This document shows positions 1 through 64,000 of a stretch of 64,000 bases of DNA, piece after piece. A program made the translations under genes and the position numbers. How positions within the stretch are numbered: the stretch's first letter is position 1; each line of letters opens with the position of its first letter. Below the pieces are notes generated by a model. That model did not search any database. It saw only the letters and a list, made by a program, of their open reading frames with translations, and was not told where the DNA came from. The DNA comes from Methanotrichaceae archaeon (lineage in GTDB: Archaea > Halobacteriota > Methanosarcinia > Methanotrichales > Methanotrichaceae): contig CAWDLW010000012.1 in the NCBI GenBank assembly GCA_963803145.1, positions 64,001-128,000 of the forward strand, read 5' to 3'.

Positions 1-147
1 GAATTGCTATAGGACTTTGTTGTGAAATGTGGTTGGCCTGGATATTAAACAAACGATGTACTAATATCAACCAAACCGCGGGATTTAGTAGATATATTAG
101 CAAGGTTACAGAAGGCCGCTAGAAAACCATCTTCCGGGAGCCAAAAA

Positions 148-945
148 ATGGACCGCAAAGATATCGTCAGAAAACAATTCGATCTGCAAGTGCAGAAGTT
201 CAGCGACTGGTCGGTGACCAGGAACGAAGAGTACATGAAGGCGTACTTCGAGTTCATCGGCTTTCAAAAGGAAGATGAACTTTTAGATGTCGCCTGCGGA
301 ACTGGAGATTTCGCCATCTTCTGTGCGAGAAGGATCAAGCGTGTTCACGGCATCGACATCTCGCAGGGGGTAATTGAGCTGGCCAAAAAGAAGGCTCAAG
401 CTGACGGTTTGACCAATATTTCCTTCGAGTGCCATGATGTTGAACACATCCCATTCGCCGACAGCTCGTTTTCGGTCGTGCAGTGCAGATCGGCATTTCA
501 CCACATGGATAATTACCCTCAGGTGTTCGAGGAGATGCTGAGATGCTGCAGGCCTAATGGGCGGCTGGCTGTGCAGGACATAATGGCGTATGAGGATCCG
601 GAGGTCAATTCATTCTTTGAGGCTTTGGAGAAGGAGATCGATGTCAGCCATAATGCAACGCTGCATAAGCGGGAGTTCATCGATCTGTTTGATCGGAATC
701 AGGTTGAGGTGATTCGATCGTGGGTTGTGGAGATAGAGCTGAACTTCCGGGAGTATCTTGGGCATGCGGTTCAGTCTGAGCGGAGCGTTGAGAGGATCGG
801 AGAGATGTTGGAGGAGGGGTTGCAGGATAAGGATGTGTCACGGTTTCTTTATTTGAATGGAGATAAGGAGCTGGTTTTCAAGAGAGGAGTGTTCTTGATA
901 CTTGGGCAGAAAAGGATAGATTTGGTTTATAATCATCGAATGTGA
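148..945 (+). CDS. Class I SAM-dependent methyltransferase (UbiE/Methyltransf_11-like)
   Basis: Motif I LLDVACGTG, then VHGIDIS and IPFADSSFSVV. Confidence 0.85.
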   Translation: MDRKDIVRKQFDLQVQKFSDWSVTRNEEYMKAYFEFIGFQKEDELLDVACGTGDFAIFCARRIKRVHGIDISQGVIELAKKKAQADGLTNISFECHDVEHIPFADSSFSVVQCRSAFHHMDNYPQVFEEMLRCCRPNGRLAVQDIMAYEDPEVNSFFEALEKEIDVSHNATLHKREFIDLFDRNQVEVIRSWVVEIELNFREYLGHAVQSERSVERIGEMLEEGLQDKDVSRFLYLNGDKELVFKRGVFLILGQKRIDLVYNHRM

Positions 946-1155
946 CTATACCCGAGGGCTTATTCTAAGAGATTGCTTGACACAGATCAGCGATATATTG
1001 GATATATGCAACTACTTGACCTACATGCTACTGACCAATTTATAATATTAATCATATCATATTAAGGTTTGAATTAATAGTTAAAGTTACCATATTTGAA
1101 TCATCAAAATAAGCAAAGTTTAAAAAGATTTAAGTATTTCTAAAAGAATTGTTCA

Positions 1156-2385
1156 TTGAGTTTATTTAAATCCGATACAAGTTATATAAGAGGTGGAAAA
1201 ATAACCAAACCGAGTCATTCAGCCCCTGGTCCAGCTTATGGCTATTTTTTCCAACTCGATCGTGCATTATATTGGTTAGCTGAGAGTGGAGATTACGAAG
1301 CCAAAGTGGGCATTGAAACAGATGATGATATAACAAGAAGCGAAAAAGGTAAAACAATTAATGAACAAGATAAATGCTCAATAAAGAGAAATCCATTTTC
1401 AGATAAGAGCGAGGGCCTTTGGAAAACACTGAATATATGGGTTGAAGCAATAATTGAAAAAAGGATTGATATTAATAAGACTCAATTTTATCTAGTTACA
1501 AATAAACAGATACCTAAAGGCTTAGCTACTAAAATTGGCAAAACACAAAAAGATGATAAAGAAATTAGCCAATGTATATATGAATTGAAGGAAATTGGAA
1601 AAACCCTCTCGGAGAGCGTAGCTCCTTTCGCAACAGCAGTGACATCATGCGAAGAAGATATATTGAGAGAACTAATCGATAGAATAAATTATACAAATAC
1701 TGAAACAAATGAAGGAAATGATTTCAAATCAACTATTGCAGCATGTCTAAATATTTCTTCAGAATTACCCGCGGAAGATATTATTAATGATCTATTGGGG
1801 TGGATGCATACAAAAGTAAAAAATCTTTGGGAAAAAGATGAACCTGCTTGGATATCCAAAAGGGAATTTGCGAATAGTTATTCTAGAATTATATCAAAAT
1901 ATAACAAAGGGATATTTAATGAGATTCCGCAGAAAGATTTAACGCCGATATTAAATATTAATAAATCAGAACATTTAAGAAAAAATTTTGTAAATCAACT
2001 GAGAATAATTTCTATAGAAGATAATAACGAGATCTTCGATGCGATAACTGACTTCTTATGTTCGAAGCATGAGCTTACTAGATTTGCTGATGAAGGATCA
2101 ATTACTGACAAGGATATTGAAGCCTTCGAAGGCAGACTAGAAACTAGGTGGAAGAATATTTCTAGAAAATTCAAACATATGATCAGGAAAAGCGAAAGAG
2201 ATGATGAAAAATCAATAGGCAGAGATATTTATTATGAAACAATCACTCATAGAGAGGTTATAGTAAACCAACAGACAGTCGAATATTACTTGACAAGAGG
2301 GACTTACCATAAACTCGCAGATGATTTGACGATCGGATGGCATCCAAATTACAAAAATGAGCTATTTCTAAGGAGAAATAAATGA
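1156..2385 (+). CDS. lmuA: Lamassu/ABC-three-component effector with N-terminal Cap4-like PD-(D/E)xK nuclease (LmuA-like)
   Basis: N-terminal HSAPGPAYGYFFQ...ETDDDI...EQDK; C-terminal RGTYHKLADDLTIGWHP typical of the ABC-3C CTD; first gene of a 3-gene AT-rich operon; start codon uncertain. Confidence 0.75.
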   Translation: MSLFKSDTSYIRGGKITKPSHSAPGPAYGYFFQLDRALYWLAESGDYEAKVGIETDDDITRSEKGKTINEQDKCSIKRNPFSDKSEGLWKTLNIWVEAIIEKRIDINKTQFYLVTNKQIPKGLATKIGKTQKDDKEISQCIYELKEIGKTLSESVAPFATAVTSCEEDILRELIDRINYTNTETNEGNDFKSTIAACLNISSELPAEDIINDLLGWMHTKVKNLWEKDEPAWISKREFANSYSRIISKYNKGIFNEIPQKDLTPILNINKSEHLRKNFVNQLRIISIEDNNEIFDAITDFLCSKHELTRFADEGSITDKDIEAFEGRLETRWKNISRKFKHMIRKSERDDEKSIGRDIYYETITHREVIVNQQTVEYYLTRGTYHKLADDLTIGWHPNYKNELFLRRNK

Positions 2386-2861
2386 GAAGTATAAAAGAAT
2401 ACTCTATAGTGCAAAATTATGCCCTTGGTGCCTTGGCATTATGGAATTTTAGCTATGAATTTTATAAAAACAGCGAGAATAAACAAGGTCCAACCTTGCC
2501 TTTATTAATGCTTGTATTACCTATGGTTCTGCATAAAGAAACTGTATTATCAATATATACCAGACAAAAGGAGGGTGGATTTTATCGGGCAATTACTGAG
2601 AATAAAATTATCCAGGTAGGTCTTCAGCAGCGTATGGAAGCAATGTCTGAGAAGACATTGCGATCATTAAATCTTGCATTCGCTTCAGATATTCTGGGGT
2701 ATAATAAATCGAATACTCAAATTATTCCAAAACAAAAGCCGCCATCTGCTAGTATGTATAATGATGAGACAAATAAGATTATTCGTGCCTCCCAAAGGTT
2801 AGGTTATTGGTTCGCTGAATTAAGCCTTGAGCAGATTTGCCTCTATTTGAAAATCAGGTAG
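2382..2861 (+). CDS. lmuC: ABC-three-component middle component (LmuC-like)
   Basis: 159 aa, ATGA overlap with the effector gene; LLMLVLPMVLH and RLGYWF motifs; lies between effector and SMC-like ATPase. Confidence 0.7.
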   Translation: MRSIKEYSIVQNYALGALALWNFSYEFYKNSENKQGPTLPLLMLVLPMVLHKETVLSIYTRQKEGGFYRAITENKIIQVGLQQRMEAMSEKTLRSLNLAFASDILGYNKSNTQIIPKQKPPSASMYNDETNKIIRASQRLGYWFAELSLEQICLYLKIR

Positions 2862-2867
2862 TAATTA

Positions 2868-4354
2868 ATGGAATTGAAAATTGAAAAGATTATTTTATGG
2901 CCAAAAGATATTTCAAAAGATAAGCGCGAAATTGAATTTAAAAAGGATAAAGTCAATGTCATTACTGGTCAAAGTCAAACAGGAAAATCTGCACTTATAC
3001 CCATAGTAGATTATTGCTTGGGCAGCAACAAATGCGCAATACCGGTAAGGATCATAAGGAATAAAGTAGAATGGTTCGAGATACTAATAGATTTAGGTTT
3101 TACGCAAATGCTTCTGGCAAGAAGAGAGCCTGGAGGTCAAGATCAAACGTCTGACATGTACATGTTCGAATCTGCATCGATAGAAGAAATTCATCGACCA
3201 TATAAGACTTGTAATACTGACGCTGTCAAAAATAGACTTAATGAGTTATCTGGCTTATCTAACTTAGATTTCGCGGATACGGATATACAGGTCTCCTTCA
3301 AAAATCCTCCAAGCATCCGTGACATGAGCGCATTTGAATTTCAGCCTCAGCATATTATCGCTAATCCCTACACGCTATTTTTCAAGGCAGATACATCTGA
3401 GCATCAAGAAAAGTTGAAAACGATATTTCCTTTGGCGCTTGGCATTATTGATAACAAAACTTTGAAACTAAAGAGCGAATTAAAAGATTTAGAAAAAATC
3501 CTTAAAATCAAACAGAAAGAATTGGATGATAAAAAAGTTGCATCTGAAACTTGGATGGCAAATATTAAGGCTTTTTATGCTTATAGTAAGGAGTTAGGTC
3601 TACTGCCTAATGCGCCTGATTCTATTAGAATGGAAGGATCTACCTCACAAGAATATATTAGCTATTTAGAATCAATACCAAGGTATATTTCAGAATCAAA
3701 TCTACCGGAAGCCGAAGAAGGTAACACAGAGCGAGCAGTAACTTGGTTAACAGAATTGAAACAAGAGGAGGAAGAAATTGCCCATAAAATTGAAATTCGC
3801 CGAATTGAGTTATCTAAGATGGAACAACTTTCGATGGCAGAAAGTTATTACGAATCTGCGCTAACAATCCAACAACAACGACTAGAAGGAACCAATTGGT
3901 TTTCAAATAGATTAAGCGAAAATCCGGTATGCCCTTTCTGTGAATCGAAAAATGAATTAGCATTAGAAAACCTCAAAGAACTTATTAGCCTAATTGATGA
4001 GGTTCTTATTTCTTCCAGAGAAGTAAAAAAAATAACTCCCATATTGGATAAAGAGATGGGTAACCTAAAGAGAGAATTAAGGAGTTTAGAGAATACTTTA
4101 AAAAGTAAAAGAATACAAATAAATTTACTTGAAAAGAATGAAAAAAGACAATCATCAAATGAAATATATCGATTTGTTGGTCGCCTAGAGCAGTCGCTCA
4201 ACACTATTTCAGATGTGCAATCTGGTAGTGATTTGACAAAAGAAGTAAATAACTTACGGAATGAAATTGAAAATATTAAATCACAACTTAATCCAATGGG
4301 GGAAAGAAGACGCTTAGAATTAGCGATCTCCGAAATATCAAAAAATATTGCATG
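2868..4354 (+). pseudogene. lmuB: SMC/Rad50-like ABC ATPase (LmuB/DUF3732-like), 3' truncated by IS5
   Basis: Walker A GQSQTGKS, long coiled coils, CPFC zinc hook; the C-terminal ATPase half is absent; the ORF reads into the IS end at 4355 and stops at 4460. Confidence 0.75.
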
Positions 4355-5492
4355 GAGGATTCCTATTTACTTGTATCCTAAGGGCGGTTTTTTTAAATCG
4401 ACTCTAGATTTGCCTTACGATGTTCGCTATTCTTGGTCTAACCTGTTTTTTTTCAGTTAATTCTCGATAGCATCCGCTATCCCTAAATGACATTTGCCTT
4501 TTTAAGAGTACAAAGCTGATACAAGTTAAAAGCGAAAGCGGTAACTATCATTTTCACATGCACTCTTCTGACTGATGTAACAAGCACTCTTCCAGCCTCG
4601 AAAACCCTCTTGATTACAGCATGGGGCCTTTCGCCAGGCGATCTGAGGATACTGATCAACTGATTGCGTTCTTTATCAAGATCAGAAAGAGGTTTATCAG
4701 TAGTCCTGCGCTTCATTGTAAAATCAATACCTTTGGCCTTCACACCGAAATATCCTCTATCTCTGAAAACTGGCACGCCAGGGATAGAGAGATCAACCTG
4801 ACTGTCATGCAGTGATGCAGTCGAGGTCTCTATATCACGTATTAGGCTGTAATCGATATCAGTTATTTGATGTAACTTATATCCGAAGTGAGTTTCATTG
4901 CCTTTCTTAGCCCATGTGCCATCCTTGCTGCGACGTGTCTTAGCCTCATCGCCACGTGGTTTCTTTGACTCCGATGATCCTGGATCTGCTTCTATAAAGG
5001 TAGCATCCTGAACAATTCCGCGTCTGATCTTCAATCCTTTTGCATCCAACTGTCTTTGAAGTTCAGCCCAAACAAGCCTATCTGTTCCTGTCTCCGCCAT
5101 TCGTTCTTTGAATGACCATATAGTTCTGGAATCAGGGAACTGATCAGGAAAACCAAGAAATGCCATAAATGATATGCGATCAGCCATTTGCCGTTCAACA
5201 GCCAGATCGCTCAGGCCATACCACTGCTGGAGAATCAGGATCCTGAACATTAGAATAACATCACAGTTGGGCCTTCCTCCCTTCTCGGTCTTATTAGTAT
5301 ACATCCCTTCCAGAAGAGGACGAAAGGGAACCCAATTGATCAATCCAGATACTTGAGCTAATTTAGACTCCTCTTGCTTTGCATTTAGACCTTTCAATAC
5401 CCAAGTAGTAAAAGAATCCATAACAATAAATACTATTTGCTGTATTTAACACTTTCGATGCTAAAGCAGGGGGTAGGTTTATAGGAATCCTC
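4355..5492 (-). mobile_element. IS5-family insertion sequence (1138 bp)
   Basis: Terminal inverted repeat GAGGATTCCTAT at 4355-4366 and its reverse complement at 5481-5492; single transposase; no target-site duplication visible. Confidence 0.85.
4483..5421 (-). CDS. IS5-family DDE transposase
   Basis: QQWYGLSD, QDATFI, FGYKLH, RDRGY and RSPGERP motifs. Confidence 0.9.
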   Translation of the reverse strand: MDSFTTWVLKGLNAKQEESKLAQVSGLINWVPFRPLLEGMYTNKTEKGGRPNCDVILMFRILILQQWYGLSDLAVERQMADRISFMAFLGFPDQFPDSRTIWSFKERMAETGTDRLVWAELQRQLDAKGLKIRRGIVQDATFIEADPGSSESKKPRGDEAKTRRSKDGTWAKKGNETHFGYKLHQITDIDYSLIRDIETSTASLHDSQVDLSIPGVPVFRDRGYFGVKAKGIDFTMKRRTTDKPLSDLDKERNQLISILRSPGERPHAVIKRVFEAGRVLVTSVRRVHVKMIVTAFAFNLYQLCTLKKANVI

Positions 5493-5637
5493 TCTGAGTT
5501 GTGAGATTATTCCAATTTACAATTTATTTAAAACCGACTTCAACGCGAGCATAACCAAACTTCATGCGATACTATTTTCACATACTCTACAGTGAAAGAT
5601 GAAACTAAAAGGTAAAGGTAAGAACTTTTGTCTTACC

Positions 5638-6978
5638 TTAAGGTCCATAAAGTTTCTGCAGTCCTGCAATATCCTGTGTAGTCAATGTTCTTTTTACACT
5701 GCCGTCGTTGTAGCCGTACATAACCTTATCCGAGTTCGATTTGGCATAAAGATCGCTTAAGCCAAGAGTATGTCCAAGCTCATGCAATGATATAGTCTGG
5801 ACGTCATATGCTCCTTTGCTAGTATCGCCATCTGGGGCTATCCGCCAATTGAAATTCGCATTATACCAGCAGTCGGACTCTAGGACTTTACTGCGAGAAA
5901 CGCCGTCATACGATACGACTTTATCTGATTTACTGTTACTGTACCAGGTTATTGTCAAAGCTAGGATGCTTGAACCTTTGCCAAAGCCGGTTGTCCAAGC
6001 CTCTGTGTTCTTGCCATCCTGGGCTGGCCTATTACTATATTTAGGAGTATAAGTTGTTATTGCAACGGCTGCATTACCTGTACTTGGATCATTATTGTTA
6101 TCAATCCCTAAGAACAGATCCTCATTTGTCTGACTATCCCATGTATTGGCAGCTTTGCAGATCGCTTTTGCTGCGGCTGTCTTAGCATCATCTTGGCCAT
6201 TGGCTAAGTTGCCAGGGACGGATGAACCGGAAAGCTGCATTTGTTTCTGAGCATTATCAGGCCATCTCCAGCCTGCAAACAGGTATCCATTGCTTTCACT
6301 AGTGGCCGAAGCCGCAGGTTTTACCGCATATTTTCCAGAGTGCACTATATTTGCGGCAGTCAGCCCAAATTCCCCCATGCCGCCATTGGAGGCCTGGTTG
6401 ATACCCTGCACAGTTAAAGCCGAATCACCGGATGAAAGGAATTGAGCTACATCATCATTATAACACTCCGCGCCGAGAACTGTTGCTGTTCCTGCTATTG
6501 ATGCTTTATCCATGTCGGCGGACGATGTCAGATCTGACTGAAGATTCCCGTCCTGCGAATACCCACCTGCTATCAAAACAGTATTCGCTTCTGAGACAGA
6601 AGCGCTCTCGATGAATCCGTTCTCACCAGAGATACTTGTGCTTATATCCGTAAATCCAGCATCATTCAATGCTGCACTTTTTGAAGTGCCGCTTATTTTG
6701 CCTAAGCTGGATATTGTGTTCTCTAAAGTATATTGTCCGCCTGACATAGTTTCCGTTAAGTTGTTCTGGCCTGACCCTTCAACCTGACGTTCCTGATATG
6801 CTGTTCCCTGTCCTAGGATTTCATTAAGGCCAAGTTCAGTGGATGTATCAAGATTATAGCTGCCTGACATTGAAACTGAGCCAGATGATCCTCCTGCACA
6901 GACAGAGAAGTCCAATCCATATGCACATGTGGCGAAGATTACGACCAACGATAAAAGTATCATAGAGATTTTTGACAC
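5638..6978 (-). CDS. Secreted matrixin (M10)-family zinc metalloprotease
   Basis: Signal peptide; HELGHTLGL zinc motif, Met-turn VMYGY, QDIAGLQKLYG end. Confidence 0.8.
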   Translation of the reverse strand: MSKISMILLSLVVIFATCAYGLDFSVCAGGSSGSVSMSGSYNLDTSTELGLNEILGQGTAYQERQVEGSGQNNLTETMSGGQYTLENTISSLGKISGTSKSAALNDAGFTDISTSISGENGFIESASVSEANTVLIAGGYSQDGNLQSDLTSSADMDKASIAGTATVLGAECYNDDVAQFLSSGDSALTVQGINQASNGGMGEFGLTAANIVHSGKYAVKPAASATSESNGYLFAGWRWPDNAQKQMQLSGSSVPGNLANGQDDAKTAAAKAICKAANTWDSQTNEDLFLGIDNNNDPSTGNAAVAITTYTPKYSNRPAQDGKNTEAWTTGFGKGSSILALTITWYSNSKSDKVVSYDGVSRSKVLESDCWYNANFNWRIAPDGDTSKGAYDVQTISLHELGHTLGLSDLYAKSNSDKVMYGYNDGSVKRTLTTQDIAGLQKLYGP

Positions 6979-7366
6979 TTTATTTCCTTTAGGAATTTCT
7001 ATCCCTCCAGATTATAGGTTCTATACTATTGTTACTATTGTCGAATTATTACGATTGCACTTTCAGAGATTTTAGCTCCAAGGGCAAATCCAAATACATT
7101 AAATAAAAGAGCGTCTCATATAATTAAATATTACGTAGTTGATCTTATACAAGATGATGATTTATCAGTATCAAAGCACCGTACTATTGCAATAACTAAA
7201 GCGAAGAAAGCTAGACTGCTCAATACGCACTTCCCTAACTTCTGGTTATAGGCATATTCCATGGATTAATTACACTTTTAACAGACTAACTAAGGAATAT
7301 ACAGGATACTTACGCTCCACTCGAATAAGCTTTAGATACTTGGTCTTCACTAGACTTCATCCGAGT

Positions 7367-10300
7367 ATGAGCGCAGATCCTGTTGCCAAGTGGGAAGAGT
7401 TTCTAAGATCGCGTTACTGGGACGAGCTTCTTGAGCTTGCGGACTCCTACCCTGATGAGCGAAGCCTGATAATTAGCTTCTCTGATCTGGACAGATACGA
7501 TCCGGATTTCGCCGAGGAGCTTCTGGATAATCCTGATCAGATCCTGGAGGCAGCTGGGCTTACGCTATTAGAGATCGACCTTCCGATGGATGTATACCTT
7601 GATCGCGCTCATGTCAGGATCATTGAGCTGCCCAGGCATTATAAGACCCGTGAGCTGCGCTCCGATCATATCGGAAAGCTGATCGCAATTGAAGGTCTTG
7701 TGCGAACTGCCACGGAGGTCAGACCGAAGATCATATCTGCGGCATTCCAGTGCCAGAGATGCGGCTACACATTTCAAAAGGAGCAGACAGGCACGAAGTT
7801 CGATGACCAGAATCTTAAGTGCCAGAACCAGGGATGCGACCGCGGCGGGCCCTTCAAACTAGTCCTCTCCAAGAGCAAATTTGTGGATGCCCAGAAGATT
7901 CGCGTGCAGGAGTCTCCGGAAGATCTGCGTGGAGGCGAGCAGCCTCAGACATTGGATGTTGAGCTTGAGGATGACCTTGCAGGCAAGATCTTTCCGGGCG
8001 ACCGTGTAATCATAAATGGCATACTCAAGTCCTACCAGCGCTCAACACCTCAGGCTGGCAAGAGCACATACTTCGATCTTTTCCATAAAGGCATCTCAGT
8101 TGAGATGAAGGAGCAGGAGTTCGAGGAGATTGAGATCTCGCCTGAGGAGGAAAAGGCAATCCATGAGATGTCAAGAGACCCCGAGATCTATGAGAAGATA
8201 AAGAAATCCATTGCGCCATCAATCTTCGGCTATGATGATGTAAAGGAGGCACTTGCGCTTCAGCTTGTATCAGGATTCGAGAAGAAGCTTCCCGATGGGG
8301 CGAGGATCAGGGGAGATATCCACATCCTTCTCGTTGGAGACCCGGGAATTGCCAAGAGCCAGCTGCTCAGATATATGACGAAGATTTCGCCCCGTGGGAT
8401 TTACACATCGGGCAAAAGCACAACCTCTGCAGGCCTAACTGCCACAGCAGTGAAGGATGAGCTGGGCGATGGAAGATGGACCATTGAGGCAGGAGCGCTC
8501 GTGCTGGCTGATAAGGGCATCGCAGCCGTGGACGAGCTGGATAAGATGGACAATGAGGATAAAAGCTCACTGCATGAAGCGATGGAGCAGCAGAGCTATC
8601 ATCCCTCAACTGAGATCCAGCTTTCAGACGGCCGCAAAATGTTGATCGGCGAACTTGTGGATAATCTGATGGCGAGCTGCAAAGACGAAGTTATCAAAGG
8701 AAACGACTGCGAAATCTTGTCGCTAAACAAGGAAGTAAAAATACAAAGCTCTGATATGAGCTGTATCTTTGAGCTTCCTGTAAGCAGGGTAAGCAGGCAC
8801 CATGCTCCCGACCACTTCATCCGAATCAAATATTCTAACGGCCGTGGAATACTTGTCACTCCAGAGCATCCTATTTACATAGCAAATGAGGGAATCGCAT
8901 GTGTCCCTGCGTGCGAAGTCGAGATAGGAGATCTTGCACCTGCGCCAAGACATATTACCTGCAGCGATGATGGCCAGAATCTCGTTCAATTGGAAAAGAA
9001 CCATCCAGGCGAGAAGCCGCTGAAGTTCCCTGAAAGATTGAACCCTGATCTATCGAGGATATTGGGATATCTTACAGCAGAAGGTCATTTCTATAAAGGG
9101 TCCCGCCACGAGATTGGTTTTACAAATAAGGACGAGAGGCTTCTTGGAGATATGTCGCATCTTATGAAAGGAGTCTTCAATATCGAGTCATCCAAGAACG
9201 AGAGACACGATGGCGTTACAACCTTGAGTTTCATCTCGACACGCATTTACAGATGGTTTGAAACCAATTTTTCTGAGATTATGCATACTGATAGAGATAA
9301 AAGAACGCCAGTTGCTCTCTTCAGAGGCACCGAGGATGATATTCGTGAATATTTAAGTGCCGCATTCCTCGGCGATGGCTGCGTGCACTCAACATCAGTT
9401 GCATATTCAACAATATCCAGAGGGCTCGCTGAGGATTATCAGGATCTTCTGATCAGGCTGGGCGTATCGTCTCGGATAACCATAGACCGGAAAGCAAACG
9501 CCTTCAAGGTCTGTATAATGGGAGATTCCCACAGCAGGTTCGAACAGCTTTTCTTCTGCTCTGGCCACGATAAACTTGAGCAGATGAAGAGGATTACCTC
9601 GGCATCTAATAGGTCTATACGCCATCATGATGTCCTTCCTTCCGAAACTGCCTATTCGATACTTGAAATGAAAAAAGCTCTGGGCCTTACGAACGATGGG
9701 CGATTCAACGAGCATTTAGACCGCAGTTATGGATTGACCGCCGATACCATTTCAGGATGCGTATCAGAGCTAAGAAGCAGGTATGCTGAAGTATCGGCTT
9801 CGGTGAACGATGAGATAGCATTGCCCAAGATAAGATCACTGCTTGGATGGTCGCAAAGTTATATGGCGTCAATTATAGGCGTAACGCGCGGCAATATAGA
9901 TTACTACGAGGATGGCGGATATGATGACATAAGTAGGGCAGATATATCCAGGCAGGCATCCAAAGAAGTCCAATCGTATCTGGAGAAGACTAATGAGGGC
10001 ATCGAAGCCCTCGAAAAGATGCTATCTTCAGATATCCGATATTTGAGAGTCGTTGAAGTCAGCATAGTGCCGAATAGCGGAGAATACTTCGCAAATTACG
10101 TTTATGATGTAACAGTTGAGCCCACTCATACTTTTATATCGCAAGGCCTTATACTCCACAATACAATCAGCGTAGCCAAGGCCGGCGTCATGGCAACATT
10201 GAAATCCCGCTGCTCCCTTCTGGCCGCAGCCAACCCGAAGCTTGGGCGATTCGATAGGTATGAATCCATTGCCCCGCAGATCAACCTAACTCCAGCGCTC

Positions 10301-11026
10301 ATGTCCAGGTTTGACTTGATATTCATTTTGACCGATGACCCTGATACAAATCGTGACTCACAGATAGCCGAGCATATCCTGAAGAGCAATTATGCCGGAG
10401 AGCTCTCCACCCAAATCGCGTGGAATCCTAATATCACTCAGGATGAGATCGATGCTGCGATGGTTGTTATAAAGCCTGAGATTGATCCCGATAGGCTCAG
10501 GAAGTACGTGGCCTATGCTCGGAAGAAAATCTTCCCTACTCTCACTGATGAGGTCCGGGAGCGCCTCAAGGGCTATTATGTGAGCCTGCGAAGCCAGGGC
10601 CAGGATAGCAATAAACCTGTTCCCGTGACTGCCCGTCAGCTAGAGGCCCTTGTGCGCCTGGGCGAGGCCAGTGCTAGGCTGCGGCTCAGCAACAATGTCG
10701 TGATGGAGGATGCAGAGAGGGCCATAAGGATATTCATAGCCTGTATGAGGAAGGTTGGGATAGATCCAGATACGGGGCTGCTGGACGTTGATGTGATCAG
10801 CACAGGCATATCTAAAAGCACCAGGGATAAAACTAAATTGATGAAAGACATAATCGGAGACATCAGCAAAGAGAACCAGGGTCTTGCCCCGAAAGATGCA
10901 GTTCTTGACAGGGCAAAAGAGATAGGGTTAGATCGAAGCCGAGCTGAGGAGATTATCGAAAGATTCAAAAGAGATGGCGATATCTTCGAGCCTAGAATTG
11001 GAATGCTAAAATTGACTCATATATGA
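7367..11026 (+). CDS. mcm: Replicative helicase MCM containing one intein
   Basis: Zn finger CQRC...CQNQGC, Walker A GDPGIAKS, Walker B VDELDK, arginine finger SRFD, TARQLE; ATG 7367 preferred over TTG 7340. Confidence 0.95.
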   Translation: MSADPVAKWEEFLRSRYWDELLELADSYPDERSLIISFSDLDRYDPDFAEELLDNPDQILEAAGLTLLEIDLPMDVYLDRAHVRIIELPRHYKTRELRSDHIGKLIAIEGLVRTATEVRPKIISAAFQCQRCGYTFQKEQTGTKFDDQNLKCQNQGCDRGGPFKLVLSKSKFVDAQKIRVQESPEDLRGGEQPQTLDVELEDDLAGKIFPGDRVIINGILKSYQRSTPQAGKSTYFDLFHKGISVEMKEQEFEEIEISPEEEKAIHEMSRDPEIYEKIKKSIAPSIFGYDDVKEALALQLVSGFEKKLPDGARIRGDIHILLVGDPGIAKSQLLRYMTKISPRGIYTSGKSTTSAGLTATAVKDELGDGRWTIEAGALVLADKGIAAVDELDKMDNEDKSSLHEAMEQQSYHPSTEIQLSDGRKMLIGELVDNLMASCKDEVIKGNDCEILSLNKEVKIQSSDMSCIFELPVSRVSRHHAPDHFIRIKYSNGRGILVTPEHPIYIANEGIACVPACEVEIGDLAPAPRHITCSDDGQNLVQLEKNHPGEKPLKFPERLNPDLSRILGYLTAEGHFYKGSRHEIGFTNKDERLLGDMSHLMKGVFNIESSKNERHDGVTTLSFISTRIYRWFETNFSEIMHTDRDKRTPVALFRGTEDDIREYLSAAFLGDGCVHSTSVAYSTISRGLAEDYQDLLIRLGVSSRITIDRKANAFKVCIMGDSHSRFEQLFFCSGHDKLEQMKRITSASNRSIRHHDVLPSETAYSILEMKKALGLTNDGRFNEHLDRSYGLTADTISGCVSELRSRYAEVSASVNDEIALPKIRSLLGWSQSYMASIIGVTRGNIDYYEDGGYDDISRADISRQASKEVQSYLEKTNEGIEALEKMLSSDIRYLRVVEVSIVPNSGEYFANYVYDVTVEPTHTFISQGLILHNTISVAKAGVMATLKSRCSLLAAANPKLGRFDRYESIAPQINLTPALMSRFDLIFILTDDPDTNRDSQIAEHILKSNYAGELSTQIAWNPNITQDEIDAAMVVIKPEIDPDRLRKYVAYARKKIFPTLTDEVRERLKGYYVSLRSQGQDSNKPVPVTARQLEALVRLGEASARLRLSNNVVMEDAERAIRIFIACMRKVGIDPDTGLLDVDVISTGISKSTRDKTKLMKDIIGDISKENQGLAPKDAVLDRAKEIGLDRSRAEEIIERFKRDGDIFEPRIGMLKLTHI
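8594..10162 (+). mobile_element. 523-aa intein with LAGLIDADG homing endonuclease inside MCM
   Basis: Inserted between HEAMEQQ and TISVAKAG; starts SYHP, block B VTPEHP, LGYLTAEG and AFLGDG motifs, ends YVYDVTV...ILHN/T. Confidence 0.92.
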
Positions 11027-11065
11027 ATTAATTCGTATACAATTACAACTATTAATACTACTGAT

Positions 11066-11380
11066 ATGTGCGATGAATCAAAAGAGAAGATGTATCTTAA
11101 AACATATAAAAATGGCAGAGAGATTCTCATCGCCGTCTGTGATTGCGATATCTTAGGGAAAAGGTTTGAAGAGGGACCATTGCATATCGATGTCTGCGTT
11201 GATTTCTTCGGAAACGAGAAGGCCACACCCGAAGAGGTTGAGAGATCACTATCAAATGCCACTATAGCCAACTTTGTCGGTCAGCGAGCTGTAGATTTTG
11301 CTGTCAAGCTCGGCTATGTTGACAGGGAGAATGTTCTTGTGATCGATGGCATCCCATGTGCCCAGATGGTGTTGATGTAA
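11066..11380 (+). CDS. DUF424 family protein
   Basis: LIAVCDCDILGKRF, ATIANFVG motifs; usual archaeal neighbour of mcm/nmd3. Confidence 0.85.
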   Translation: MCDESKEKMYLKTYKNGREILIAVCDCDILGKRFEEGPLHIDVCVDFFGNEKATPEEVERSLSNATIANFVGQRAVDFAVKLGYVDRENVLVIDGIPCAQMVLM

Positions 11381-12421
11381 GTGACATTTGAATGTCCTAA
11401 GTGCGGTATGCCATCGGAGACGGAAGGGCTTTGCAGGACATGCACAATCCAATCTGCAAAACTGCTCAGCTGTCCGGATCTAGTGGAGGTTACTATATGC
11501 TCAATCTGCGGCTCGAGGCTTGAGCGAGGGAAATGGAAGATCACCGATAGCGATACTGAACAGCAAGCATCAGAAGTTGTATGTAATTCATTATGCATCC
11601 ATAAGGAGATCGTTGATCCAAGGATCGATATCAAGCTTGGCAATCGAGGTTCCACGAGATATCTCGCAAAGGTCATGCTTAATGGCATGTTTCTCGGCGA
11701 GCAAGTGGAAGAGAGCTGCGAGATACCTGTTCGAATAAAACGCATTGCCTGCGAGCGCTGTAGCCGGATTGCAGGCAAATATTTTGAAGCCACAGTCCAG
11801 GTACGCGGCACCAGCTCAAGGTTGCTCTCTAAGAAGGAGGCCGAGGAATGCAAGAGCATTGCAAGCTCCCTTGCAGATTCAGGCTACAAGAATGGAGACC
11901 AACTCTCTTTCATCCAGGATATCAAAGAGGTCAAAGGTGGAATAGACATAATCCTTGGCTCGACCCAGCTTGGAAGGCATATTGCCAGGGCGATCACAGA
12001 TCGCTTTGGCGGCCGCATCCAGGAGTCATGCAAGCTCACTGGGAAAAAGGACGGCAATGATATCTACAGGACTACGGTCCTCGTGAGATTCCCGAGGCTA
12101 AAGAGAGGCGATATAATATCCTTCCAGGGAACTCTCTTCGAGGTTACCGGCTTTGATGGGAAGAGAACTTTGGCAAAATCTCTGGAAAATCTCCGCAGAT
12201 CAAGCCTGACCGAAGAGAATATCGAGGGGGTCGAGGCTTTGGGAAATAAAGCCGATGCCATAAAAGCTGTAGTAGTTACAAAAGATAAGGATGTTCTGGA
12301 GATTATGGACCCTGAGAACTATAAGATTGCCCTCGCGCCAAGGCCTAGGGACTTTGATGTGGAGCCTGGGGAGGAGGTCAAGGTAATTCGGACCCCGAAT
12401 GGATTCGTAGTAGTAGGATAA
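11381..12421 (+). CDS. nmd3: NMD3-family ribosome biogenesis protein
   Basis: CPKCG/CRTC/CSICG/CERC zinc knuckles and YFEATVQVR. Confidence 0.88.
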   Translation: MTFECPKCGMPSETEGLCRTCTIQSAKLLSCPDLVEVTICSICGSRLERGKWKITDSDTEQQASEVVCNSLCIHKEIVDPRIDIKLGNRGSTRYLAKVMLNGMFLGEQVEESCEIPVRIKRIACERCSRIAGKYFEATVQVRGTSSRLLSKKEAEECKSIASSLADSGYKNGDQLSFIQDIKEVKGGIDIILGSTQLGRHIARAITDRFGGRIQESCKLTGKKDGNDIYRTTVLVRFPRLKRGDIISFQGTLFEVTGFDGKRTLAKSLENLRRSSLTEENIEGVEALGNKADAIKAVVVTKDKDVLEIMDPENYKIALAPRPRDFDVEPGEEVKVIRTPNGFVVVG

Positions 12422-12838
12422 ATTTTATATATCTTAAACTATCCGCTGGGCAAAGGGCGCTACCACAAAGTTCTTAAACTAGTTTCATGCAATTTCTATT
12501 GGTAGAAGCACGCATTTGAGCAACAGATCACATGATGATTAAGCCCAAAGGGGGAACCGAGGGCGATGAGATGCCAGCATGGAAAGTAAAAGCTTGGATT
12601 AGAATGCTCATCTGTGGGCAGTTCTATCATAATATCCATCAAGCTGATAGCTGGACACTAAAATAGTTAGATGAACGCATATTCACGATCATTAGCAGCT
12701 CACTGAAATACCTGCGAGTTCAGCAGGAATGCCATGTGTCGCGTATTGGTGGCCGTGTAGCCCTGTCTCAGTTAGCTATGCCAATCAAGTAATTGGTGCG
12801 ACTTTTATCTAACTATTTTAAAATTAGAGGTGTCTTAT

Positions 12839-14173
12839 ATGCAAAATGTTGATACAACTAAATACGTAATTTATGCAGATATAACTGCCGAGGGGATAGT
12901 GGAACGGCCGGATGTGGTTGGCGCTATCTTCGGCCAGACAGAAGGCCTTTTGGGAAGTGACCTTGATCTTAGAGATCTTCAAAAGACGGGAAGGCTCGGT
13001 CGAATAGACGTTCAGATCACATCTAGTGGCGGCAAATCCAGTGGAACTATCTCGATACCATCAAGCTTCGATAAGGTTGAGACTGCAATTCTGGCGGCTG
13101 CTCTTGAGACGATAGATCGTGTAGGACCGTGCATAGCCCACATCGGAGTTAGCAAGATTGAAGATGTCAGGGCCTCGAAAAGAAAGTATGTAATAGAAAG
13201 AGCCAAAAGAATTCTTGTCGAGATGTTCGATGAGAACATCCTTGAGACAGAGGAGATAACCGAGGAGATAAAGCAGTCGGTTAGAGTGGAGGAGATCACC
13301 CACCTCGGTAAGGATAACCTTCCCGCGGGTCCAAATGTCCTGGATTCGGATGCGATCCTCATAGTTGAGGGCAGAGCAGATGTTTTGAATCTGCTAAAAT
13401 ACGGAATAAAGAACGCTGTAGCCGTCGGTGGAACAAATATACCGCCAACAATTGGCGATCTTTGTGCGAAAAAAGTGGTTACAGCCTTCACAGACGGTGA
13501 CAGAGGAGGAGAGCTGATAATCAAGGAGCTTCTCCAGATGGCGGATATTGATTATGTAGCCCGTGCTCCCGAAGGCAAGAGTGTCGAGGACATGACACAG
13601 AAGGAGATTGTACGGGCGCTGCGGCAGAAGATACCTGTAGAGCAGGTTTTAGACCAGTACAAGATCAAAAGCCAGCCAAAAAAAAGGCATGAAATCACAA
13701 CAAAAAGGAAAAGCCTGATCAGAGAGAAGCCCCTACTAGTTCGCAGTGTTGCAGAGAGGGCCGAGGCAATAGCGCCCAGAAAGGTAGTTCCCCATGAAAT
13801 CGTTCGCCATGAGACCGTTCAGCGAGAGCCTGAACATGTAGAAGAGATAACAATAGAGGCTCCTGTGGAGGTAACTAAGCCTGAGCCTCCAAAGGAATGG
13901 TTCAGGCAGCACGTCGATGAGCTCGATGGCACCCTTTCCGCAAGATTACTCGACAAAAATCATAACATCCTCAGGGAGGTTGCAGTCCGCGATCTGGCAA
14001 GGGAGCTTAAGGAGCCAAACGGGGATGTGAATGGTGTGATCTTCGACGGCGTCGTAACACAGCGTATCCTAGACATAGCCGCAGAGAAGGGTCTCGAATA
14101 CCTGATCGGGGCAAAGATGGGAAATATTGCAAAAAGCCCAGTTTGCGTCAAGGTGATAACAAAAGAGGCATAG
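12839..14173 (+). CDS. dnaG: Archaeal DnaG-type primase / exosome-associated protein
   Basis: [29 protein letters not shown] and FTDGDRGG. Confidence 0.95.
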
Positions 14174-14270
14174 GCCTCTTTTCATATCCTTTTATACAAT
14201 AGCTTTTTAGCTCTGGTATTACCTTCTTGTATATTCTATTTATATTGCTGATTAAGTGAGGTCACTTCTG

Positions 14271-14624
14271 ATGGAGTTTAAGCAATGCATTGTTATAAGG
14301 GACGACCTGAAGCTATCGCCTGGAAAGCTGGCGGTACAGGTAGCCCATGCTGCTGTCCTGGCTCTTGAGAATGCTTCTAAATCCGACAAGTCCGCGGTAT
14401 CTGCCTGGAAGGCTGAAGGCCAGAAGAAGGTGGTCCTCAGGGTCGCGAGTGTCCAGGATCTTTTCAAGCTCAAGATGGATGCTGAAAGATCGGGCATGCC
14501 AAGTGCCATTGTTATAGATGCAGGCCTGACTGAGATCCCTCCAGGAACTGTAACCGCTCTTGGAATTGGACCTGCCCCTAATAAGCAAATGGATAAGGTC
14601 ACAGGAAAGCTGCGCCTTCTGTGA
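14271..14624 (+). CDS. pth2: Peptidyl-tRNA hydrolase Pth2
   Basis: [37 protein letters not shown]. Confidence 0.95.
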
Positions 14625-14630
14625 GGATAA

Positions 14631-15917
14631 TTGTTACCAGCATCTGAGCAAGACCGCGCACTGGGGATGGAATACTATGTTACGGATACTCCTGGGTGCG
14701 AGGGCATTCTTAGGAGTGATCCCACTGACTTTCAGGTAAAGGAAGTGTATGGGGATCTGAGATATGAGGGCGGACGGTACCTCGTACTTGAGGTCGAGAA
14801 GAAAGATTGGGATACACATCATCTGATACGCGAGCTTTCCAGGCAGCTAAGAATCAGTCAGAAGAGATTTGGGTGGGCAGGGACAAAGGATAAGCGTGCT
14901 GTGACCAGCCAGCGCATAAGCATAATGAATCTGGATGAATCTGAGCTGAAGAGGATAACGCTTCCTGATATCAATATCAAAGTTCTGGGCAAGACAAATA
15001 GGGCTGTAGGTCTCGGAGATCTCTTGGGAAATAAATTCAAAATCCGCATCCGAAGGCTTGCCTGTGCTGACGCAAAAGACCGTATGGGAAAAATAACAGA
15101 TGAGATCAAGACGGAGGGGGTCCCCAATTACTTCGGCGTTCAAAGGTTTGGGGATGTAAGGCCAGTGACTCACAAGGTGGGTGAGGCTTTGGCAAGAGGC
15201 GATATTGAAAGGGCAGTCTTTACCTACATCGCTTTTCCGTTTTCTGGAGAGCCGGAGAAGACGCGCCAAGCTAGACAGCAGCTCTGGGAAAGCAGAGATA
15301 TCCGTAGCGCACTCAAGACATTCCCTGATTACCTCAGGTATGAAGTCGCAATGCTCAACTACCTTGTCGAGCATCCCGGAGATTATGCAGGCTCGTTCGA
15401 TGTTTTGGCACCCAACTTGAGGCTGCTATTCATACATGCTTATCAATCATATCTATTCAATCGCATACTTAGCCGCAGGCTGGACTTGGGCCTGCCTTTA
15501 GAAAGGGCAATAGAAGGGGATATCGTCTGTTTTGCCAAAGGAGATATGCCTGATCCGAACAGGATTCAGGCTGCCACTGGAGATAATATTGATGCCATAA
15601 ATAGGCTGACTGGGCGTGGAAGAGCCTACGTAACGCTTCCGCTCGTGGGCTATGAGTCAACCTTGGCAGAAGGATTAGAAGGCAATATCGAGAAGGCTGT
15701 GCTGAAGGAAGAGAACGCGGACCCGGAAGGATTCCGAGTTCCCGCGAATACGGATTTGGGATCAAAAGGCACAAGGCGTGCTGCGTTACTGCGTGTCTTG
15801 CCGGCTATCGAAGTAGAAGGCGAATGTGCAGAAGTAGAATTCTTTCTGCCTGCTGGAAGCTATGCAACAGTTGTCTTACGGGAGTACATGAAGAGCGGTA
15901 GCCTTAAAACAGAATAG
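14631..15917 (+). CDS. truD: tRNA pseudouridine(13) synthase TruD
   Basis: AGTKDKRAVTSQ, PNYFGVQRFG, LPAGSYATVVLRE. Confidence 0.95.
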   Translation: MLPASEQDRALGMEYYVTDTPGCEGILRSDPTDFQVKEVYGDLRYEGGRYLVLEVEKKDWDTHHLIRELSRQLRISQKRFGWAGTKDKRAVTSQRISIMNLDESELKRITLPDINIKVLGKTNRAVGLGDLLGNKFKIRIRRLACADAKDRMGKITDEIKTEGVPNYFGVQRFGDVRPVTHKVGEALARGDIERAVFTYIAFPFSGEPEKTRQARQQLWESRDIRSALKTFPDYLRYEVAMLNYLVEHPGDYAGSFDVLAPNLRLLFIHAYQSYLFNRILSRRLDLGLPLERAIEGDIVCFAKGDMPDPNRIQAATGDNIDAINRLTGRGRAYVTLPLVGYESTLAEGLEGNIEKAVLKEENADPEGFRVPANTDLGSKGTRRAALLRVLPAIEVEGECAEVEFFLPAGSYATVVLREYMKSGSLKTE

Positions 15918-15933
15918 CCTTGAGATTACTGCC

Positions 15934-16842
15934 GTGTGCAATTTAGACTTAGAGTTGGAAGATCCATATGTTGTTGTCTACAGGCAGATCCATGCTATTG
16001 CAAACGAAGGCAGAGATCTAGTTGAGATCCTGGAGCATTCCAACTGCTATGGCGGATCAGCCTGGGCCAGGTATCACTACTCAAAAGGCCCTCTGATAAT
16101 CAGTTCTAGAGCTCTAGGCGATTGGTTCCGTTATATTGTACGTCCCGGCACAATTGATCTTGATCTCATCTCCTCTAAAAAGTCCGCTGGAATAGAGTCT
16201 GTTCTGATCGATCAGAATGAGATACAGATAACCTACTCCGGCCTTGGAGGAGGGGGCGTTGGTGCAACTCTCTCCAGGGCAAAGGCAGGAGATATCTTGC
16301 GTTATGATATCACAGAGTGCGGCGGAGGCAGGATCGCTACTGGTACAATCGTAGTGCCTAGACGCGAGAGACTTATAATCGGCGTCGATAATACCGATTC
16401 CAAAACAGTTGGAGCAACGTGGTCTCTCATACACAACATCGCATCCAAGGTAGACCGCCAAGAAGCCAGATATCTTTCCCATGCTCTGATTCAGCTGTTT
16501 CCCGTTCCGACAAAGACGCAAAATTGCGTTTCTACAGCTGTTGAATTTGCATGCTTGCCTGGCAAAGCTGAGGGCATGATTGACGACTTCAAGATGCTGC
16601 TTGAAAAGTATTCGGTCTCCGATGAGACTGGAATGGCAATCTTTAGAGGCTTTGATCCATCTGCGCTTCTTGCTTATGGCCTGCGGTGTAAGAATGAGCG
16701 CTTGAATTATGACGACGCTTTGGTGGAAGCGCATGATGCTGGCGTCGAGATAGTTCTCGATGGTCAGGGGCTGATTGGAGCCGTGGCCGCACTGCCATTT
16801 TATGCAAGGCCTGATGAATCAATAATTCCAGGGATGGGATGA
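15934..16842 (+). CDS. Methanogenesis marker protein 11 (DUF1743/TiaS-N-like)
   Basis: CYGGSAW, YSGLGGGGVGA, IGVDNTDS, KTQNCVST, GLIGAVAAL. Confidence 0.8.
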   Translation: MCNLDLELEDPYVVVYRQIHAIANEGRDLVEILEHSNCYGGSAWARYHYSKGPLIISSRALGDWFRYIVRPGTIDLDLISSKKSAGIESVLIDQNEIQITYSGLGGGGVGATLSRAKAGDILRYDITECGGGRIATGTIVVPRRERLIIGVDNTDSKTVGATWSLIHNIASKVDRQEARYLSHALIQLFPVPTKTQNCVSTAVEFACLPGKAEGMIDDFKMLLEKYSVSDETGMAIFRGFDPSALLAYGLRCKNERLNYDDALVEAHDAGVEIVLDGQGLIGAVAALPFYARPDESIIPGMG

Positions 16843-18326
16843 ACGGCGTAGATTCAGATAGGAAGAAAAGCATAGATTCTGATAAGATGAAGGGCATTGA
16901 CTCCATCAAGCTTGCAGTCAGCAATGCGGGCGTAGAGACCCTTACCCACGTCCCCGGATATCCAATAACCGAGCTGGCAGAGGCATTAGGCGCAGAGATT
17001 TCAGTAAACGAGAAGGTAGCTTTAGAGATTTGTCTCGGCGCCTCAGCTACAGGCATGCGTTCCATGGCTGTAGTTAAGCAAGTCGGCATGAACGTTTTGG
17101 CAGATCCTTTAGTTATTTCGGCTACTCATACCATCGGCGCCGGGATAGTAGTATTAGTTGGAGATGACCTCGGGCCGAAAGGATCACAGGTCGAGATGGA
17201 CAGCAGGTATTTTGGCCCACTGGCAGAGCTGCCAGTGCTCGATCCATGGGATGCCGGAACCCTTTACTGCTCGATACTTGAAGCATATGCACTCTCTGAG
17301 CGGCTCAGGGTTCCAATCATAATCCGCGTTACTCGGAGAGTTTTAACAACCGATACTCATGTTCAAGCTTCAGCATTGAGAGCATCCGGCCAGATATTTG
17401 ATAGGAGCATTTGGGATATCACCGCCAGAGGAAGGCATCAGAAGCACCACGGCGAGATTTTGCATCTTGCAGATGCTGCATCTGAATCGAGCCCTCTTAA
17501 CTGCGTGCGGATTTCAAACGATAAGGGAATCATTGCCAGCGGTTATCCCGCAACGCTCTCGGCGGATCTTGATATATCCCTTTTGGCAGTCGGCTATGCA
17601 TATCCCCTGCCATGGAAGCTTATCAGGGATTTCATCGATGCCCATCGCCTTGTTCTTGTGGCTGAAGAGCCGGAGCCGTTCATTGAATCGCAGCTCAGGA
17701 TGAGTCCTAAGGTTCGAGGAAGGCTTACACATCATTTGCCATTCGGCCCCTTGGAAAGAAGTGATATTCAAAAGGCGCTTGAAACTGCTGGCCAGGAGAT
17801 CACTCCCAGTTCATGCGATTACGAAAGCGCAATCAAACGGGGCTATACAGGAATTTGCAATGATTGCCCATTTGCTTTTCTGTTCAAAGCCCTGGGAAGA
17901 TTAGGCGTTCCAGTGGCTGGCGATGCAGGCTGCGCTATCAGAGCCACACGTGAGCCGTATAAATCTGTGGATGTCGTCTACGGACTAGGATCTTCAGTTG
18001 GTGTGGCATCAGGCTTTAAGAAAAAGGGCGTGGCGGTCATCGGTGATTTTGCCTTTGCCCACACTGGAATTCAGGGGCTTGTAAATGCAGTATGGCGCAG
18101 GCGTGAATTGCTCATGGTGCTTCTTAAAAATGATATCGCTGCAACAACAGGCGGCCAAGAGGCACCAGATATGATGAAACTGCTGGAAGCAATTGTGCCG
18201 ACGATCAGGCTTGAGCTTCCATGCCCTGATGATAAGATCGAAAGGATTCTCAAGGAAGAACTAGAAAGATCGGGAACCTCCGCGGTGGTTGCCTCAGGTG
18301 CTTGTCCAAAGCAAAGACAGAATTAA
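16839..18326 (+). CDS. TPP-dependent indolepyruvate:ferredoxin oxidoreductase alpha-subunit-like protein (no ferredoxin tail)
   Basis: PGYPITE, NEKVALE, KQVGMNV, CNDCP, GDAGC, IGDFAFAHTG, ATTGGQ. Confidence 0.8.
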   Translation: MNGVDSDRKKSIDSDKMKGIDSIKLAVSNAGVETLTHVPGYPITELAEALGAEISVNEKVALEICLGASATGMRSMAVVKQVGMNVLADPLVISATHTIGAGIVVLVGDDLGPKGSQVEMDSRYFGPLAELPVLDPWDAGTLYCSILEAYALSERLRVPIIIRVTRRVLTTDTHVQASALRASGQIFDRSIWDITARGRHQKHHGEILHLADAASESSPLNCVRISNDKGIIASGYPATLSADLDISLLAVGYAYPLPWKLIRDFIDAHRLVLVAEEPEPFIESQLRMSPKVRGRLTHHLPFGPLERSDIQKALETAGQEITPSSCDYESAIKRGYTGICNDCPFAFLFKALGRLGVPVAGDAGCAIRATREPYKSVDVVYGLGSSVGVASGFKKKGVAVIGDFAFAHTGIQGLVNAVWRRRELLMVLLKNDIAATTGGQEAPDMMKLLEAIVPTIRLELPCPDDKIERILKEELERSGTSAVVASGACPKQRQN

Positions 18327-18693
18327 GCAATATAAAAATAAGACGTTGTTACAAATTAAGTCGCGACGCTTCACCAAGGACAATAAACGATTTTAATATT
18401 TTCTATATCTGATTGCCAAACCTAATTATTAGACCTAATTGTACATTAGTGCGAGTTTATATTAAGTATCATCCATTATGGATTTCAATTACTAGGGTAA
18501 AAGGTACGACCCGTGATGAGATCCGAGGTAGAGCTGTTCGTTTTGCGAATAGATGTAAATCGAGTTTATACACCCAAGGCGACGCCAGATTATATGAATT
18601 CCAGGCGAATAACGAGAGTTCGAAAAGGCCTTTTTAATCAGGATTTAACTTTAAAGCTATTCGTCTGAAATATTGGTGATAGTATTAATGACA

Positions 18694-20829
18694 TTAATGA
18701 TTCTGGCATCCCGTCATGCATGAGCTTGGCGGTGACGTAAAATAGCCAGCATCATTGAATGCATACTCGCCCGTCATATTACAGTACGCCACCCACCAGT
18801 CGAAGACCTTTATCTTTACCGGCATCCCCAAAAAGCAGCCTGTAAACCAGAAATAGCCAGGTACCCCACCAAGGTTTATTCCCTCTCCATTCCCTGTCGT
18901 ATCGACGAAATGGTATTTGGTATCGCCTGGAAGAAGGACAAGACCATACCCGTGTCCAGGATGCTCCCCCAACAGAGGCAGCTGGTAGCTGCCGGTCGCT
19001 GCTGTGAGTGCCTCAGTTTTTGAATATCCCGCTTTCCTAAGAAGCGTGGTCACTGCAGCTGAGTAATCCTCGCAAACGCCCGTATGAAGCACATTTACTG
19101 TCGCATGAGTCGGAAGGAGACCGATTGAACCACTGTTTGCACTCATGTTCTTATCCGACTTCCAGGCATCAAGCCCAGTTAAATTGGGATTACAGGATAG
19201 ATTTTTCACATTTCCGTTGAGGCCATCCTCGAAGGCACATGTGCCTGTAAGGGTTAGGCCGCAGGTCCTTGTACACTCGGGATAGCCTGAACAGCAGGAT
19301 TTGAAGAGTGCATAGCCGCTCATGTATTTGGCCTCCGGTCCAAACGCCTTTATGATGTAAAGGCCACGACATTTCTTTTTATCGCCTCCAGAATTGGCGC
19401 AGGCATATGAGCAGGCCTGGCCTGGGATGGGTGAGCCGTCGCAGCAATTCACTGCATCTTCAACGATGTAGTCAAGCTCAGGGTGGCATACCTCGAAGCT
19501 CGCACAGTTGCCTGTTGCATTAGGCCAGATATCTGTACATGGCGTATCTATCGGGTAATACTTAGGCCGCGGGTTGACGTTTCCACAGACAGATGGTTCT
19601 GCAATCCCAATTTCTATGCTAGTTTTTGCGATCGTTGAATTGCTGTCCGTAATAGTAAGAGTAATATTATGCATCCCAAGCGATAGATCGTTCTTTTCAA
19701 ATCTCTCTGTATTTCCGATGATACCATCGATACTCGACTCCCAAATGTATTTGAATGGAGGCTTACCATTTAGTGCCGAGCCGGTGAAGTTTATTCTCTC
19801 TCCGTGTGGGAAAGCCTGAACATCTCCTGGAGAGATTATCGATGCCTCAAGTTTGTTGACGGGAGGTGAATTTCGATAACTTCGGATGTTTTCAGAGCGA
19901 TTCGTTATTCCTGCCTCGCAATCGCAACTGCTTGATGATACGGAGCCGTTTGAGCCTTGTCCAAAGAAAGGCACACCTGCACTCCGATTAAGTTCCATGG
20001 CCCTGTCATAGCTGTCCTGTGCCTCTGCTGCCTTGCCCAAGGCCATGAGCGCACGACCATTTCCCTTCCAGGCTGCAGCGTTGGATTGGTTAATCTCAAT
20101 AAGCCTATCGTAGATCTCGGATGCCGCATTGTACATGCCCAGGTCCTCCTCAAGTTTCGCCTCTGAGAAGTAGATTGCCGATGCGGCACGCTCATCAGGA
20201 TAACTGATAAGCAAAAAGATCAGCACTGCTAGAGCTATCAGGCCCAGGACAGCTATGACAGGGCCATTTCGTCCAGCATGATTATTCTCACCTCTCAGAA
20301 GAGGCAGTTTATTCCAGCAGCCTGGAAACCTATTAAGTACCATAGCGAAGACAAAAAGCACTCCCTGGATTGCCCAGGTCTTCCAGCCACTGATCAGAAA
20401 AACCATCGCTTCTTGGCCAACGAAAAATCCGAAGATACCAACAAAAAGCAGCAGAATCTCTCCTCTTTGGGAGTATGCGGCAAAACACAGTACTATTATG
20501 AGTATTAAGATGATGACACTGGCAGTCCATTCCCTGAAAAAGATAAGGAGGGCCATTCCAGCAAGGCTTACGATGCTGCTGATGATTGTCAGCATCCTCA
20601 CAGTTCTCCCGGCTTTAGCTTGCAGAGCGACTCCTGTGAATCCAATCAGACCCATCAGAATATACAGCAGACCGCCCGCTGCCGGGGACGGGGCAATAAC
20701 TCCATGCCTGCCAAGCGAGGCAAAGGAGAACAGGAATATAATGGATCCTATGAGAACAGCGAATATGCCGCCCAAAATTCCGGGCAGCGCCAGTAGATCT
20801 TTTCGAGCGGTCATTTGTACCAGATTCAA
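18694..20829 (-). CDS. Multi-pass membrane protein with TPR, PKD-like and Cys-rich transglutaminase-like domains
   Basis: About 7 hydrophobic segments; TPR AWKGNGRALMALGK; PKD-like LSLGMHNITLTITDS; catalytic-type GVCEDY...GHGY...FVDTT. Confidence 0.65.
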   Translation of the reverse strand: MNLVQMTARKDLLALPGILGGIFAVLIGSIIFLFSFASLGRHGVIAPSPAAGGLLYILMGLIGFTGVALQAKAGRTVRMLTIISSIVSLAGMALLIFFREWTASVIILILIIVLCFAAYSQRGEILLLFVGIFGFFVGQEAMVFLISGWKTWAIQGVLFVFAMVLNRFPGCWNKLPLLRGENNHAGRNGPVIAVLGLIALAVLIFLLISYPDERAASAIYFSEAKLEEDLGMYNAASEIYDRLIEINQSNAAAWKGNGRALMALGKAAEAQDSYDRAMELNRSAGVPFFGQGSNGSVSSSSCDCEAGITNRSENIRSYRNSPPVNKLEASIISPGDVQAFPHGERINFTGSALNGKPPFKYIWESSIDGIIGNTERFEKNDLSLGMHNITLTITDSNSTIAKTSIEIGIAEPSVCGNVNPRPKYYPIDTPCTDIWPNATGNCASFEVCHPELDYIVEDAVNCCDGSPIPGQACSYACANSGGDKKKCRGLYIIKAFGPEAKYMSGYALFKSCCSGYPECTRTCGLTLTGTCAFEDGLNGNVKNLSCNPNLTGLDAWKSDKNMSANSGSIGLLPTHATVNVLHTGVCEDYSAAVTTLLRKAGYSKTEALTAATGSYQLPLLGEHPGHGYGLVLLPGDTKYHFVDTTGNGEGINLGGVPGYFWFTGCFLGMPVKIKVFDWWVAYCNMTGEYAFNDAGYFTSPPSSCMTGCQNH

Positions 20830-20961
20830 TATCAGGATGCAAATCTAGCGGATAAGGATTTTGGGCTGATGTAATTCCGGGGATTATGGTTGTCAATATT
20901 GAGATTACTCCAAAGTGCATATTGAAATTTTCATTTCAATCAAATCGTAAATGATAAAAGT

Positions 20962-23900
20962 TCAGGGAATATCATATCCTTCATCGCTTCCCGATGTGGA
21001 TATGCAGGGGCAGCTTGCCTGCGAAGGCGAGATTTCTTCCTCTTCCGCACCCGTACAGTTATAGCAAGGAAGCCATTCATCTCCAGAGTCCTGTAGAATG
21101 CTGTTGAGGCCGAAAAATCCCGGAGGCTGCCAGCTTGAACTGATGGTAGGATGATCTCCTTTGATCTCCTCCTGACATGATACATCTGCGGACGCAAAAT
21201 CAGTCCCGTCAAAGGAGTGAGTCTCTACATGAGCCTGGTTTTCAAATATTCCGCTGTGCAATGCCCTGGCCAGATATTCAATAGTCCTGACTTCACCGGG
21301 CTTTATGTCAATGATATTCCATGTTACCTGATCTGAAAGATTATCTGCAGGCGTAAGCGTTGAGTTGACGAACTCCATCCCTTCAGGCAACGTATCAGTT
21401 ATAGATGCCACCATTGTATATCCTTCACGGTTTTTCAGAGTGATGTTATAATGAACCAACATGGGGCCCTTAGCATCCACATAGCCGGTTTCTCTCGCCA
21501 GTATCTGAGGCGGGCAGCAGCTCAACCAGTTAAGCTCTATCGCAGAACTGTTTTCTGCGCCGATCCACTGATTATCATAACCACCTTTAGCCTGCACACG
21601 GTTTACCAGATTATCCATATCATGAGTCATGTTGAGTCTCAGCTCGATCTTGGAACTCACTCCGGTGCCAAGGCTTGTAAGAGTCCACTGAGCAGAGTTT
21701 GGTGTAAGCTGCGATGGCCTCAATGAAGAGTATACATATGCAGTGCCCGGCGGGAAGTAGTCCCAAACGTAAACCGGTCCTAGGGCGCGGTTGCCGTTGT
21801 TGGTCACAGTGATGATGTAATGAACATTGGTGCCGCCTGCCGGATCCATATTGCCTGTCTTGGAGATGTCGAGATGGGGTTCATCAAATTGTACAACTCC
21901 GCCTATAACTGTTTTTCGTGAGATCCTGTACTTTCCGATATATTCATCGTAAAGGGCCACTTCATCTTTGCTGCGGTTTGAGCCAGAGATCTTTATGACG
22001 TTGAATTGAGCTATGCCGGAGAAATTGGCCTCAGTGTCCATTTCGCTCAAGCCTTTAGCAGCTGTGCTCATGTTTAGGTAATCTGCATGAGAAATCTCCT
22101 CGCTTATTAGGCTGGCAGAGTATGAGCTATTCGAGCCCTTTGCGGCCAATGAGCCTGACTTAGACCACATTCCCTCGCTCCATCTCTTAGAGAGAGTGAC
22201 ATTAACATCAGGCACATAAGCGTATTTTACAGGCGCGTAGGTGACATTTATGTCCTTTGCCATATAGTTGGTTTGTGTTTCCAGACTATCTTCAATTTGA
22301 TAGGCACCTGTTCCTGATTCGTAGCTCTGCTGGCTCTTGCCGATGCGGCTTTCTGCAGCCACCGATCCTATGCCGGATGCGGAGCTTTCTAGGACCGCAT
22401 TCTTGCCGTATTCATCGAACTTGGTGTAAACTCTGAAGCTTCCCAGATAGTCGCCATGTGACTCGTAAGTAGGAGCATCCTTTGGTCTGGACGTCTCACC
22501 ACCGCCGGCCTTCTTGAGTAGATCTATGTGGGCTGCTCCTTCGAAGGATGTATCGGAGACCAATGTTGAGCCGTTTTTATCCAGATCAAGAGAGCTGTTG
22601 CGGTCTAATAGGCTAGCATACATATACCGCTCGCTGAGGATAGCCCCAGTTATGCGATTATTGGCGTTCTGGGCTTCAGACCACTTGGAGTTGTAACTAA
22701 TGGATCGTCCCTGAGGCAGACTGAATGATGAAGGGTTATATCTCTCAGATAAGCTGTTTCCGATTTGAATGCTCTTGTTCTTTGCGATCATCTGCATTTT
22801 TTCATCTCTTCTGTATGCTCCGCTGCCATGGCCTGTGATGGAGGCTTCAGTTCCCAAACCTTCAGCAAGCTGTATGGTCGCAGAGCTGGATTTGGTTTCG
22901 GCATCCCATTGATTGGGATTAGTCAAGTTATAGTAATAACCAGTTATGTTGACGCAATTTGTCAAATGATCGGGTTTCTGAGCAGTGTCCAGCTTCTGAT
23001 GGACATTTACAAATCCTTGGCCGTGGACAGATCCGCTGCAGTCGAATGTAATCTGGGAAATATTTTCCTTTATCTCGGCATAAAGATAAATTGTGCGGCT
23101 ATCTCCATCACGAATTGTTCCAATGTTCCATAATAGGATATTGCCATTTACATTAGTAGGCGAAGGATCGGCACCTAAGTATTCCATATCGTCCGGAAGA
23201 ACATCGGTGATAGCGGCATTGTAGGCATTGCCACGAACGTCATGCTCGCTTCCATAGAATATGGTATAATTAACAATATCTCCATCTGAGTATACCTGTT
23301 TCTCCGCTTTTTTCTTTACCCACAGCGAATGAACTACAAAGGTCTCAAGAGAATTGAAGCTGCCTTTGATTTCATTTGAATCAATCCTGTAAAAATTGTA
23401 CACACTATCCAAATCCAAAGATGTCGGCCCAGAGGGCAATGTTACTTTAAGCTCTATTATCCCCTTGCTGCCATGCGTAAAATTTTTTGTGTTAAGATCC
23501 ACTGCACTCCACCAGAGATGTTTTCCATCAACCTCAGTCCAGTTCTTGCTAGGCTTGGGAGTAGAATCTATGAAGTTGAGGTTCTTATCAATAATATCCG
23601 TTACTGTAACATTGCTTGCATTGCTTGCCCCCTTGTTGTAGTAGTTGATGGTATAGTTTAGATGGTTCCATGGAGTTATTATTGGAGCCGAGGCAAACTT
23701 TTCAATCGAAAGTATTGGTGGTTTGCTCGAAACTGTGGTGGTAGCAGTAGCATTTGCGGGTAATCCGTCATCACTGGATATCGCTGCCGAGCTTGAAAGC
23801 GTAGAGCCATCAAGCGCATCAGCCTTGACAGTCGTATTTATCTTGATCAAGCCAGATTTATTCTTGCCCAGATCTCCTAGTGTCCAGCGATTATTTGTGT

Positions 23901-24999
23901 CTGCATCCGGTGCGAGTGTGGCGGAAATAAACGAGATGTTCTTATCGTAATTTGCCTCGACAACTGCGTTGAAGGCATAGCCGCCTCTATTCAGATAGCT
24001 CATTGTATAGTTCAGATAACCCCCAGGGCTCACTGGATCAGGGCTACCTGCCAGCGAGATCCTTAGATCGGGAGGCTTGGAAATAATGGATATGCTGCAT
24101 TCGGCAGACTTAGAATATGTTCTCTTCCCCGGGTTATCTCTCGAGGTGCTATACCAGCCAAGATTGGCAAGGCTGGTGAGTTGGCTACCAGATCGCACAT
24201 TCTCATCGATGGTTGCTTTATACCTTAACTGAACTTGATGTGTACTTCCCCAGGATGTGTCTATGCGGTCGAAGTGCCAGCTCAGCGATCGAAGATTGGA
24301 TTCGTCCTCTATACCGCTCGGGCCGCTGACGATTTGCATCGATCCTGGAGAGTAAGTCAATCCCTTTGGCACACTTACTTGGACATCAGCATCAAGGGCA
24401 TCTGAACTGCTGTCTGCACTGTGGTAGATCGAGATGGTATGGACAACTTCCGTGCCTGGCTCGGCTATTTTTGAGGAAGCAAATAATTTAACATCAAGGT
24501 CCGGCTCTATCACTCTTATCAAATCTGATCTATCGGTGTTGGAGTACGTAATGCCGAGGAGATCCTTCCAGGTGGCTCTAGCCTGGACGGCTCCAAGGGC
24601 TACCCCTTCGTAATTACCTTCAACATTTGCGACTATCAGGTTGAAGCTAATTGTGATATCCTTACTCAAGGAGTTATCCACATCGCCAAAGGCCCATTCA
24701 ACCTGCACATTTTGAGTGCCATCGTTGGGATAGCTTACCCACTGTAAGGGAGAAGTTGAAGCACCAGTCACTTTTAAGTCACTGCCGTCATAAATCAGTC
24801 CTTTGGGCATAACAAGGGTAACCCTCAGATCATAGATAGTTGTTTGAGGCAGATCTAAAGTTACAGTATATTGGCGCCGAAGATCAGGAATAACTTGGGG
24901 GCCGGCATGTGCCGGGGGAAGCGAGAGAAGGGGCAGGATAAGAGCTAAGAGAAGCAGAATGAAGATGGTTTTTCGCCCTCTTTGTACTGTAACTACCAT
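20962..24999 (-). CDS. Large secreted DUF11-repeat (Ig-like, isopeptide-type) surface protein
   Basis: Signal peptide; repeated YTIxxxNxG...VTDxLP modules; C-terminal Cys cluster. Confidence 0.75.
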   Translation of the reverse strand: MVVTVQRGRKTIFILLLLALILPLLSLPPAHAGPQVIPDLRRQYTVTLDLPQTTIYDLRVTLVMPKGLIYDGSDLKVTGASTSPLQWVSYPNDGTQNVQVEWAFGDVDNSLSKDITISFNLIVANVEGNYEGVALGAVQARATWKDLLGITYSNTDRSDLIRVIEPDLDVKLFASSKIAEPGTEVVHTISIYHSADSSSDALDADVQVSVPKGLTYSPGSMQIVSGPSGIEDESNLRSLSWHFDRIDTSWGSTHQVQLRYKATIDENVRSGSQLTSLANLGWYSTSRDNPGKRTYSKSAECSISIISKPPDLRISLAGSPDPVSPGGYLNYTMSYLNRGGYAFNAVVEANYDKNISFISATLAPDADTNNRWTLGDLGKNKSGLIKINTTVKADALDGSTLSSSAAISSDDGLPANATATTTVSSKPPILSIEKFASAPIITPWNHLNYTINYYNKGASNASNVTVTDIIDKNLNFIDSTPKPSKNWTEVDGKHLWWSAVDLNTKNFTHGSKGIIELKVTLPSGPTSLDLDSVYNFYRIDSNEIKGSFNSLETFVVHSLWVKKKAEKQVYSDGDIVNYTIFYGSEHDVRGNAYNAAITDVLPDDMEYLGADPSPTNVNGNILLWNIGTIRDGDSRTIYLYAEIKENISQITFDCSGSVHGQGFVNVHQKLDTAQKPDHLTNCVNITGYYYNLTNPNQWDAETKSSSATIQLAEGLGTEASITGHGSGAYRRDEKMQMIAKNKSIQIGNSLSERYNPSSFSLPQGRSISYNSKWSEAQNANNRITGAILSERYMYASLLDRNSSLDLDKNGSTLVSDTSFEGAAHIDLLKKAGGGETSRPKDAPTYESHGDYLGSFRVYTKFDEYGKNAVLESSASGIGSVAAESRIGKSQQSYESGTGAYQIEDSLETQTNYMAKDINVTYAPVKYAYVPDVNVTLSKRWSEGMWSKSGSLAAKGSNSSYSASLISEEISHADYLNMSTAAKGLSEMDTEANFSGIAQFNVIKISGSNRSKDEVALYDEYIGKYRISRKTVIGGVVQFDEPHLDISKTGNMDPAGGTNVHYIITVTNNGNRALGPVYVWDYFPPGTAYVYSSLRPSQLTPNSAQWTLTSLGTGVSSKIELRLNMTHDMDNLVNRVQAKGGYDNQWIGAENSSAIELNWLSCCPPQILARETGYVDAKGPMLVHYNITLKNREGYTMVASITDTLPEGMEFVNSTLTPADNLSDQVTWNIIDIKPGEVRTIEYLARALHSGIFENQAHVETHSFDGTDFASADVSCQEEIKGDHPTISSSWQPPGFFGLNSILQDSGDEWLPCYNCTGAEEEEISPSQASCPCISTSGSDEGYDIP

Positions 25000-25462
25000 A
25001 CATGGTATCGTATAGTTGACCCCTTGGCTGGATATTGGTTATTCTCTCGCCTATATTTCGGAAATAGATGAAGACTAAGGCACTATGATGAATAATCGCC
25101 CTTCAGTAGATCCCTCCTTTTCATCACCCTCCTTATATAATGGCCAAATGCAATAGGCTTAAAAGGAATAATGACCTCAGTGCTAAGCTATAAGGCTTGC
25201 CCTTATAGAGATAGCCAATTTCACATTATGCTTATTTTACATAACATGGGCTTCAATCCCTTAAAGATCAGTACTATAAATTCGAATTATTTGCTTTTAT
25301 ATCTTTTTTTGTATTACTTCTATTCAATAGATCTTTGATAGACCCTCATTTAAGTATTCACATTAATCAAAATATGGTATATAGAATTTAGCCGAAAAGG
25401 TGATGGAATAATCAAAAGTTCACGAAAAAGTTGCAAATTAGCCTGCTGTCAATTTGTACAAC

Positions 25463-26014
25463 TTATGGCTTCGGTGAGCCCACAAAGGCAACGACCTTGC
25501 GATAGATGGCACCGTCCGGCAGGGGCAGATCCTCGGAGGTAACCTCCTGAATAAAGGTCACCTGTATATCGATTCCGTTGTTGCCTGTCCTATTGCCCAA
25601 AGTGATCGGCTGATCGTTGGGAAGGACGGTTTCCTTATCAGCAATTATCTTCATGGGCTTGGAAAGCCTCTTTGCACCATATCCATCTTTAGTCCATTCC
25701 ATCATGTAGCCTTTAGAATAAGAATCTTCATCCTTAACTGTGAGCTGCCAGTCTGTGTTGGCCTTGATGTTAAGTTTCTCTGTTTTGGTATAGATGCCCG
25801 GAGATTTCGGGCTGATATTCCAAGAGAGTGCATCATCGGACGCAGAAACTGCGACCCTGGGTTTAATCTGGGCATAAATAGTTGTAGTGCAGTCTGATTT
25901 CATAGCGGCAGTGTCACCCAATAAACACACCACTAATAATAGCCCCAATGCCAGGTTATAGGGTCTGCCTTTACTTAACGAACCAGCCGTTCTTCGATAC
26001 GTAGCCTTATTCAC
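25463..26014 (-). CDS. Secreted small beta-rich protein, putative pilin/WxL-like subunit
   Basis: Signal peptide; LNIKANTDWQLTV and QEVxxxDxxLPxGxxYRxxVxF shared with 26264-26842 and 28182-28712. Confidence 0.55.
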   Translation of the reverse strand: MNKATYRRTAGSLSKGRPYNLALGLLLVVCLLGDTAAMKSDCTTTIYAQIKPRVAVSASDDALSWNISPKSPGIYTKTEKLNIKANTDWQLTVKDEDSYSKGYMMEWTKDGYGAKRLSKPMKIIADKETVLPNDQPITLGNRTGNNGIDIQVTFIQEVTSEDLPLPDGAIYRKVVAFVGSPKP

Positions 26015-26263
26015 TCCTAGCGAAGTTGACCCCTATCCAAAGTCAGGACGGTCAAAGTCGGATTCGTAATAAGAATTGATAGTACAATCTATACTTATAA
26101 TTTTCTAAGAGCTTAGTATATCTAGTAGGCTGAAATGCAGATCTGAAACTGATATCACAAATTATTGAGGAATCTTCTCTGTTTTAAGTAAATTATTTTA
26201 GGATCATCGAATCTATATTGAGCGGAAAAATAATTATAGACTTAATTCAGCCTCCTTCTTCGG

Positions 26264-26842
26264 CTAACTATACGAGCCGGTGAAGGTGACTATAATACGA
26301 TAAACATGGCCAGCCGGAAGGGCAGGATCTATGAAGGATCCCTCCTGGGTGAAGACAACATCTATATCTTGGCCATTGCCTTTTGTCTTATCACCAGTCT
26401 GAATTACCCCCTCGCTTGGGAGGGGGACCTCATTGGCCGCTTTTACCTTCATGGGGTTGGTCAACCTATAAGAGCTGTAAGCAGATCCTGTCCATTCGGT
26501 CATATGGCCGGAGGTAACTGTATCACTATCCATAGCCGTGACCTGCCATCCATCTTTGTTGGCCTTAATATTGAGGGTGCCCGTTTCCTGGTTGGTCTCA
26601 TCAGGGACGATCTGCCATTCTGAAATATCGAGTGGAGGAGTGATGGAGATTTGTGCTCCCTGTGGGGCGCTAACTAAAAGGTCTAACTGGCCTTCAAGGG
26701 ATTGACCAGGAACAGCTGCTATATCGCCAGTTACCGGCAGGAAGGCAATGAAGCAGATCAACGAACACGGCAAGAGCAATGCTAGGCGGTTTTTGAGCGG
26801 CCTCATGATCAGGATAAGCAAGGAGGTGCGATTTATGCTCAT
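26264..26842 (-). CDS. Secreted small beta-rich protein, putative pilin/WxL-like subunit (paralog)
   Basis: LNIKANKDGWQVT, GHMTEWTG, DPALPAGHVYRIIVTF; clear paralog of 25463-26014. Confidence 0.55.
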   Translation of the reverse strand: MSINRTSLLILIMRPLKNRLALLLPCSLICFIAFLPVTGDIAAVPGQSLEGQLDLLVSAPQGAQISITPPLDISEWQIVPDETNQETGTLNIKANKDGWQVTAMDSDTVTSGHMTEWTGSAYSSYRLTNPMKVKAANEVPLPSEGVIQTGDKTKGNGQDIDVVFTQEGSFIDPALPAGHVYRIIVTFTGSYS

Positions 26843-26916
26843 ACTATTACTCCTTCACAGAAGCTTTTGCATTATTTATGCCCTTGATAGTTCAAGGCTA
26901 TAGAAAGCTATAGATT

Positions 26917-27726
26917 TCACAATTTAAAGCCGATCTCCTTTGTAGCCAGCATCGATCCATCTTTAAGCCTTACAGTCGAGTTTATTTTGTAGCTGCCAGG
27001 CCGGAGCTCTTGCTTCGGGATCAGTTCCATCTTAAACAGCCTGGCTGTCCTCGGGATTATCGAAGAGGCAGTAAGAGGAGTTGATGAATTGGCGAGGATA
27101 TTGCCCTTTGCATCCATAAGATCAGCCTCAGCAAATGCATAGTAATGATAGTTGCCAGTGTTGTTGAAGAGCAGTGAGACATTTTGCATTTTCCTTGAAA
27201 TAGGCTTATCAATGCTAAGGTTTGTGATCTCGCCCGTTTTGATAAGCCTAGTATTCGCAATTGTGAGTCGAACAGGAACATCTATTGCAACTGCCATGCC
27301 GACGTTTCCATTGCCTGTTGGAAGACTTCGGATGTTGACCAGGGCGTATCTGCCACCTTCTCCAACACCCGATGGGATATTTCCTTCAAGCACAACTTCT
27401 TTGGAGCCGCCTGGTTCGAGATGAAAGCTCGCTGGCGAGACCTTCAAGAATGGCCTGGCAGTATAAGGACTGTTATCCAGCTCCGGCCTGATTTCAGCGT
27501 TTGCCCCATCTAGAGATCGCCCAAATCCGATTACTCCGGCTACAAAGTCCATCGGCTGATCTTTGGGGTCGATATTTACGAGCATTTCGTGACTGATATG
27601 CTGCCCCGGCGTAACATTGGCCTCGAAGATTGCGCCGGAGACTCCAAGACCTGCGGAGGCGGTTCCGATGGCTAAGAGAATGGAAAGAAGGATTCCTATA
27701 AGGCCGAGAGGTTTGGTCTTTATCAT
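26917..27726 (-). CDS. Secreted two-Ig-domain chaperone-like protein (DUF916/PapD-like)
   Basis: Signal peptide; VSPASFHLEPGGSKEV, GGRYALV, NTGNYH; paralog of 28937-29752. Confidence 0.55.
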   Translation of the reverse strand: MIKTKPLGLIGILLSILLAIGTASAGLGVSGAIFEANVTPGQHISHEMLVNIDPKDQPMDFVAGVIGFGRSLDGANAEIRPELDNSPYTARPFLKVSPASFHLEPGGSKEVVLEGNIPSGVGEGGRYALVNIRSLPTGNGNVGMAVAIDVPVRLTIANTRLIKTGEITNLSIDKPISRKMQNVSLLFNNTGNYHYYAFAEADLMDAKGNILANSSTPLTASSIIPRTARLFKMELIPKQELRPGSYKINSTVRLKDGSMLATKEIGFKL

Positions 27727-28181
27727 CTTTATTTGCGCCCCATTTTATATTTCACTTTGTCCTATTCGAAATCCATTGAAGGCAATTTTTCATAGATCGA
27801 TCATCGATAAAGAATGTTATGTTCGCGAAACTGTAAATGAAGATTTATATTTGGATAAAAATTTTATATTTAATATCATTTTAGATATATACAACTTTGA
27901 GTCTATTTGTAGCACAATAATTTTCATATATGTCGAAATTTAAGGTCACTCATTAATATGCATGTAAAAAGACGTATCTTATAAATTCGTATTCGAGATA
28001 TGAATTTGCAATTTTTATATTTGATTCTAATAGTGATTTCTTGCAACTATTAATACGGATCTTAATATGATAATAAACTATCTCAAGTAAGAAAATGAGA
28101 TCTGTGAAACCTCCTAAAATCACGTAAAAGTTAGTGAACACGAGGGGAGACACAAAAAAGAACTTGAGGAGGATTAAAATA

Positions 28182-28712
28182 ATGAATAGAATGAAAATTT
28201 GGTTGGGAGTCCTTGTAGCCTTTATAGCTCTTGGCGGTATGGCAATGGCATCAGATCACGGCACGACCCAAGTAGATGCAAGCATTGGCGCTTATCTTGA
28301 AGTATCGGCTCCTAGTGAGGTAACATCTTGGGATCTTCTCCCAGGCACTGCAACTGAGCATCCGGCGGAAAATCAAAAAACGATAACTCCTACTGTTACT
28401 AGCAACGAGAATTGGCAGCTGTCCGTCAAATCAGCCACAAATATCCCAAATCCTACGGGTGGCAATTATGATTGGAAAGGCAAGTTCTGGAGCCCCACAG
28501 TGCAATTTATGACAAATCCATTGACAATCACATCTCCAGTAGACCCAAGCGGGCAACCTCTTAGCGACGATAATCCATTGACTGTTGACAGCAATGGTAT
28601 CCCGGGACCTAATGCTCAAGTCTCTGTAGGTCTAGCGCAAGATGTTGCTTATACCGATCCTATCGCAGGCGACTACCTGATTGTCCTCGAATTCGATGCT
28701 GCCTCCCGTTAA
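28182..28712 (+). CDS. Secreted putative major pilin-like subunit
   Basis: Strong GAGGAGG RBS; signal peptide then GTTQVDASI strand; SNENWQLSV; QDVAYTDPIAGDYLIVLEF; downstream GCCCT...AGGGC hairpin and T-tract. Confidence 0.55.
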   Translation: MNRMKIWLGVLVAFIALGGMAMASDHGTTQVDASIGAYLEVSAPSEVTSWDLLPGTATEHPAENQKTITPTVTSNENWQLSVKSATNIPNPTGGNYDWKGKFWSPTVQFMTNPLTITSPVDPSGQPLSDDNPLTVDSNGIPGPNAQVSVGLAQDVAYTDPIAGDYLIVLEFDAASR

Positions 28713-28936
28713 GAATGTATGCCCTTGATCGCGCCCGAGCATGCGCATAGGGCTTAACTCAATTTTTTATATAACAGAGGATTTCAAATAAGCTCTTCCC
28801 AAAGATTATCTTCTGATTAGATTCGCAATCATCCGGTGAGCCACTTATCGCTCATCAGTTGATTGGTCAAGTTAGTAAAATATATGTAAAGGAGCAGTTG
28901 ATTGACAACCACCAATGCAATAAGGAGAAACCAAAC

Positions 28937-29752
28937 ATGATAAGATCCGAGACAGCGATAATTTCAGTGACCCTGGTTCTTCTTCTCCTAACTGCTGGCG
29001 TTGCTTCAGCCGGCCTAGGAGTAATTGGAGCTATGCTTGATAAAAATATCACTCCAGGGGATCAATTCACTCATGTAATGCAAGTAAGATTAGGTCCTTC
29101 AGATAGTCCCGTTAACGTCTCAGCAGATATCTTTGGATTTGGACAGGGCGATGATGGCTCGATGAGGGAGATAAATGCATCACAGGATTCAAGTCCCTAT
29201 ACAGCTACGCCCTTCCTTAAGATATCTCCTAAGAGTTTCCATCTTGACTCAGGAGGCTCTCAGCAGGTCATATTAGATGTTGAAATCCCAAAGGATCTTT
29301 CGGGATCCGGAGGAAGATACGCTCTAGTAAAGATTCACACCCTTCCAACTGGAAAGGGAATGATTGGATTTAGCAGCGGAATCTATGTTCCAATAAGGCT
29401 CACAATCAATGGATCAGAGATTCTCAACAAAGGTGAGATCGAGAGCATCAATCTAGAAAAATCACTGGATCAAAAGAAGCAGGTCCTGTCTCTCTTGATA
29501 AAGAACACAGGAAATCACCATTATTATCCTGTACTGAATGCAGTAGTGAAGGACAAAGAAGGCCATATAGTCGCTAACACTTCAGTTCCTCGTAGTATTG
29601 CCCTTCTTCCCACCTACTCTAGGCTCTTTAAGTCTCTCTTAAATCCAGATACGTCTTTGAAGCCTGGAACATACAACGTGACTGCAACAGTTAGCATGGA
29701 CGATGGCACAGTTCTAGCCAATAAGGAAACCTCTATTGAAGTTAAGTCCTAG
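28937..29752 (+). CDS. Secreted two-Ig-domain chaperone-like protein (DUF916/PapD-like), paralog
   Basis: AGGAG RBS; AGLGV, SPYTATPFLKISPKSFHL, GGRYALV, NTGNHH. Confidence 0.55.
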   Translation: MIRSETAIISVTLVLLLLTAGVASAGLGVIGAMLDKNITPGDQFTHVMQVRLGPSDSPVNVSADIFGFGQGDDGSMREINASQDSSPYTATPFLKISPKSFHLDSGGSQQVILDVEIPKDLSGSGGRYALVKIHTLPTGKGMIGFSSGIYVPIRLTINGSEILNKGEIESINLEKSLDQKKQVLSLLIKNTGNHHYYPVLNAVVKDKEGHIVANTSVPRSIALLPTYSRLFKSLLNPDTSLKPGTYNVTATVSMDDGTVLANKETSIEVKS

Positions 29753-29793
29753 TAACTGAGACCAAATTGGAAGGAGCAATCTCTTTTCCTTCC

Positions 29794-29906
29794 TATTACT
29801 TCTGAATCGTAGAGAGTCACGAGTACTCCGACCTTCAGGTCGGGGATGACGTGAACCCTCGCACGTTTTTTCTGCTCTTATAAATCGATAAAACATTACA
29901 TCTTTT
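29794..29906 (+). repeat. Module A copy 1: IS200/IS605-like left-end hairpin
   Basis: TATTAC, 16 nt, GTCACG, then hairpin CTCCGACC-TTCA-GGTCGGGG; related copies start at 30895 and 35497. Confidence 0.7.
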
Positions 29907-30091
29907 GTATGTGTTTAGCTGTCCCAGAATCGATTGATAGATGCTGGTTTCAGTTCCTAACGGAACAATATATATTAACCTGTATTTAACTAAGATCGAT
30001 ATCAGCGGCGTCTTTGCCCTCGAAACGACCTCTAGCAATTAGCAGCATGAGAAGTCGTAAAAATGGGCCATGGATACTGATTATGGTGAGC

Positions 30092-30350
30092 TAAAACATT
30101 ACATCTTTTAATGAGGATGTTCTTGGCACTTAAACCACAGGTGGTGCCACCCACCTATGGCCAGGATGTGATAAGCGTTGGAATAGCGCAGTTTTAGCCA
30201 TGGCCATGGGCGAGATCCCTAACTAGCCTGAGTATCGAGGGATGATCCGCGGGTCGGATGGAACCACCAGATACAAGCGCCGCAGCCGCTCTTCCCTGGA
30301 CCGGCACTCGTTGAGGGCACAAAAGGCCATCCCAAAAAGATACCACGGCT
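30092..30350 (+). repeat. Module B copy 1 (degenerate tnpA 5' end plus conserved 3' segment)
   Basis: Shares CCTATGGCCAGGATGTGATA, GCAGTTTTAGCCATGG, GATACAAGCGCCGCAGCCGCTC with other copies; abuts stop codon of 30351-30863. Confidence 0.8.
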
Positions 30351-30863
30351 TCACTGCATCCCCAACTGCGCCTTTATGGCCTGAACATCCTGCTGCAATT
30401 GCTTTAGTTGCAGAGCAAAGCTTGGCTGATCCTCTCTGATCCCCCTGACCTCTTCCAGGATCTGTTCGGTGTTCTTAGCCATCGATGGGATCATGTCGGT
30501 GTTATCTTTTATCTTATCGGTGTTATCTTTGATCGCCTGGAGAATAGGAACAGCTTTATTCATCTGGCCATATGCATTCATGGCAGCAGTCTGCCAAAGA
30601 GGCATAACATCGCCCGCATAGTCTTCAGATGTTATATTACTAACTTCGGCAAGCTGAGGCTTATTTTTCTTAACAGTGTTAAGGAAGCTCTTGATTCTCT
30701 GATCATCGGCCTCAATCAGGGCTATAACGGTCTGTTGACCCATTTCCTCGTCGTTATAGACATCCAAGCCCCTAAGGGACTTACTTATGGCAAGCTCAAC
30801 TAACCAGGGTCTATAGCCTACATCATGGACTTTAGGGCCAGTTATCCTGATCTTCAGCTTCAT
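30351..30863 (-). CDS. Acylphosphatase-like domain plus C-terminal coiled coil
   Basis: GPKVHDVGYR motif; IKDNTDK IKDNTDM heptads; ends DVQAIKAQLGM. Confidence 0.75.
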   Translation of the reverse strand: MKLKIRITGPKVHDVGYRPWLVELAISKSLRGLDVYNDEEMGQQTVIALIEADDQRIKSFLNTVKKNKPQLAEVSNITSEDYAGDVMPLWQTAAMNAYGQMNKAVPILQAIKDNTDKIKDNTDMIPSMAKNTEQILEEVRGIREDQPSFALQLKQLQQDVQAIKAQLGMQ

Positions 30864-30894
30864 CTTATCTCTTTTATCATGCAGTACCTGTATT

Positions 30895-31255
30895 TATTAC
30901 ATTGGGAGCGCAGAAGGTCACGAATACTCCGACATTTAGGTCTGGGATGAAGTGAACCCTCGCAGGTTTTTTCTGTTCTTATGAATCGATGAAACATACA
31001 TCGTTAAATTGGTTTGTTATTAGCACCTAAACTACATGCTGTGCCACTCACCTATAGCCAGGATGTGATAAGCGCTGGAACCAGTGCAGTTTTAGCCATG
31101 GTTATGGTCGAGATCTCTGACCAGCCTGAGTATCGGGAGATGATCCGCGGGTCGGATCGAATCATCGGATACAAACGCCGCAGCCGCTCATTCCTAAGCT
31201 CGACCCGGCACTCGAGGATGGCTCGAAAGGCCGTCACGAGGAATGACTACTCGCT
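30895..31255 (+). repeat. Full repeat unit (module A + B) copy 2
   Basis: Colinear similarity to 35497-35851 and to 29794-29906/30092-30350. Confidence 0.8.
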
Positions 31256-31447
31256 TCAGATATTGCCAGAGCAGAATTCGCTTAGATTCTCATCGATGAT
31301 GCCGAGAGCCCCACCTCATGATCATCCGCATACTTCATCTTCGCAATCTCACGCTCAAATGTCATCGCTGCCGCAATATGAGTCCAGCGAGGATGCAGAT
31401 GTGTCTTTTTCGCAACCTTTATAGCTTAACAGCGATGATTTCATACT

Positions 31448-31621
31448 ATGGCCGGAGCAAAAGGTCAGGCAACAACTCAGGACGCCAATGAGACGGCATT
31501 GAACGAGTTCGAAGCTGGTCTAGCCAGAAGCATTAGGCAGTACAAGGCAGGTTTAGTCAAGACTTTCAAGACCAAAGAAGAGTTTTTGGACCACCTGAAG
31601 GACCTTGAGAAAGATGCATGA
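31448..31621 (+). CDS. Small antitoxin (57 aa, RelB/DinJ-like C-terminus); not in ORF track
   Basis: MAGAKGQ...KTFKTKEEFLDHLKDLEKDA; ATGA overlap with the RelE-like toxin. Confidence 0.65.
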   Translation: MAGAKGQATTQDANETALNEFEAGLARSIRQYKAGLVKTFKTKEEFLDHLKDLEKDA

Positions 31622-31914
31622 ATTATGATTCTACACCGGAGTTTGATGAGCAATTTTTGAAACTTACCCAGAAGAATAAAGCCCTGGAGAAGAGACTTCT
31701 TAAGAAAATCGGCCAGATTCTTGATAATCCTTCAATCGGCACTCCAAAGCGTCATCAGCTCAGGCATACTCGCGGCTCCCATGTAGATCCTTATGTAATA
31801 ATCTACGTGGTCAAAGGCGATGTAATCACATTTCTATATGTAGATCATCACGATTTTGTCTACGAAAAAGCTTCGAAGGTCATGGAGAGATGGGAAAGGG
31901 AGATTGAGGATTAA
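31618..31914 (+). CDS. RelE/ParE-family toxin
   Basis: TPEFDEQF...ILDNPSIG...RGSHVDPYVIIY...YVDHHDFVY. Confidence 0.8.
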   Translation: MNYDSTPEFDEQFLKLTQKNKALEKRLLKKIGQILDNPSIGTPKRHQLRHTRGSHVDPYVIIYVVKGDVITFLYVDHHDFVYEKASKVMERWEREIED

Positions 31915-31920
31915 ATCTCC

Positions 31921-32165
31921 AAAAATTGATTTTGACACCTTAGCCACAGGTAGTGCCAGCCACTTATGGCCAGGATGCGATAAGCGTTGGAACTAGAGCA
32001 GTTTTGGCCATGGCTATATCGATCGCCTGTCACATCGTGCTGGTGCCTGAGTATCGAGAGACGATCTACGAGTCTGATGGAGCCATCCGGACACAAGCGC
32101 CGCAGCCGCTCTTTCAAGCAGGCTCGTTGAGAGCCGAAAGGCCATCACGAGGGATGACCACTCGC
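31921..32165 (+). repeat. Module B copy 3
   Basis: Contains tnpA-derived CACATCGTGCTGGTGCCTGAGTATCG and GCC-GAAA-GGC hairpin. Confidence 0.8.
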
Positions 32166-32250
32166 TTAATCATTGAGCCATCTTTGAACAACCGGAGAAT
32201 AGGGATGAGCCAACCAAGTTATTTATAGCGAAAAACTATAAGTCCTAGCC

Positions 32251-32415
32251 ATGTCAAATGTAACAACCGTGATAAAAGCTGCCCAACAGGACACAGAATC
32301 TACTTACGATTCCGATGCCGATCTAACAGAAGAGGATATAGTTAAAGGTCTATCAAAACTGGCAGCAGATGCTTTCGCCGACCTGGCAGCGCAAGAGTCC
32401 GATATATACAAGTAG
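32251..32415 (+). CDS. Small acidic antitoxin (54 aa); not in ORF track
   Basis: MSNVTT...LAADAFADLAAQESDIYK, ends 2 bp before the PemK/MazF gene. Confidence 0.6.
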   Translation: MSNVTTVIKAAQQDTESTYDSDADLTEEDIVKGLSKLAADAFADLAAQESDIYK

Positions 32416-32417
32416 GC

Positions 32418-32768
32418 ATGTTTGAATTTCTGAAAAAGGGCGATGTTGTTACGATGCCCGTCAGTTTTTCCGACCTTGTTGGATCTAAGATACGGCCTAT
32501 GCTGGTATTATACCATGATCAGGATTATCAAGAGCTAACCGTCGTTTATATATCGTCAATTATCCCACGTAACCTAGGACCCTATGATATACTGATTCCC
32601 CTGGGTTCCCCTTCGAGTATCAAGGCCGGATTAAGAGAGGATTCAGTGCTTATGGCCCGCTGGATAACGGTTGTTAAAAGAATCCACGTTGTGCGAATAA
32701 TCGGAGAGGCAGACAGCGATCTAAGGACTCGGGTAAATAAAGCTGTGCCCACTTGCCTTGCTATCTAA
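32418..32768 (+). CDS. PemK/MazF-family toxin
   Basis: KKGDVV...FSDLVGSKIRPMLVL...YISS...GLREDS. Confidence 0.85.
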   Translation: MFEFLKKGDVVTMPVSFSDLVGSKIRPMLVLYHDQDYQELTVVYISSIIPRNLGPYDILIPLGSPSSIKAGLREDSVLMARWITVVKRIHVVRIIGEADSDLRTRVNKAVPTCLAI

Positions 32769-32850
32769 ATCCGCTGTCGTGACTTGCAAAACTTCATGCC
32801 AAGCAAAAAGCGTTGTCGAGACGATCCACAAGGATAGAAATGCCGGACGA

Positions 32851-33010
32851 TCGAGATCCCCTAACCAGCCTGAGCATCGAGAGATGATCCGCGAGTCTGA
32901 TGGAGCCATCCGGATACAAACGCCGCTGCGGCTCTTCCCTAAGCTCGACCCGGCACTCGAAGATGGCTCGAAAGGCCGCCAATCTTAGATTATTCCCTTA
33001 GCCTTCAAAG
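32851..33010 (+). repeat. Module B 3' half plus 26-bp tail of an acylphosphatase-coil gene (LKAKGII-stop on minus strand)
   Basis: Matches 34668-34830 and 35735-35878. Confidence 0.75.
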
Positions 33011-33092
33011 AATGCACATCATCTGATACACCTCTACGTAGAACCATGCCTGCAACAAAGTTAAATCCCTTCAAGGTGCATAGGATCTTGAT

Positions 33093-33350
33093 ATGTTTGC
33101 AGAATATATTCAGGCAGCTCTAGAGCGGGCTGAATACGAAATAATCGATGACCCTGAGCCATATTATGCTCATGTTCCTGGGCTTCCCGGCGTGTGGGCA
33201 ACAGGTAAGACCTTTGAGGATTGTCGCAAGGAGCTTATCTCCGTTATCGAAGGCTGGATAGTTCTAGGACTGAGAATGGGTCATCCTATACCATCGATAG
33301 ATGGCCATACCATAGACGTGTCCACGGAGCCAGTTGCCGTTGTCGAATAA
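33093..33350 (+). CDS. hicB: HicB-family antitoxin
   Basis: YYAHVPGLPGVWATGKTFEDC...GHPIP. Confidence 0.88.
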   Translation: MFAEYIQAALERAEYEIIDDPEPYYAHVPGLPGVWATGKTFEDCRKELISVIEGWIVLGLRMGHPIPSIDGHTIDVSTEPVAVVE

Positions 33351-33567
33351 GCTTGTTCCAGTCTCGCGGAAAGAACTGATCCGGAGATTGAGTAAACTTG
33401 GTTTCAATGGACCGTTTATCGGCTCTGGTCATGAATATATGATCCGGGGATTTACACGCGTGAAATTGCCAAACCCTCATCATAGTCAAGATATAAGCGT
33501 TGATCTTCTGGCCAGAATTTTAAGGGATACAGGAATTTCCCGTGATGAGTGTTTTTCAACGGCTTAA
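33334..33567 (+). CDS. hicA: HicA-family mRNA interferase toxin
   Basis: ELIRRLSKLGF...GSGHEYM...PNPHH...LLARILRDTG; overlaps hicB end. Confidence 0.88.
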   Translation: MPLSNKLVPVSRKELIRRLSKLGFNGPFIGSGHEYMIRGFTRVKLPNPHHSQDISVDLLARILRDTGISRDECFSTA

Positions 33568-33825
33568 GGAATTCATGGATAATAAAAGCGCTGGAATTTC
33601 TCCGTCGTATGGAACCATCCAGATACAAGCGCCACAGCCGTTTGACTAAATATTGGGTGTCAGTCTATGCCTCGCTTGTCACAATATTCGTCGAGAGAGA
33701 ATGTACTGATCCTTCTCACGCTGCAGCTTCAGGTACTTCTCTCTGACATAAGCCGCCTCGTCTTCCACGATGGGCTCCTCACTACATATTGCCATCAGTA
33801 TCGCCTATATGCCATATCTGGGCCG

Positions 33826-34227
33826 CTATTGCTTTTGCTCTTTGTTGCAAAAGGCACCCGTTAGCTCGAAATTGTGCAAGGTCGCATCCATTAAAAGATA
33901 TGGGACATGACCATCGAAGGACTCATACTCGATCTTTGTGATCTGAACCCTATCCCTTTTCTTCATCTCAAATCCCCAATATTTGAGCTGCTCCTCGTCG
34001 GTGTTGTAGTCCTTGCCCTCCAAAGCGTCTGTGAAATACTTTATTTGATCTCTATCATCCTCGACCCGGAGGGTTAGTATTTGCTGTCCATCTACCGTAT
34101 CTTTTTGGCTGATCGGCTCAATAAAGAACTTATCGAGCATTGCATCAAAGGCCAGCCTTACCAAGAATCCTTTAAACAAGAGGTCATGAACATTACTGCC
34201 CACGATCTTAATCTTCTGTTTCATCAT
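33826..34227 (-). CDS. Divergent acylphosphatase-like protein without coiled-coil tail
   Basis: KIKIVGSNVHD, DGQQILTLRVE and FDGHV align with the 30351 and 36796 paralogs; VGYR replaced by LLFK. Confidence 0.55.
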   Translation of the reverse strand: MMKQKIKIVGSNVHDLLFKGFLVRLAFDAMLDKFFIEPISQKDTVDGQQILTLRVEDDRDQIKYFTDALEGKDYNTDEEQLKYWGFEMKKRDRVQITKIEYESFDGHVPYLLMDATLHNFELTGAFCNKEQKQ

Positions 34228-34378
34228 TTATCCCGGCGATATGCATCTCTATAGACTCTTCCATTAGAGCTATAGTCTCCTCTTCAGTTTCGGCAGCCGC
34301 AACCACGCCAGGAAGATCAGGGCAGTATGAAGAGTAGTTGCCTTTGCCCTTTTCGAGTAATATCGTGTATTTAGTCAT
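34208..34378 (-). CDS. Short HicB-like protein (56 aa); not in ORF track
   Basis: MTKYTILLEKGKGNYSSYCPDLPGVVAAAETEEE; overlaps the start of 33826-34227. Confidence 0.65.
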   Translation of the reverse strand: MTKYTILLEKGKGNYSSYCPDLPGVVAAAETEEETIALMEESIEMHIAGINDETED

Positions 34379-34667
34379 TTACGACATTCCCCTATGCCTG
34401 CTGTTCGTCATCGTTTGCCGACCAAAAGTCCGGCGAATCCCCTCGTCGAAATCGTTGGGCTATCTTCTCCAGGTTCAGATACATTCTTCGCTTGCTTTTT
34501 GTCCAATTTTAGAAAATCATTTAGCTCCTCATCGCCAGAATTGAAAAGCTCAAGATAAAACTGGCGTTAAGCAGCTCGACGCTAAGATCCTTGTCAGGGA
34601 TATGTTTCATCAGAACTTATTACGATTGACTCTGTAAATGCGTTTCGCTCGCCTGAAGAACTCTATC

Positions 34668-34900
34668 CGGCCTGGATATCGAGAGATGATCCGCGGGTCG
34701 GATGGAAGTCACCAGATACAAGCGCCGCAGCCGCTCATTCCTAAGCTCGACCCGGCACTCGAACCCTGTGCTCGAAGAGGGCCCGAAAGGCGGCCAATCT
34801 TATATTATTCCCTTGGCCTTCAAAGCGGCTTTGACCTCCGCCATATCACTCTTCAATTCAATAATATCTTTATCCAGGACCCTATCCGTCTTCTGGTTGA
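34668..34900 (+). repeat. Module B 3' half plus about 100 bp copy of the 3' end of gene 35852-36478
   Basis: 34800-34900 is nearly identical to 35852-35952. Confidence 0.8.
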
Positions 34901-34951
34901 GTGGAAATTATCGATTATCGAAGGGATCGAACTAATAGACTTGACTGGTTG

Positions 34952-35176
34952 CTATGCTACTGAAAACCATTCCTCTCGACTGATCCCAGCTTCATCTAAA
35001 ATAGTATCCAGCAGAGAGGGATCTATCTCCTCACCATGATGAGGGTTTGGTATGCGTGCGGTTACCATACCCCGTTTCATGTAGGCGTGTTTCCCGCCAG
35101 GATATGGGCCATCAAATCCCAGCGTTCTTAATCGCCTAATTAGCTCACGTGGTGATACTGGAGTTAATCTAGCCAC
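34952..35176 (-). CDS. hicA: HicA-family toxin
   Basis: ELIRRLRTLGF...GGKHAYM...PNPHHGEEI. Confidence 0.88.
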   Translation of the reverse strand: MARLTPVSPRELIRRLRTLGFDGPYPGGKHAYMKRGMVTARIPNPHHGEEIDPSLLDTILDEAGISREEWFSVA

Positions 35177-35420
35177 TTGTGATAGGCTCCGCTGATGCTT
35201 CTATGGTTTGGTTGTCTATTGATGGAATTGGCAACCCTAATCTCAGGCGTAAGGCAATCCAACCTTCAATAACCTCGACAAGCTCAGTACGTGCTCCTTC
35301 GATGGTCTTGCCTGTAGCCCAAACACCTTGCAGACCCGGAACGGTAGCAACATACTCGCCATTATCCAAGATCTTGTACCTGGCTTTGGATAATGCCGCC
35401 GTAATGTACTCTGCAAACAT
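35169..35420 (-). CDS. hicB: HicB-family antitoxin
   Basis: YVATVPGLQGVWATGKTIEGA...GLPIP. Confidence 0.88.
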   Translation of the reverse strand: MFAEYITAALSKARYKILDNGEYVATVPGLQGVWATGKTIEGARTELVEVIEGWIALRLRLGLPIPSIDNQTIEASAEPITSG

Positions 35421-35496
35421 ATCAAGATCCTATGTACCCTAAAGAGATTTAACTTTGTTGCAGAAATATAGTGTTTTACTCAAAAGTCTAAATTTT

Positions 35497-35851
35497 TATT
35501 ACATCGGGAGCGCGGAGGGTCACGAATACTCCGGCCTTCAGGTCTGGGATGAAGTGAACCCTCGCATGTTTTTCTCGTTTAAATCGATAAAACCTTACAT
35601 CTTTTAAATTGGTTTGTTATTGGCACCTAAACCACAGGCGGTACCAGCCACCTATGGCCAGGATGTGATATACGTTGGAACTAGCGCAGTTCTGGCCATG
35701 GCCATATTGATCACCTGCAACATCGTGCTGGTGTCTGTGTATCGAGGGATGATCCACAAGTCGGATGAAATCATCCCGGATACAAGTGCCGCAGCCGCTC
35801 TTCCTGTCGCTCGAACCCTGCGCTCGAAGAGGGCCCGAAAGGCCGCCAATC
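35497..35851 (+). repeat. Full repeat unit (module A + B) copy 3
   Basis: TATTAC + hairpin + tnpA remnant + GGCCCGAAAGGCC; abuts the stop codon of 35852-36478. Confidence 0.8.
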
Positions 35852-36478
35852 TTATATTATTCCCTTCGCCTTCAAAGCGGCTTTGACCTCAGCCATATCA
35901 CTCTTCAATTCAATGATATCTTTATCCAGGACCCTATCCGCCTTCTGGTTGATGTCTTTTACTTCTACTAAGAGATCATCTTGTTTTTCAAGCATTCGAT
36001 CCTGCCTCTCGAGCATCTTATCCTGCTTCTCAAGCATGGACGAGGTATCTCCTTTAACTTCTTTCAATATGCTGATGGTCGTATCCTGCTTCTCAAGCAT
36101 CTGATTAAATCCATTTTCGGTGATGGCAGTTAAATTATTTAGGCCGACAACCAGTTCCTTCAATATCTCTATTCCATCATCAAGACGCTCTCCAACCTCA
36201 TCAGGACCTGTGATCTTCTTGAAGCTTGAGTACTGTCCGGGCCCCTGAGAGTACTGCGCATCGACGTTTTCAACATTTATTATGGCGTTCCTGATCTGAA
36301 GAGCTGATGCGAATTTCTCCAGATCATTCCTCTCACCCTCTGCTATCACCAGCACCCGGCCATCAGGGCGGTTCTGAACCAACCCCACCAAATTCATCGC
36401 ATGGGCCAGAGATACTACTTTAGCTCTATACCCTACCCTCTGAACCCTGCCTGAGAAATACGCAGTCAGCCTGATCAT
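35852..36478 (-). CDS. Acylphosphatase domain plus heptad-repeat coiled coil
   Basis: Intact GRVQRVGYR and GLVQNRPDGRV motifs; MLEKQDK MLERQDR MLEKQDD heptads. Confidence 0.85.
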   Translation of the reverse strand: MIRLTAYFSGRVQRVGYRAKVVSLAHAMNLVGLVQNRPDGRVLVIAEGERNDLEKFASALQIRNAIINVENVDAQYSQGPGQYSSFKKITGPDEVGERLDDGIEILKELVVGLNNLTAITENGFNQMLEKQDTTISILKEVKGDTSSMLEKQDKMLERQDRMLEKQDDLLVEVKDINQKADRVLDKDIIELKSDMAEVKAALKAKGII

Positions 36479-36636
36479 TATCGAAAGTAACTGGTGTGAT
36501 CTGTGTATAAATCATCTTCGTTTCGTCTCCTTTGCGGCTAAACTACCGCGTTCCGAATACTTCTTTGCAGTCCACAGTCTCTGGCAGTCTACCCGTATTG
36601 AGTTGTTGGGTATAGAAACCATAACTGGACAAAACA

Positions 36637-36741
36637 CTGCGCAGTTTTAGCCATGGCTATAGTCAGATAACCTACCGCATTGTGCTGGTGCCTAAGTATC
36701 GATACAAGATATTTTATGCCAGGCGAGTTAAAAGGGATTGC
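36637..36741 (+). pseudogene. tnpA: 5' fragment of IS200/IS605 TnpA (Y1 HUH transposase)
   Basis: Translates LRSFSHGYSQITYRIVLVPKYRYKIFYARRVKRDC, matching the TnpA N-terminal YHIVxxPKYR motif. Confidence 0.75.
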
Positions 36742-36795
36742 GTCATGTCTACAGGAGTAGCGTTCAAATACAAAAACACGCCAATCCCACTATAA

Positions 36796-37311
36796 ATGAA
36801 ACTTAGGATCACTATAACCGGCCCAAAGGTTCATGATGTCGGTTATAGATATCTTCTATTAGGCGGCGCTATGGGTTTGCGCCTGCCAGGATTTGGTGCC
36901 GATAACTTCACGGACGGCAAAACCCAAATTGTCGATGTTGTAGTTGACGGCAAAGAATCCCAAATTGCCACCTTCAAGGCATTTATTGAAAAAAATAAAC
37001 CAGCCGAGGCCATTGTTTCAGATATAACAACATCCGACTATGACGGCGATGTTATGCGAATAGCCGAATATTCGCAAGCAATCACTGCCATACAACTGCT
37101 CAAGGCAATCCCTACCATGCTGGAAATTCAAAAAAACACGAAGTTTATTGAAAATGTAGCCCAAACTACCGAGAGGACAGCTAGAACCTCCGAGCAGATC
37201 CTAGAAGAGGTCAGGGGAATCAGGGAGGAGATTCAACCTGGGCTCGGAGAACAGCTCAGACAGATGCAGGCGGATATCAGGCCTTTAAAAGAGCGCGCAG
37301 GAATGCTTTAG
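36796..37311 (+). CDS. Acylphosphatase-like domain plus coiled coil
   Basis: GPKVHDVGYR; EQILEEVRGIRE shared exactly with 30351-30863. Confidence 0.75.
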   Translation: MKLRITITGPKVHDVGYRYLLLGGAMGLRLPGFGADNFTDGKTQIVDVVVDGKESQIATFKAFIEKNKPAEAIVSDITTSDYDGDVMRIAEYSQAITAIQLLKAIPTMLEIQKNTKFIENVAQTTERTARTSEQILEEVRGIREEIQPGLGEQLRQMQADIRPLKERAGML

Positions 37312-37469
37312 GATTGAAGATCTTTGACTTTTGGCCTCAGAAACGGCCCAGAATTACTCGATCGATAAGCCAACAGGCGGCTTGCGAGGGAACTCTAGAG
37401 GCGACAGTTGTACGCGCTGATGGAGCGATCCTCGACAACAAGAAGATAAATTTCACAGTAGAGTAATGG

Positions 37470-37858
37470 CTTGTACTCTTTTATTTTTATTCTACTACCC
37501 TTGATCTCAGCTATGGTTTGATCCTGTTTGATGATCATTGTATCCATTTTGCCTAAAGCTTGATCCTGTTTGTCGATCATAGTATCCATCTTGCCCAGAG
37601 CTTGATCTGTAACAAATGCAGGTATCGATCTATATTCATTACATGGCCAGTATGCTCCTCTGCGCTTACCTTTGCGACCTTGGCCGCTGGCGGGCAAACA
37701 TTTTCTACCAAGTCCTGGAATTCTTTGAGCTGATCCTCATGTCCATCCACTCGGACTTCAACTATCTGCTGTCCTTCTTTAATTTTATTTTCAGCATAGA
37801 ATCCACCCAGATTGAGGTCTAGCGCCGTTTCTAATAAAAACGGCCTATAGCCTACATT
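37470..37858 (-). pseudogene. Truncated, frameshifted fifth acylphosphatase-coil paralog
   Basis: Minus frame NVGYRPFLLETALDLNLGGFYAEN...GQQIVEVRVDG...GHVM, then in another frame DQALGKMDTMIDKQ twice. Confidence 0.65.
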
Positions 37859-38060
37859 GGTGAATGTGAATCAATTATGATGGCAACTAATCTGATGAGA
37901 TCAGATGGATAGCGGAGAGAACCTTGAAGCTCCTCACTTTGGGAGACATCAAGTTTTAAAGAAGAGGCATGCCTATTTATCCCTGCATCTATGAATTCAA
38001 ATTGGCGGCCCTGGCGATAAAATGAGGCATCATCTCAAGGCCAAGCCAATCTTTATCGAT

Positions 38061-38330
38061 CTACTCCAGAGAGTACTTTTCTATACTATCATAAACATCT
38101 TTAATATTCTTGATCATATCTTTGCCCTTTGCCGTGGCACGGTATATCTCTCTAGGCCCAGGAGCAAGTACTTCCATAAGATCTTCCTTTATCAGCATAT
38201 CAAGGTACATGTCTGCGACCTTGAAGTTTATATTGGAACCGTAGACTATTTTGGTCTTGTTGGCTCCATCGCCGTCGCAGATCTCCAGTATGCCTACCAA
38301 TATTTTGAGCTTATCCCGCCTCATAGTCAC
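38061..38330 (-). CDS. Winged-helix transcriptional regulator (archaeal HTH_45-like)
   Basis: RRDKLKILVGIL...ANKTKIVYGSNINF...YRATAKG. Confidence 0.8.
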   Translation of the reverse strand: MTMRRDKLKILVGILEICDGDGANKTKIVYGSNINFKVADMYLDMLIKEDLMEVLAPGPREIYRATAKGKDMIKNIKDVYDSIEKYSLE

Positions 38331-38375
38331 CGACTTCTTGGAGAGAGTATCGATATGCTAACCTGTTATTGTGTC

Positions 38376-39815
38376 CTAAACCTCTTTCTTTTTATCGAAA
38401 TCCTCGACCTTTAACTGGTAAAGCGCTATCAAAGATATATATAAAGAATATGGAAGACTGCACTGTTGAAGCTCTTCGACCAGTTTGCCCATCTTATCGA
38501 TGGAATCTTTTGCTTCCGCTAAGCATTTAGCTACTTCATCATCTTTATAGGCAATATTCTTTGAAAGAAGGTCATAAAGCCTCAACATCAAATCATAGCA
38601 CAGCCTGGAATTCCTGGATAAATCCTCTGCGAGATCATCAGTTTTAGTATCAGTCCTTTGGAGCTTGGCTATATATTTCTTAAGCTCCTCCTGGGCTCTT
38701 TTCAGATTAGTGATATCGACGAATGAGTATGCTATGTAGACTGGTCTTCCCAGCCGATCGCAGATATTATTAGCCGATAGCCTCGCGAAGAAATTTGTGC
38801 CGTCCTTTTTTATCGCGGCCGTCTCTCCGATCCATTTTCCTTTGTCACTTAAAGATGTCTCGATTTCAGGGAGCTTTACATCCATTTGATACATCTCTGA
38901 TGCTGGTCTGCCGATGACCTCCTCTGCTTTATAGCCCCAAAGCTCATAAAAAGGAGCATTAGCATACTTGATCGTTCCATTTAGATCGGTTATGCATAGA
39001 GCATTGATAGAACAGGCCATTGCCGTCTCTCTGATCTTCGACTCAATCTCAGCCTCTCTTTGTGATGTCAAATCTTTGAGGATCAGCACCACACCCATCA
39101 CGATTCCTTGAACATCGACTATCGGAGATGCGATATAGTCTACGGGCACATCCATTCCCTCTGCTATGCTGAGGAGGTTACTTCCTGTTGAGGCTACAAC
39201 AGAATTCTTGGCTAATGCCGTACTGACAAGGTTGTTCACTGGAGTCCAGGTTTCTTCATCGATGATCCTTATTACATCATCCAGTCTCTTTCCTACGGCA
39301 TCTTCATGCTTCAAGCCTGTAAGCCTCTCTGCAGAGGGGTTTACGAAGGTAATACGTCCGTCATTATCTGTAGCTATCACTGCATCGCCCATGCTTCTGA
39401 GCACAGTCTCCAACCAGTGATGGCGCTCCCTCAGTTTATCCATCGCTTGCCTGTATAGGGCCATTTCAATGGCTATCTGCAGCTCTTTATCATTATAGGG
39501 CTTGACAAGATATCCAAAGGGCTCTGTTATCTTTGCCCTCTTCACTGTTTCATCGTCAGCGTAAGCAGTCAGATAAATGATTGGAACCTTTAAGTTGCTG
39601 CGAATTTTGTTAGCGGTTTCTATGCCATCCATATCTCCCTTCAGCACTATATCCATTAAAATAAGATCAGGCCTATGTTTGGTTGCGAACTCAACAGCCT
39701 CCGCGCCCGTTGAGGCTGTTGCAGGCACACTATAACCCAATTTCTCAAGCTTATCCTTGAGTTCCATTGCCAATATGCCTTCATCCTCTACTATCAAGAT
39801 GTTTGCATCTGTCAT
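38376..39815 (-). CDS. Response regulator with REC and two PAS domains
   Basis: ILIVEDE, LILMDI, YLTAY, YLVKP; two PAS repeats. Confidence 0.88.
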   Translation of the reverse strand: MTDANILIVEDEGILAMELKDKLEKLGYSVPATASTGAEAVEFATKHRPDLILMDIVLKGDMDGIETANKIRSNLKVPIIYLTAYADDETVKRAKITEPFGYLVKPYNDKELQIAIEMALYRQAMDKLRERHHWLETVLRSMGDAVIATDNDGRITFVNPSAERLTGLKHEDAVGKRLDDVIRIIDEETWTPVNNLVSTALAKNSVVASTGSNLLSIAEGMDVPVDYIASPIVDVQGIVMGVVLILKDLTSQREAEIESKIRETAMACSINALCITDLNGTIKYANAPFYELWGYKAEEVIGRPASEMYQMDVKLPEIETSLSDKGKWIGETAAIKKDGTNFFARLSANNICDRLGRPVYIAYSFVDITNLKRAQEELKKYIAKLQRTDTKTDDLAEDLSRNSRLCYDLMLRLYDLLSKNIAYKDDEVAKCLAEAKDSIDKMGKLVEELQQCSLPYSLYISLIALYQLKVEDFDKKKEV

Positions 39816-39824
39816 TTCTCTCCC

Positions 39825-42800
39825 TCACTTTAACCCTTTAAAATGAATCTCACATCTAGTTCCATTGATTGTATCTAGGCTCATCTTACCATCGATCTGC
39901 TTAACAAGGGTATCTATCAGTCGGAACCCCAAGGTCTTCGAATCCTTGATATTCAGGCCCTCCTTGATCCCTATCCCATTATCACTAATAACCATATTGA
40001 AGCCATCGTCCTCAGAACTGAGATCTATACTGATCTCGCCCTCCCTGCCATCTGGAAAAGCGTACTTAAGAGAGTTGGAGACCAGTTCATTTATGATCAT
40101 ACCGCAGGGAATAGCTGTGTTTATATTCAAATAAACCTTTTCTGAATTTACTTTAAAGCTGATCTTGCCCGCAAGATCACCATAAGACTGAGATAAATGT
40201 GAGACCAGTTGTTTTATGTACTCGTTGAAGTCAACCTTTCCCAAATCTTTAGACCTATACAAGTTCTCATGAATCAGAGCCATGGATTTGATACGGTTCT
40301 GACTATCTTTGAAGATTTTTATAATATTATCGTCAGTGAGGTTCGATGACTGCAGGGAAAGAAGAGCAGATATGATCTGCAGGTTATTCTTGACACGATG
40401 GTGAACCTCTTTGAGGAGGATTTCCTTCTCTTGGAGAGAGGCTATGATCTTGTCCTCTGCCAGCTTTCTATCTGTGATGTCCCTGGTTATGCCTACCAGG
40501 AACTGGTTTCCTGCATTATCTGTATAAGGAGTCTTCTTGACTAGAACGGTAAGGGTCTTATCTGCATATTTGTTTGTCTCCTCGTTTGTGATCTCGGCTC
40601 CTGTCTTGAAAACCTCCTCATCCTTCATCCAAGAGACCTCAGCCATCTCTTTGGATGAAAAGAGTTCATAAGCTGTCTTGCCCACTATCTCCTCACAGGG
40701 GAGACCCCAGAGCTTGCACGCAGCATCATTTACCAGGGTCATCCTATGTTGTCTATCCTTGACAAATAATGGGTCACCAATGGAATTGATTATTTTGTTC
40801 AAATAGTCCTTCGACTCCTGCAGGGCTTTCTCCATCTTTTTTTGTTCAGTGATGTCCTTGATGGACTCGATAGCTCCAACGATCTTTCCCTGTATGTCAT
40901 ATATTGGGGAAGCTACACCCCAAAGATAGGCACCAACCCCTTTCACTTTGGGCGTGAATGCATATCCTACAAGTGTGCCATCAACCCACTTCAAGTCAGA
41001 GTACTTTTTCTCAATCCTGGACTCGGGTTCAAGCACTAGATCTACCAGCAAAGGCCTCCTCTCGCCGTAAAAGGGCAGAGAATACTCGTAGTCCCCTTTT
41101 TCTAGCATGTCCTCTGCTTTAATGCCAGTCAAGGCTTCCATAGAGCGATTCCAGGCTATGACTTTGCGATCTTCATTTATGACCAATGTGGCATCAGGCA
41201 GAAAGTTGATGATGTCCGTTAACCGCCTCTCGGACTCCTTTAGAGCAGTTTCCATATGCTTCCTGTCAGTTATATCCAAAATAACGCCCACAAGACCTGC
41301 TAGTCGACCTTCAGTGTCAAAGTACGTGGCTTTGCTGAACATGACATCATGTCTGCTTCCGTCAGTATGTGCCATTGAGGACTCGTACATCTGCACCCCA
41401 GGGTCCTGGAAGAGTTTGTTATCCGCCTCATAATATATAGCGGCTAATTCTTTGGGATATAGCTCGTAGACGGTATATCCTACTATATTATCTTTTAAAT
41501 AGCCTGTAATGGCTTCAAAGGCAGTGTTGCAGCCAAGGTAGACTCCCTTTGTATCCTTATAAAAGATGGGGTTAGGTATTGAATCTATCAGCTGCTGTAG
41601 AAAATTCAATTGTTCTCGTAAAGTTCTCTCTGCTTTTTTAAATTCTGTAATGTCACGGATGGATTCTATGGCTCCTATGCGGTTGCCTTTATTATCAAAT
41701 AGAGGTGCTCCGGTTGCCATTACATAGGCCCCTTTGCCTCCGTACAGCGCAGGTGTATATGTTTCAGCATAGAGTATTTTTCCTTTTCTTTCTACATACC
41801 GATATTTGGAAGCAAGATCATTATCGTCTAAATCTAAAAGATCCAGCAAATGCATTCTTCGTTCGCCATAGAATGGGATTGTGTAAGCATAGTCCCCCTT
41901 TCCGATCATATCGTCTTTATTGACCCCAGTCATCTCCTCTATGGCACGATTCCAGGCGATTATCTTCTTTTCGCTATCTATGACCAATGTGGCATCAGGC
42001 AGGAAGTCAATGATGGAAGCCAACTTGCTTTCCGAATCTCGTAGCGCTTCCTCAGCGTGCTTGCGCTCTGTGATATCGCGGGATATGCCAAGAATAGCAT
42101 ATATTTCATTATCATCCGTTTTGAGGGGGATCAGATGCGTATCCTGCCAAAGTCCCATTCCACCAACAATCATCACATCCTCAGAATGGACTGGCAAGCC
42201 TGTCTCAAAGACCTTATCCAGTCGAAGCTTCTGACGATAGGCTACATCAGGAGGAAAGAGGCTGGACCTGAGACTACCGATAATCTCCTCATGTTGGGGA
42301 CCAAGTCCCCTTGCAGCGGAGCCGTTTACATACACAATCTTATCATCACGGCTGATAACATAAATCATATCCTGTGAGGCCTCTGCAAGAATCTTATACT
42401 GCTCCTTACTCTCACGCAGGGATTTTTCCATTTGATTGCGCTCGGTTATATCCAGCATAGATGCGACGCTCTTCCTTGTCCTGGGGATAGCATCGACATG
42501 CAATAGTATATCCCTAATATGGCCATTTTTATCAATGGCCTGAAACTCATAGCTTCTCAGGGCTGCTCCAGGATCTATTCTTCTCAATTTATGCTGCTCA
42601 AGCATCCTTTCGAGATCTTCTTTTACGACGAACTCAGTCCAGCTAATCTTACCCTCAATCTCCTCTCTGCTATAGCCAATAAGCCTTGCGAACTCCGAAT
42701 TGGCCAGCGTTATGAGAGTATCATCTTCGTCAATTACCATCGCAGTACCGGTATTCTCGAAAATGGCCCTGTACATGTTCTCCGATTCCTGCAGCGCCTT

Positions 42801-44969
42801 CTCAGTAAGCTTCAGCTCAGTTATATCCATCAGAGATGCAACGCTTTTCTTTGTCCCGGGTATGGTATCAACACGCAATAGTATATTCTTGACATTGCCA
42901 TATCTATCGATGGCACGAAACTCATAGTTATTCAGGGCCGCATTTGAACCAGTCCTTCTCAATTTATGCTGCACCGTCATCCTTTCGAGATCATCTTTTA
43001 CGACGAACTCAGTCCAGCTTTTCTTGCCTTCTATCTCCTCTTTGCTATAGCCAGAAAGTTTTTCCACTTCCGAATTTGCCAGCGATATGATGGTATTATC
43101 CTCAATGATTATTGTTGCAGTGCCAGTGTTCTCGAAAATGGTCCTGTACCTATTCTCGGATTCTTGCAGGGCCTCCTCTGCCATTTTGCGCTCGGTTATA
43201 TTTACTGCAACATGCACCACCCCTACCAGATCTCCATTTGTGTTCTTGATGACATTGCTGTGAGATATCCAGACCTTGCCGTCAGGAGTAGTTAGCTCGC
43301 CTTCCTGAGGTCGGGCAGTTTGAAGAGCCTTCAAGGCTGTGCAGCCTGGGCAGGATGATTCAATGCCTTGAATCACCTCAAAGCAGCACTTTCCCTTTAT
43401 TTCGTCCTCGGAAAGGCCGAGGTGCTTTTGAACAGCATTGTTCAGCCAGATGATGTGCATCTGGGGATCGAGGTATTCGACAGATACATTCTTCAGGCCG
43501 TCCAGAACCGCAGTCTTTTCCTGCTCCGATTTGCGTAAGGCATCTTCTGCTCGTTTTCGATCTGTGATATCCCGGGCTATTGAGCAGAGAATGCTCTCGT
43601 TTTCAAAGAAGAGGAGATTGACATACACTTCTACATCTAATAGGGAGCCATCTTTCTTGCGGTAGTTTCTTTGACCTATATAGCAACGTTTCTTTTCCTT
43701 GATCTTTTCGATGTTGCTGTCGATGCTATCTCTATCATGGGCTACAATATCATAGATGCTCAATCCGGCGATATCCTCAATGGAATATCCTAGAAGTCTA
43801 TGAAACGCTAGATTTCCTTCCAGAATACACTTCGTCTCTAAATCATAAAGAAAAATGATATCCGAAGCCTGATCCACAACAGAGTGATAGCGATCTTCGC
43901 TCTCCTGAAGTGCTTCATCAGCCAGATTAAGCTCTTGCATCTGGGATAGGGTTGTTGCAAGCAGCTGATTGCTCTCATCAATCGTCACCTTCTGGCGCAT
44001 GAACGCGAGCCCAATCACTGCTGCGATGAATCCTGTCATGACGGAATAACTGATTAAGCGTGTGTTTTCGTAACTCCAGACGAGGAGAAAGGATGTGGCT
44101 CCGATCGCCAGATAGGGTAAATATTGAGTCCATGAGGCACTCTTGTTATAAGTGGCGCTCAAATCTGTTGGTTGGCTGAGCGGTTTAGAGTTTGCCTGCA
44201 TCACGCCAGCAAGCAAGAATAGCATATCACTTATCAGCCAGAGGGTATCTAGGAGGCTACTTGAGACATAAGTTCCCGCTTGCGTCTGTATAGAGAAGAT
44301 CACATCTGCAATCAACCATATAACTAAGCCAAAAGCCAGCAAGAAAAGCGGCTTGCTTCCGGCAAAACTTAGCTTTCTAAATATCAGCTCCATGAATGCA
44401 GCCAAAACAACCAGATCCATGACCGGATAGGCCACGGAAACCACTAAACTGAGGTCAACTGATTCGTTGGATGCAATAATAGGGGCGATCATGAAGACCC
44501 AGAATAAAAAAATAGATGCTATTACTACGATTCCGGCATCTAAGAGAAACTTGATTCTCTCACGAGAAGAGAGTGGAACTGTAGGCAGAAGAAAGATGCC
44601 CAGAGCAAATATAGGATAGAACGCGAGATAAAAAACATCTGCGACTGACGGGAATGGGTTCTCTCGGAGTCCAGCCTCGATCACAGCCCAGCTCACATCT
44701 CCTAAGGCATAGACGATCTGGGCTATAGCCAGGACCATCCAGGCTTTTCTAGTTCGCCCAATTGAGTTTGATGCTCCATACAGCAGGCCGATGGCAGCAA
44801 GTCCGCTGCCTATAGCGAAAATTACATCGTCAATGGGGATAAAGATCTCTCTATCTTTGATAGCAGCTAATATGGCCATGCGGATAAGCACAATTGAGAT
44901 CGCTAGAATGGATGCTCTATGGAAGGATATTGCCTTGCTGCCATCTAACAAGTTCCGCCACCTTAGCAT
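39825..44969 (-). CDS. Membrane sensor histidine kinase with 9 PAS domains (HisKA_2 type)
   Basis: N-terminal multi-TM domain; nine PAS/PAC units ending DIT; H-box KEVHHRVKNNLQ, NELVSNSLKYAF, DNGIG. Confidence 0.92.
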   Translation of the reverse strand: MLRWRNLLDGSKAISFHRASILAISIVLIRMAILAAIKDREIFIPIDDVIFAIGSGLAAIGLLYGASNSIGRTRKAWMVLAIAQIVYALGDVSWAVIEAGLRENPFPSVADVFYLAFYPIFALGIFLLPTVPLSSRERIKFLLDAGIVVIASIFLFWVFMIAPIIASNESVDLSLVVSVAYPVMDLVVLAAFMELIFRKLSFAGSKPLFLLAFGLVIWLIADVIFSIQTQAGTYVSSSLLDTLWLISDMLFLLAGVMQANSKPLSQPTDLSATYNKSASWTQYLPYLAIGATSFLLVWSYENTRLISYSVMTGFIAAVIGLAFMRQKVTIDESNQLLATTLSQMQELNLADEALQESEDRYHSVVDQASDIIFLYDLETKCILEGNLAFHRLLGYSIEDIAGLSIYDIVAHDRDSIDSNIEKIKEKKRCYIGQRNYRKKDGSLLDVEVYVNLLFFENESILCSIARDITDRKRAEDALRKSEQEKTAVLDGLKNVSVEYLDPQMHIIWLNNAVQKHLGLSEDEIKGKCCFEVIQGIESSCPGCTALKALQTARPQEGELTTPDGKVWISHSNVIKNTNGDLVGVVHVAVNITERKMAEEALQESENRYRTIFENTGTATIIIEDNTIISLANSEVEKLSGYSKEEIEGKKSWTEFVVKDDLERMTVQHKLRRTGSNAALNNYEFRAIDRYGNVKNILLRVDTIPGTKKSVASLMDITELKLTEKALQESENMYRAIFENTGTAMVIDEDDTLITLANSEFARLIGYSREEIEGKISWTEFVVKEDLERMLEQHKLRRIDPGAALRSYEFQAIDKNGHIRDILLHVDAIPRTRKSVASMLDITERNQMEKSLRESKEQYKILAEASQDMIYVISRDDKIVYVNGSAARGLGPQHEEIIGSLRSSLFPPDVAYRQKLRLDKVFETGLPVHSEDVMIVGGMGLWQDTHLIPLKTDDNEIYAILGISRDITERKHAEEALRDSESKLASIIDFLPDATLVIDSEKKIIAWNRAIEEMTGVNKDDMIGKGDYAYTIPFYGERRMHLLDLLDLDDNDLASKYRYVERKGKILYAETYTPALYGGKGAYVMATGAPLFDNKGNRIGAIESIRDITEFKKAERTLREQLNFLQQLIDSIPNPIFYKDTKGVYLGCNTAFEAITGYLKDNIVGYTVYELYPKELAAIYYEADNKLFQDPGVQMYESSMAHTDGSRHDVMFSKATYFDTEGRLAGLVGVILDITDRKHMETALKESERRLTDIINFLPDATLVINEDRKVIAWNRSMEALTGIKAEDMLEKGDYEYSLPFYGERRPLLVDLVLEPESRIEKKYSDLKWVDGTLVGYAFTPKVKGVGAYLWGVASPIYDIQGKIVGAIESIKDITEQKKMEKALQESKDYLNKIINSIGDPLFVKDRQHRMTLVNDAACKLWGLPCEEIVGKTAYELFSSKEMAEVSWMKDEEVFKTGAEITNEETNKYADKTLTVLVKKTPYTDNAGNQFLVGITRDITDRKLAEDKIIASLQEKEILLKEVHHRVKNNLQIISALLSLQSSNLTDDNIIKIFKDSQNRIKSMALIHENLYRSKDLGKVDFNEYIKQLVSHLSQSYGDLAGKISFKVNSEKVYLNINTAIPCGMIINELVSNSLKYAFPDGREGEISIDLSSEDDGFNMVISDNGIGIKEGLNIKDSKTLGFRLIDTLVKQIDGKMSLDTINGTRCEIHFKGLK

Positions 44970-45075
44970 TATCCCTCCCTATTATTCAATATCTTAAGAT
45001 CTGATAAAAGCTTTTTGGTAATGTATTATCTATACCGGGATAATAATTATAACATGATGATTTTGTTTCTACGAA

Positions 45076-46336
45076 GGTAGTGTGACGATATTTCTGTAAT
45101 TTGTCCAAGCCCTGTATCCTTCATTAGTCACTCCTCATCCCAAGATAAATACTTTCTACCTGTGACCCATTCCTCGTTGATATCGATTAAGATAGAGACA
45201 CCTAATCTCATGAATGATTGATCATTGGGGAAAGCCCCAACGACTCGAGATCTTCGTTTAAGTTCTTTATTTATTCTTTCCATACAGTTAGTAGTTCTTA
45301 TCCGTCTCCAGTGGCTCTTTGGAAAAGCTCTATAATTCCATAAATCGAATCTAAACCTTTCAACGGTATCAAGAGCCTTTGAATATCCTCTATCCGCTAG
45401 TTCATCAGACAGAGTTTGAATAGCTTGCTCACTATCCAGAGCTTCTTTGACTTTTTGGGCTATCTCATCTTTATACTTGTTAGGTATATTTTTCAATACG
45501 GCACGCATGAAATGAACATGGCACATCTGCCATGATGCACCTAGAAATGATTCTTGAACCGCTTTTTGAATTCCTTTATGGCCATCTGATACAACTAACT
45601 CCACTCCAGATAATCCTCTAAGCTTCAAATCGTCAAATAGTCCAGACCAAAATAGTTCATCCTCTCCATCTGCAATTCTTGCACCAAGTATTTCGCGATA
45701 ACCGTCCTCACGAACTCCTGTAATAATCAGAAAGGCTCTGTTGACATATCTTGATTCAACCCTAACCTTGAAGTAGCTAGCATCGACAAATAGATATTTT
45801 ATCTTCTTTTCGATAGATCTATTGAGGAATTCATTAACCTTATCGTCTAATTCTTTTGAAATCCTCGATATACTTGAAGGTGATAGCTGATCAAGCCCAA
45901 GATGAGAAACTATATCCTGGATTTTTCTAGTTGAGACTCCTTGAATATAGGATTCTGCAACAGCATTTATCAATGCCTTCTCTATTCGAGAATATCTATC
46001 GAATACTTTTGTCTCGAAGGACGTTTCCCTTAGCTGGGGCTTGTCTAAGGTTATTTCGCCTACTCTTGTCTTTAGAGACCTTTTCTTATATCCATTTCGA
46101 TGAGCTTTCCTGCCATCTATCCTTTGGTAAGGCTCGGCTCCTGTCTGTTGCAGTGCCTCTAGCTGCATTACTAGATTCAGGAACCAGGTGAAAAGCTCTT
46201 TTAATCCTATCTCTTGATCGATAAGATAATCTTGTAGTAATTCTGTTGGTACCATTGCTCTGTATCCCCTTTGTATCTCAATACTTGGTTGGATACAGGG
46301 CTACTTATCAATTTACAGAATTAATGGCACACTGCC
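45076..46336 (-). mobile_element. IS256-family insertion sequence (1261 bp)
   Basis: Imperfect 28-bp TIRs (GGTAGTGTG.../GGCAGTGTG..., 22/28); 8-bp target duplication TCTACGAA at 45068-45075 and 46337-46344. Confidence 0.92.
45128..46255 (-). CDS. IS256-family transposase
   Basis: RNGY, GVSTRK, VDASY, SDGHKG, QMCHVHF, TTNCMERIN. Confidence 0.93.
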   Translation of the reverse strand: MVPTELLQDYLIDQEIGLKELFTWFLNLVMQLEALQQTGAEPYQRIDGRKAHRNGYKKRSLKTRVGEITLDKPQLRETSFETKVFDRYSRIEKALINAVAESYIQGVSTRKIQDIVSHLGLDQLSPSSISRISKELDDKVNEFLNRSIEKKIKYLFVDASYFKVRVESRYVNRAFLIITGVREDGYREILGARIADGEDELFWSGLFDDLKLRGLSGVELVVSDGHKGIQKAVQESFLGASWQMCHVHFMRAVLKNIPNKYKDEIAQKVKEALDSEQAIQTLSDELADRGYSKALDTVERFRFDLWNYRAFPKSHWRRIRTTNCMERINKELKRRSRVVGAFPNDQSFMRLGVSILIDINEEWVTGRKYLSWDEE

Positions 46337-46638
46337 TCTACGAATCGATCTGAATGTGTACTGCAGCAAGCTGGCTGCTGGCTTTGCTGATGTCATTTGC
46401 TGAGTTGAGGTGTACGATTCATAAACGACTTATGGATATAGCTTCAAAACTGAAGCAATAGATATGCTTAGCTTATGTCTTAATATATAGAGAGTGAATA
46501 CCACAGATGTCAAATCCTCTCGGAACTTTTAGCCGATACAATCATGCTTAGATGATACGGATTTTCAGTCAGCTACTTTTGAGCTGCTTATAATATATAA
46601 ATCTCCGAGAAAAGAGGCTAAACGCTAGTTAGTAGCGC

Positions 46639-48576
46639 TCAGGGTTTTGATGGTATGTCGTATTTATCTATCTCTTTGCTTTTAGTATGTCCATTGGGTC
46701 TTGTAATGAAATATGTATAGCCCTTTAGGGTCTTATTGAGTTGAGATTCTACTTGCTCGAGTTCCTTCTTATCGATACAATGCTTCTTTTCCACGCAGCG
46801 ATCCATAATCTCCCAGATATAGTCCTTAGTCTCATAGTTGAAGAAATCGAGAAGCTTCCTGCATGTATCTCCCTCGACCTTCTGGCAGATCCACCAATCA
46901 TTCTCATCGATCATTACATGAACTTCATTGGCAGAGCCGAGAAGGTTGTGGAAGTCTCCAAGGGTGTCCTGATATGCGCCCAAAAGAAAGATCCCTATAT
47001 AGTAATCTTCATTCTCTATTAGAGTATGCATATCCAGATACTCGCGCCCCTCGCTGTCGCCTGCATATCGCTTGACCTCTCCGTCAGAATCGCATGTTAA
47101 ATCAACTATTGTTCCGTGCTCGCAGGGAATTTCATTCAAGCGATGGAGCGGTATTGTTGGAAAGATCTGCTCTACACCCCACATATCCGGTACCGATTGG
47201 AAGAGCGAGAAGTTGCCGATATACTTCTGGCTTACCAACCTTTTCAGCTCATGAAACTCCTCAGACTCATCCTCGGCTTGCTTCGCATAAAGCATGGCCT
47301 TCTTGCAGACCATCCAGAACAGCGTCTCGCCTTTGGCTCTCTCCTCAAGGCCGATGTTGCCCAGATTGAAGGCGTTGTAAAGGTCGTCCCTATACTGCAG
47401 AGCATCGTGGTAGTGCTCTTTGTAGTTATCCAGATTTATTTCCTTGAAAGCACTGCAAAGATCATCTATCTGTATTGGATCATCAGGATCTGGAGGCCTG
47501 AGAAATGTATCCTTGGAGTTCTTCTTGCCTACGATCTTAAAAATTAACATGCTATGGTATGCTGCGATTGCCCTGCCGCTCTCTGAGAGTATCGTTGGGC
47601 ATGGAACATTCTCCTCTTCGCATATCTTCTGGATTGTGTAGATGGCATCGTTCGCATACTCTTGAAGTTTATAGTTCGAGCTGGAAGGCGTGGCTGTGTT
47701 TGAGCCGTTATAATCCACTGAAAGTCCGCCGCCAATGTTGAGGTACTGGATGTCTGCCACCTTCCTAACCTTGGCATAGATCCTCGCGGCCTCATTCATG
47801 GCGTTCTTGATCATGCGGATATCTGTAATCTGCGAGCCAATATGGAAGTGAATCATCTTCAGGCTATCCATAAGGCCGTTTTCCTTTAAAATCCGCATCA
47901 ACTCAAGCATTTCGCTTGTTGAAAGGCCAAACTTTGCGGATTCGCCGCCGGATTCGACCCACCTGCCAGCACCCCGCGAAAAGAGCTTTACACGCATTCC
48001 GATCCTGGGGGTTATGCCCATCTCTTTGGCGTACCTCAGGATATCAAATATCTCCTCAAAAAGATCAACTACTATTATTATATTGTTAACATTGTGAATA
48101 CTTAGCGCGAGGCGCAGGTAATCAGCATCCTTGTATCCATTGCATACTATGAGAGCATCCTTAGACGGCCCAAGGGAGAGAGCAGCCAGAAGCTCTGCCT
48201 TTGTGCCAACCTCAAGGCCGATATTATATTTTGCACCGTACTTCAGTATATATTCGATGACTTCTTTCCTCTGGTTTACCTTCATAGGGAATATCGGCTG
48301 ATAGTTGCAACAGTATTTGAACTCTTTTATGGCGTTGGCGAAAGAACCTGTGATCTCATCTATTCTATCTTCAAGCATCTGTGGAAAGCGCAAAAGCACG
48401 GGAAACTCGAGATCTTTTGCCTCCTCTATCTCCTCTATTAGATCTGTAACATCTACGCTCTGGGATATATTCCTGTTAGGAATAATAATAATATTGCCTT
48501 TATCATTAACTGAAAAATAGCCATTGCCCCAGTTCTCAATTCCATAAAGATCGATAGAATTCTCAGCTGTCCACAT
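46639..48576 (-). CDS. speA: Biosynthetic PLP-dependent arginine decarboxylase
   Basis: WGNGYF, FPMKVNQ, CNGYKD, HFHIGSQI, SESGRA, TCDSDG, GAYQ; start set at MWTAENS. Confidence 0.92.
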   Translation of the reverse strand: MWTAENSIDLYGIENWGNGYFSVNDKGNIIIIPNRNISQSVDVTDLIEEIEEAKDLEFPVLLRFPQMLEDRIDEITGSFANAIKEFKYCCNYQPIFPMKVNQRKEVIEYILKYGAKYNIGLEVGTKAELLAALSLGPSKDALIVCNGYKDADYLRLALSIHNVNNIIIVVDLFEEIFDILRYAKEMGITPRIGMRVKLFSRGAGRWVESGGESAKFGLSTSEMLELMRILKENGLMDSLKMIHFHIGSQITDIRMIKNAMNEAARIYAKVRKVADIQYLNIGGGLSVDYNGSNTATPSSSNYKLQEYANDAIYTIQKICEEENVPCPTILSESGRAIAAYHSMLIFKIVGKKNSKDTFLRPPDPDDPIQIDDLCSAFKEINLDNYKEHYHDALQYRDDLYNAFNLGNIGLEERAKGETLFWMVCKKAMLYAKQAEDESEEFHELKRLVSQKYIGNFSLFQSVPDMWGVEQIFPTIPLHRLNEIPCEHGTIVDLTCDSDGEVKRYAGDSEGREYLDMHTLIENEDYYIGIFLLGAYQDTLGDFHNLLGSANEVHVMIDENDWWICQKVEGDTCRKLLDFFNYETKDYIWEIMDRCVEKKHCIDKKELEQVESQLNKTLKGYTYFITRPNGHTKSKEIDKYDIPSKP

Positions 48577-49087
48577 GGGGTCTGACCTCAATATATATCC
48601 CATAGCAACTGCCATCGACCATACCCAACTCATCCAAGATTAGTTCGGCAAACATACAGTAAATCAGCTCCCCACGAAATTCGGCCAATTGTATCGAATT
48701 TGCATAAGAGGGCCTTTTGGTATTAAAACTTCACGCGTCCAAAGTTCTCCATTCTCGTGAGATTCCGAAAGATGATCCAGGTCTCATCAATGGACTGGTG
48801 TGTGTAAAGATTAATGATTCAATTAAAGCTTTAGCACTGACAGATTAAGATTATCTTTTTGTGTTTTAGTTGATGAAATGGTTAGCAAGAGATTTTTATC
48901 GGAGATGAATGCTTAGAAATTGCTAGGGTCCTATAGCTTATCTATATTTTATTAAATTCATTAACCGATATAATTCCAATCTAATTATTACCAGTAAGTC
49001 GACAAGGCTAATTATTATTAATGCTAATCTAGCAATGGCCATACAAAATATTTAAAAATAATTAGTAATCACTTAATAGATAAGAGG

Positions 49088-49540
49088 GTGCTAGATGTGA
49101 ATGATGTTGATAGTACACCTAGCTTGCGTATTCTGGTTGTTGATGATAGCGCAGTAAATCGAAAGATATTACTCTTGATGTTAAGCCGTTTGGGATATAT
49201 GGCAGACACAGCAACCAATGGCAAGGAGGCTATACAGGCTCTGGAAAGAAAACCTTTTGATTTGGTACTCATGGATCTTCAAATGCCCATATTGGATGGC
49301 CTCAGAGCCGCAAAAATCATACGCGAAAACTCGGCTGACAGGGAACATCCATATATAATCGCAGTCACTGCCTTTGCGACCATTTATGATAGGGAGACCT
49401 GCATCAATGCTGGCATGAATGATTATCTTACTAAACCTGTGGATATTAATGAACTTGAGGCTGCCATCCAATCGGCAAGACTAGAGGAAAGGGATTATAT
49501 AAAACCCAGGGCCTCTCATCAGGCAAAATCCTGGGTTTAG
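49088..49540 (+). CDS. Single-domain response regulator (CheY-like)
   Basis: ILVVDD, LVLMDLQMP, AVTA, YLTKP. Confidence 0.9.
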   Translation: MLDVNDVDSTPSLRILVVDDSAVNRKILLLMLSRLGYMADTATNGKEAIQALERKPFDLVLMDLQMPILDGLRAAKIIRENSADREHPYIIAVTAFATIYDRETCINAGMNDYLTKPVDINELEAAIQSARLEERDYIKPRASHQAKSWV

Positions 49541-49737
49541 AAGAGTCACAGTTCAGCAAGCTGCATTGAATAAAGGGCTGTTGCTGCAAAGATGCTTATT
49601 AAAGGGTACTTGCTAAAAGATGATGGCTTTCTATTATCGCTACAACTAAATTCTGTTTTACTAGAGCTAGGGCGCTAGATTATGCTGGATGGTCCTGGGT
49701 CTGGACATTTGTGAAGCATCGATAGCTGGCAATATAA

Positions 49738-50538
49738 TCACAAACGGATCAGAATATCCCCAGGCAGTTGCTTATTGCTGAACCAGGCTCTCAGGATACC
49801 AGCAAATCTTTCTGGTTCGGCGAAAAGGTAGGCGTGATCGGCGCTAGCGATCAGATACCCTTGAGCATTTGGTAGCGCAGCTGTAAGTTCACGCATTGAA
49901 TCACGCATAAGTCTTGGCTCCTTCTGCCCGGCTAATACTAGGGTGGGCACAGTCACTTTCTGAAAGCCCTCTGGCAGCCGAAAAGAACTGTTCTCGTCCA
50001 GGATGCGGCTCAATGCATCAGTCGAGAGCTTTAATGTGTCCTGGTAGTAGATTTCGAAGTCTTCATTGGGGATGTGAAATGATCGAGCTTGAAGCTTTTG
50101 GAAGACACGATGTCGTGCTAGCGGCAAAACAGCACGTGATATTGCAGATAGTAAGTTGGCCATGGGCAGCGGATGTAGCAGAGCACTTGAAACTACTGCT
50201 CGATTTATCATTTGTGGGGCCATGGCCAGGAGAGCGACCAATACCTGACCGCCTAGCGAGTGTCCTACAACATACGCTCGGCCATCAGGAACTCGATCCT
50301 GAACCAAGTCTGCTATTCTCTGAGCGCTGTCTTTGATAGTGAAAGGCTTGATACTGCTGCTGCAGCCATGCTCAGGCAGATCCGGAATCAGGCAGTGAAA
50401 ATCATACAACTGGGAAGCACACCGGTACCACATCCAGCCACTGATACCTCCTCCATGTAACAGTATGACCGTCGGAGCATAGCTGGGGCCGCATTCTCGC
50501 ACAAAGATATCATCAGTGTTCATCACATGAATAGCCAT
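49738..50538 (-). CDS. Alpha/beta hydrolase
   Basis: LLHGGG, PDLPEHG, GHSLGG, C-terminal His. Confidence 0.9.
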   Translation of the reverse strand: MAIHVMNTDDIFVRECGPSYAPTVILLHGGGISGWMWYRCASQLYDFHCLIPDLPEHGCSSSIKPFTIKDSAQRIADLVQDRVPDGRAYVVGHSLGGQVLVALLAMAPQMINRAVVSSALLHPLPMANLLSAISRAVLPLARHRVFQKLQARSFHIPNEDFEIYYQDTLKLSTDALSRILDENSSFRLPEGFQKVTVPTLVLAGQKEPRLMRDSMRELTAALPNAQGYLIASADHAYLFAEPERFAGILRAWFSNKQLPGDILIRL

Positions 50539-50920
50539 ATAATGTATTGGTTCTGTTGCATAATAGGGTTGCTATAGTAAAGTCTACAAAGATGGAAGTC
50601 CTTTCTAATACTCTCGACTGTCTAACTAAAATAGTTATATAAGAGAAAGGTCTAATGGGTGTAGTAAGCATAGTGGATGGTGGCTTAATCATGGTCTTTT
50701 GCTTTCAATGTAGGATCCAGCTGACTACAAAATGTTTAGGTACATGGTATCCTGGCCGCGGGTTCTTATGCCGTGAGTGCTCAAAGAGAAAACACCTATA
50801 CATTAGATAGGCCGATAAGTGGGATTTCACAATCTCTCATTCCTAGGAGCCAGCTTCAATCGATATCTTTACAACCTATAATATTTTTTAGTAATGTTTA
50901 TTAACTTTAAATGAAATTAT

Positions 50921-51184
50921 ATGCCTATGGCTAAAGAAGAGTATAAGCAGCTATCCTGCGCAGATATAGGCATGCAGTGTGGATTCCAAATACGGGCAAA
51001 GACTGAAAGAGAGGTCATAGAGCTCACGAAGAAGCATGCGACAGAAGCACATGGCATGAAAGAAATTTGGCCGGAAACAGAAAGGAAAATCAAGGAGAAC
51101 ATCAAACCAGTATCGGTAGATGTGCCTGATAGCATCCCTCGGGAGAGTATCCACACAACTAGGCAGGATTTTGGATTTAGATAA
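50921..51184 (+). CDS. DUF1059 small metal-binding protein
   Basis: CADIGMQCGF...HATEAHG. Confidence 0.8.
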   Translation: MPMAKEEYKQLSCADIGMQCGFQIRAKTEREVIELTKKHATEAHGMKEIWPETERKIKENIKPVSVDVPDSIPRESIHTTRQDFGFR

Positions 51185-51389
51185 GGCCATATTTGTAACC
51201 CTTTTTATAAATATTATGATTCAACAGATCGCGAATTAGTGCACATCAGCCGCTAGCATATCGAAAAATCGTCTTAATGTCAAAGCGGTTTTGAAGGAAA
51301 AATCCATGGATACACTTGATAGTAGTCGGCAATTTGTCTCAGTTCAAAAACATATAAAAAGTAGTAATTGCTAATGATATTAGAAACTC

Positions 51390-51923
51390 TTGTGGATTGA
51401 ACAGGCAAATGAGTGTGATAACATTAGAATAATATACATAATATTGTTATTGCTGGCTTTTGGATTTATTGACAGCTTGGCCGCCTCCGTGAATAATGCA
51501 ACATGTCCGGGGAGCACAATCCTCTGCAACGGAAATTGTACAGATACCAATGTCGATGAACTGAACTGCGGCGCATGCGGAAACGTATGTCCTCTGGGAA
51601 AAGCCTGTATTAATGGAAGCTGTTCGTGTTTCGCAGATCTGACTCTCTGCAATGGAACATGTGCCGATACAGGCTTTGATTTACAGAATTGTGGCAAGTG
51701 CGGAAATGTCTGCCCAGTAGGAATGGAGTGCATCAAGGGAAAGTGTTCATGCCCTGCAGGTCTAACATCTTGCAATGGATTCTGTACCGATATCAGCAGT
51801 GATGAACGAAACTGCGGATCGTGTGGAAATGTCTGTCCTTCTGGCAGGGTCTGCTTTGAGGGAAGATGTTTAACTCAAGTTGAGGTCTGTACCAATGGAT
51901 ATTGCAGGTTTATTTACCGATGA
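51390..51923 (+). CDS. Secreted Cys-rich repeat protein (Stig1/MXAN_6577-like)
   Basis: Hydrophobic leader; three CNGxCxD...NCGxCGNVCP...CxxGxC repeats; start uncertain. Confidence 0.7.
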   Translation: MWIEQANECDNIRIIYIILLLLAFGFIDSLAASVNNATCPGSTILCNGNCTDTNVDELNCGACGNVCPLGKACINGSCSCFADLTLCNGTCADTGFDLQNCGKCGNVCPVGMECIKGKCSCPAGLTSCNGFCTDISSDERNCGSCGNVCPSGRVCFEGRCLTQVEVCTNGYCRFIYR

Positions 51924-52222
51924 GGTATGATCTTCCAGATGCCTGAAACTAGGTAATAGCCATCCGTATTAGCCCGGAGTCTGCAGGAGTTAGAACTCCT
52001 TAAGACTGCCTCATCCTTCTTCGGGAAACCTTACAGCGTCAGCTTTAACGGATCATTGAAAGCTGACTATCCTGTTATCCTGAAGCAGATTCCCTTCTAT
52101 TTCCTATCGTTTTCTGAACTGAACAATAAGAACAGGATTCGCTAAAGCAAAATATACCCTGAGTAGGACCGGGGCAAGGAAGATGGAAGCAGATATGCTA
52201 TTGAGTCTATATGCTATAACTA

Positions 52223-53305
52223 TAGTTAATCTCCTAGCTTTTTGCACTAAGAAATCGCTCCACCCAGGACTTTGAATATCCATCCTTTTTGGAATAAAAT
52301 ATTTCTAAAGCGCAATCTTGGCTAGCTATAATAGCTTCATCGAAATCAGTGTATTTGGCGATCTCTCTTTTGAAATCCTTCCAACCGAATTCTATAGGAT
52401 TCAAATCTGGTGAATAGGGGATATTATAAATTAAGTGAATATCGATTTCCTCAGCTAGTTTTCTAAATTTCTTGGCCAAATGAATTCTAGCATTATCTAA
52501 AAGTATACAAATTGGCCTCATAATATTATTATTTCTTATATTTTGAGCAAATGCCATCAACGCTTCCTTCTTAGAGGAGTTGGAAACCATAACCTCATCA
52601 TTGCCATTTAATGCTATAAATCCAAAAATAGTTCTTGATCTAACCTTTCCAGGTTTATAATTTATTAAATGAGTGTTTAAGACTCTACGTGTATTAGGGC
52701 GCTGTTGTAAAGAGCTTTCATCAAGAAATCCTATAACAGGATCAGTAACAGTGGTCAGCACTGATTTTATCCTTTTTTAAAAAACTTTCTGCATCTGCAG
52801 GCCTCTTTTCATTTCTGATGTATGGTTTCCCATACTTAACTTTTTTCACTACTCTTAAAATTCGCCAGCCATATTTATATGAAAAATCTATACCTCTTGT
52901 ATCCCTTACATATTTTAATACGTCTTTTATCGTCATTCCTTTGTCTTCAATTTCTTTAATAACTCTATCCCATTCATCAAGAGACATCTTTGGCTTTTTG
53001 CCATTTCTATTCTTTGGTGTCAATCCATTATAGCCTTGATTATTCCATCTGCTTAACCAATATTTTATTGTCCTCTCGCCCCTTTTTAAAATATCAGCTA
53101 CCTCATATACGTTTTTCCCTTCATATAAATGTATTATTGCCAATAACCGTTCCTTAATCCTTAGATCAGTCTCTTTTTTATATAATTTATCAAGGTCTAT
53201 CTTTGATATATGCCTAATTATTATAGGTTTTCTACCCATGCCTATGTATTTTCACGCATTAATTATTAAATGTATCTATAGGGCAATAAGCTCAATGATT
53301 AACTA
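52223..53305 (-). mobile_element. IS630-family insertion sequence (1083 bp)
   Basis: TIR TAGTTAATCnnnnAGCTT at both ends flanked by TA (52221-52222, 53306-53307); very AT-rich. Confidence 0.88.
52234..53239 (-). CDS. IS630 transposase in two ORFs (HTH 52742-53239, DDE 52234-52761) probably joined by a -1 frameshift
   Basis: FLDES, LDNARIH, YSPDLNPIE; slippery TTTTTTAAAAAAG near 52772-52785 on the minus strand. Confidence 0.85.
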
Positions 53306-53675
53306 TAATTTAATATTACTTATCGTGATCGAAATCTCATTTTAATGTTGGAAGTACGTCGTTTCGAAGTTTTCTCGTGGCTATCGTGTTTAATAACGTC
53401 CTTATGTTCATCGTCCTTATGAGCATCCCCATAGGCATCCTTATGAGCAGCATAATTGATCCGGCTGACCTCACTCCAAATATGGTCCAATTTTTCAGTT
53501 GGGAGATTATCGACTAGAACTGGGCAGGCTGTTCTAGTCCCATTTTTCCAGCTACAAAATCTTGCTCGTCTTAACAGTGTCATTGTATAGCGAAATGGCA
53601 CGACTATATTTAAACTCTGGCAGCGCAGAGCGAAACTAATCGTATTCGGCTTCTTCTCCAATGATCTATCTCTGG

Positions 53676-54764
53676 CTAGATCGCCGAGCTTGGCAAGAAG
53701 AAAAACGCAAATCCCAAAATACCATAAACCACAAGCAGCATTGCCCCCTCCAGCCAGTTGGACTCGCCGTCCAGCGATACTAGGGCTGATATGAATGCGG
53801 CTGCAGTCAGCGCTATTAACTCTAAGTTGTTAAACTCCAGAGTCAAAGGATTGCCCATTAATACAGAGATGAATACAATCAAAGGTGTAACAAAAAGGGC
53901 GATCTGCAGGCTAGAGCCAAGTGCTACAGACAGGCTCAAATCCATTTGGTTCCGTCTGGCCGCTTGCACAGAGACCAGATGCTCAGAAACATTGCCGATG
54001 ATAGGAACGATGATGATTCCTATAAAGAACTTAGTCAAGCCTAGTGTTTCCGTAGCCACTTCAACCGATCCTATCAGAAGCTCGCTCATTACGGCAATGC
54101 CGATTGTAGTGAGCGCCATCAGGGTAATTGCCTGCCGCAGGTTCAATGGCGATCCGATAAGCTCTGCATCATTGGCGCTGGTGCCTATTTCAGATTCTTT
54201 ATCTCCATGAGACCTCAGAGTATAGATGATTGAAAGAAGATAAAGGACCAGAATTGCTCCTGCAGTTGTCAGGCTAAGTTCTTCGACTCCGAGACGGTTG
54301 GGTTCGATATAATGGCTGAAAAGCGATGGCACGCTGATAGCGATTACTACCAGAATTGTCATAGTAGAATCGATGCTTGCAGTGCGACGCTCAAATCTTT
54401 GTATGCCGTTTTTTATGCCCCCTAAAAACATGCTGAAACCAAGGACAAACAGCAGGTTTCCTAGGATTGAGCCGACAATAGATGCTCTGGCCAGCTCAAT
54501 CTCAGTCGCACTGATGGCAACGAGCGTTATGATCAACTCAGTTGCGTTTCCCAAGCTTGCATTCAATAGCCCTCCCATACGTGGGCCAGTCTTTTTGGCC
54601 AGATCATTGGTCGCCTCACCAAGGATGCCAGCCATCGGAATGATCGCCAAGGCAGATGTTGTAAAGATTATGAGGTCACTCCATTGCGCAAGCTTAGCAA
54701 ATAGTGCAATTGGGAAAAAAATCAACAGTACTCGAATCCCGAGCATCTCTTTATCCTTTATCAT
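53676..54764 (-). CDS. cax: Ca2+/H+ antiporter (CAX/ChaA)
   Basis: GNATELI and GNVSEH alpha repeats, GSSLQIAL, SNWLEG. Confidence 0.92.
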   Translation of the reverse strand: MIKDKEMLGIRVLLIFFPIALFAKLAQWSDLIIFTTSALAIIPMAGILGEATNDLAKKTGPRMGGLLNASLGNATELIITLVAISATEIELARASIVGSILGNLLFVLGFSMFLGGIKNGIQRFERRTASIDSTMTILVVIAISVPSLFSHYIEPNRLGVEELSLTTAGAILVLYLLSIIYTLRSHGDKESEIGTSANDAELIGSPLNLRQAITLMALTTIGIAVMSELLIGSVEVATETLGLTKFFIGIIIVPIIGNVSEHLVSVQAARRNQMDLSLSVALGSSLQIALFVTPLIVFISVLMGNPLTLEFNNLELIALTAAAFISALVSLDGESNWLEGAMLLVVYGILGFAFFFLPSSAI

Positions 54765-55389
54765 TCTCTTATCAGTCTTATGTGCTCTTTACCAGTTTTA
54801 TTATCGTTTGTTGTACAAGTAACTAATCGTTGAATGAAGCATTATAATTAGAATCAATAAATTAATAAATCACATGGAACTTACTGAATATGGAACCCAG
54901 GGAAATCGTACTTCGCACTTATTATCCCTTTTCGCACCAATATCGTTCAGATCTTTAGTGCTCCATATTCTTGTTATGGCTATTTTACCTATTTGTCCAT
55001 CAGCAGTTCAACTTGCCATTAATGATTCACTCATCCCAATGATCTCAGTGGCTATATGAGGCTACATATTCTAAAATTATGGTAAAATTGGAATATATTG
55101 AAGAACTGGTCTAAGCTGCATTATCAAATGAGAAGTTATGCCACGTAAGGATCGCTCTATGCTTTGCGTTTTTAGGAATATTTATCGAGTGAAAAGATTT
55201 ATTTCAATAGTTAAAAAACCCTAATTGTATAAAAGCAAAAGGATATATATATCACCGAGATAGTAATCAAAACTATTGGTTTAGGAGGATAATATTAGCA
55301 GGCAGTCTTTGTTTGATTCTGCTTGATGAGTTATGGCAATGTATTGCATCGAGATCTTCCCGCTGGCTAGGACATCCACCTAGCCTCCT

Positions 55390-56052
55390 TTGGTGAGCAT
55401 TATGAAGCGCATTATAATATCTTTCGTTGCATTTGTATTCCTAATGAGCCTAATACCGGCACACGGAGATACGAATATCCTTGAAGAGTACAAAGATCAG
55501 AATTGGCAGCCTTTTATGTCCCATATGTCGGGAGTCTCGGGACCCGGCCTCGTCGTATCAGACTTACCGATTTGCGAGAATCAAACGTTCCTGAAATCTG
55601 TACAGAATGTCTTGAATGAGTATATGTATGAAAAGAAGTACAAAATGGGCGATTTTGATTGCACTAACAGCTCTCAGATCACCTGGTATATACTAAGGCA
55701 GAACGGCTTTGATGCTAGGCTGATATACAGCAACGAGATCGCTATAGGCCGCAAGGATAAAAATGCCAAGGATTTCTCAGGCCATGTCTGGGTTATTGTC
55801 CCTGAGAAAAAATATAACGGCGAGAGTTATGAACAATATGTATACCACGATAGCGGTGGATGGATACCCGTAGAATCACTCGATAACTACTCCAAGCATC
55901 TGGGCCAAGCATACGAGTCAGCACAATCGATCGGATGGTATACACCAAATGATGGCTGGCTCTTCAATAACTCTTCGGAGTACAGTTTGCTGACTGGGGA
56001 CTATAATGAGCTTGGCAATAAGGATTTGCCGATAACAAAGAAGGCAACGTAA
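55390..56052 (+). CDS. Secreted protein with transglutaminase/cysteine-protease-like motifs
   Basis: Signal peptide; FDCTNSS...GHVWV...WIPVES; start probably the second Met. Confidence 0.55.
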   Translation: MVSIMKRIIISFVAFVFLMSLIPAHGDTNILEEYKDQNWQPFMSHMSGVSGPGLVVSDLPICENQTFLKSVQNVLNEYMYEKKYKMGDFDCTNSSQITWYILRQNGFDARLIYSNEIAIGRKDKNAKDFSGHVWVIVPEKKYNGESYEQYVYHDSGGWIPVESLDNYSKHLGQAYESAQSIGWYTPNDGWLFNNSSEYSLLTGDYNELGNKDLPITKKAT

Positions 56053-56289
56053 GGTCGATGGTCAGGTAATCTATGCCTGCTATTAAAGCAGGTTCCTATT
56101 GACCTTTTCGTCTACGAGATAAAATCTAGGGTCTTTGCCTAAAGAGTTATTTTCGATAATGATTACTTTGAGCTACCTGCAATAAGCTGCTTGATGCTCG
56201 AGGATCTGGGATCTGCCGTCTCGCTCTCAATGCTTTTGTAGCTAATGAAGAGTCCCTTGATACTCTATCTTGATATCCAATACCTATAC

Positions 56290-56400
56290 TTTCGCCAGAG
56301 TTTATATACCTATATGCAATCAAGCCATTAGCGAAAGCAACCCTCTAAAACGGGGCATAATAGCATAATATTTATCTCAAAGAGACCCTTAAAGGGGGCT
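56290..56400 (+). promoter_or_regulatory. CRISPR leader
   Basis: TTTATATA box at 56301-56308; non-coding region next to the first perfect repeat; the degenerate repeat is at the far end. Confidence 0.7.
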
Positions 56401-57805
56401 ATCGCAAAGCTGATCCCGATGAAAAGGGAACTGAAAGTCTGGCTTAGCCCCCTCAATAGTTACTATGATGCGTTTAATCGCAAAGCTGATCCCGATGAAA
56501 AGGGAACTGAAAGGAAAGTATATGAATATCCCGGTAGATCCATGCTTGCTTGTGAGAGATCGCAAAGCTGATCCCGATGAAAAGGGAACTGAAAGTCTAT
56601 CTGTTCAGGATCATAGATCTCTGATGATTGTTATCGCAAAGCTGATCCCGATGAAAAGGGAACTGAAAGCAAAATTAGACATGGTCATACAGAGAATCAG
56701 AGACGCAGATCGCAAAGCTGATCCCGATGAAAAGGGAACTGAAAGCAGTTCCGGAACTGCTTATACATATCGAATCTTTAGAGAATCGCAAAGCTGATCC
56801 CGATGAAAAGGGAACTGAAAGCTATTAGTCGCCCTATCTCAGCGTCCCTGGCCTCTGCAATCGCAAAGCTGATCCCGATGAAAAGGGAACTGAAAGATAT
56901 CGCAGCTATCAGAGTCGTCCTGGAGAGTTAATCATGGATCGCAAAGCTGATCCCGATGAAAAGGGAACTGAAAGCTCCCTATCCGAGAACTTAGCCTGGC
57001 AGGGAGGGCTATATCGCAAAGCTGATCCCGATGAAAAGGGAACTGAAAGTGTTGATGATCTGCCTTTGTATGACGGGCTTAGAGTCTTTGAATCGCAAAG
57101 CTGATCCCGATGAAAAGGGAACTGAAAGTTAAGAACTCCTCCGCATTCGAATGGACTGAAGGAAATATCGCAAAGCTGATCCCGATGAAAAGGGAACTGA
57201 AAGCCCTTTGTGATATCTCTTACCAGGACTTGGAAAAAGCATCGCAAAGCTGATCCCGATGAAAAGGGAACTGAAAGATGGGTCCAGAGACATTTACCAA
57301 CTCCCGCAGGAGTAAGATCGCAAAGCTGATCCCGATGAAAAGGGAACTGAAAGTGCTATCTTTCTCTTCTCTAGCGAAAATATTCAAGCCCATGATCGCA
57401 AAGCTGATCCCGATGAAAAGGGAACTGAAAGAGGAAGCCTCGGCAAGCGGAAAGGCCATAGGAGACGGCATCGCAAAGCTGATCCCGATGAAAAGGGAAC
57501 TGAAAGCATGGCTTGGTATGCTTCCTCAATAGTTTCCATCTTATCGCAAAGCTGATCCCGATGAAAAGGGAACTGAAAGTGTTTGACGTTGCGCCGTTCG
57601 GAGCTGATACTTCGACTATCGCAAAGCTGATCCCGATGAAAAGGGAACTGAAAGATGAACATGTTAGGCAGGGACAATTCGAATAGATGGTATATCGCAA
57701 AGCTGATCCCGATGAAAAGGGAACTGAAAGAGCCGATGAATGTCGCCGTCAGCGCCGTGCCCACGACAATCGCAAGACCGATCCCGTTGAAAAGGGAATT
57801 TATAA
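56401..57805 (+). CRISPR. CRISPR array: 19 repeats of 37 bp (ATCGCAAAGCTGATCCCGATGAAAAGGGAACTGAAAG), 18 spacers of 36-45 bp
   Basis: 18 identical repeats counted from 56401 to 57694 plus a degenerate terminal repeat at 57769; TCCC/GGGA stem, GAAAG 3' end. Confidence 0.98.
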
Positions 57806-57809
57806 TAAT

Positions 57810-58745
57810 TCAACGGCAGTGCTCCCTATATCTACAGTTCCCTGGAGTCTGGCAAATGCCAGGGTCCTTCTCATAGAATATCATGTCCTGTTTCTCATCT
57901 CGTTCCTCAATAAACCATTGGCGAACCTCATCGCTGATTATGAAGAAATCCCTCTCGATGTGTGGCGTTGGATGGTTCTTGGGGAAGCTTAGGTAAACAG
58001 TACAGCCAATATTTATCGGCACCTCGTACAGGCTTTCGTAAACCAGAGCGTATCCTGTGGCCGAAAGCCTATGGAAATCCCTTTTAGGGCCAGTCTTGAG
58101 GTCGCAGATGAGCATGCCACCCATATTTATGGCATCGGCGCTCAAATTGCTGCTCAGGCCGAGGTACTGGCCATCAAGCTTGTGCTCAACTACGAAAGGC
58201 AGAGCATGATTAATCAGAGAGTCCTCGCTAAGGTACCTGTATTTTCCCAGATAAGCGTAAATTGCAGAAACTATCCTGCTTACCTCGAATGTCCAGAGCT
58301 TCTTTAGGTTCACTCCGACCTCTTTAGCGTCATCGCCGGAACCTCTGGCAGAAGCTATTTGCTCTTCGGCTTCAAGAATTGCTTCAGGTAATCGCTCCAT
58401 CAGTATCTGAGCCAGATCAGTACAGACGTCCATGCCCTGTGTATAGATCAGCCTCTTGGCGGTAGGGTAAAGCTCAGCCATGGCTTCATGGTATATCCGA
58501 CCTGCAACCATCTCTTCACTGGCAGGCTGGCTGATCTTCTGCACATGTCTCAGGAATGTATCGCGGCCAGTTTCGCAGTATCTATCTGAGATCTCCCAGA
58601 CGGGCAGCAGGATATCGTGAGGCGGCGAAAGCTCAGTCGAATTCCAGTTCCATCCCCGAAGTTCCTCAGCTATTCCTTTCTCCCGCGCTTTAGGTATGAG
58701 CTTCTTCAGAAGGTATTTGCGCTCTTCCTCGGAAAAGAAATACAT
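57810..58745 (-). CDS. csa1: CRISPR-associated Cas4/Csa1 (type I-A)
   Basis: EELRGWNW, YCETGRD, LDGQYLGLS, DLKTG, GYALVYES. Confidence 0.88.
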   Translation of the reverse strand: MYFFSEEERKYLLKKLIPKAREKGIAEELRGWNWNSTELSPPHDILLPVWEISDRYCETGRDTFLRHVQKISQPASEEMVAGRIYHEAMAELYPTAKRLIYTQGMDVCTDLAQILMERLPEAILEAEEQIASARGSGDDAKEVGVNLKKLWTFEVSRIVSAIYAYLGKYRYLSEDSLINHALPFVVEHKLDGQYLGLSSNLSADAINMGGMLICDLKTGPKRDFHRLSATGYALVYESLYEVPINIGCTVYLSFPKNHPTPHIERDFFIISDEVRQWFIEERDEKQDMIFYEKDPGICQTPGNCRYREHCR

Positions 58746-58801
58746 GGGCATCCCTCTAGCGGGAGAACGCCGTTAAAATAGATAAATTGAGATGGTACGA
58801 T

Positions 58802-58888
58802 TTTGCCTGGATAAGGCCCTGTAAACCCAAGTTTCTTCAATCGCCTGATAAGCTCCCGTCTTGATATGGGAAGGAGTTTAGTCTGCAA
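58802..58888 (-). pseudogene. hicA: HicA fragment truncated before the catalytic His
   Basis: KLLPISRRELIRRLKKLGFTGPYPGK, then similarity to the 34952-35176 HicA is lost. Confidence 0.75.
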
Positions 58889-59132
58889 TAGCTATTGGCT
58901 CCTTTGAGGATTCTATGGTATGGCCACCTATGGGCGGAATCGGATATCCCCATTGAAGCCGAGCTACTATCCATTCCTCGATAACCTCAATGAGATCTCT
59001 CCTGCATTCTTCAAGGGTATCACCAACAGCAATAACACCCTGTAGCCCTGGCACTATAGCCACATAAGAATCATCCTCAAGCGTGTCATATTTAGCACGC
59101 TCCAAGGCTGCTTGGATGTACTCGGAGAACAT
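58878..59132 (-). CDS. hicB: HicB-family antitoxin
   Basis: MFSEYIQAALERAKY...VPGLQGVIAVGDTLEEC; paralog of the 33093 and 35169 copies. Confidence 0.85.
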   Translation of the reverse strand: MFSEYIQAALERAKYDTLEDDSYVAIVPGLQGVIAVGDTLEECRRDLIEVIEEWIVARLQWGYPIPPIGGHTIESSKEPIAIAD

Positions 59133-59193
59133 ATCGTGATCAATTAAAGCCTTAAAAGGATTTAATACTTGCTGAAGTGAAGAACTATCTCGC

Positions 59194-59793
59194 TCAAACA
59201 AGGGCGCATTCACAATATCGTCTGTATTCACAATCCGTACATCTTCCTGGGTTTCTAGTTCCTAATGGTTCTGTCTCTTCCTGCACAATTCCACCTATTT
59301 CATGGATCATCTTCAGCGTGCGTCTACGTATTTCATCTGTGAAATCGATTCTGGCATTGATCTTGTCGCGACTGTAATGGACGTAGCCCCTCCGAACAAT
59401 GGTCCTGAAACAATCCTCCACCAATAGCGCATAAGCAGCAAGCTGGTACTTATGGTTCAAATGGACATTTCCAGCATTTGATAGGCCAAACTTGTAATCC
59501 ACAGGGACGTATTCTCGTTCAGTTTTTATCAGGTAGTCAAGGATGCCTTTAAGGCCCAGGGCGTTACTTTCAAGAGCAACGCGAAAAAGCTTCTCTGCTT
59601 GGTCGAGTTCAGAATCATAGAATATCGCTCCCTTTCTGCGGCGTTCCTTGGCTGTGATATCATCATGCTTCTCCTTGCCTGTCTCAAGCTTTTGGTCGGG
59701 TGGCTTGGGAACATGGAGCACATGGTCGAAGTAGATTATCTTGGGGCAGTAGAGATATTGCTTAACATCGCTGACTGTGATCATGCCCTTCAA
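59194..59793 (-). CDS. cas4: CRISPR-associated Cas4
   Basis: YLYCPK, GILD, VDYK, QLAAY, CTDCEYRRYC Fe-S cysteines. Confidence 0.92.
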   Translation of the reverse strand: MKGMITVSDVKQYLYCPKIIYFDHVLHVPKPPDQKLETGKEKHDDITAKERRRKGAIFYDSELDQAEKLFRVALESNALGLKGILDYLIKTEREYVPVDYKFGLSNAGNVHLNHKYQLAAYALLVEDCFRTIVRRGYVHYSRDKINARIDFTDEIRRRTLKMIHEIGGIVQEETEPLGTRNPGRCTDCEYRRYCECALV

Positions 59794-60068
59794 TACACCA
59801 CCACATCCTCATCCTTAATTTCATAAATCTCGCCGATGCTGTCTTTCATGGAGAAGCATTTGGTGCATAAGGGATAGAACTGGATGTTTCCCTCTTTGTT
59901 ATGCATCATTTTCTCAAGCCTGAGCTTCAATTTCTCTCGCATATTATGATTCATGAAGCCGTAGAAGGCGCTCTTCTGGATTCTTATGCAGCCATAGCCA
60001 AGTAAGGTTTTGGCTATTCTGGTTCTCAGGCCGTTATCGGTTATATCGTAGATGATAATTGTATCCAC
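59790..60068 (-). CDS. cas2: CRISPR-associated Cas2
   Basis: IIYDI, RIQKSAF. Confidence 0.93.
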   Translation of the reverse strand: MDTIIIYDITDNGLRTRIAKTLLGYGCIRIQKSAFYGFMNHNMREKLKLRLEKMMHNKEGNIQFYPLCTKCFSMKDSIGEIYEIKDEDVVVY

Positions 60069-60118
60069 AGATTCACCTATCCGCAGATTTACTTATCCGC
60101 AAATTCACCTTTTGGAGA

Positions 60119-61132
60119 TCACCATCTCGGCGTGAATGGCTCGTAAGCTGTTCTCTCACCCCTCAGGAATGTAGCCACTGCCGATGCCTGGGAACGAATG
60201 ATATTTCTGATAAGCTGGCTCTTCTCTCTGTAAGTTATGCGTTCGTCCAGGCGGCCGTAGAATGCAGATGATGCTATTTTCATTCCCTCCTTGGTCATAC
60301 GGCAGTCCTCCTGGAAGTGGCCAGGCTTCATCTCACGGGCCAGTGACACGACCACTCTATCCACCACGATGGGCCTGAACTCCTCCATCATATCATAGAC
60401 CAGCTTCTCCTGGCCGGGTCGATCGGCGTGGAGAAATCCGGCATAAGGATCAAGCCCAGCATAAAGCGTGGCTGCCCAGACCTCCTGCTCCAGGACATAG
60501 TAGCCGAAATTGAGGAGCGAGTTGATTGGGTCCTTTGCAGCCGGATAGTCGCGGCCTGGAAAGGTCCATTCATCCGGTATTAGCTTATGCCAGGTGCGCC
60601 AATAGGTTTCGGCGCCCATGCCCTCCACGCCCATTATCCTCTCGCGGCAGGACTCAAGATCTCCTTTGATCTTGTCAAGCTCAGGGATCATAGACTCAAT
60701 TGATTCTGCAGCAGTCCTGAACTCCTGCCATAGCTCTGTGCGCTCGCCCTTCCACTTCTTGGCAAAGCTTTTCAGGAGCGATGCCTGGTTCCTGAGCTTG
60801 CCATGGATGAACGACTTCGCAAGGTCGGGGCCGCGGTGATCATCATAGGCATGATACTGCTCACGCCTGGTCTTGACTGTGCCGCCAAGGCTGGCGGGAA
60901 TAAGACGGGCTAGGGGTTTACCATGGTAGTTGGCAAAGACGATCTCAACGCCAAGCTCATCTGCCATCTCTATGGCGTCCGAGGAGACGGAGATGCCGCT
61001 GCCGAGGACGAGGATCTGCTCCACCTTGCGGGCAGGGACGAGGGATTCAGGCCCCTCTTTCCGAGAGATGCGGAACTGCTCGCCTGACTTACCGAGGAAG
61101 CTGCCACGGTCGGTGAGGATAATGCGGGACAT
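60119..61132 (-). CDS. cas1: CRISPR-associated Cas1
   Basis: MGVEG, DPINSLLNFGY, GLDPYAGFLH, YDMMEEFRP; start set at MSRIILT. Confidence 0.95.
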   Translation of the reverse strand: MSRIILTDRGSFLGKSGEQFRISRKEGPESLVPARKVEQILVLGSGISVSSDAIEMADELGVEIVFANYHGKPLARLIPASLGGTVKTRREQYHAYDDHRGPDLAKSFIHGKLRNQASLLKSFAKKWKGERTELWQEFRTAAESIESMIPELDKIKGDLESCRERIMGVEGMGAETYWRTWHKLIPDEWTFPGRDYPAAKDPINSLLNFGYYVLEQEVWAATLYAGLDPYAGFLHADRPGQEKLVYDMMEEFRPIVVDRVVVSLAREMKPGHFQEDCRMTKEGMKIASSAFYGRLDERITYREKSQLIRNIIRSQASAVATFLRGERTAYEPFTPRW

Positions 61133-61273
61133 AAGCGAGGCCTCAGGTCTAAAGTTACTATGCCAGTATTTTTTTATCGATGATATTTCTTTCGTACCCT
61201 TGGAAAAACTGATCTTGACGGTCTGAAGGATCAACTACTAATATAATTTCACGAAATCGATCTATGAGGAGAA

Positions 61274-61759
61274 ATGAACGACCGATTTGCTCGGGAATCT
61301 TTACAAAAGATCGAAACGAGTTTCTTTCAGACCCCCACATTTCAGGCACTGACTATCGGTATCCCTTTTTGCATCTTCAAGCTCCTTTTTGGAGCTTTAA
61401 GCATCAGGGCAGGCACAGATCCACAATCTCCTTTGGTTATTTTCGGCTTATTGATCATCCTCTGGGCATCTGCTGATCTAATAATGAACCTGGTTGTAGT
61501 AGCCTTCAATACTGCAGGCCGCAAATCGCCAATCGAGTTCTGCACAATCGCCCAAGTAGGACGCCTTTTCGGGAAATCAAAGCTGTTCCTGGCCATTGAT
61601 ACACTGATCGCCTTTTGCATCATCTGCTTCGTCCTCTGGTCAGGATGGATAAAGCTTCTCAATATCAATGAATCGTACATCTGGTATGCGGCCACCACAC
61701 TTAATCTCATAAGCATCTCCATTGTAAACATATGGTTGGAACTGAGGAGACGACCCTAG
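61274..61759 (+). CDS. Hypothetical membrane protein (about 4 TM)
   Basis: GAGGAG RBS, hydrophobic segments, 161 aa. Confidence 0.6.
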   Translation: MNDRFARESLQKIETSFFQTPTFQALTIGIPFCIFKLLFGALSIRAGTDPQSPLVIFGLLIILWASADLIMNLVVVAFNTAGRKSPIEFCTIAQVGRLFGKSKLFLAIDTLIAFCIICFVLWSGWIKLLNINESYIWYAATTLNLISISIVNIWLELRRRP

Positions 61760-62585
61760 ATCATACATCATTCAAGAAAGAGATAATTGGATACTTCCCC
61801 CACACGGGTGAGGCATACCCTGATAGAGGTTTCCAAGAACCTTGAGTGTGACTTCGATTTAGCGCGGCAAATAAGAACAATATTCGCATTTGGAGCTGCT
61901 ATTATAATTCAAGGGCTTTATACTTCCTTTTGGGACTGCTACTAGCGGTTATACTAGCGCACTCAATCGCCGTGCGGGCTACCCCTAACCCCTCTTCGGG
62001 GGAAGGTTTCCTGAGATATGGGCGACAAGGTTGATTGGGACATGATGAATGATTCCCTCCAGCTATGTTCCTTTACCCCAGCTAAAATCGTTCGTCTTTG
62101 TGCGTTCTTCGTGAACTTCGTGTTTTGGTGGTTGGTAGTTCGTCGTTTGTTTAATATCTGGACCAATTACTTTTCGCCACTAAGGCAGCCATTATGTTTC
62201 ATTCCTGTATTGCGCGTCCTCAATCTCCTTCAGCTCTGCCATCTCGCTTCTTCTTATGTTATCTAAGATCGTAGTGATCTCATCGATGCTCTCGATTCTA
62301 CGTACGACTTCCTCTTTTGTGGTCATTTCAAGCCTCCCAATAATGGCGGTCGAGCCAACTGATCGATCTTGATCCCGACTTGATGCTCACCAGCGCACAG
62401 GTGTGTCTGCCTGGCGGGATTGTGGGATGTTGGGGAATTGCTGCTATCATTTTAATTCGCCTTAATACCGATGCGGGTCGATAGTATATATATTTTTGGT
62501 TATATTGGTAATATAGGTTATGATGGTGCTATGTATTTATATAATAAGCGAAATTGTTTATACTATGCTTACGACATGTGTTGAT

Positions 62586-62774
62586 ATGAAGCTGGGAGAA
62601 ATCGAGAACGTCGCGGAAAGGGAGACACTCATTGAACCGCTTTATAAGAGAATCGATAAGCATGGACGCATTTATATAGATGTGGGCCTCGCGAACCAAG
62701 AAGCACTTATCTTGGTAGTGAAGCCAATCCCGAAAGACAAAATAGACTTCATCCGCGTGGGAAGGAGATCTTAA
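62586..62774 (+). CDS. Small AbrB/MazE-like (swapped-hairpin) DNA-binding protein
   Basis: KRIDKHGRIYI...EALILVV pattern; 62 aa from ATG 62586. Confidence 0.5.
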   Translation: MKLGEIENVAERETLIEPLYKRIDKHGRIYIDVGLANQEALILVVKPIPKDKIDFIRVGRRS

Positions 62775-63068
62775 ATCTCCTTGGATAATAGTATTAATAA
62801 AAATAGTGTCTATAGTAATCTACCTAATTTATGTTGATGGAATAAGAGCTATAACATTCCTTGGCAGATCCTCTATTGTTTAGAGATAATTGGTCAAATC
62901 AACCGCCATGGCTGGAGATCTCTTTTGCCATTTCCGTTTGCCACTCAGTTTGCAGTGAAGCTATTGATCTCTTCCTCTATCTCATCTCTGTCGCTGATAT
63001 TAATAAAGCAATTCGAATTAGGGTCCGAAAAAGATTATAAATATCAAGATTAAGAGTGGTTATGTACA

Positions 63069-63169
63069 GGCTTAGGTGAATATCCCGCGCGAAGGGAACT
63101 GAAAGGTATTGTAATACAGCTTGGCAATGAGCATCGCAGAAGACATCCCGATGAAAAGGGAACTTGAAT
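63069..63169 (+). ncRNA. Degenerate single-spacer CRISPR mini-array (candidate CreA/CreR-like regulatory RNA)
   Basis: Pseudo-repeat 1 ends AAGGGAACTGAAAG (63105); 27-nt spacer 63106-63132; pseudo-repeat 2 ATCGCAGAAGACATCCCGATGAAAAGGGAACT from 63133; BRE/TATA at about 63025-63042; T-tract at 63187-63197. Confidence 0.8.
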
Positions 63170-63269
63170 ATTAAAGTAGCAAAAACTTTTTATTTTTAAT
63201 CATTAATTACACGGGTTAAAATGGTTGAGTAGAAAGCCTTAAATTCTAACCCTGTATTATAAGTTATCT

Positions 63270-63419
63270 ATGCAATATACAGCGAAGAAGGATACAGGCC
63301 CGATAATGGGGTGGGATGATTGGGTTAACCCAAGACCCAACTGGATTTACCAAGCGAATATCATTCCCGTAAATGATGTAATCTTCTACGATTATGCCAT
63401 ACATCGAAATGGGAGGTAA
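63270..63419 (+). CDS. Putative 49-aa leaderless small protein (candidate CRISPR-repressed toxin)
   Basis: MQYTAKKDTGPIMGWDDWVNPRPNWIYQANIIPVNDVIFYDYAIHRNGR; GAAAGCCTTAAAT BRE/TATA-like box about 26 bp upstream; no family recognised. Confidence 0.35.
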   Translation: MQYTAKKDTGPIMGWDDWVNPRPNWIYQANIIPVNDVIFYDYAIHRNGR

Positions 63420-63510
63420 TGGCCTAGAATCATCAATATCTATACTTAGATATTTCTTTCATCTTATGGGAAAGATTTAACATATAATAGGGTTACTGGA
63501 GAGCTAAAGT

Positions 63511-64000
63511 ATGGATGTGGGATCAGGGGTTAAGGACATTAGTGTAAATGAATATAAAAATTTTTTCCAAAAAGCTACAAAGTATGAACCATATCCGTAT
63601 CAAGAAAGTGTTTTTTCTAAAATTTCTAAAGGGGAATCTGTAGTTCTCCGTGCCCCAACAGGGTCAGGGAAAACCCTTGCAGTTTTGATGCCTTTCCTAT
63701 ATTATAGCAGCCTAAACGAGCGATTAATCGATAGAGTTATCTATGTGCTACCTATGAGAGCCCTGGCATTCGATCTCTGTAACTCAACAATAAAGACCGC
63801 CGAAAGCGCAGGGTTCAAGGTAATAAAAAATCCTGAAAAAAGGAGTAATCAAGAGAAAGAGATCTGCATCACAATACAAACAGGAGAACGTCAGAACGAC
63901 CACTTTTTTGAGGGCGATATAATCTTCACAACAATAGATCAGCTATTATCAAGTTATCTAACTATACCTGTATCTCTGCCTAACAGACTTGGCAATATCA
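63511..64000 (+). CDS. cas3: Cas3' helicase, 5' part (runs off window)
   Basis: PYPYQ, APTGSGKT, YVLPMRAL, QTGE, FTTIDQ; no N-terminal HD domain. Confidence 0.88.
   Translation, partial: MDVGSGVKDISVNEYKNFFQKATKYEPYPYQESVFSKISKGESVVLRAPTGSGKTLAVLMPFLYYSSLNERLIDRVIYVLPMRALAFDLCNSTIKTAESAGFKVIKNPEKRSNQEKEICITIQTGERQNDHFFEGDIIFTTIDQLLSSYLTIPVSLPNRLGNI

Follow-up and report, generated by a model that had tools for sequence, protein, structure and literature searches.

Experiments have established regulatory mini-CRISPRs in type I-B systems of haloarchaea and in type I-E, I-F, and V-A systems of bacteria. The two-repeat unit creA carries a first repeat (psiR1) that keeps the 5' handle and a second repeat (psiR2) that keeps the 3'-handle part (PMC8501985). 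With CreA of H. hubeiense, a change at any of positions 1 to 5 or 7 to 11 of the pairing abolished repression (PMC8501985). A similar reciprocal decay of the repeats is seen in creR, and CreR targets can sit at a distance of about 140 bp from the first cascade gene, on its upstream side (10.1101/2023.03.10.532045). In the survey of Shmakov et al. (2023, PMC10120712), about 15% of archaeal loci, and about 10% of those of type I-A, had mini-arrays, so the kind of element described here is already known and forms no new category. The targets in that survey were mostly cas promoters, with cargo genes targeted too. The search behind it demanded a match of at least 10 bp and conservation in closely related loci.

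Locus and main array

The window is a stretch of 64,000 nt (positions 64001 to 128000 of contig C12) from a Methanotrichaceae genome. Positions are those of the window unless marked otherwise. The CRISPR-Cas locus in it contains the following features.

56291-56310, plus strand: leader motif TTCGCCAGAGTTTATATACC of the main array
56401-57805, plus strand: main CRISPR array, 19 repeats of 37 nt (ATCGCAAAGCTGATCCCGATGAAAAGGGAACTGAAAG) with 18 spacers of 36 to 45 nt
After the main array, minus strand: csa1, a HicB-like gene, cas4, a 92-aa ORF, and cas1, in that order
63449-63490, plus strand: cas3-proximal promoter motif GATATTTCTTTC..GGGAAAGATTTAAC
63511-64000, plus strand: 5' part of cas3 (ATG at 63511), continuing past the window end
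Plus strand: cas3-cas8-cas7-cas5; minus strand, beyond the window: cas6

The leader motif also occurs in the leaders of related genomes. The last repeat of the main array is degenerate and matches the repeat at 29/37 positions (25/29 in the first 29 nt and 4/8 in the last 8). The 92-aa ORF occupies the position expected for cas2, an assignment made by position alone. Between cas1 and cas3 lie about 2.2 kb of small ORFs and one repeat element. The 84-aa ORF at 62520-62774 was considered as AbrB-like and was rejected, with no Pfam or NCBIfam support. The cas3-proximal promoter motif is kept upstream of cas3 in two related genomes, G058 and G060, and a second, partial copy is present beside cas1 at 61181-61208. 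A search for sequencing runs covering 62000-64000 returned no RNA run; one DNA run yielded a 214-nt contig identical to 62914-63127 and a piece of a repeat element, and nothing more.

Mini-array

The initial annotation described two degenerate repeats around a 27-nt spacer, about 5.3 kb from the main array, and this arrangement was reproduced. The unit starts 5.26 kb past the end of the main array and lies 342 nt ahead of the cas3 ATG. It has the following parts.

63026-63043, plus strand: putative BRE/TATA of the mini-array, a purine-rich stretch and ATTATAAATA, read by eye
63069-63105, plus strand: psiR1, degenerate repeat, 11/29 in the first 29 nt and 8/8 in the last 8 nt (5' handle ACTGAAAG)
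63106-63132, plus strand: psiS, spacer-like guide of 27 nt
63133-63169, plus strand: psiR2, degenerate repeat, 24/29 in the first 29 nt (3'-handle part) and 5/8 in the last 8 nt
63186-63198, plus strand: putative terminator, two T5 runs with T-tract CTTTTTATTTTTAA, read by eye

The decay of the two repeats is asymmetric. psiR1 matches the main-array repeat at 19/37 positions without gaps, and its last 12 nt (GGGAACTGAAAG) match at 12/12. The TCCC/GGGA stem and the 8-nt handle attributed earlier to this first repeat are both there, with a loop of 7 nt versus 8 nt in the main-array repeat. psiR2 is identical to the repeat at 29/37 positions. psiS is 9 nt shorter than the shortest of the 18 main-array spacers. 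The unit has no leader motif nearby; the whole window holds a single match to it (at most 3 mismatches), at the main array.

The A/T-rich boxes and the T-tract that had been assigned to the unit as its own BRE/TATA and terminator are present in the sequence, and their function is a reading by eye. With this putative promoter, transcription would begin near 63063-63067, next to the 5' end of psiR1. Both TCCC/GGGA hairpins are present in the minimum-energy fold of the predicted transcript, which has no extra stability over shuffled sequences (z 0.42). Rfam contained no relevant family, and the region had no match among plasmids.

A strict pattern search of a collection of genome contigs for short-spacer repeat pairs matched only an ordinary 88-repeat array. 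A stray repeat-like sequence is fused to the start of cas6, and four solitary degenerate repeats of the I-B type lie between the type I-B arrays on contig C18. Repeat debris is thus common in this genome. Relics of a leader plus a single repeat were present in four related genomes.

Proposed target of the guide

The site proposed as the target lies downstream of the mini-array, at the start of a small ORF.

63232-63245, plus strand: putative BRE/TATA of the 49-aa ORF, GAAAGCCTTAAATT, read by eye
63251-63253, plus strand: PAM-like CCT, directly 5' of the target
63254-63280, plus strand: protospacer-like target of psiS, 17/27 identical, 17/23 outside the 6th positions
63270-63419, plus strand: 49-aa ORF (ATG at 63270), with one homologue, P0002

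The ungapped 17/27 match, the CCT in front of it, and the coverage of the ATG of the 49-aa ORF were reproduced exactly as first described. Matched positions are 1 to 5, 7 to 9, 13, 15, 16, 19 to 23, and 27. The seed comprises positions 1 to 5 and 7 to 9; positions 10 to 12 are mismatched, so that the seed ends at position 9. All four 6th positions are mismatched, as had been noted, with P=0.012 given 10 mismatches. The target spans from 8 nt past the GAAAGCCTTAAATT box to codon 4 of the ORF.

Plain identity at this level is common, in line with the earlier caution that 17/27 is modest alone. The genome contains 350 other sites of at least 17/27 (8.27 million positions), and 8.3% of GC-matched 800-nt windows contain such a site. 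Two tests were read with the PAM and the 6-nt register taken into account. One searched 3000 shuffled spacers within 400 nt on either side. The other searched the real psiS against 1079 genome windows of 800 nt with a GC content of 0.30 to 0.42.

Seed run of at least 8, any PAM: shuffles P=0.025; GC-matched windows 3.7%
Seed run of at least 8 with CC: shuffles P=0.001; GC-matched windows 0/1079
At least 17/23 at non-6th positions: shuffles P=0.0013; GC-matched windows 0.74%
At least 17/23 with CC: shuffles 0/3000; GC-matched windows 1/1079

None of the 3000 shuffles reached both a seed run of at least 8 with CC and at least 17/23. The match score was picked after the data had been seen, and the chance figures are accordingly discounted several-fold. 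Even so, they favour a real relation between guide and target.

The initial annotation had suggested a genome scan for the best PAM-adjacent match. Seven CCN sites with a seed run of at least 8 were found genome-wide, about the number expected from composition. The local site is the only intergenic one and the best, at 17/23. The six others all lie inside ORFs of at least 100 aa and match at 10 to 13 of 23 positions; two of them exceed the local seed run, with 10 and 9.

The first 13 nt of psiS are also identical in 10 copies of an IS element. This match lies in the 3' end of a 411-aa transposase ORF, has the flank AAA, and ends after 13 nt. A 13-nt identity between psiS and some part of the genome is unremarkable (blastn-short E 0.78). 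The IS match was rejected as a real target because of its AAA flank and intragenic position. A perfect match of the spacer in a virus had been named as a finding that would count against the proposal; exact psiS had no match in IMG/VR.

PAM

The PAM was derived from sister arrays, with 484 distinct spacers collected from arrays with related repeats. One such array, used as a query, matched 38 of 105 family genomes, mostly via the repeats. Two sister-array spacers matched TnpB-like IS genes imperfectly, and pattern searches then gave true protospacers. The first is a G058 spacer, from an array adjoining the orthologous cas locus. It has 39/40 protospacers in G003 and G081, both flanked by ttgCCA. 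The second is a spacer of G114, a genome of the same family, and it matches the IS copies of G058 at 44/44 (2 copies), 43/44 (1 copy), and 41/44 (8 copies). All nine of the G058 protospacers examined for it were flanked by gCCA. More diverged homologues had the flanks CAA (6), CCA (2), and CCG (1).

Two independent sister-array spacers thus support CC at -3/-2, 5' of the protospacer. This agrees with the CCN PAM expected from the outset. The -1 base fits less well, being A in both good sister protospacer sets versus T at the local site. Spacer 2 of this genome also departs from CC. It has a partial match to a chromosomal gene of G002 (first 26 nt contiguous, 35/45), flanked by GTC, and was given less weight because the match is partial.

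Protospacers of the 18 spacers of the main array were found neither in the genome itself, nor in phages, nor in one motif scan of IMG/VR. A degenerate motif common to spacers 1 and 15 retrieved five IMG/VR loci, which were rejected as true protospacers (19 to 23 of 36 to 39 positions). A literature search on the PAM of Methanothrix/Methanosaeta returned nothing relevant.

49-aa ORF

The distance from box to ATG is about 31 nt at the 49-aa ORF, similar to cas3 (about 34 nt) and to the mini-array start. This spacing suggests a leaderless mRNA, and the transcript of the 49-aa ORF is probably of that type. The one homologue, P0002, is also 49 aa long and is encoded on two contigs, of which the longer has 16,043 bp. 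It is 46 to 50% identical to the ORF, with an E value of 1e-6 against 1.84 billion proteins. The invariant core of the pair is GPI[LM]GWDDW..RPNWIYQANI.

Searches with the ORF and P0002 gave only two weak matches (E 0.005 and 0.008) in 392 genomes of the class, both judged unrelated. There was no match in a 401-genome sample of the phylum, nor in IMG/VR, plasmids, or phages. JGI metagenome contigs gave a single 12-residue match, in a long high-GC frame, that was judged unrelated. The ORF had no longer relatives, no Pfam family, and no Atlas match. Its AlphaFold2 model had a mean pLDDT of 51.5 and was unusable for structure search.

The ORF starts ATG CAA TAT ACA GCG AAG AAG GAT and, read by eye, contains none of the tandem rare codons of CreT. 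Between its stop (63419) and the cas3 ATG (63511) there is no run of five or more T.

Effector genes and system type

The hallmarks of type I-A are Csa1, Cas7/Csa2, split Cas3'/Cas3'', Cas8a, and Csa5. The initial description of the system as type I-A-like is backed in part, by Csa1, which scored 175.5 bits versus a cut-off of 103.35. Cas7 and Cas3 do not reach theirs: Cas7 of G060 scored 99.4 versus 212.6 for Csa2, and the best profile match of Cas3, to Cas3g, was below cut-off. Cas8 had no family match. Cas10 was searched for in this genome and was not found.

Seven frameshifts were located in the effector genes, with G060 (82% nucleotide identity) as the reference. The positions are given in locus L001, with those in contig C12 in brackets.

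cas3, 2 frameshifts: 2353 and 2708 (C12:128353 and 128708)
cas8, 3 frameshifts: 4470, 5266, and 5546 (C12:130470, 131266, and 131546)
cas7, 2 frameshifts: 5835 and 6105 (C12:131835 and 132105)

In relatives, cas3 is a fused helicase and HD gene of about 800 aa. Here it is split into 283, 139, and 362 aa, and the gene first called cas3' is the first of these fragments. The genes cas5, cas6 (324 aa), cas1, cas4, and csa1 are open and intact. The chance that seven random breaks spare these other 4.7 kb is about 0.01, by our own arithmetic from gene lengths. Long ORFs are normal genome-wide (1,346 of at least 300 aa and 103 of at least 800 aa), so the seven breaks are local and probably real. They may also reflect misassembly of a locus that varies between strains.

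A complete type I-B system is encoded on contig C18, with all genes above curated cut-offs. Its handle, ATTGAAAC, differs from the psiR1 handle ACTGAAAG at two positions. With seven frameshifts in the cognate cas3, cas8, and cas7, the circuit has probably ceased to work, barring use of the guide by the intact type I-B system.

Related loci

Four other loci with this type of cas3 were compared: G058 (20 kb), G060 (16 kb), and G007 and G117 (12.1 kb each). In these stretches none of the four showed a mini-array or another isolated two-repeat unit. The comparison of orthologous loci for covariation of spacer and target, suggested initially, yielded no second pair. The mini-array unit lies in the approximately 2.2 kb that are missing from G058 and G060. 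In both of these genomes the gene divergent from cas3 begins MSRIILSDRG, as does Cas1 of the present genome. Their short intergenic region before cas3 holds the conserved promoter motif alone.

Interpretation

On balance we lean toward a genuine guide of the CreA/CreR class, with its target at the neighbouring small gene in a CreTA-like layout and with its own effector in decay. The mini-array is probably a regulatory unit of the CreTA/CreR class and possibly a fossil. In this reading, 63064-63198 would be a stand-alone crRNA-like gene producing a short psiR1-psiS-psiR2 transcript. Cas6 would trim the transcript to an RNA that carries the 5' handle ACUGAAAG, the 27-nt guide, and a hairpin at its 3' end. 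Once in Cascade, the guide would find CCT at 63251-63253 and base-pair in part with 63254-63280. Cascade bound there, between the TATA-like box and codon 4 of the ORF, would block transcription initiation. With so short a guide and such imperfect pairing, cleavage of the target would not be expected. Most likely the circuit is no longer run by its own Cascade, which would make it a recent fossil or leave it dependent on the intact type I-B effector encoded on the other contig.

The main rival, which we hold rather unlikely, is that the unit is array debris, a decayed remnant of a rearranged array that resembles the target by chance and never took part in RNA-guided regulation. psiR2 by itself would fit such a remnant, since it is indistinguishable from the terminal repeat of the main array (29/37 in both, as 24/29 and 5/8 versus 25/29 and 4/8). 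The other relics, at cas6, on C18, and in the four related genomes, point the same way, as do the missing mini-array in all four related loci, the abundance of plain 17/27 matches, and the frameshifted effector genes. psiR1 is harder to explain as debris. A relic of the last two repeats of an array should have a normal penultimate repeat, whereas the 5' 29 nt of psiR1 are decayed and its handle is perfect. The guide also falls 9 nt below every array spacer, an A/T box and T runs frame the unit, and the PAM- and register-aware match is rare and uniquely intergenic.

The module first proposed was CreTA/CreR-like. The leaderless unit, the asymmetric repeat decay, the PAM, the intergenic site, and the homologue of the ORF support this in part, but the seed stops at position 9 and the unit is not conserved. 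The proposal that the guide silences a small toxin, and so makes the cas locus addictive, is hard to reconcile with the frameshifted cas3, cas8, and cas7, a loss that an addiction module should prevent. The ORF also lacks the CreT codons. Together with the limited pairing and the absence from related loci, these observations speak against a working CreTA. We regard as improbable a CreTA-type guard that has outlived its own Cascade and whose guarded gene is a 49-aa leaderless protein of a new two-member family, in place of an RNA toxin. The locus would in that case represent either cross-system guarding, with the I-A-like guide adopted by the I-B effector, or a natural example of an addiction module lost with the genes it should protect.

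A CreR-like circuit receives equally little credence from us. Here the guide would block a distal promoter that reads through the 49-aa ORF into cas3-cas8-cas7-cas5, so that Cascade would dampen its own operon with no toxin to guard. The lack of a T5 run between the ORF stop and cas3 would permit read-through, the published CreR target is likewise set well back from the first cascade gene (10.1101/2023.03.10.532045), and cas promoters are the most frequent mini-array targets (PMC10120712). The conserved motif at 63449-63490 is downstream of the target, however, and would escape the block. Relatives carry the same operon without such a guide, and the target sits squarely over the start of an ORF with a homologue of its own. 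The earlier alternative, silencing of a leader transcript into cas3, meets the same difficulty. The target lies 231 to 257 nt before the cas3 ATG, on the far side of the conserved motif, and a direct CreR role is not evident.

It is very improbable that the guide has another target, the 10-copy IS element, or works in the type I-B effector with another PAM. The exact 13-nt identity, the targeting of TnpB-like IS genes by sister arrays, and the intact I-B system lend some colour to this idea. Against it, the IS match is short and not rare, sits inside the 3' end of a transposase ORF and not at a promoter, and has an AAA flank, and the I-B handle has its two differences from that of psiR1.

If the preferred reading of a genuine guide is correct, it would extend the regulatory mini-CRISPR class to an I-A-like system of a Methanotrichaceae archaeon, with a CC PAM. 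It would also extend the class to a small protein-coding target without a known family. Guide and target would persist while cas3, cas8, and cas7 decay, which bears on the evolutionary stability of guard and autoregulatory circuits.

Comparison with known systems

The locus resembles haloarchaeal CreTA (Halobacterium hubeiense/Haloarcula hispanica, type I-B) in having two degenerate repeats around a guide, beside a cas operon. As in CreTA, the 5' handle of psiR1 and the 3'-handle part of psiR2 are kept, there is no leader, and a PAM-flanked partial match with position 6 mismatched lies at the promoter, here a putative one, of the adjacent small gene (PMC8501985). It differs from CreTA in its pairing, with 8 seed positions (1 to 5 and 7 to 9) and scattered distal pairs where CreTA needs 10. 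The target is a 49-aa ORF without tandem rare codons, unlike the CreT mini-ORF RNA. The effector is I-A-like, the PAM is CC rather than TTC, and the cognate Cascade genes are frameshifted, again unlike in CreTA (PMC8501985).

CreR shares the RNA architecture, and its site is likewise partly complementary, adjoins a canonical PAM, and precedes the effector genes (10.1101/2023.03.10.532045). Unlike in CreR, the target covers the start of a different ORF and lies 170 to 200 nt ahead of the conserved motif at the cas3 promoter. The S. enterica CreR example in the same source matches over 15 consecutive nt, a longer run than here. In 10.1101/2024.01.05.574328, a CRISPR effector reportedly represses the transcription of a protein toxin gene, and the 49-aa ORF is a candidate for a similar arrangement; nothing marks the 49-aa product as toxic or phage-derived. 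Unlike the mini-arrays retained by Shmakov et al. (2023, PMC10120712), this one pairs over fewer than 10 bp in its seed and has no counterpart in the four related loci compared. The unit resembles the mini-arrays of that survey in its two repeats, its intergenic position in a type I locus, and its downstream target beside a PAM.

Interference genes and cas6

The cas locus beside the main array carries frameshifts relative to its orthologues in the related genome G060. There are two in cas3, three in cas8 and two in cas7 (L001 1511-6605 = G000:C12:127511-132605, from window position 63511). The cas5, cas6 and adaptation genes are intact. This distribution points to selective decay of the interference module. 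Two further features lie in or near this locus.

Window 58878-59231, minus strand: HicB-like/UPF0150 gene inside the adaptation operon, with csa1 on one side and cas4 on the other.
G000:C12:136186-136222 (L001 10186-10222), minus strand, beyond the window end: repeat-like sequence over the cas6 start, matching the repeat at 27/37.

Upstream of cas3, the G060 locus also contains small genes that, by eye, resemble HicA/HicB. The repeat-like sequence at cas6 is almost perfect over its final 24 nt, and the cas6 ATG is placed within its loop. It is either what remains of an array that has since disappeared or a place where Cas6 might bind its own mRNA. In G060, the last array repeat lies on one side of cas6 and a further degenerate repeat (L015 11308, minus strand) on the other.

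Additional DNA around the mini-array

The motif GATATTTCTTTC...GGAAA occurs twice in the genome under study (window 61181-61208 and 63449-63473). G058 and G060 each have a single copy, located between cas1 and cas3. The two copies bracket approximately 2.2 kb of additional DNA that bears the mini-array. A BLAST search of 61201-63450 against the genome returned approximately 90 matches (72-91% identical), including those of one repeat element.

Window 61883-62060: repeat element of about 110-180 nt.

Copies of this element also occur at window 54454 and, close to cas6, at C12:136376-136499. The stretch 61922-62415 has a paralogue on contig C27 (84%).

Second CRISPR system and single-repeat units

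The genome encodes a second, intact system of type I-B with cas1, cas4, cas8b, cas7, cas5 and cas3 (G000:C18:132568-156500). Its two arrays contain 40 and at least 8 repeats, and the repeat ends in ATTGAAAC. The stretch between them contains an IS110 transposase and four solitary degenerate repeats (at 144770, 146190, 149328 and 149953). In four other genomes, a conserved CRISPR leader has just one repeat behind it, which is often degenerate (L033, G098; L036, G107; L038, G084; L040, G111). These units appear to be empty or collapsed arrays. The G111 unit is immediately upstream of cas6.

Spacer targets

Main-array spacers 1 (window 56438-56476) and 15 (57507-57542) have CCTCAATAGTT in common, with TGGCTT[AG]G close by in both. 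They look as if they derive from a single target gene in two variant forms; a search for a protospacer carrying the shared motif found none. An IS of 1.4 kb, encoding a 411-aa transposase, is present in 10 near-identical copies (G000:C8:90171-91571 and nine others). Its 3' coding end contains the first 13 nt of the mini-array guide, with AAA as the flank, and was judged a chance match. TnpB-like IS genes (L080-L089 in G058, L078 in G003 and L079 in G081) are targeted by spacers of Methanotrichaceae arrays. For one G114 spacer, the G058 chromosome contains 11 matching IS copies, of which 2 are exact matches. Every G058 copy examined carries a CCA PAM.
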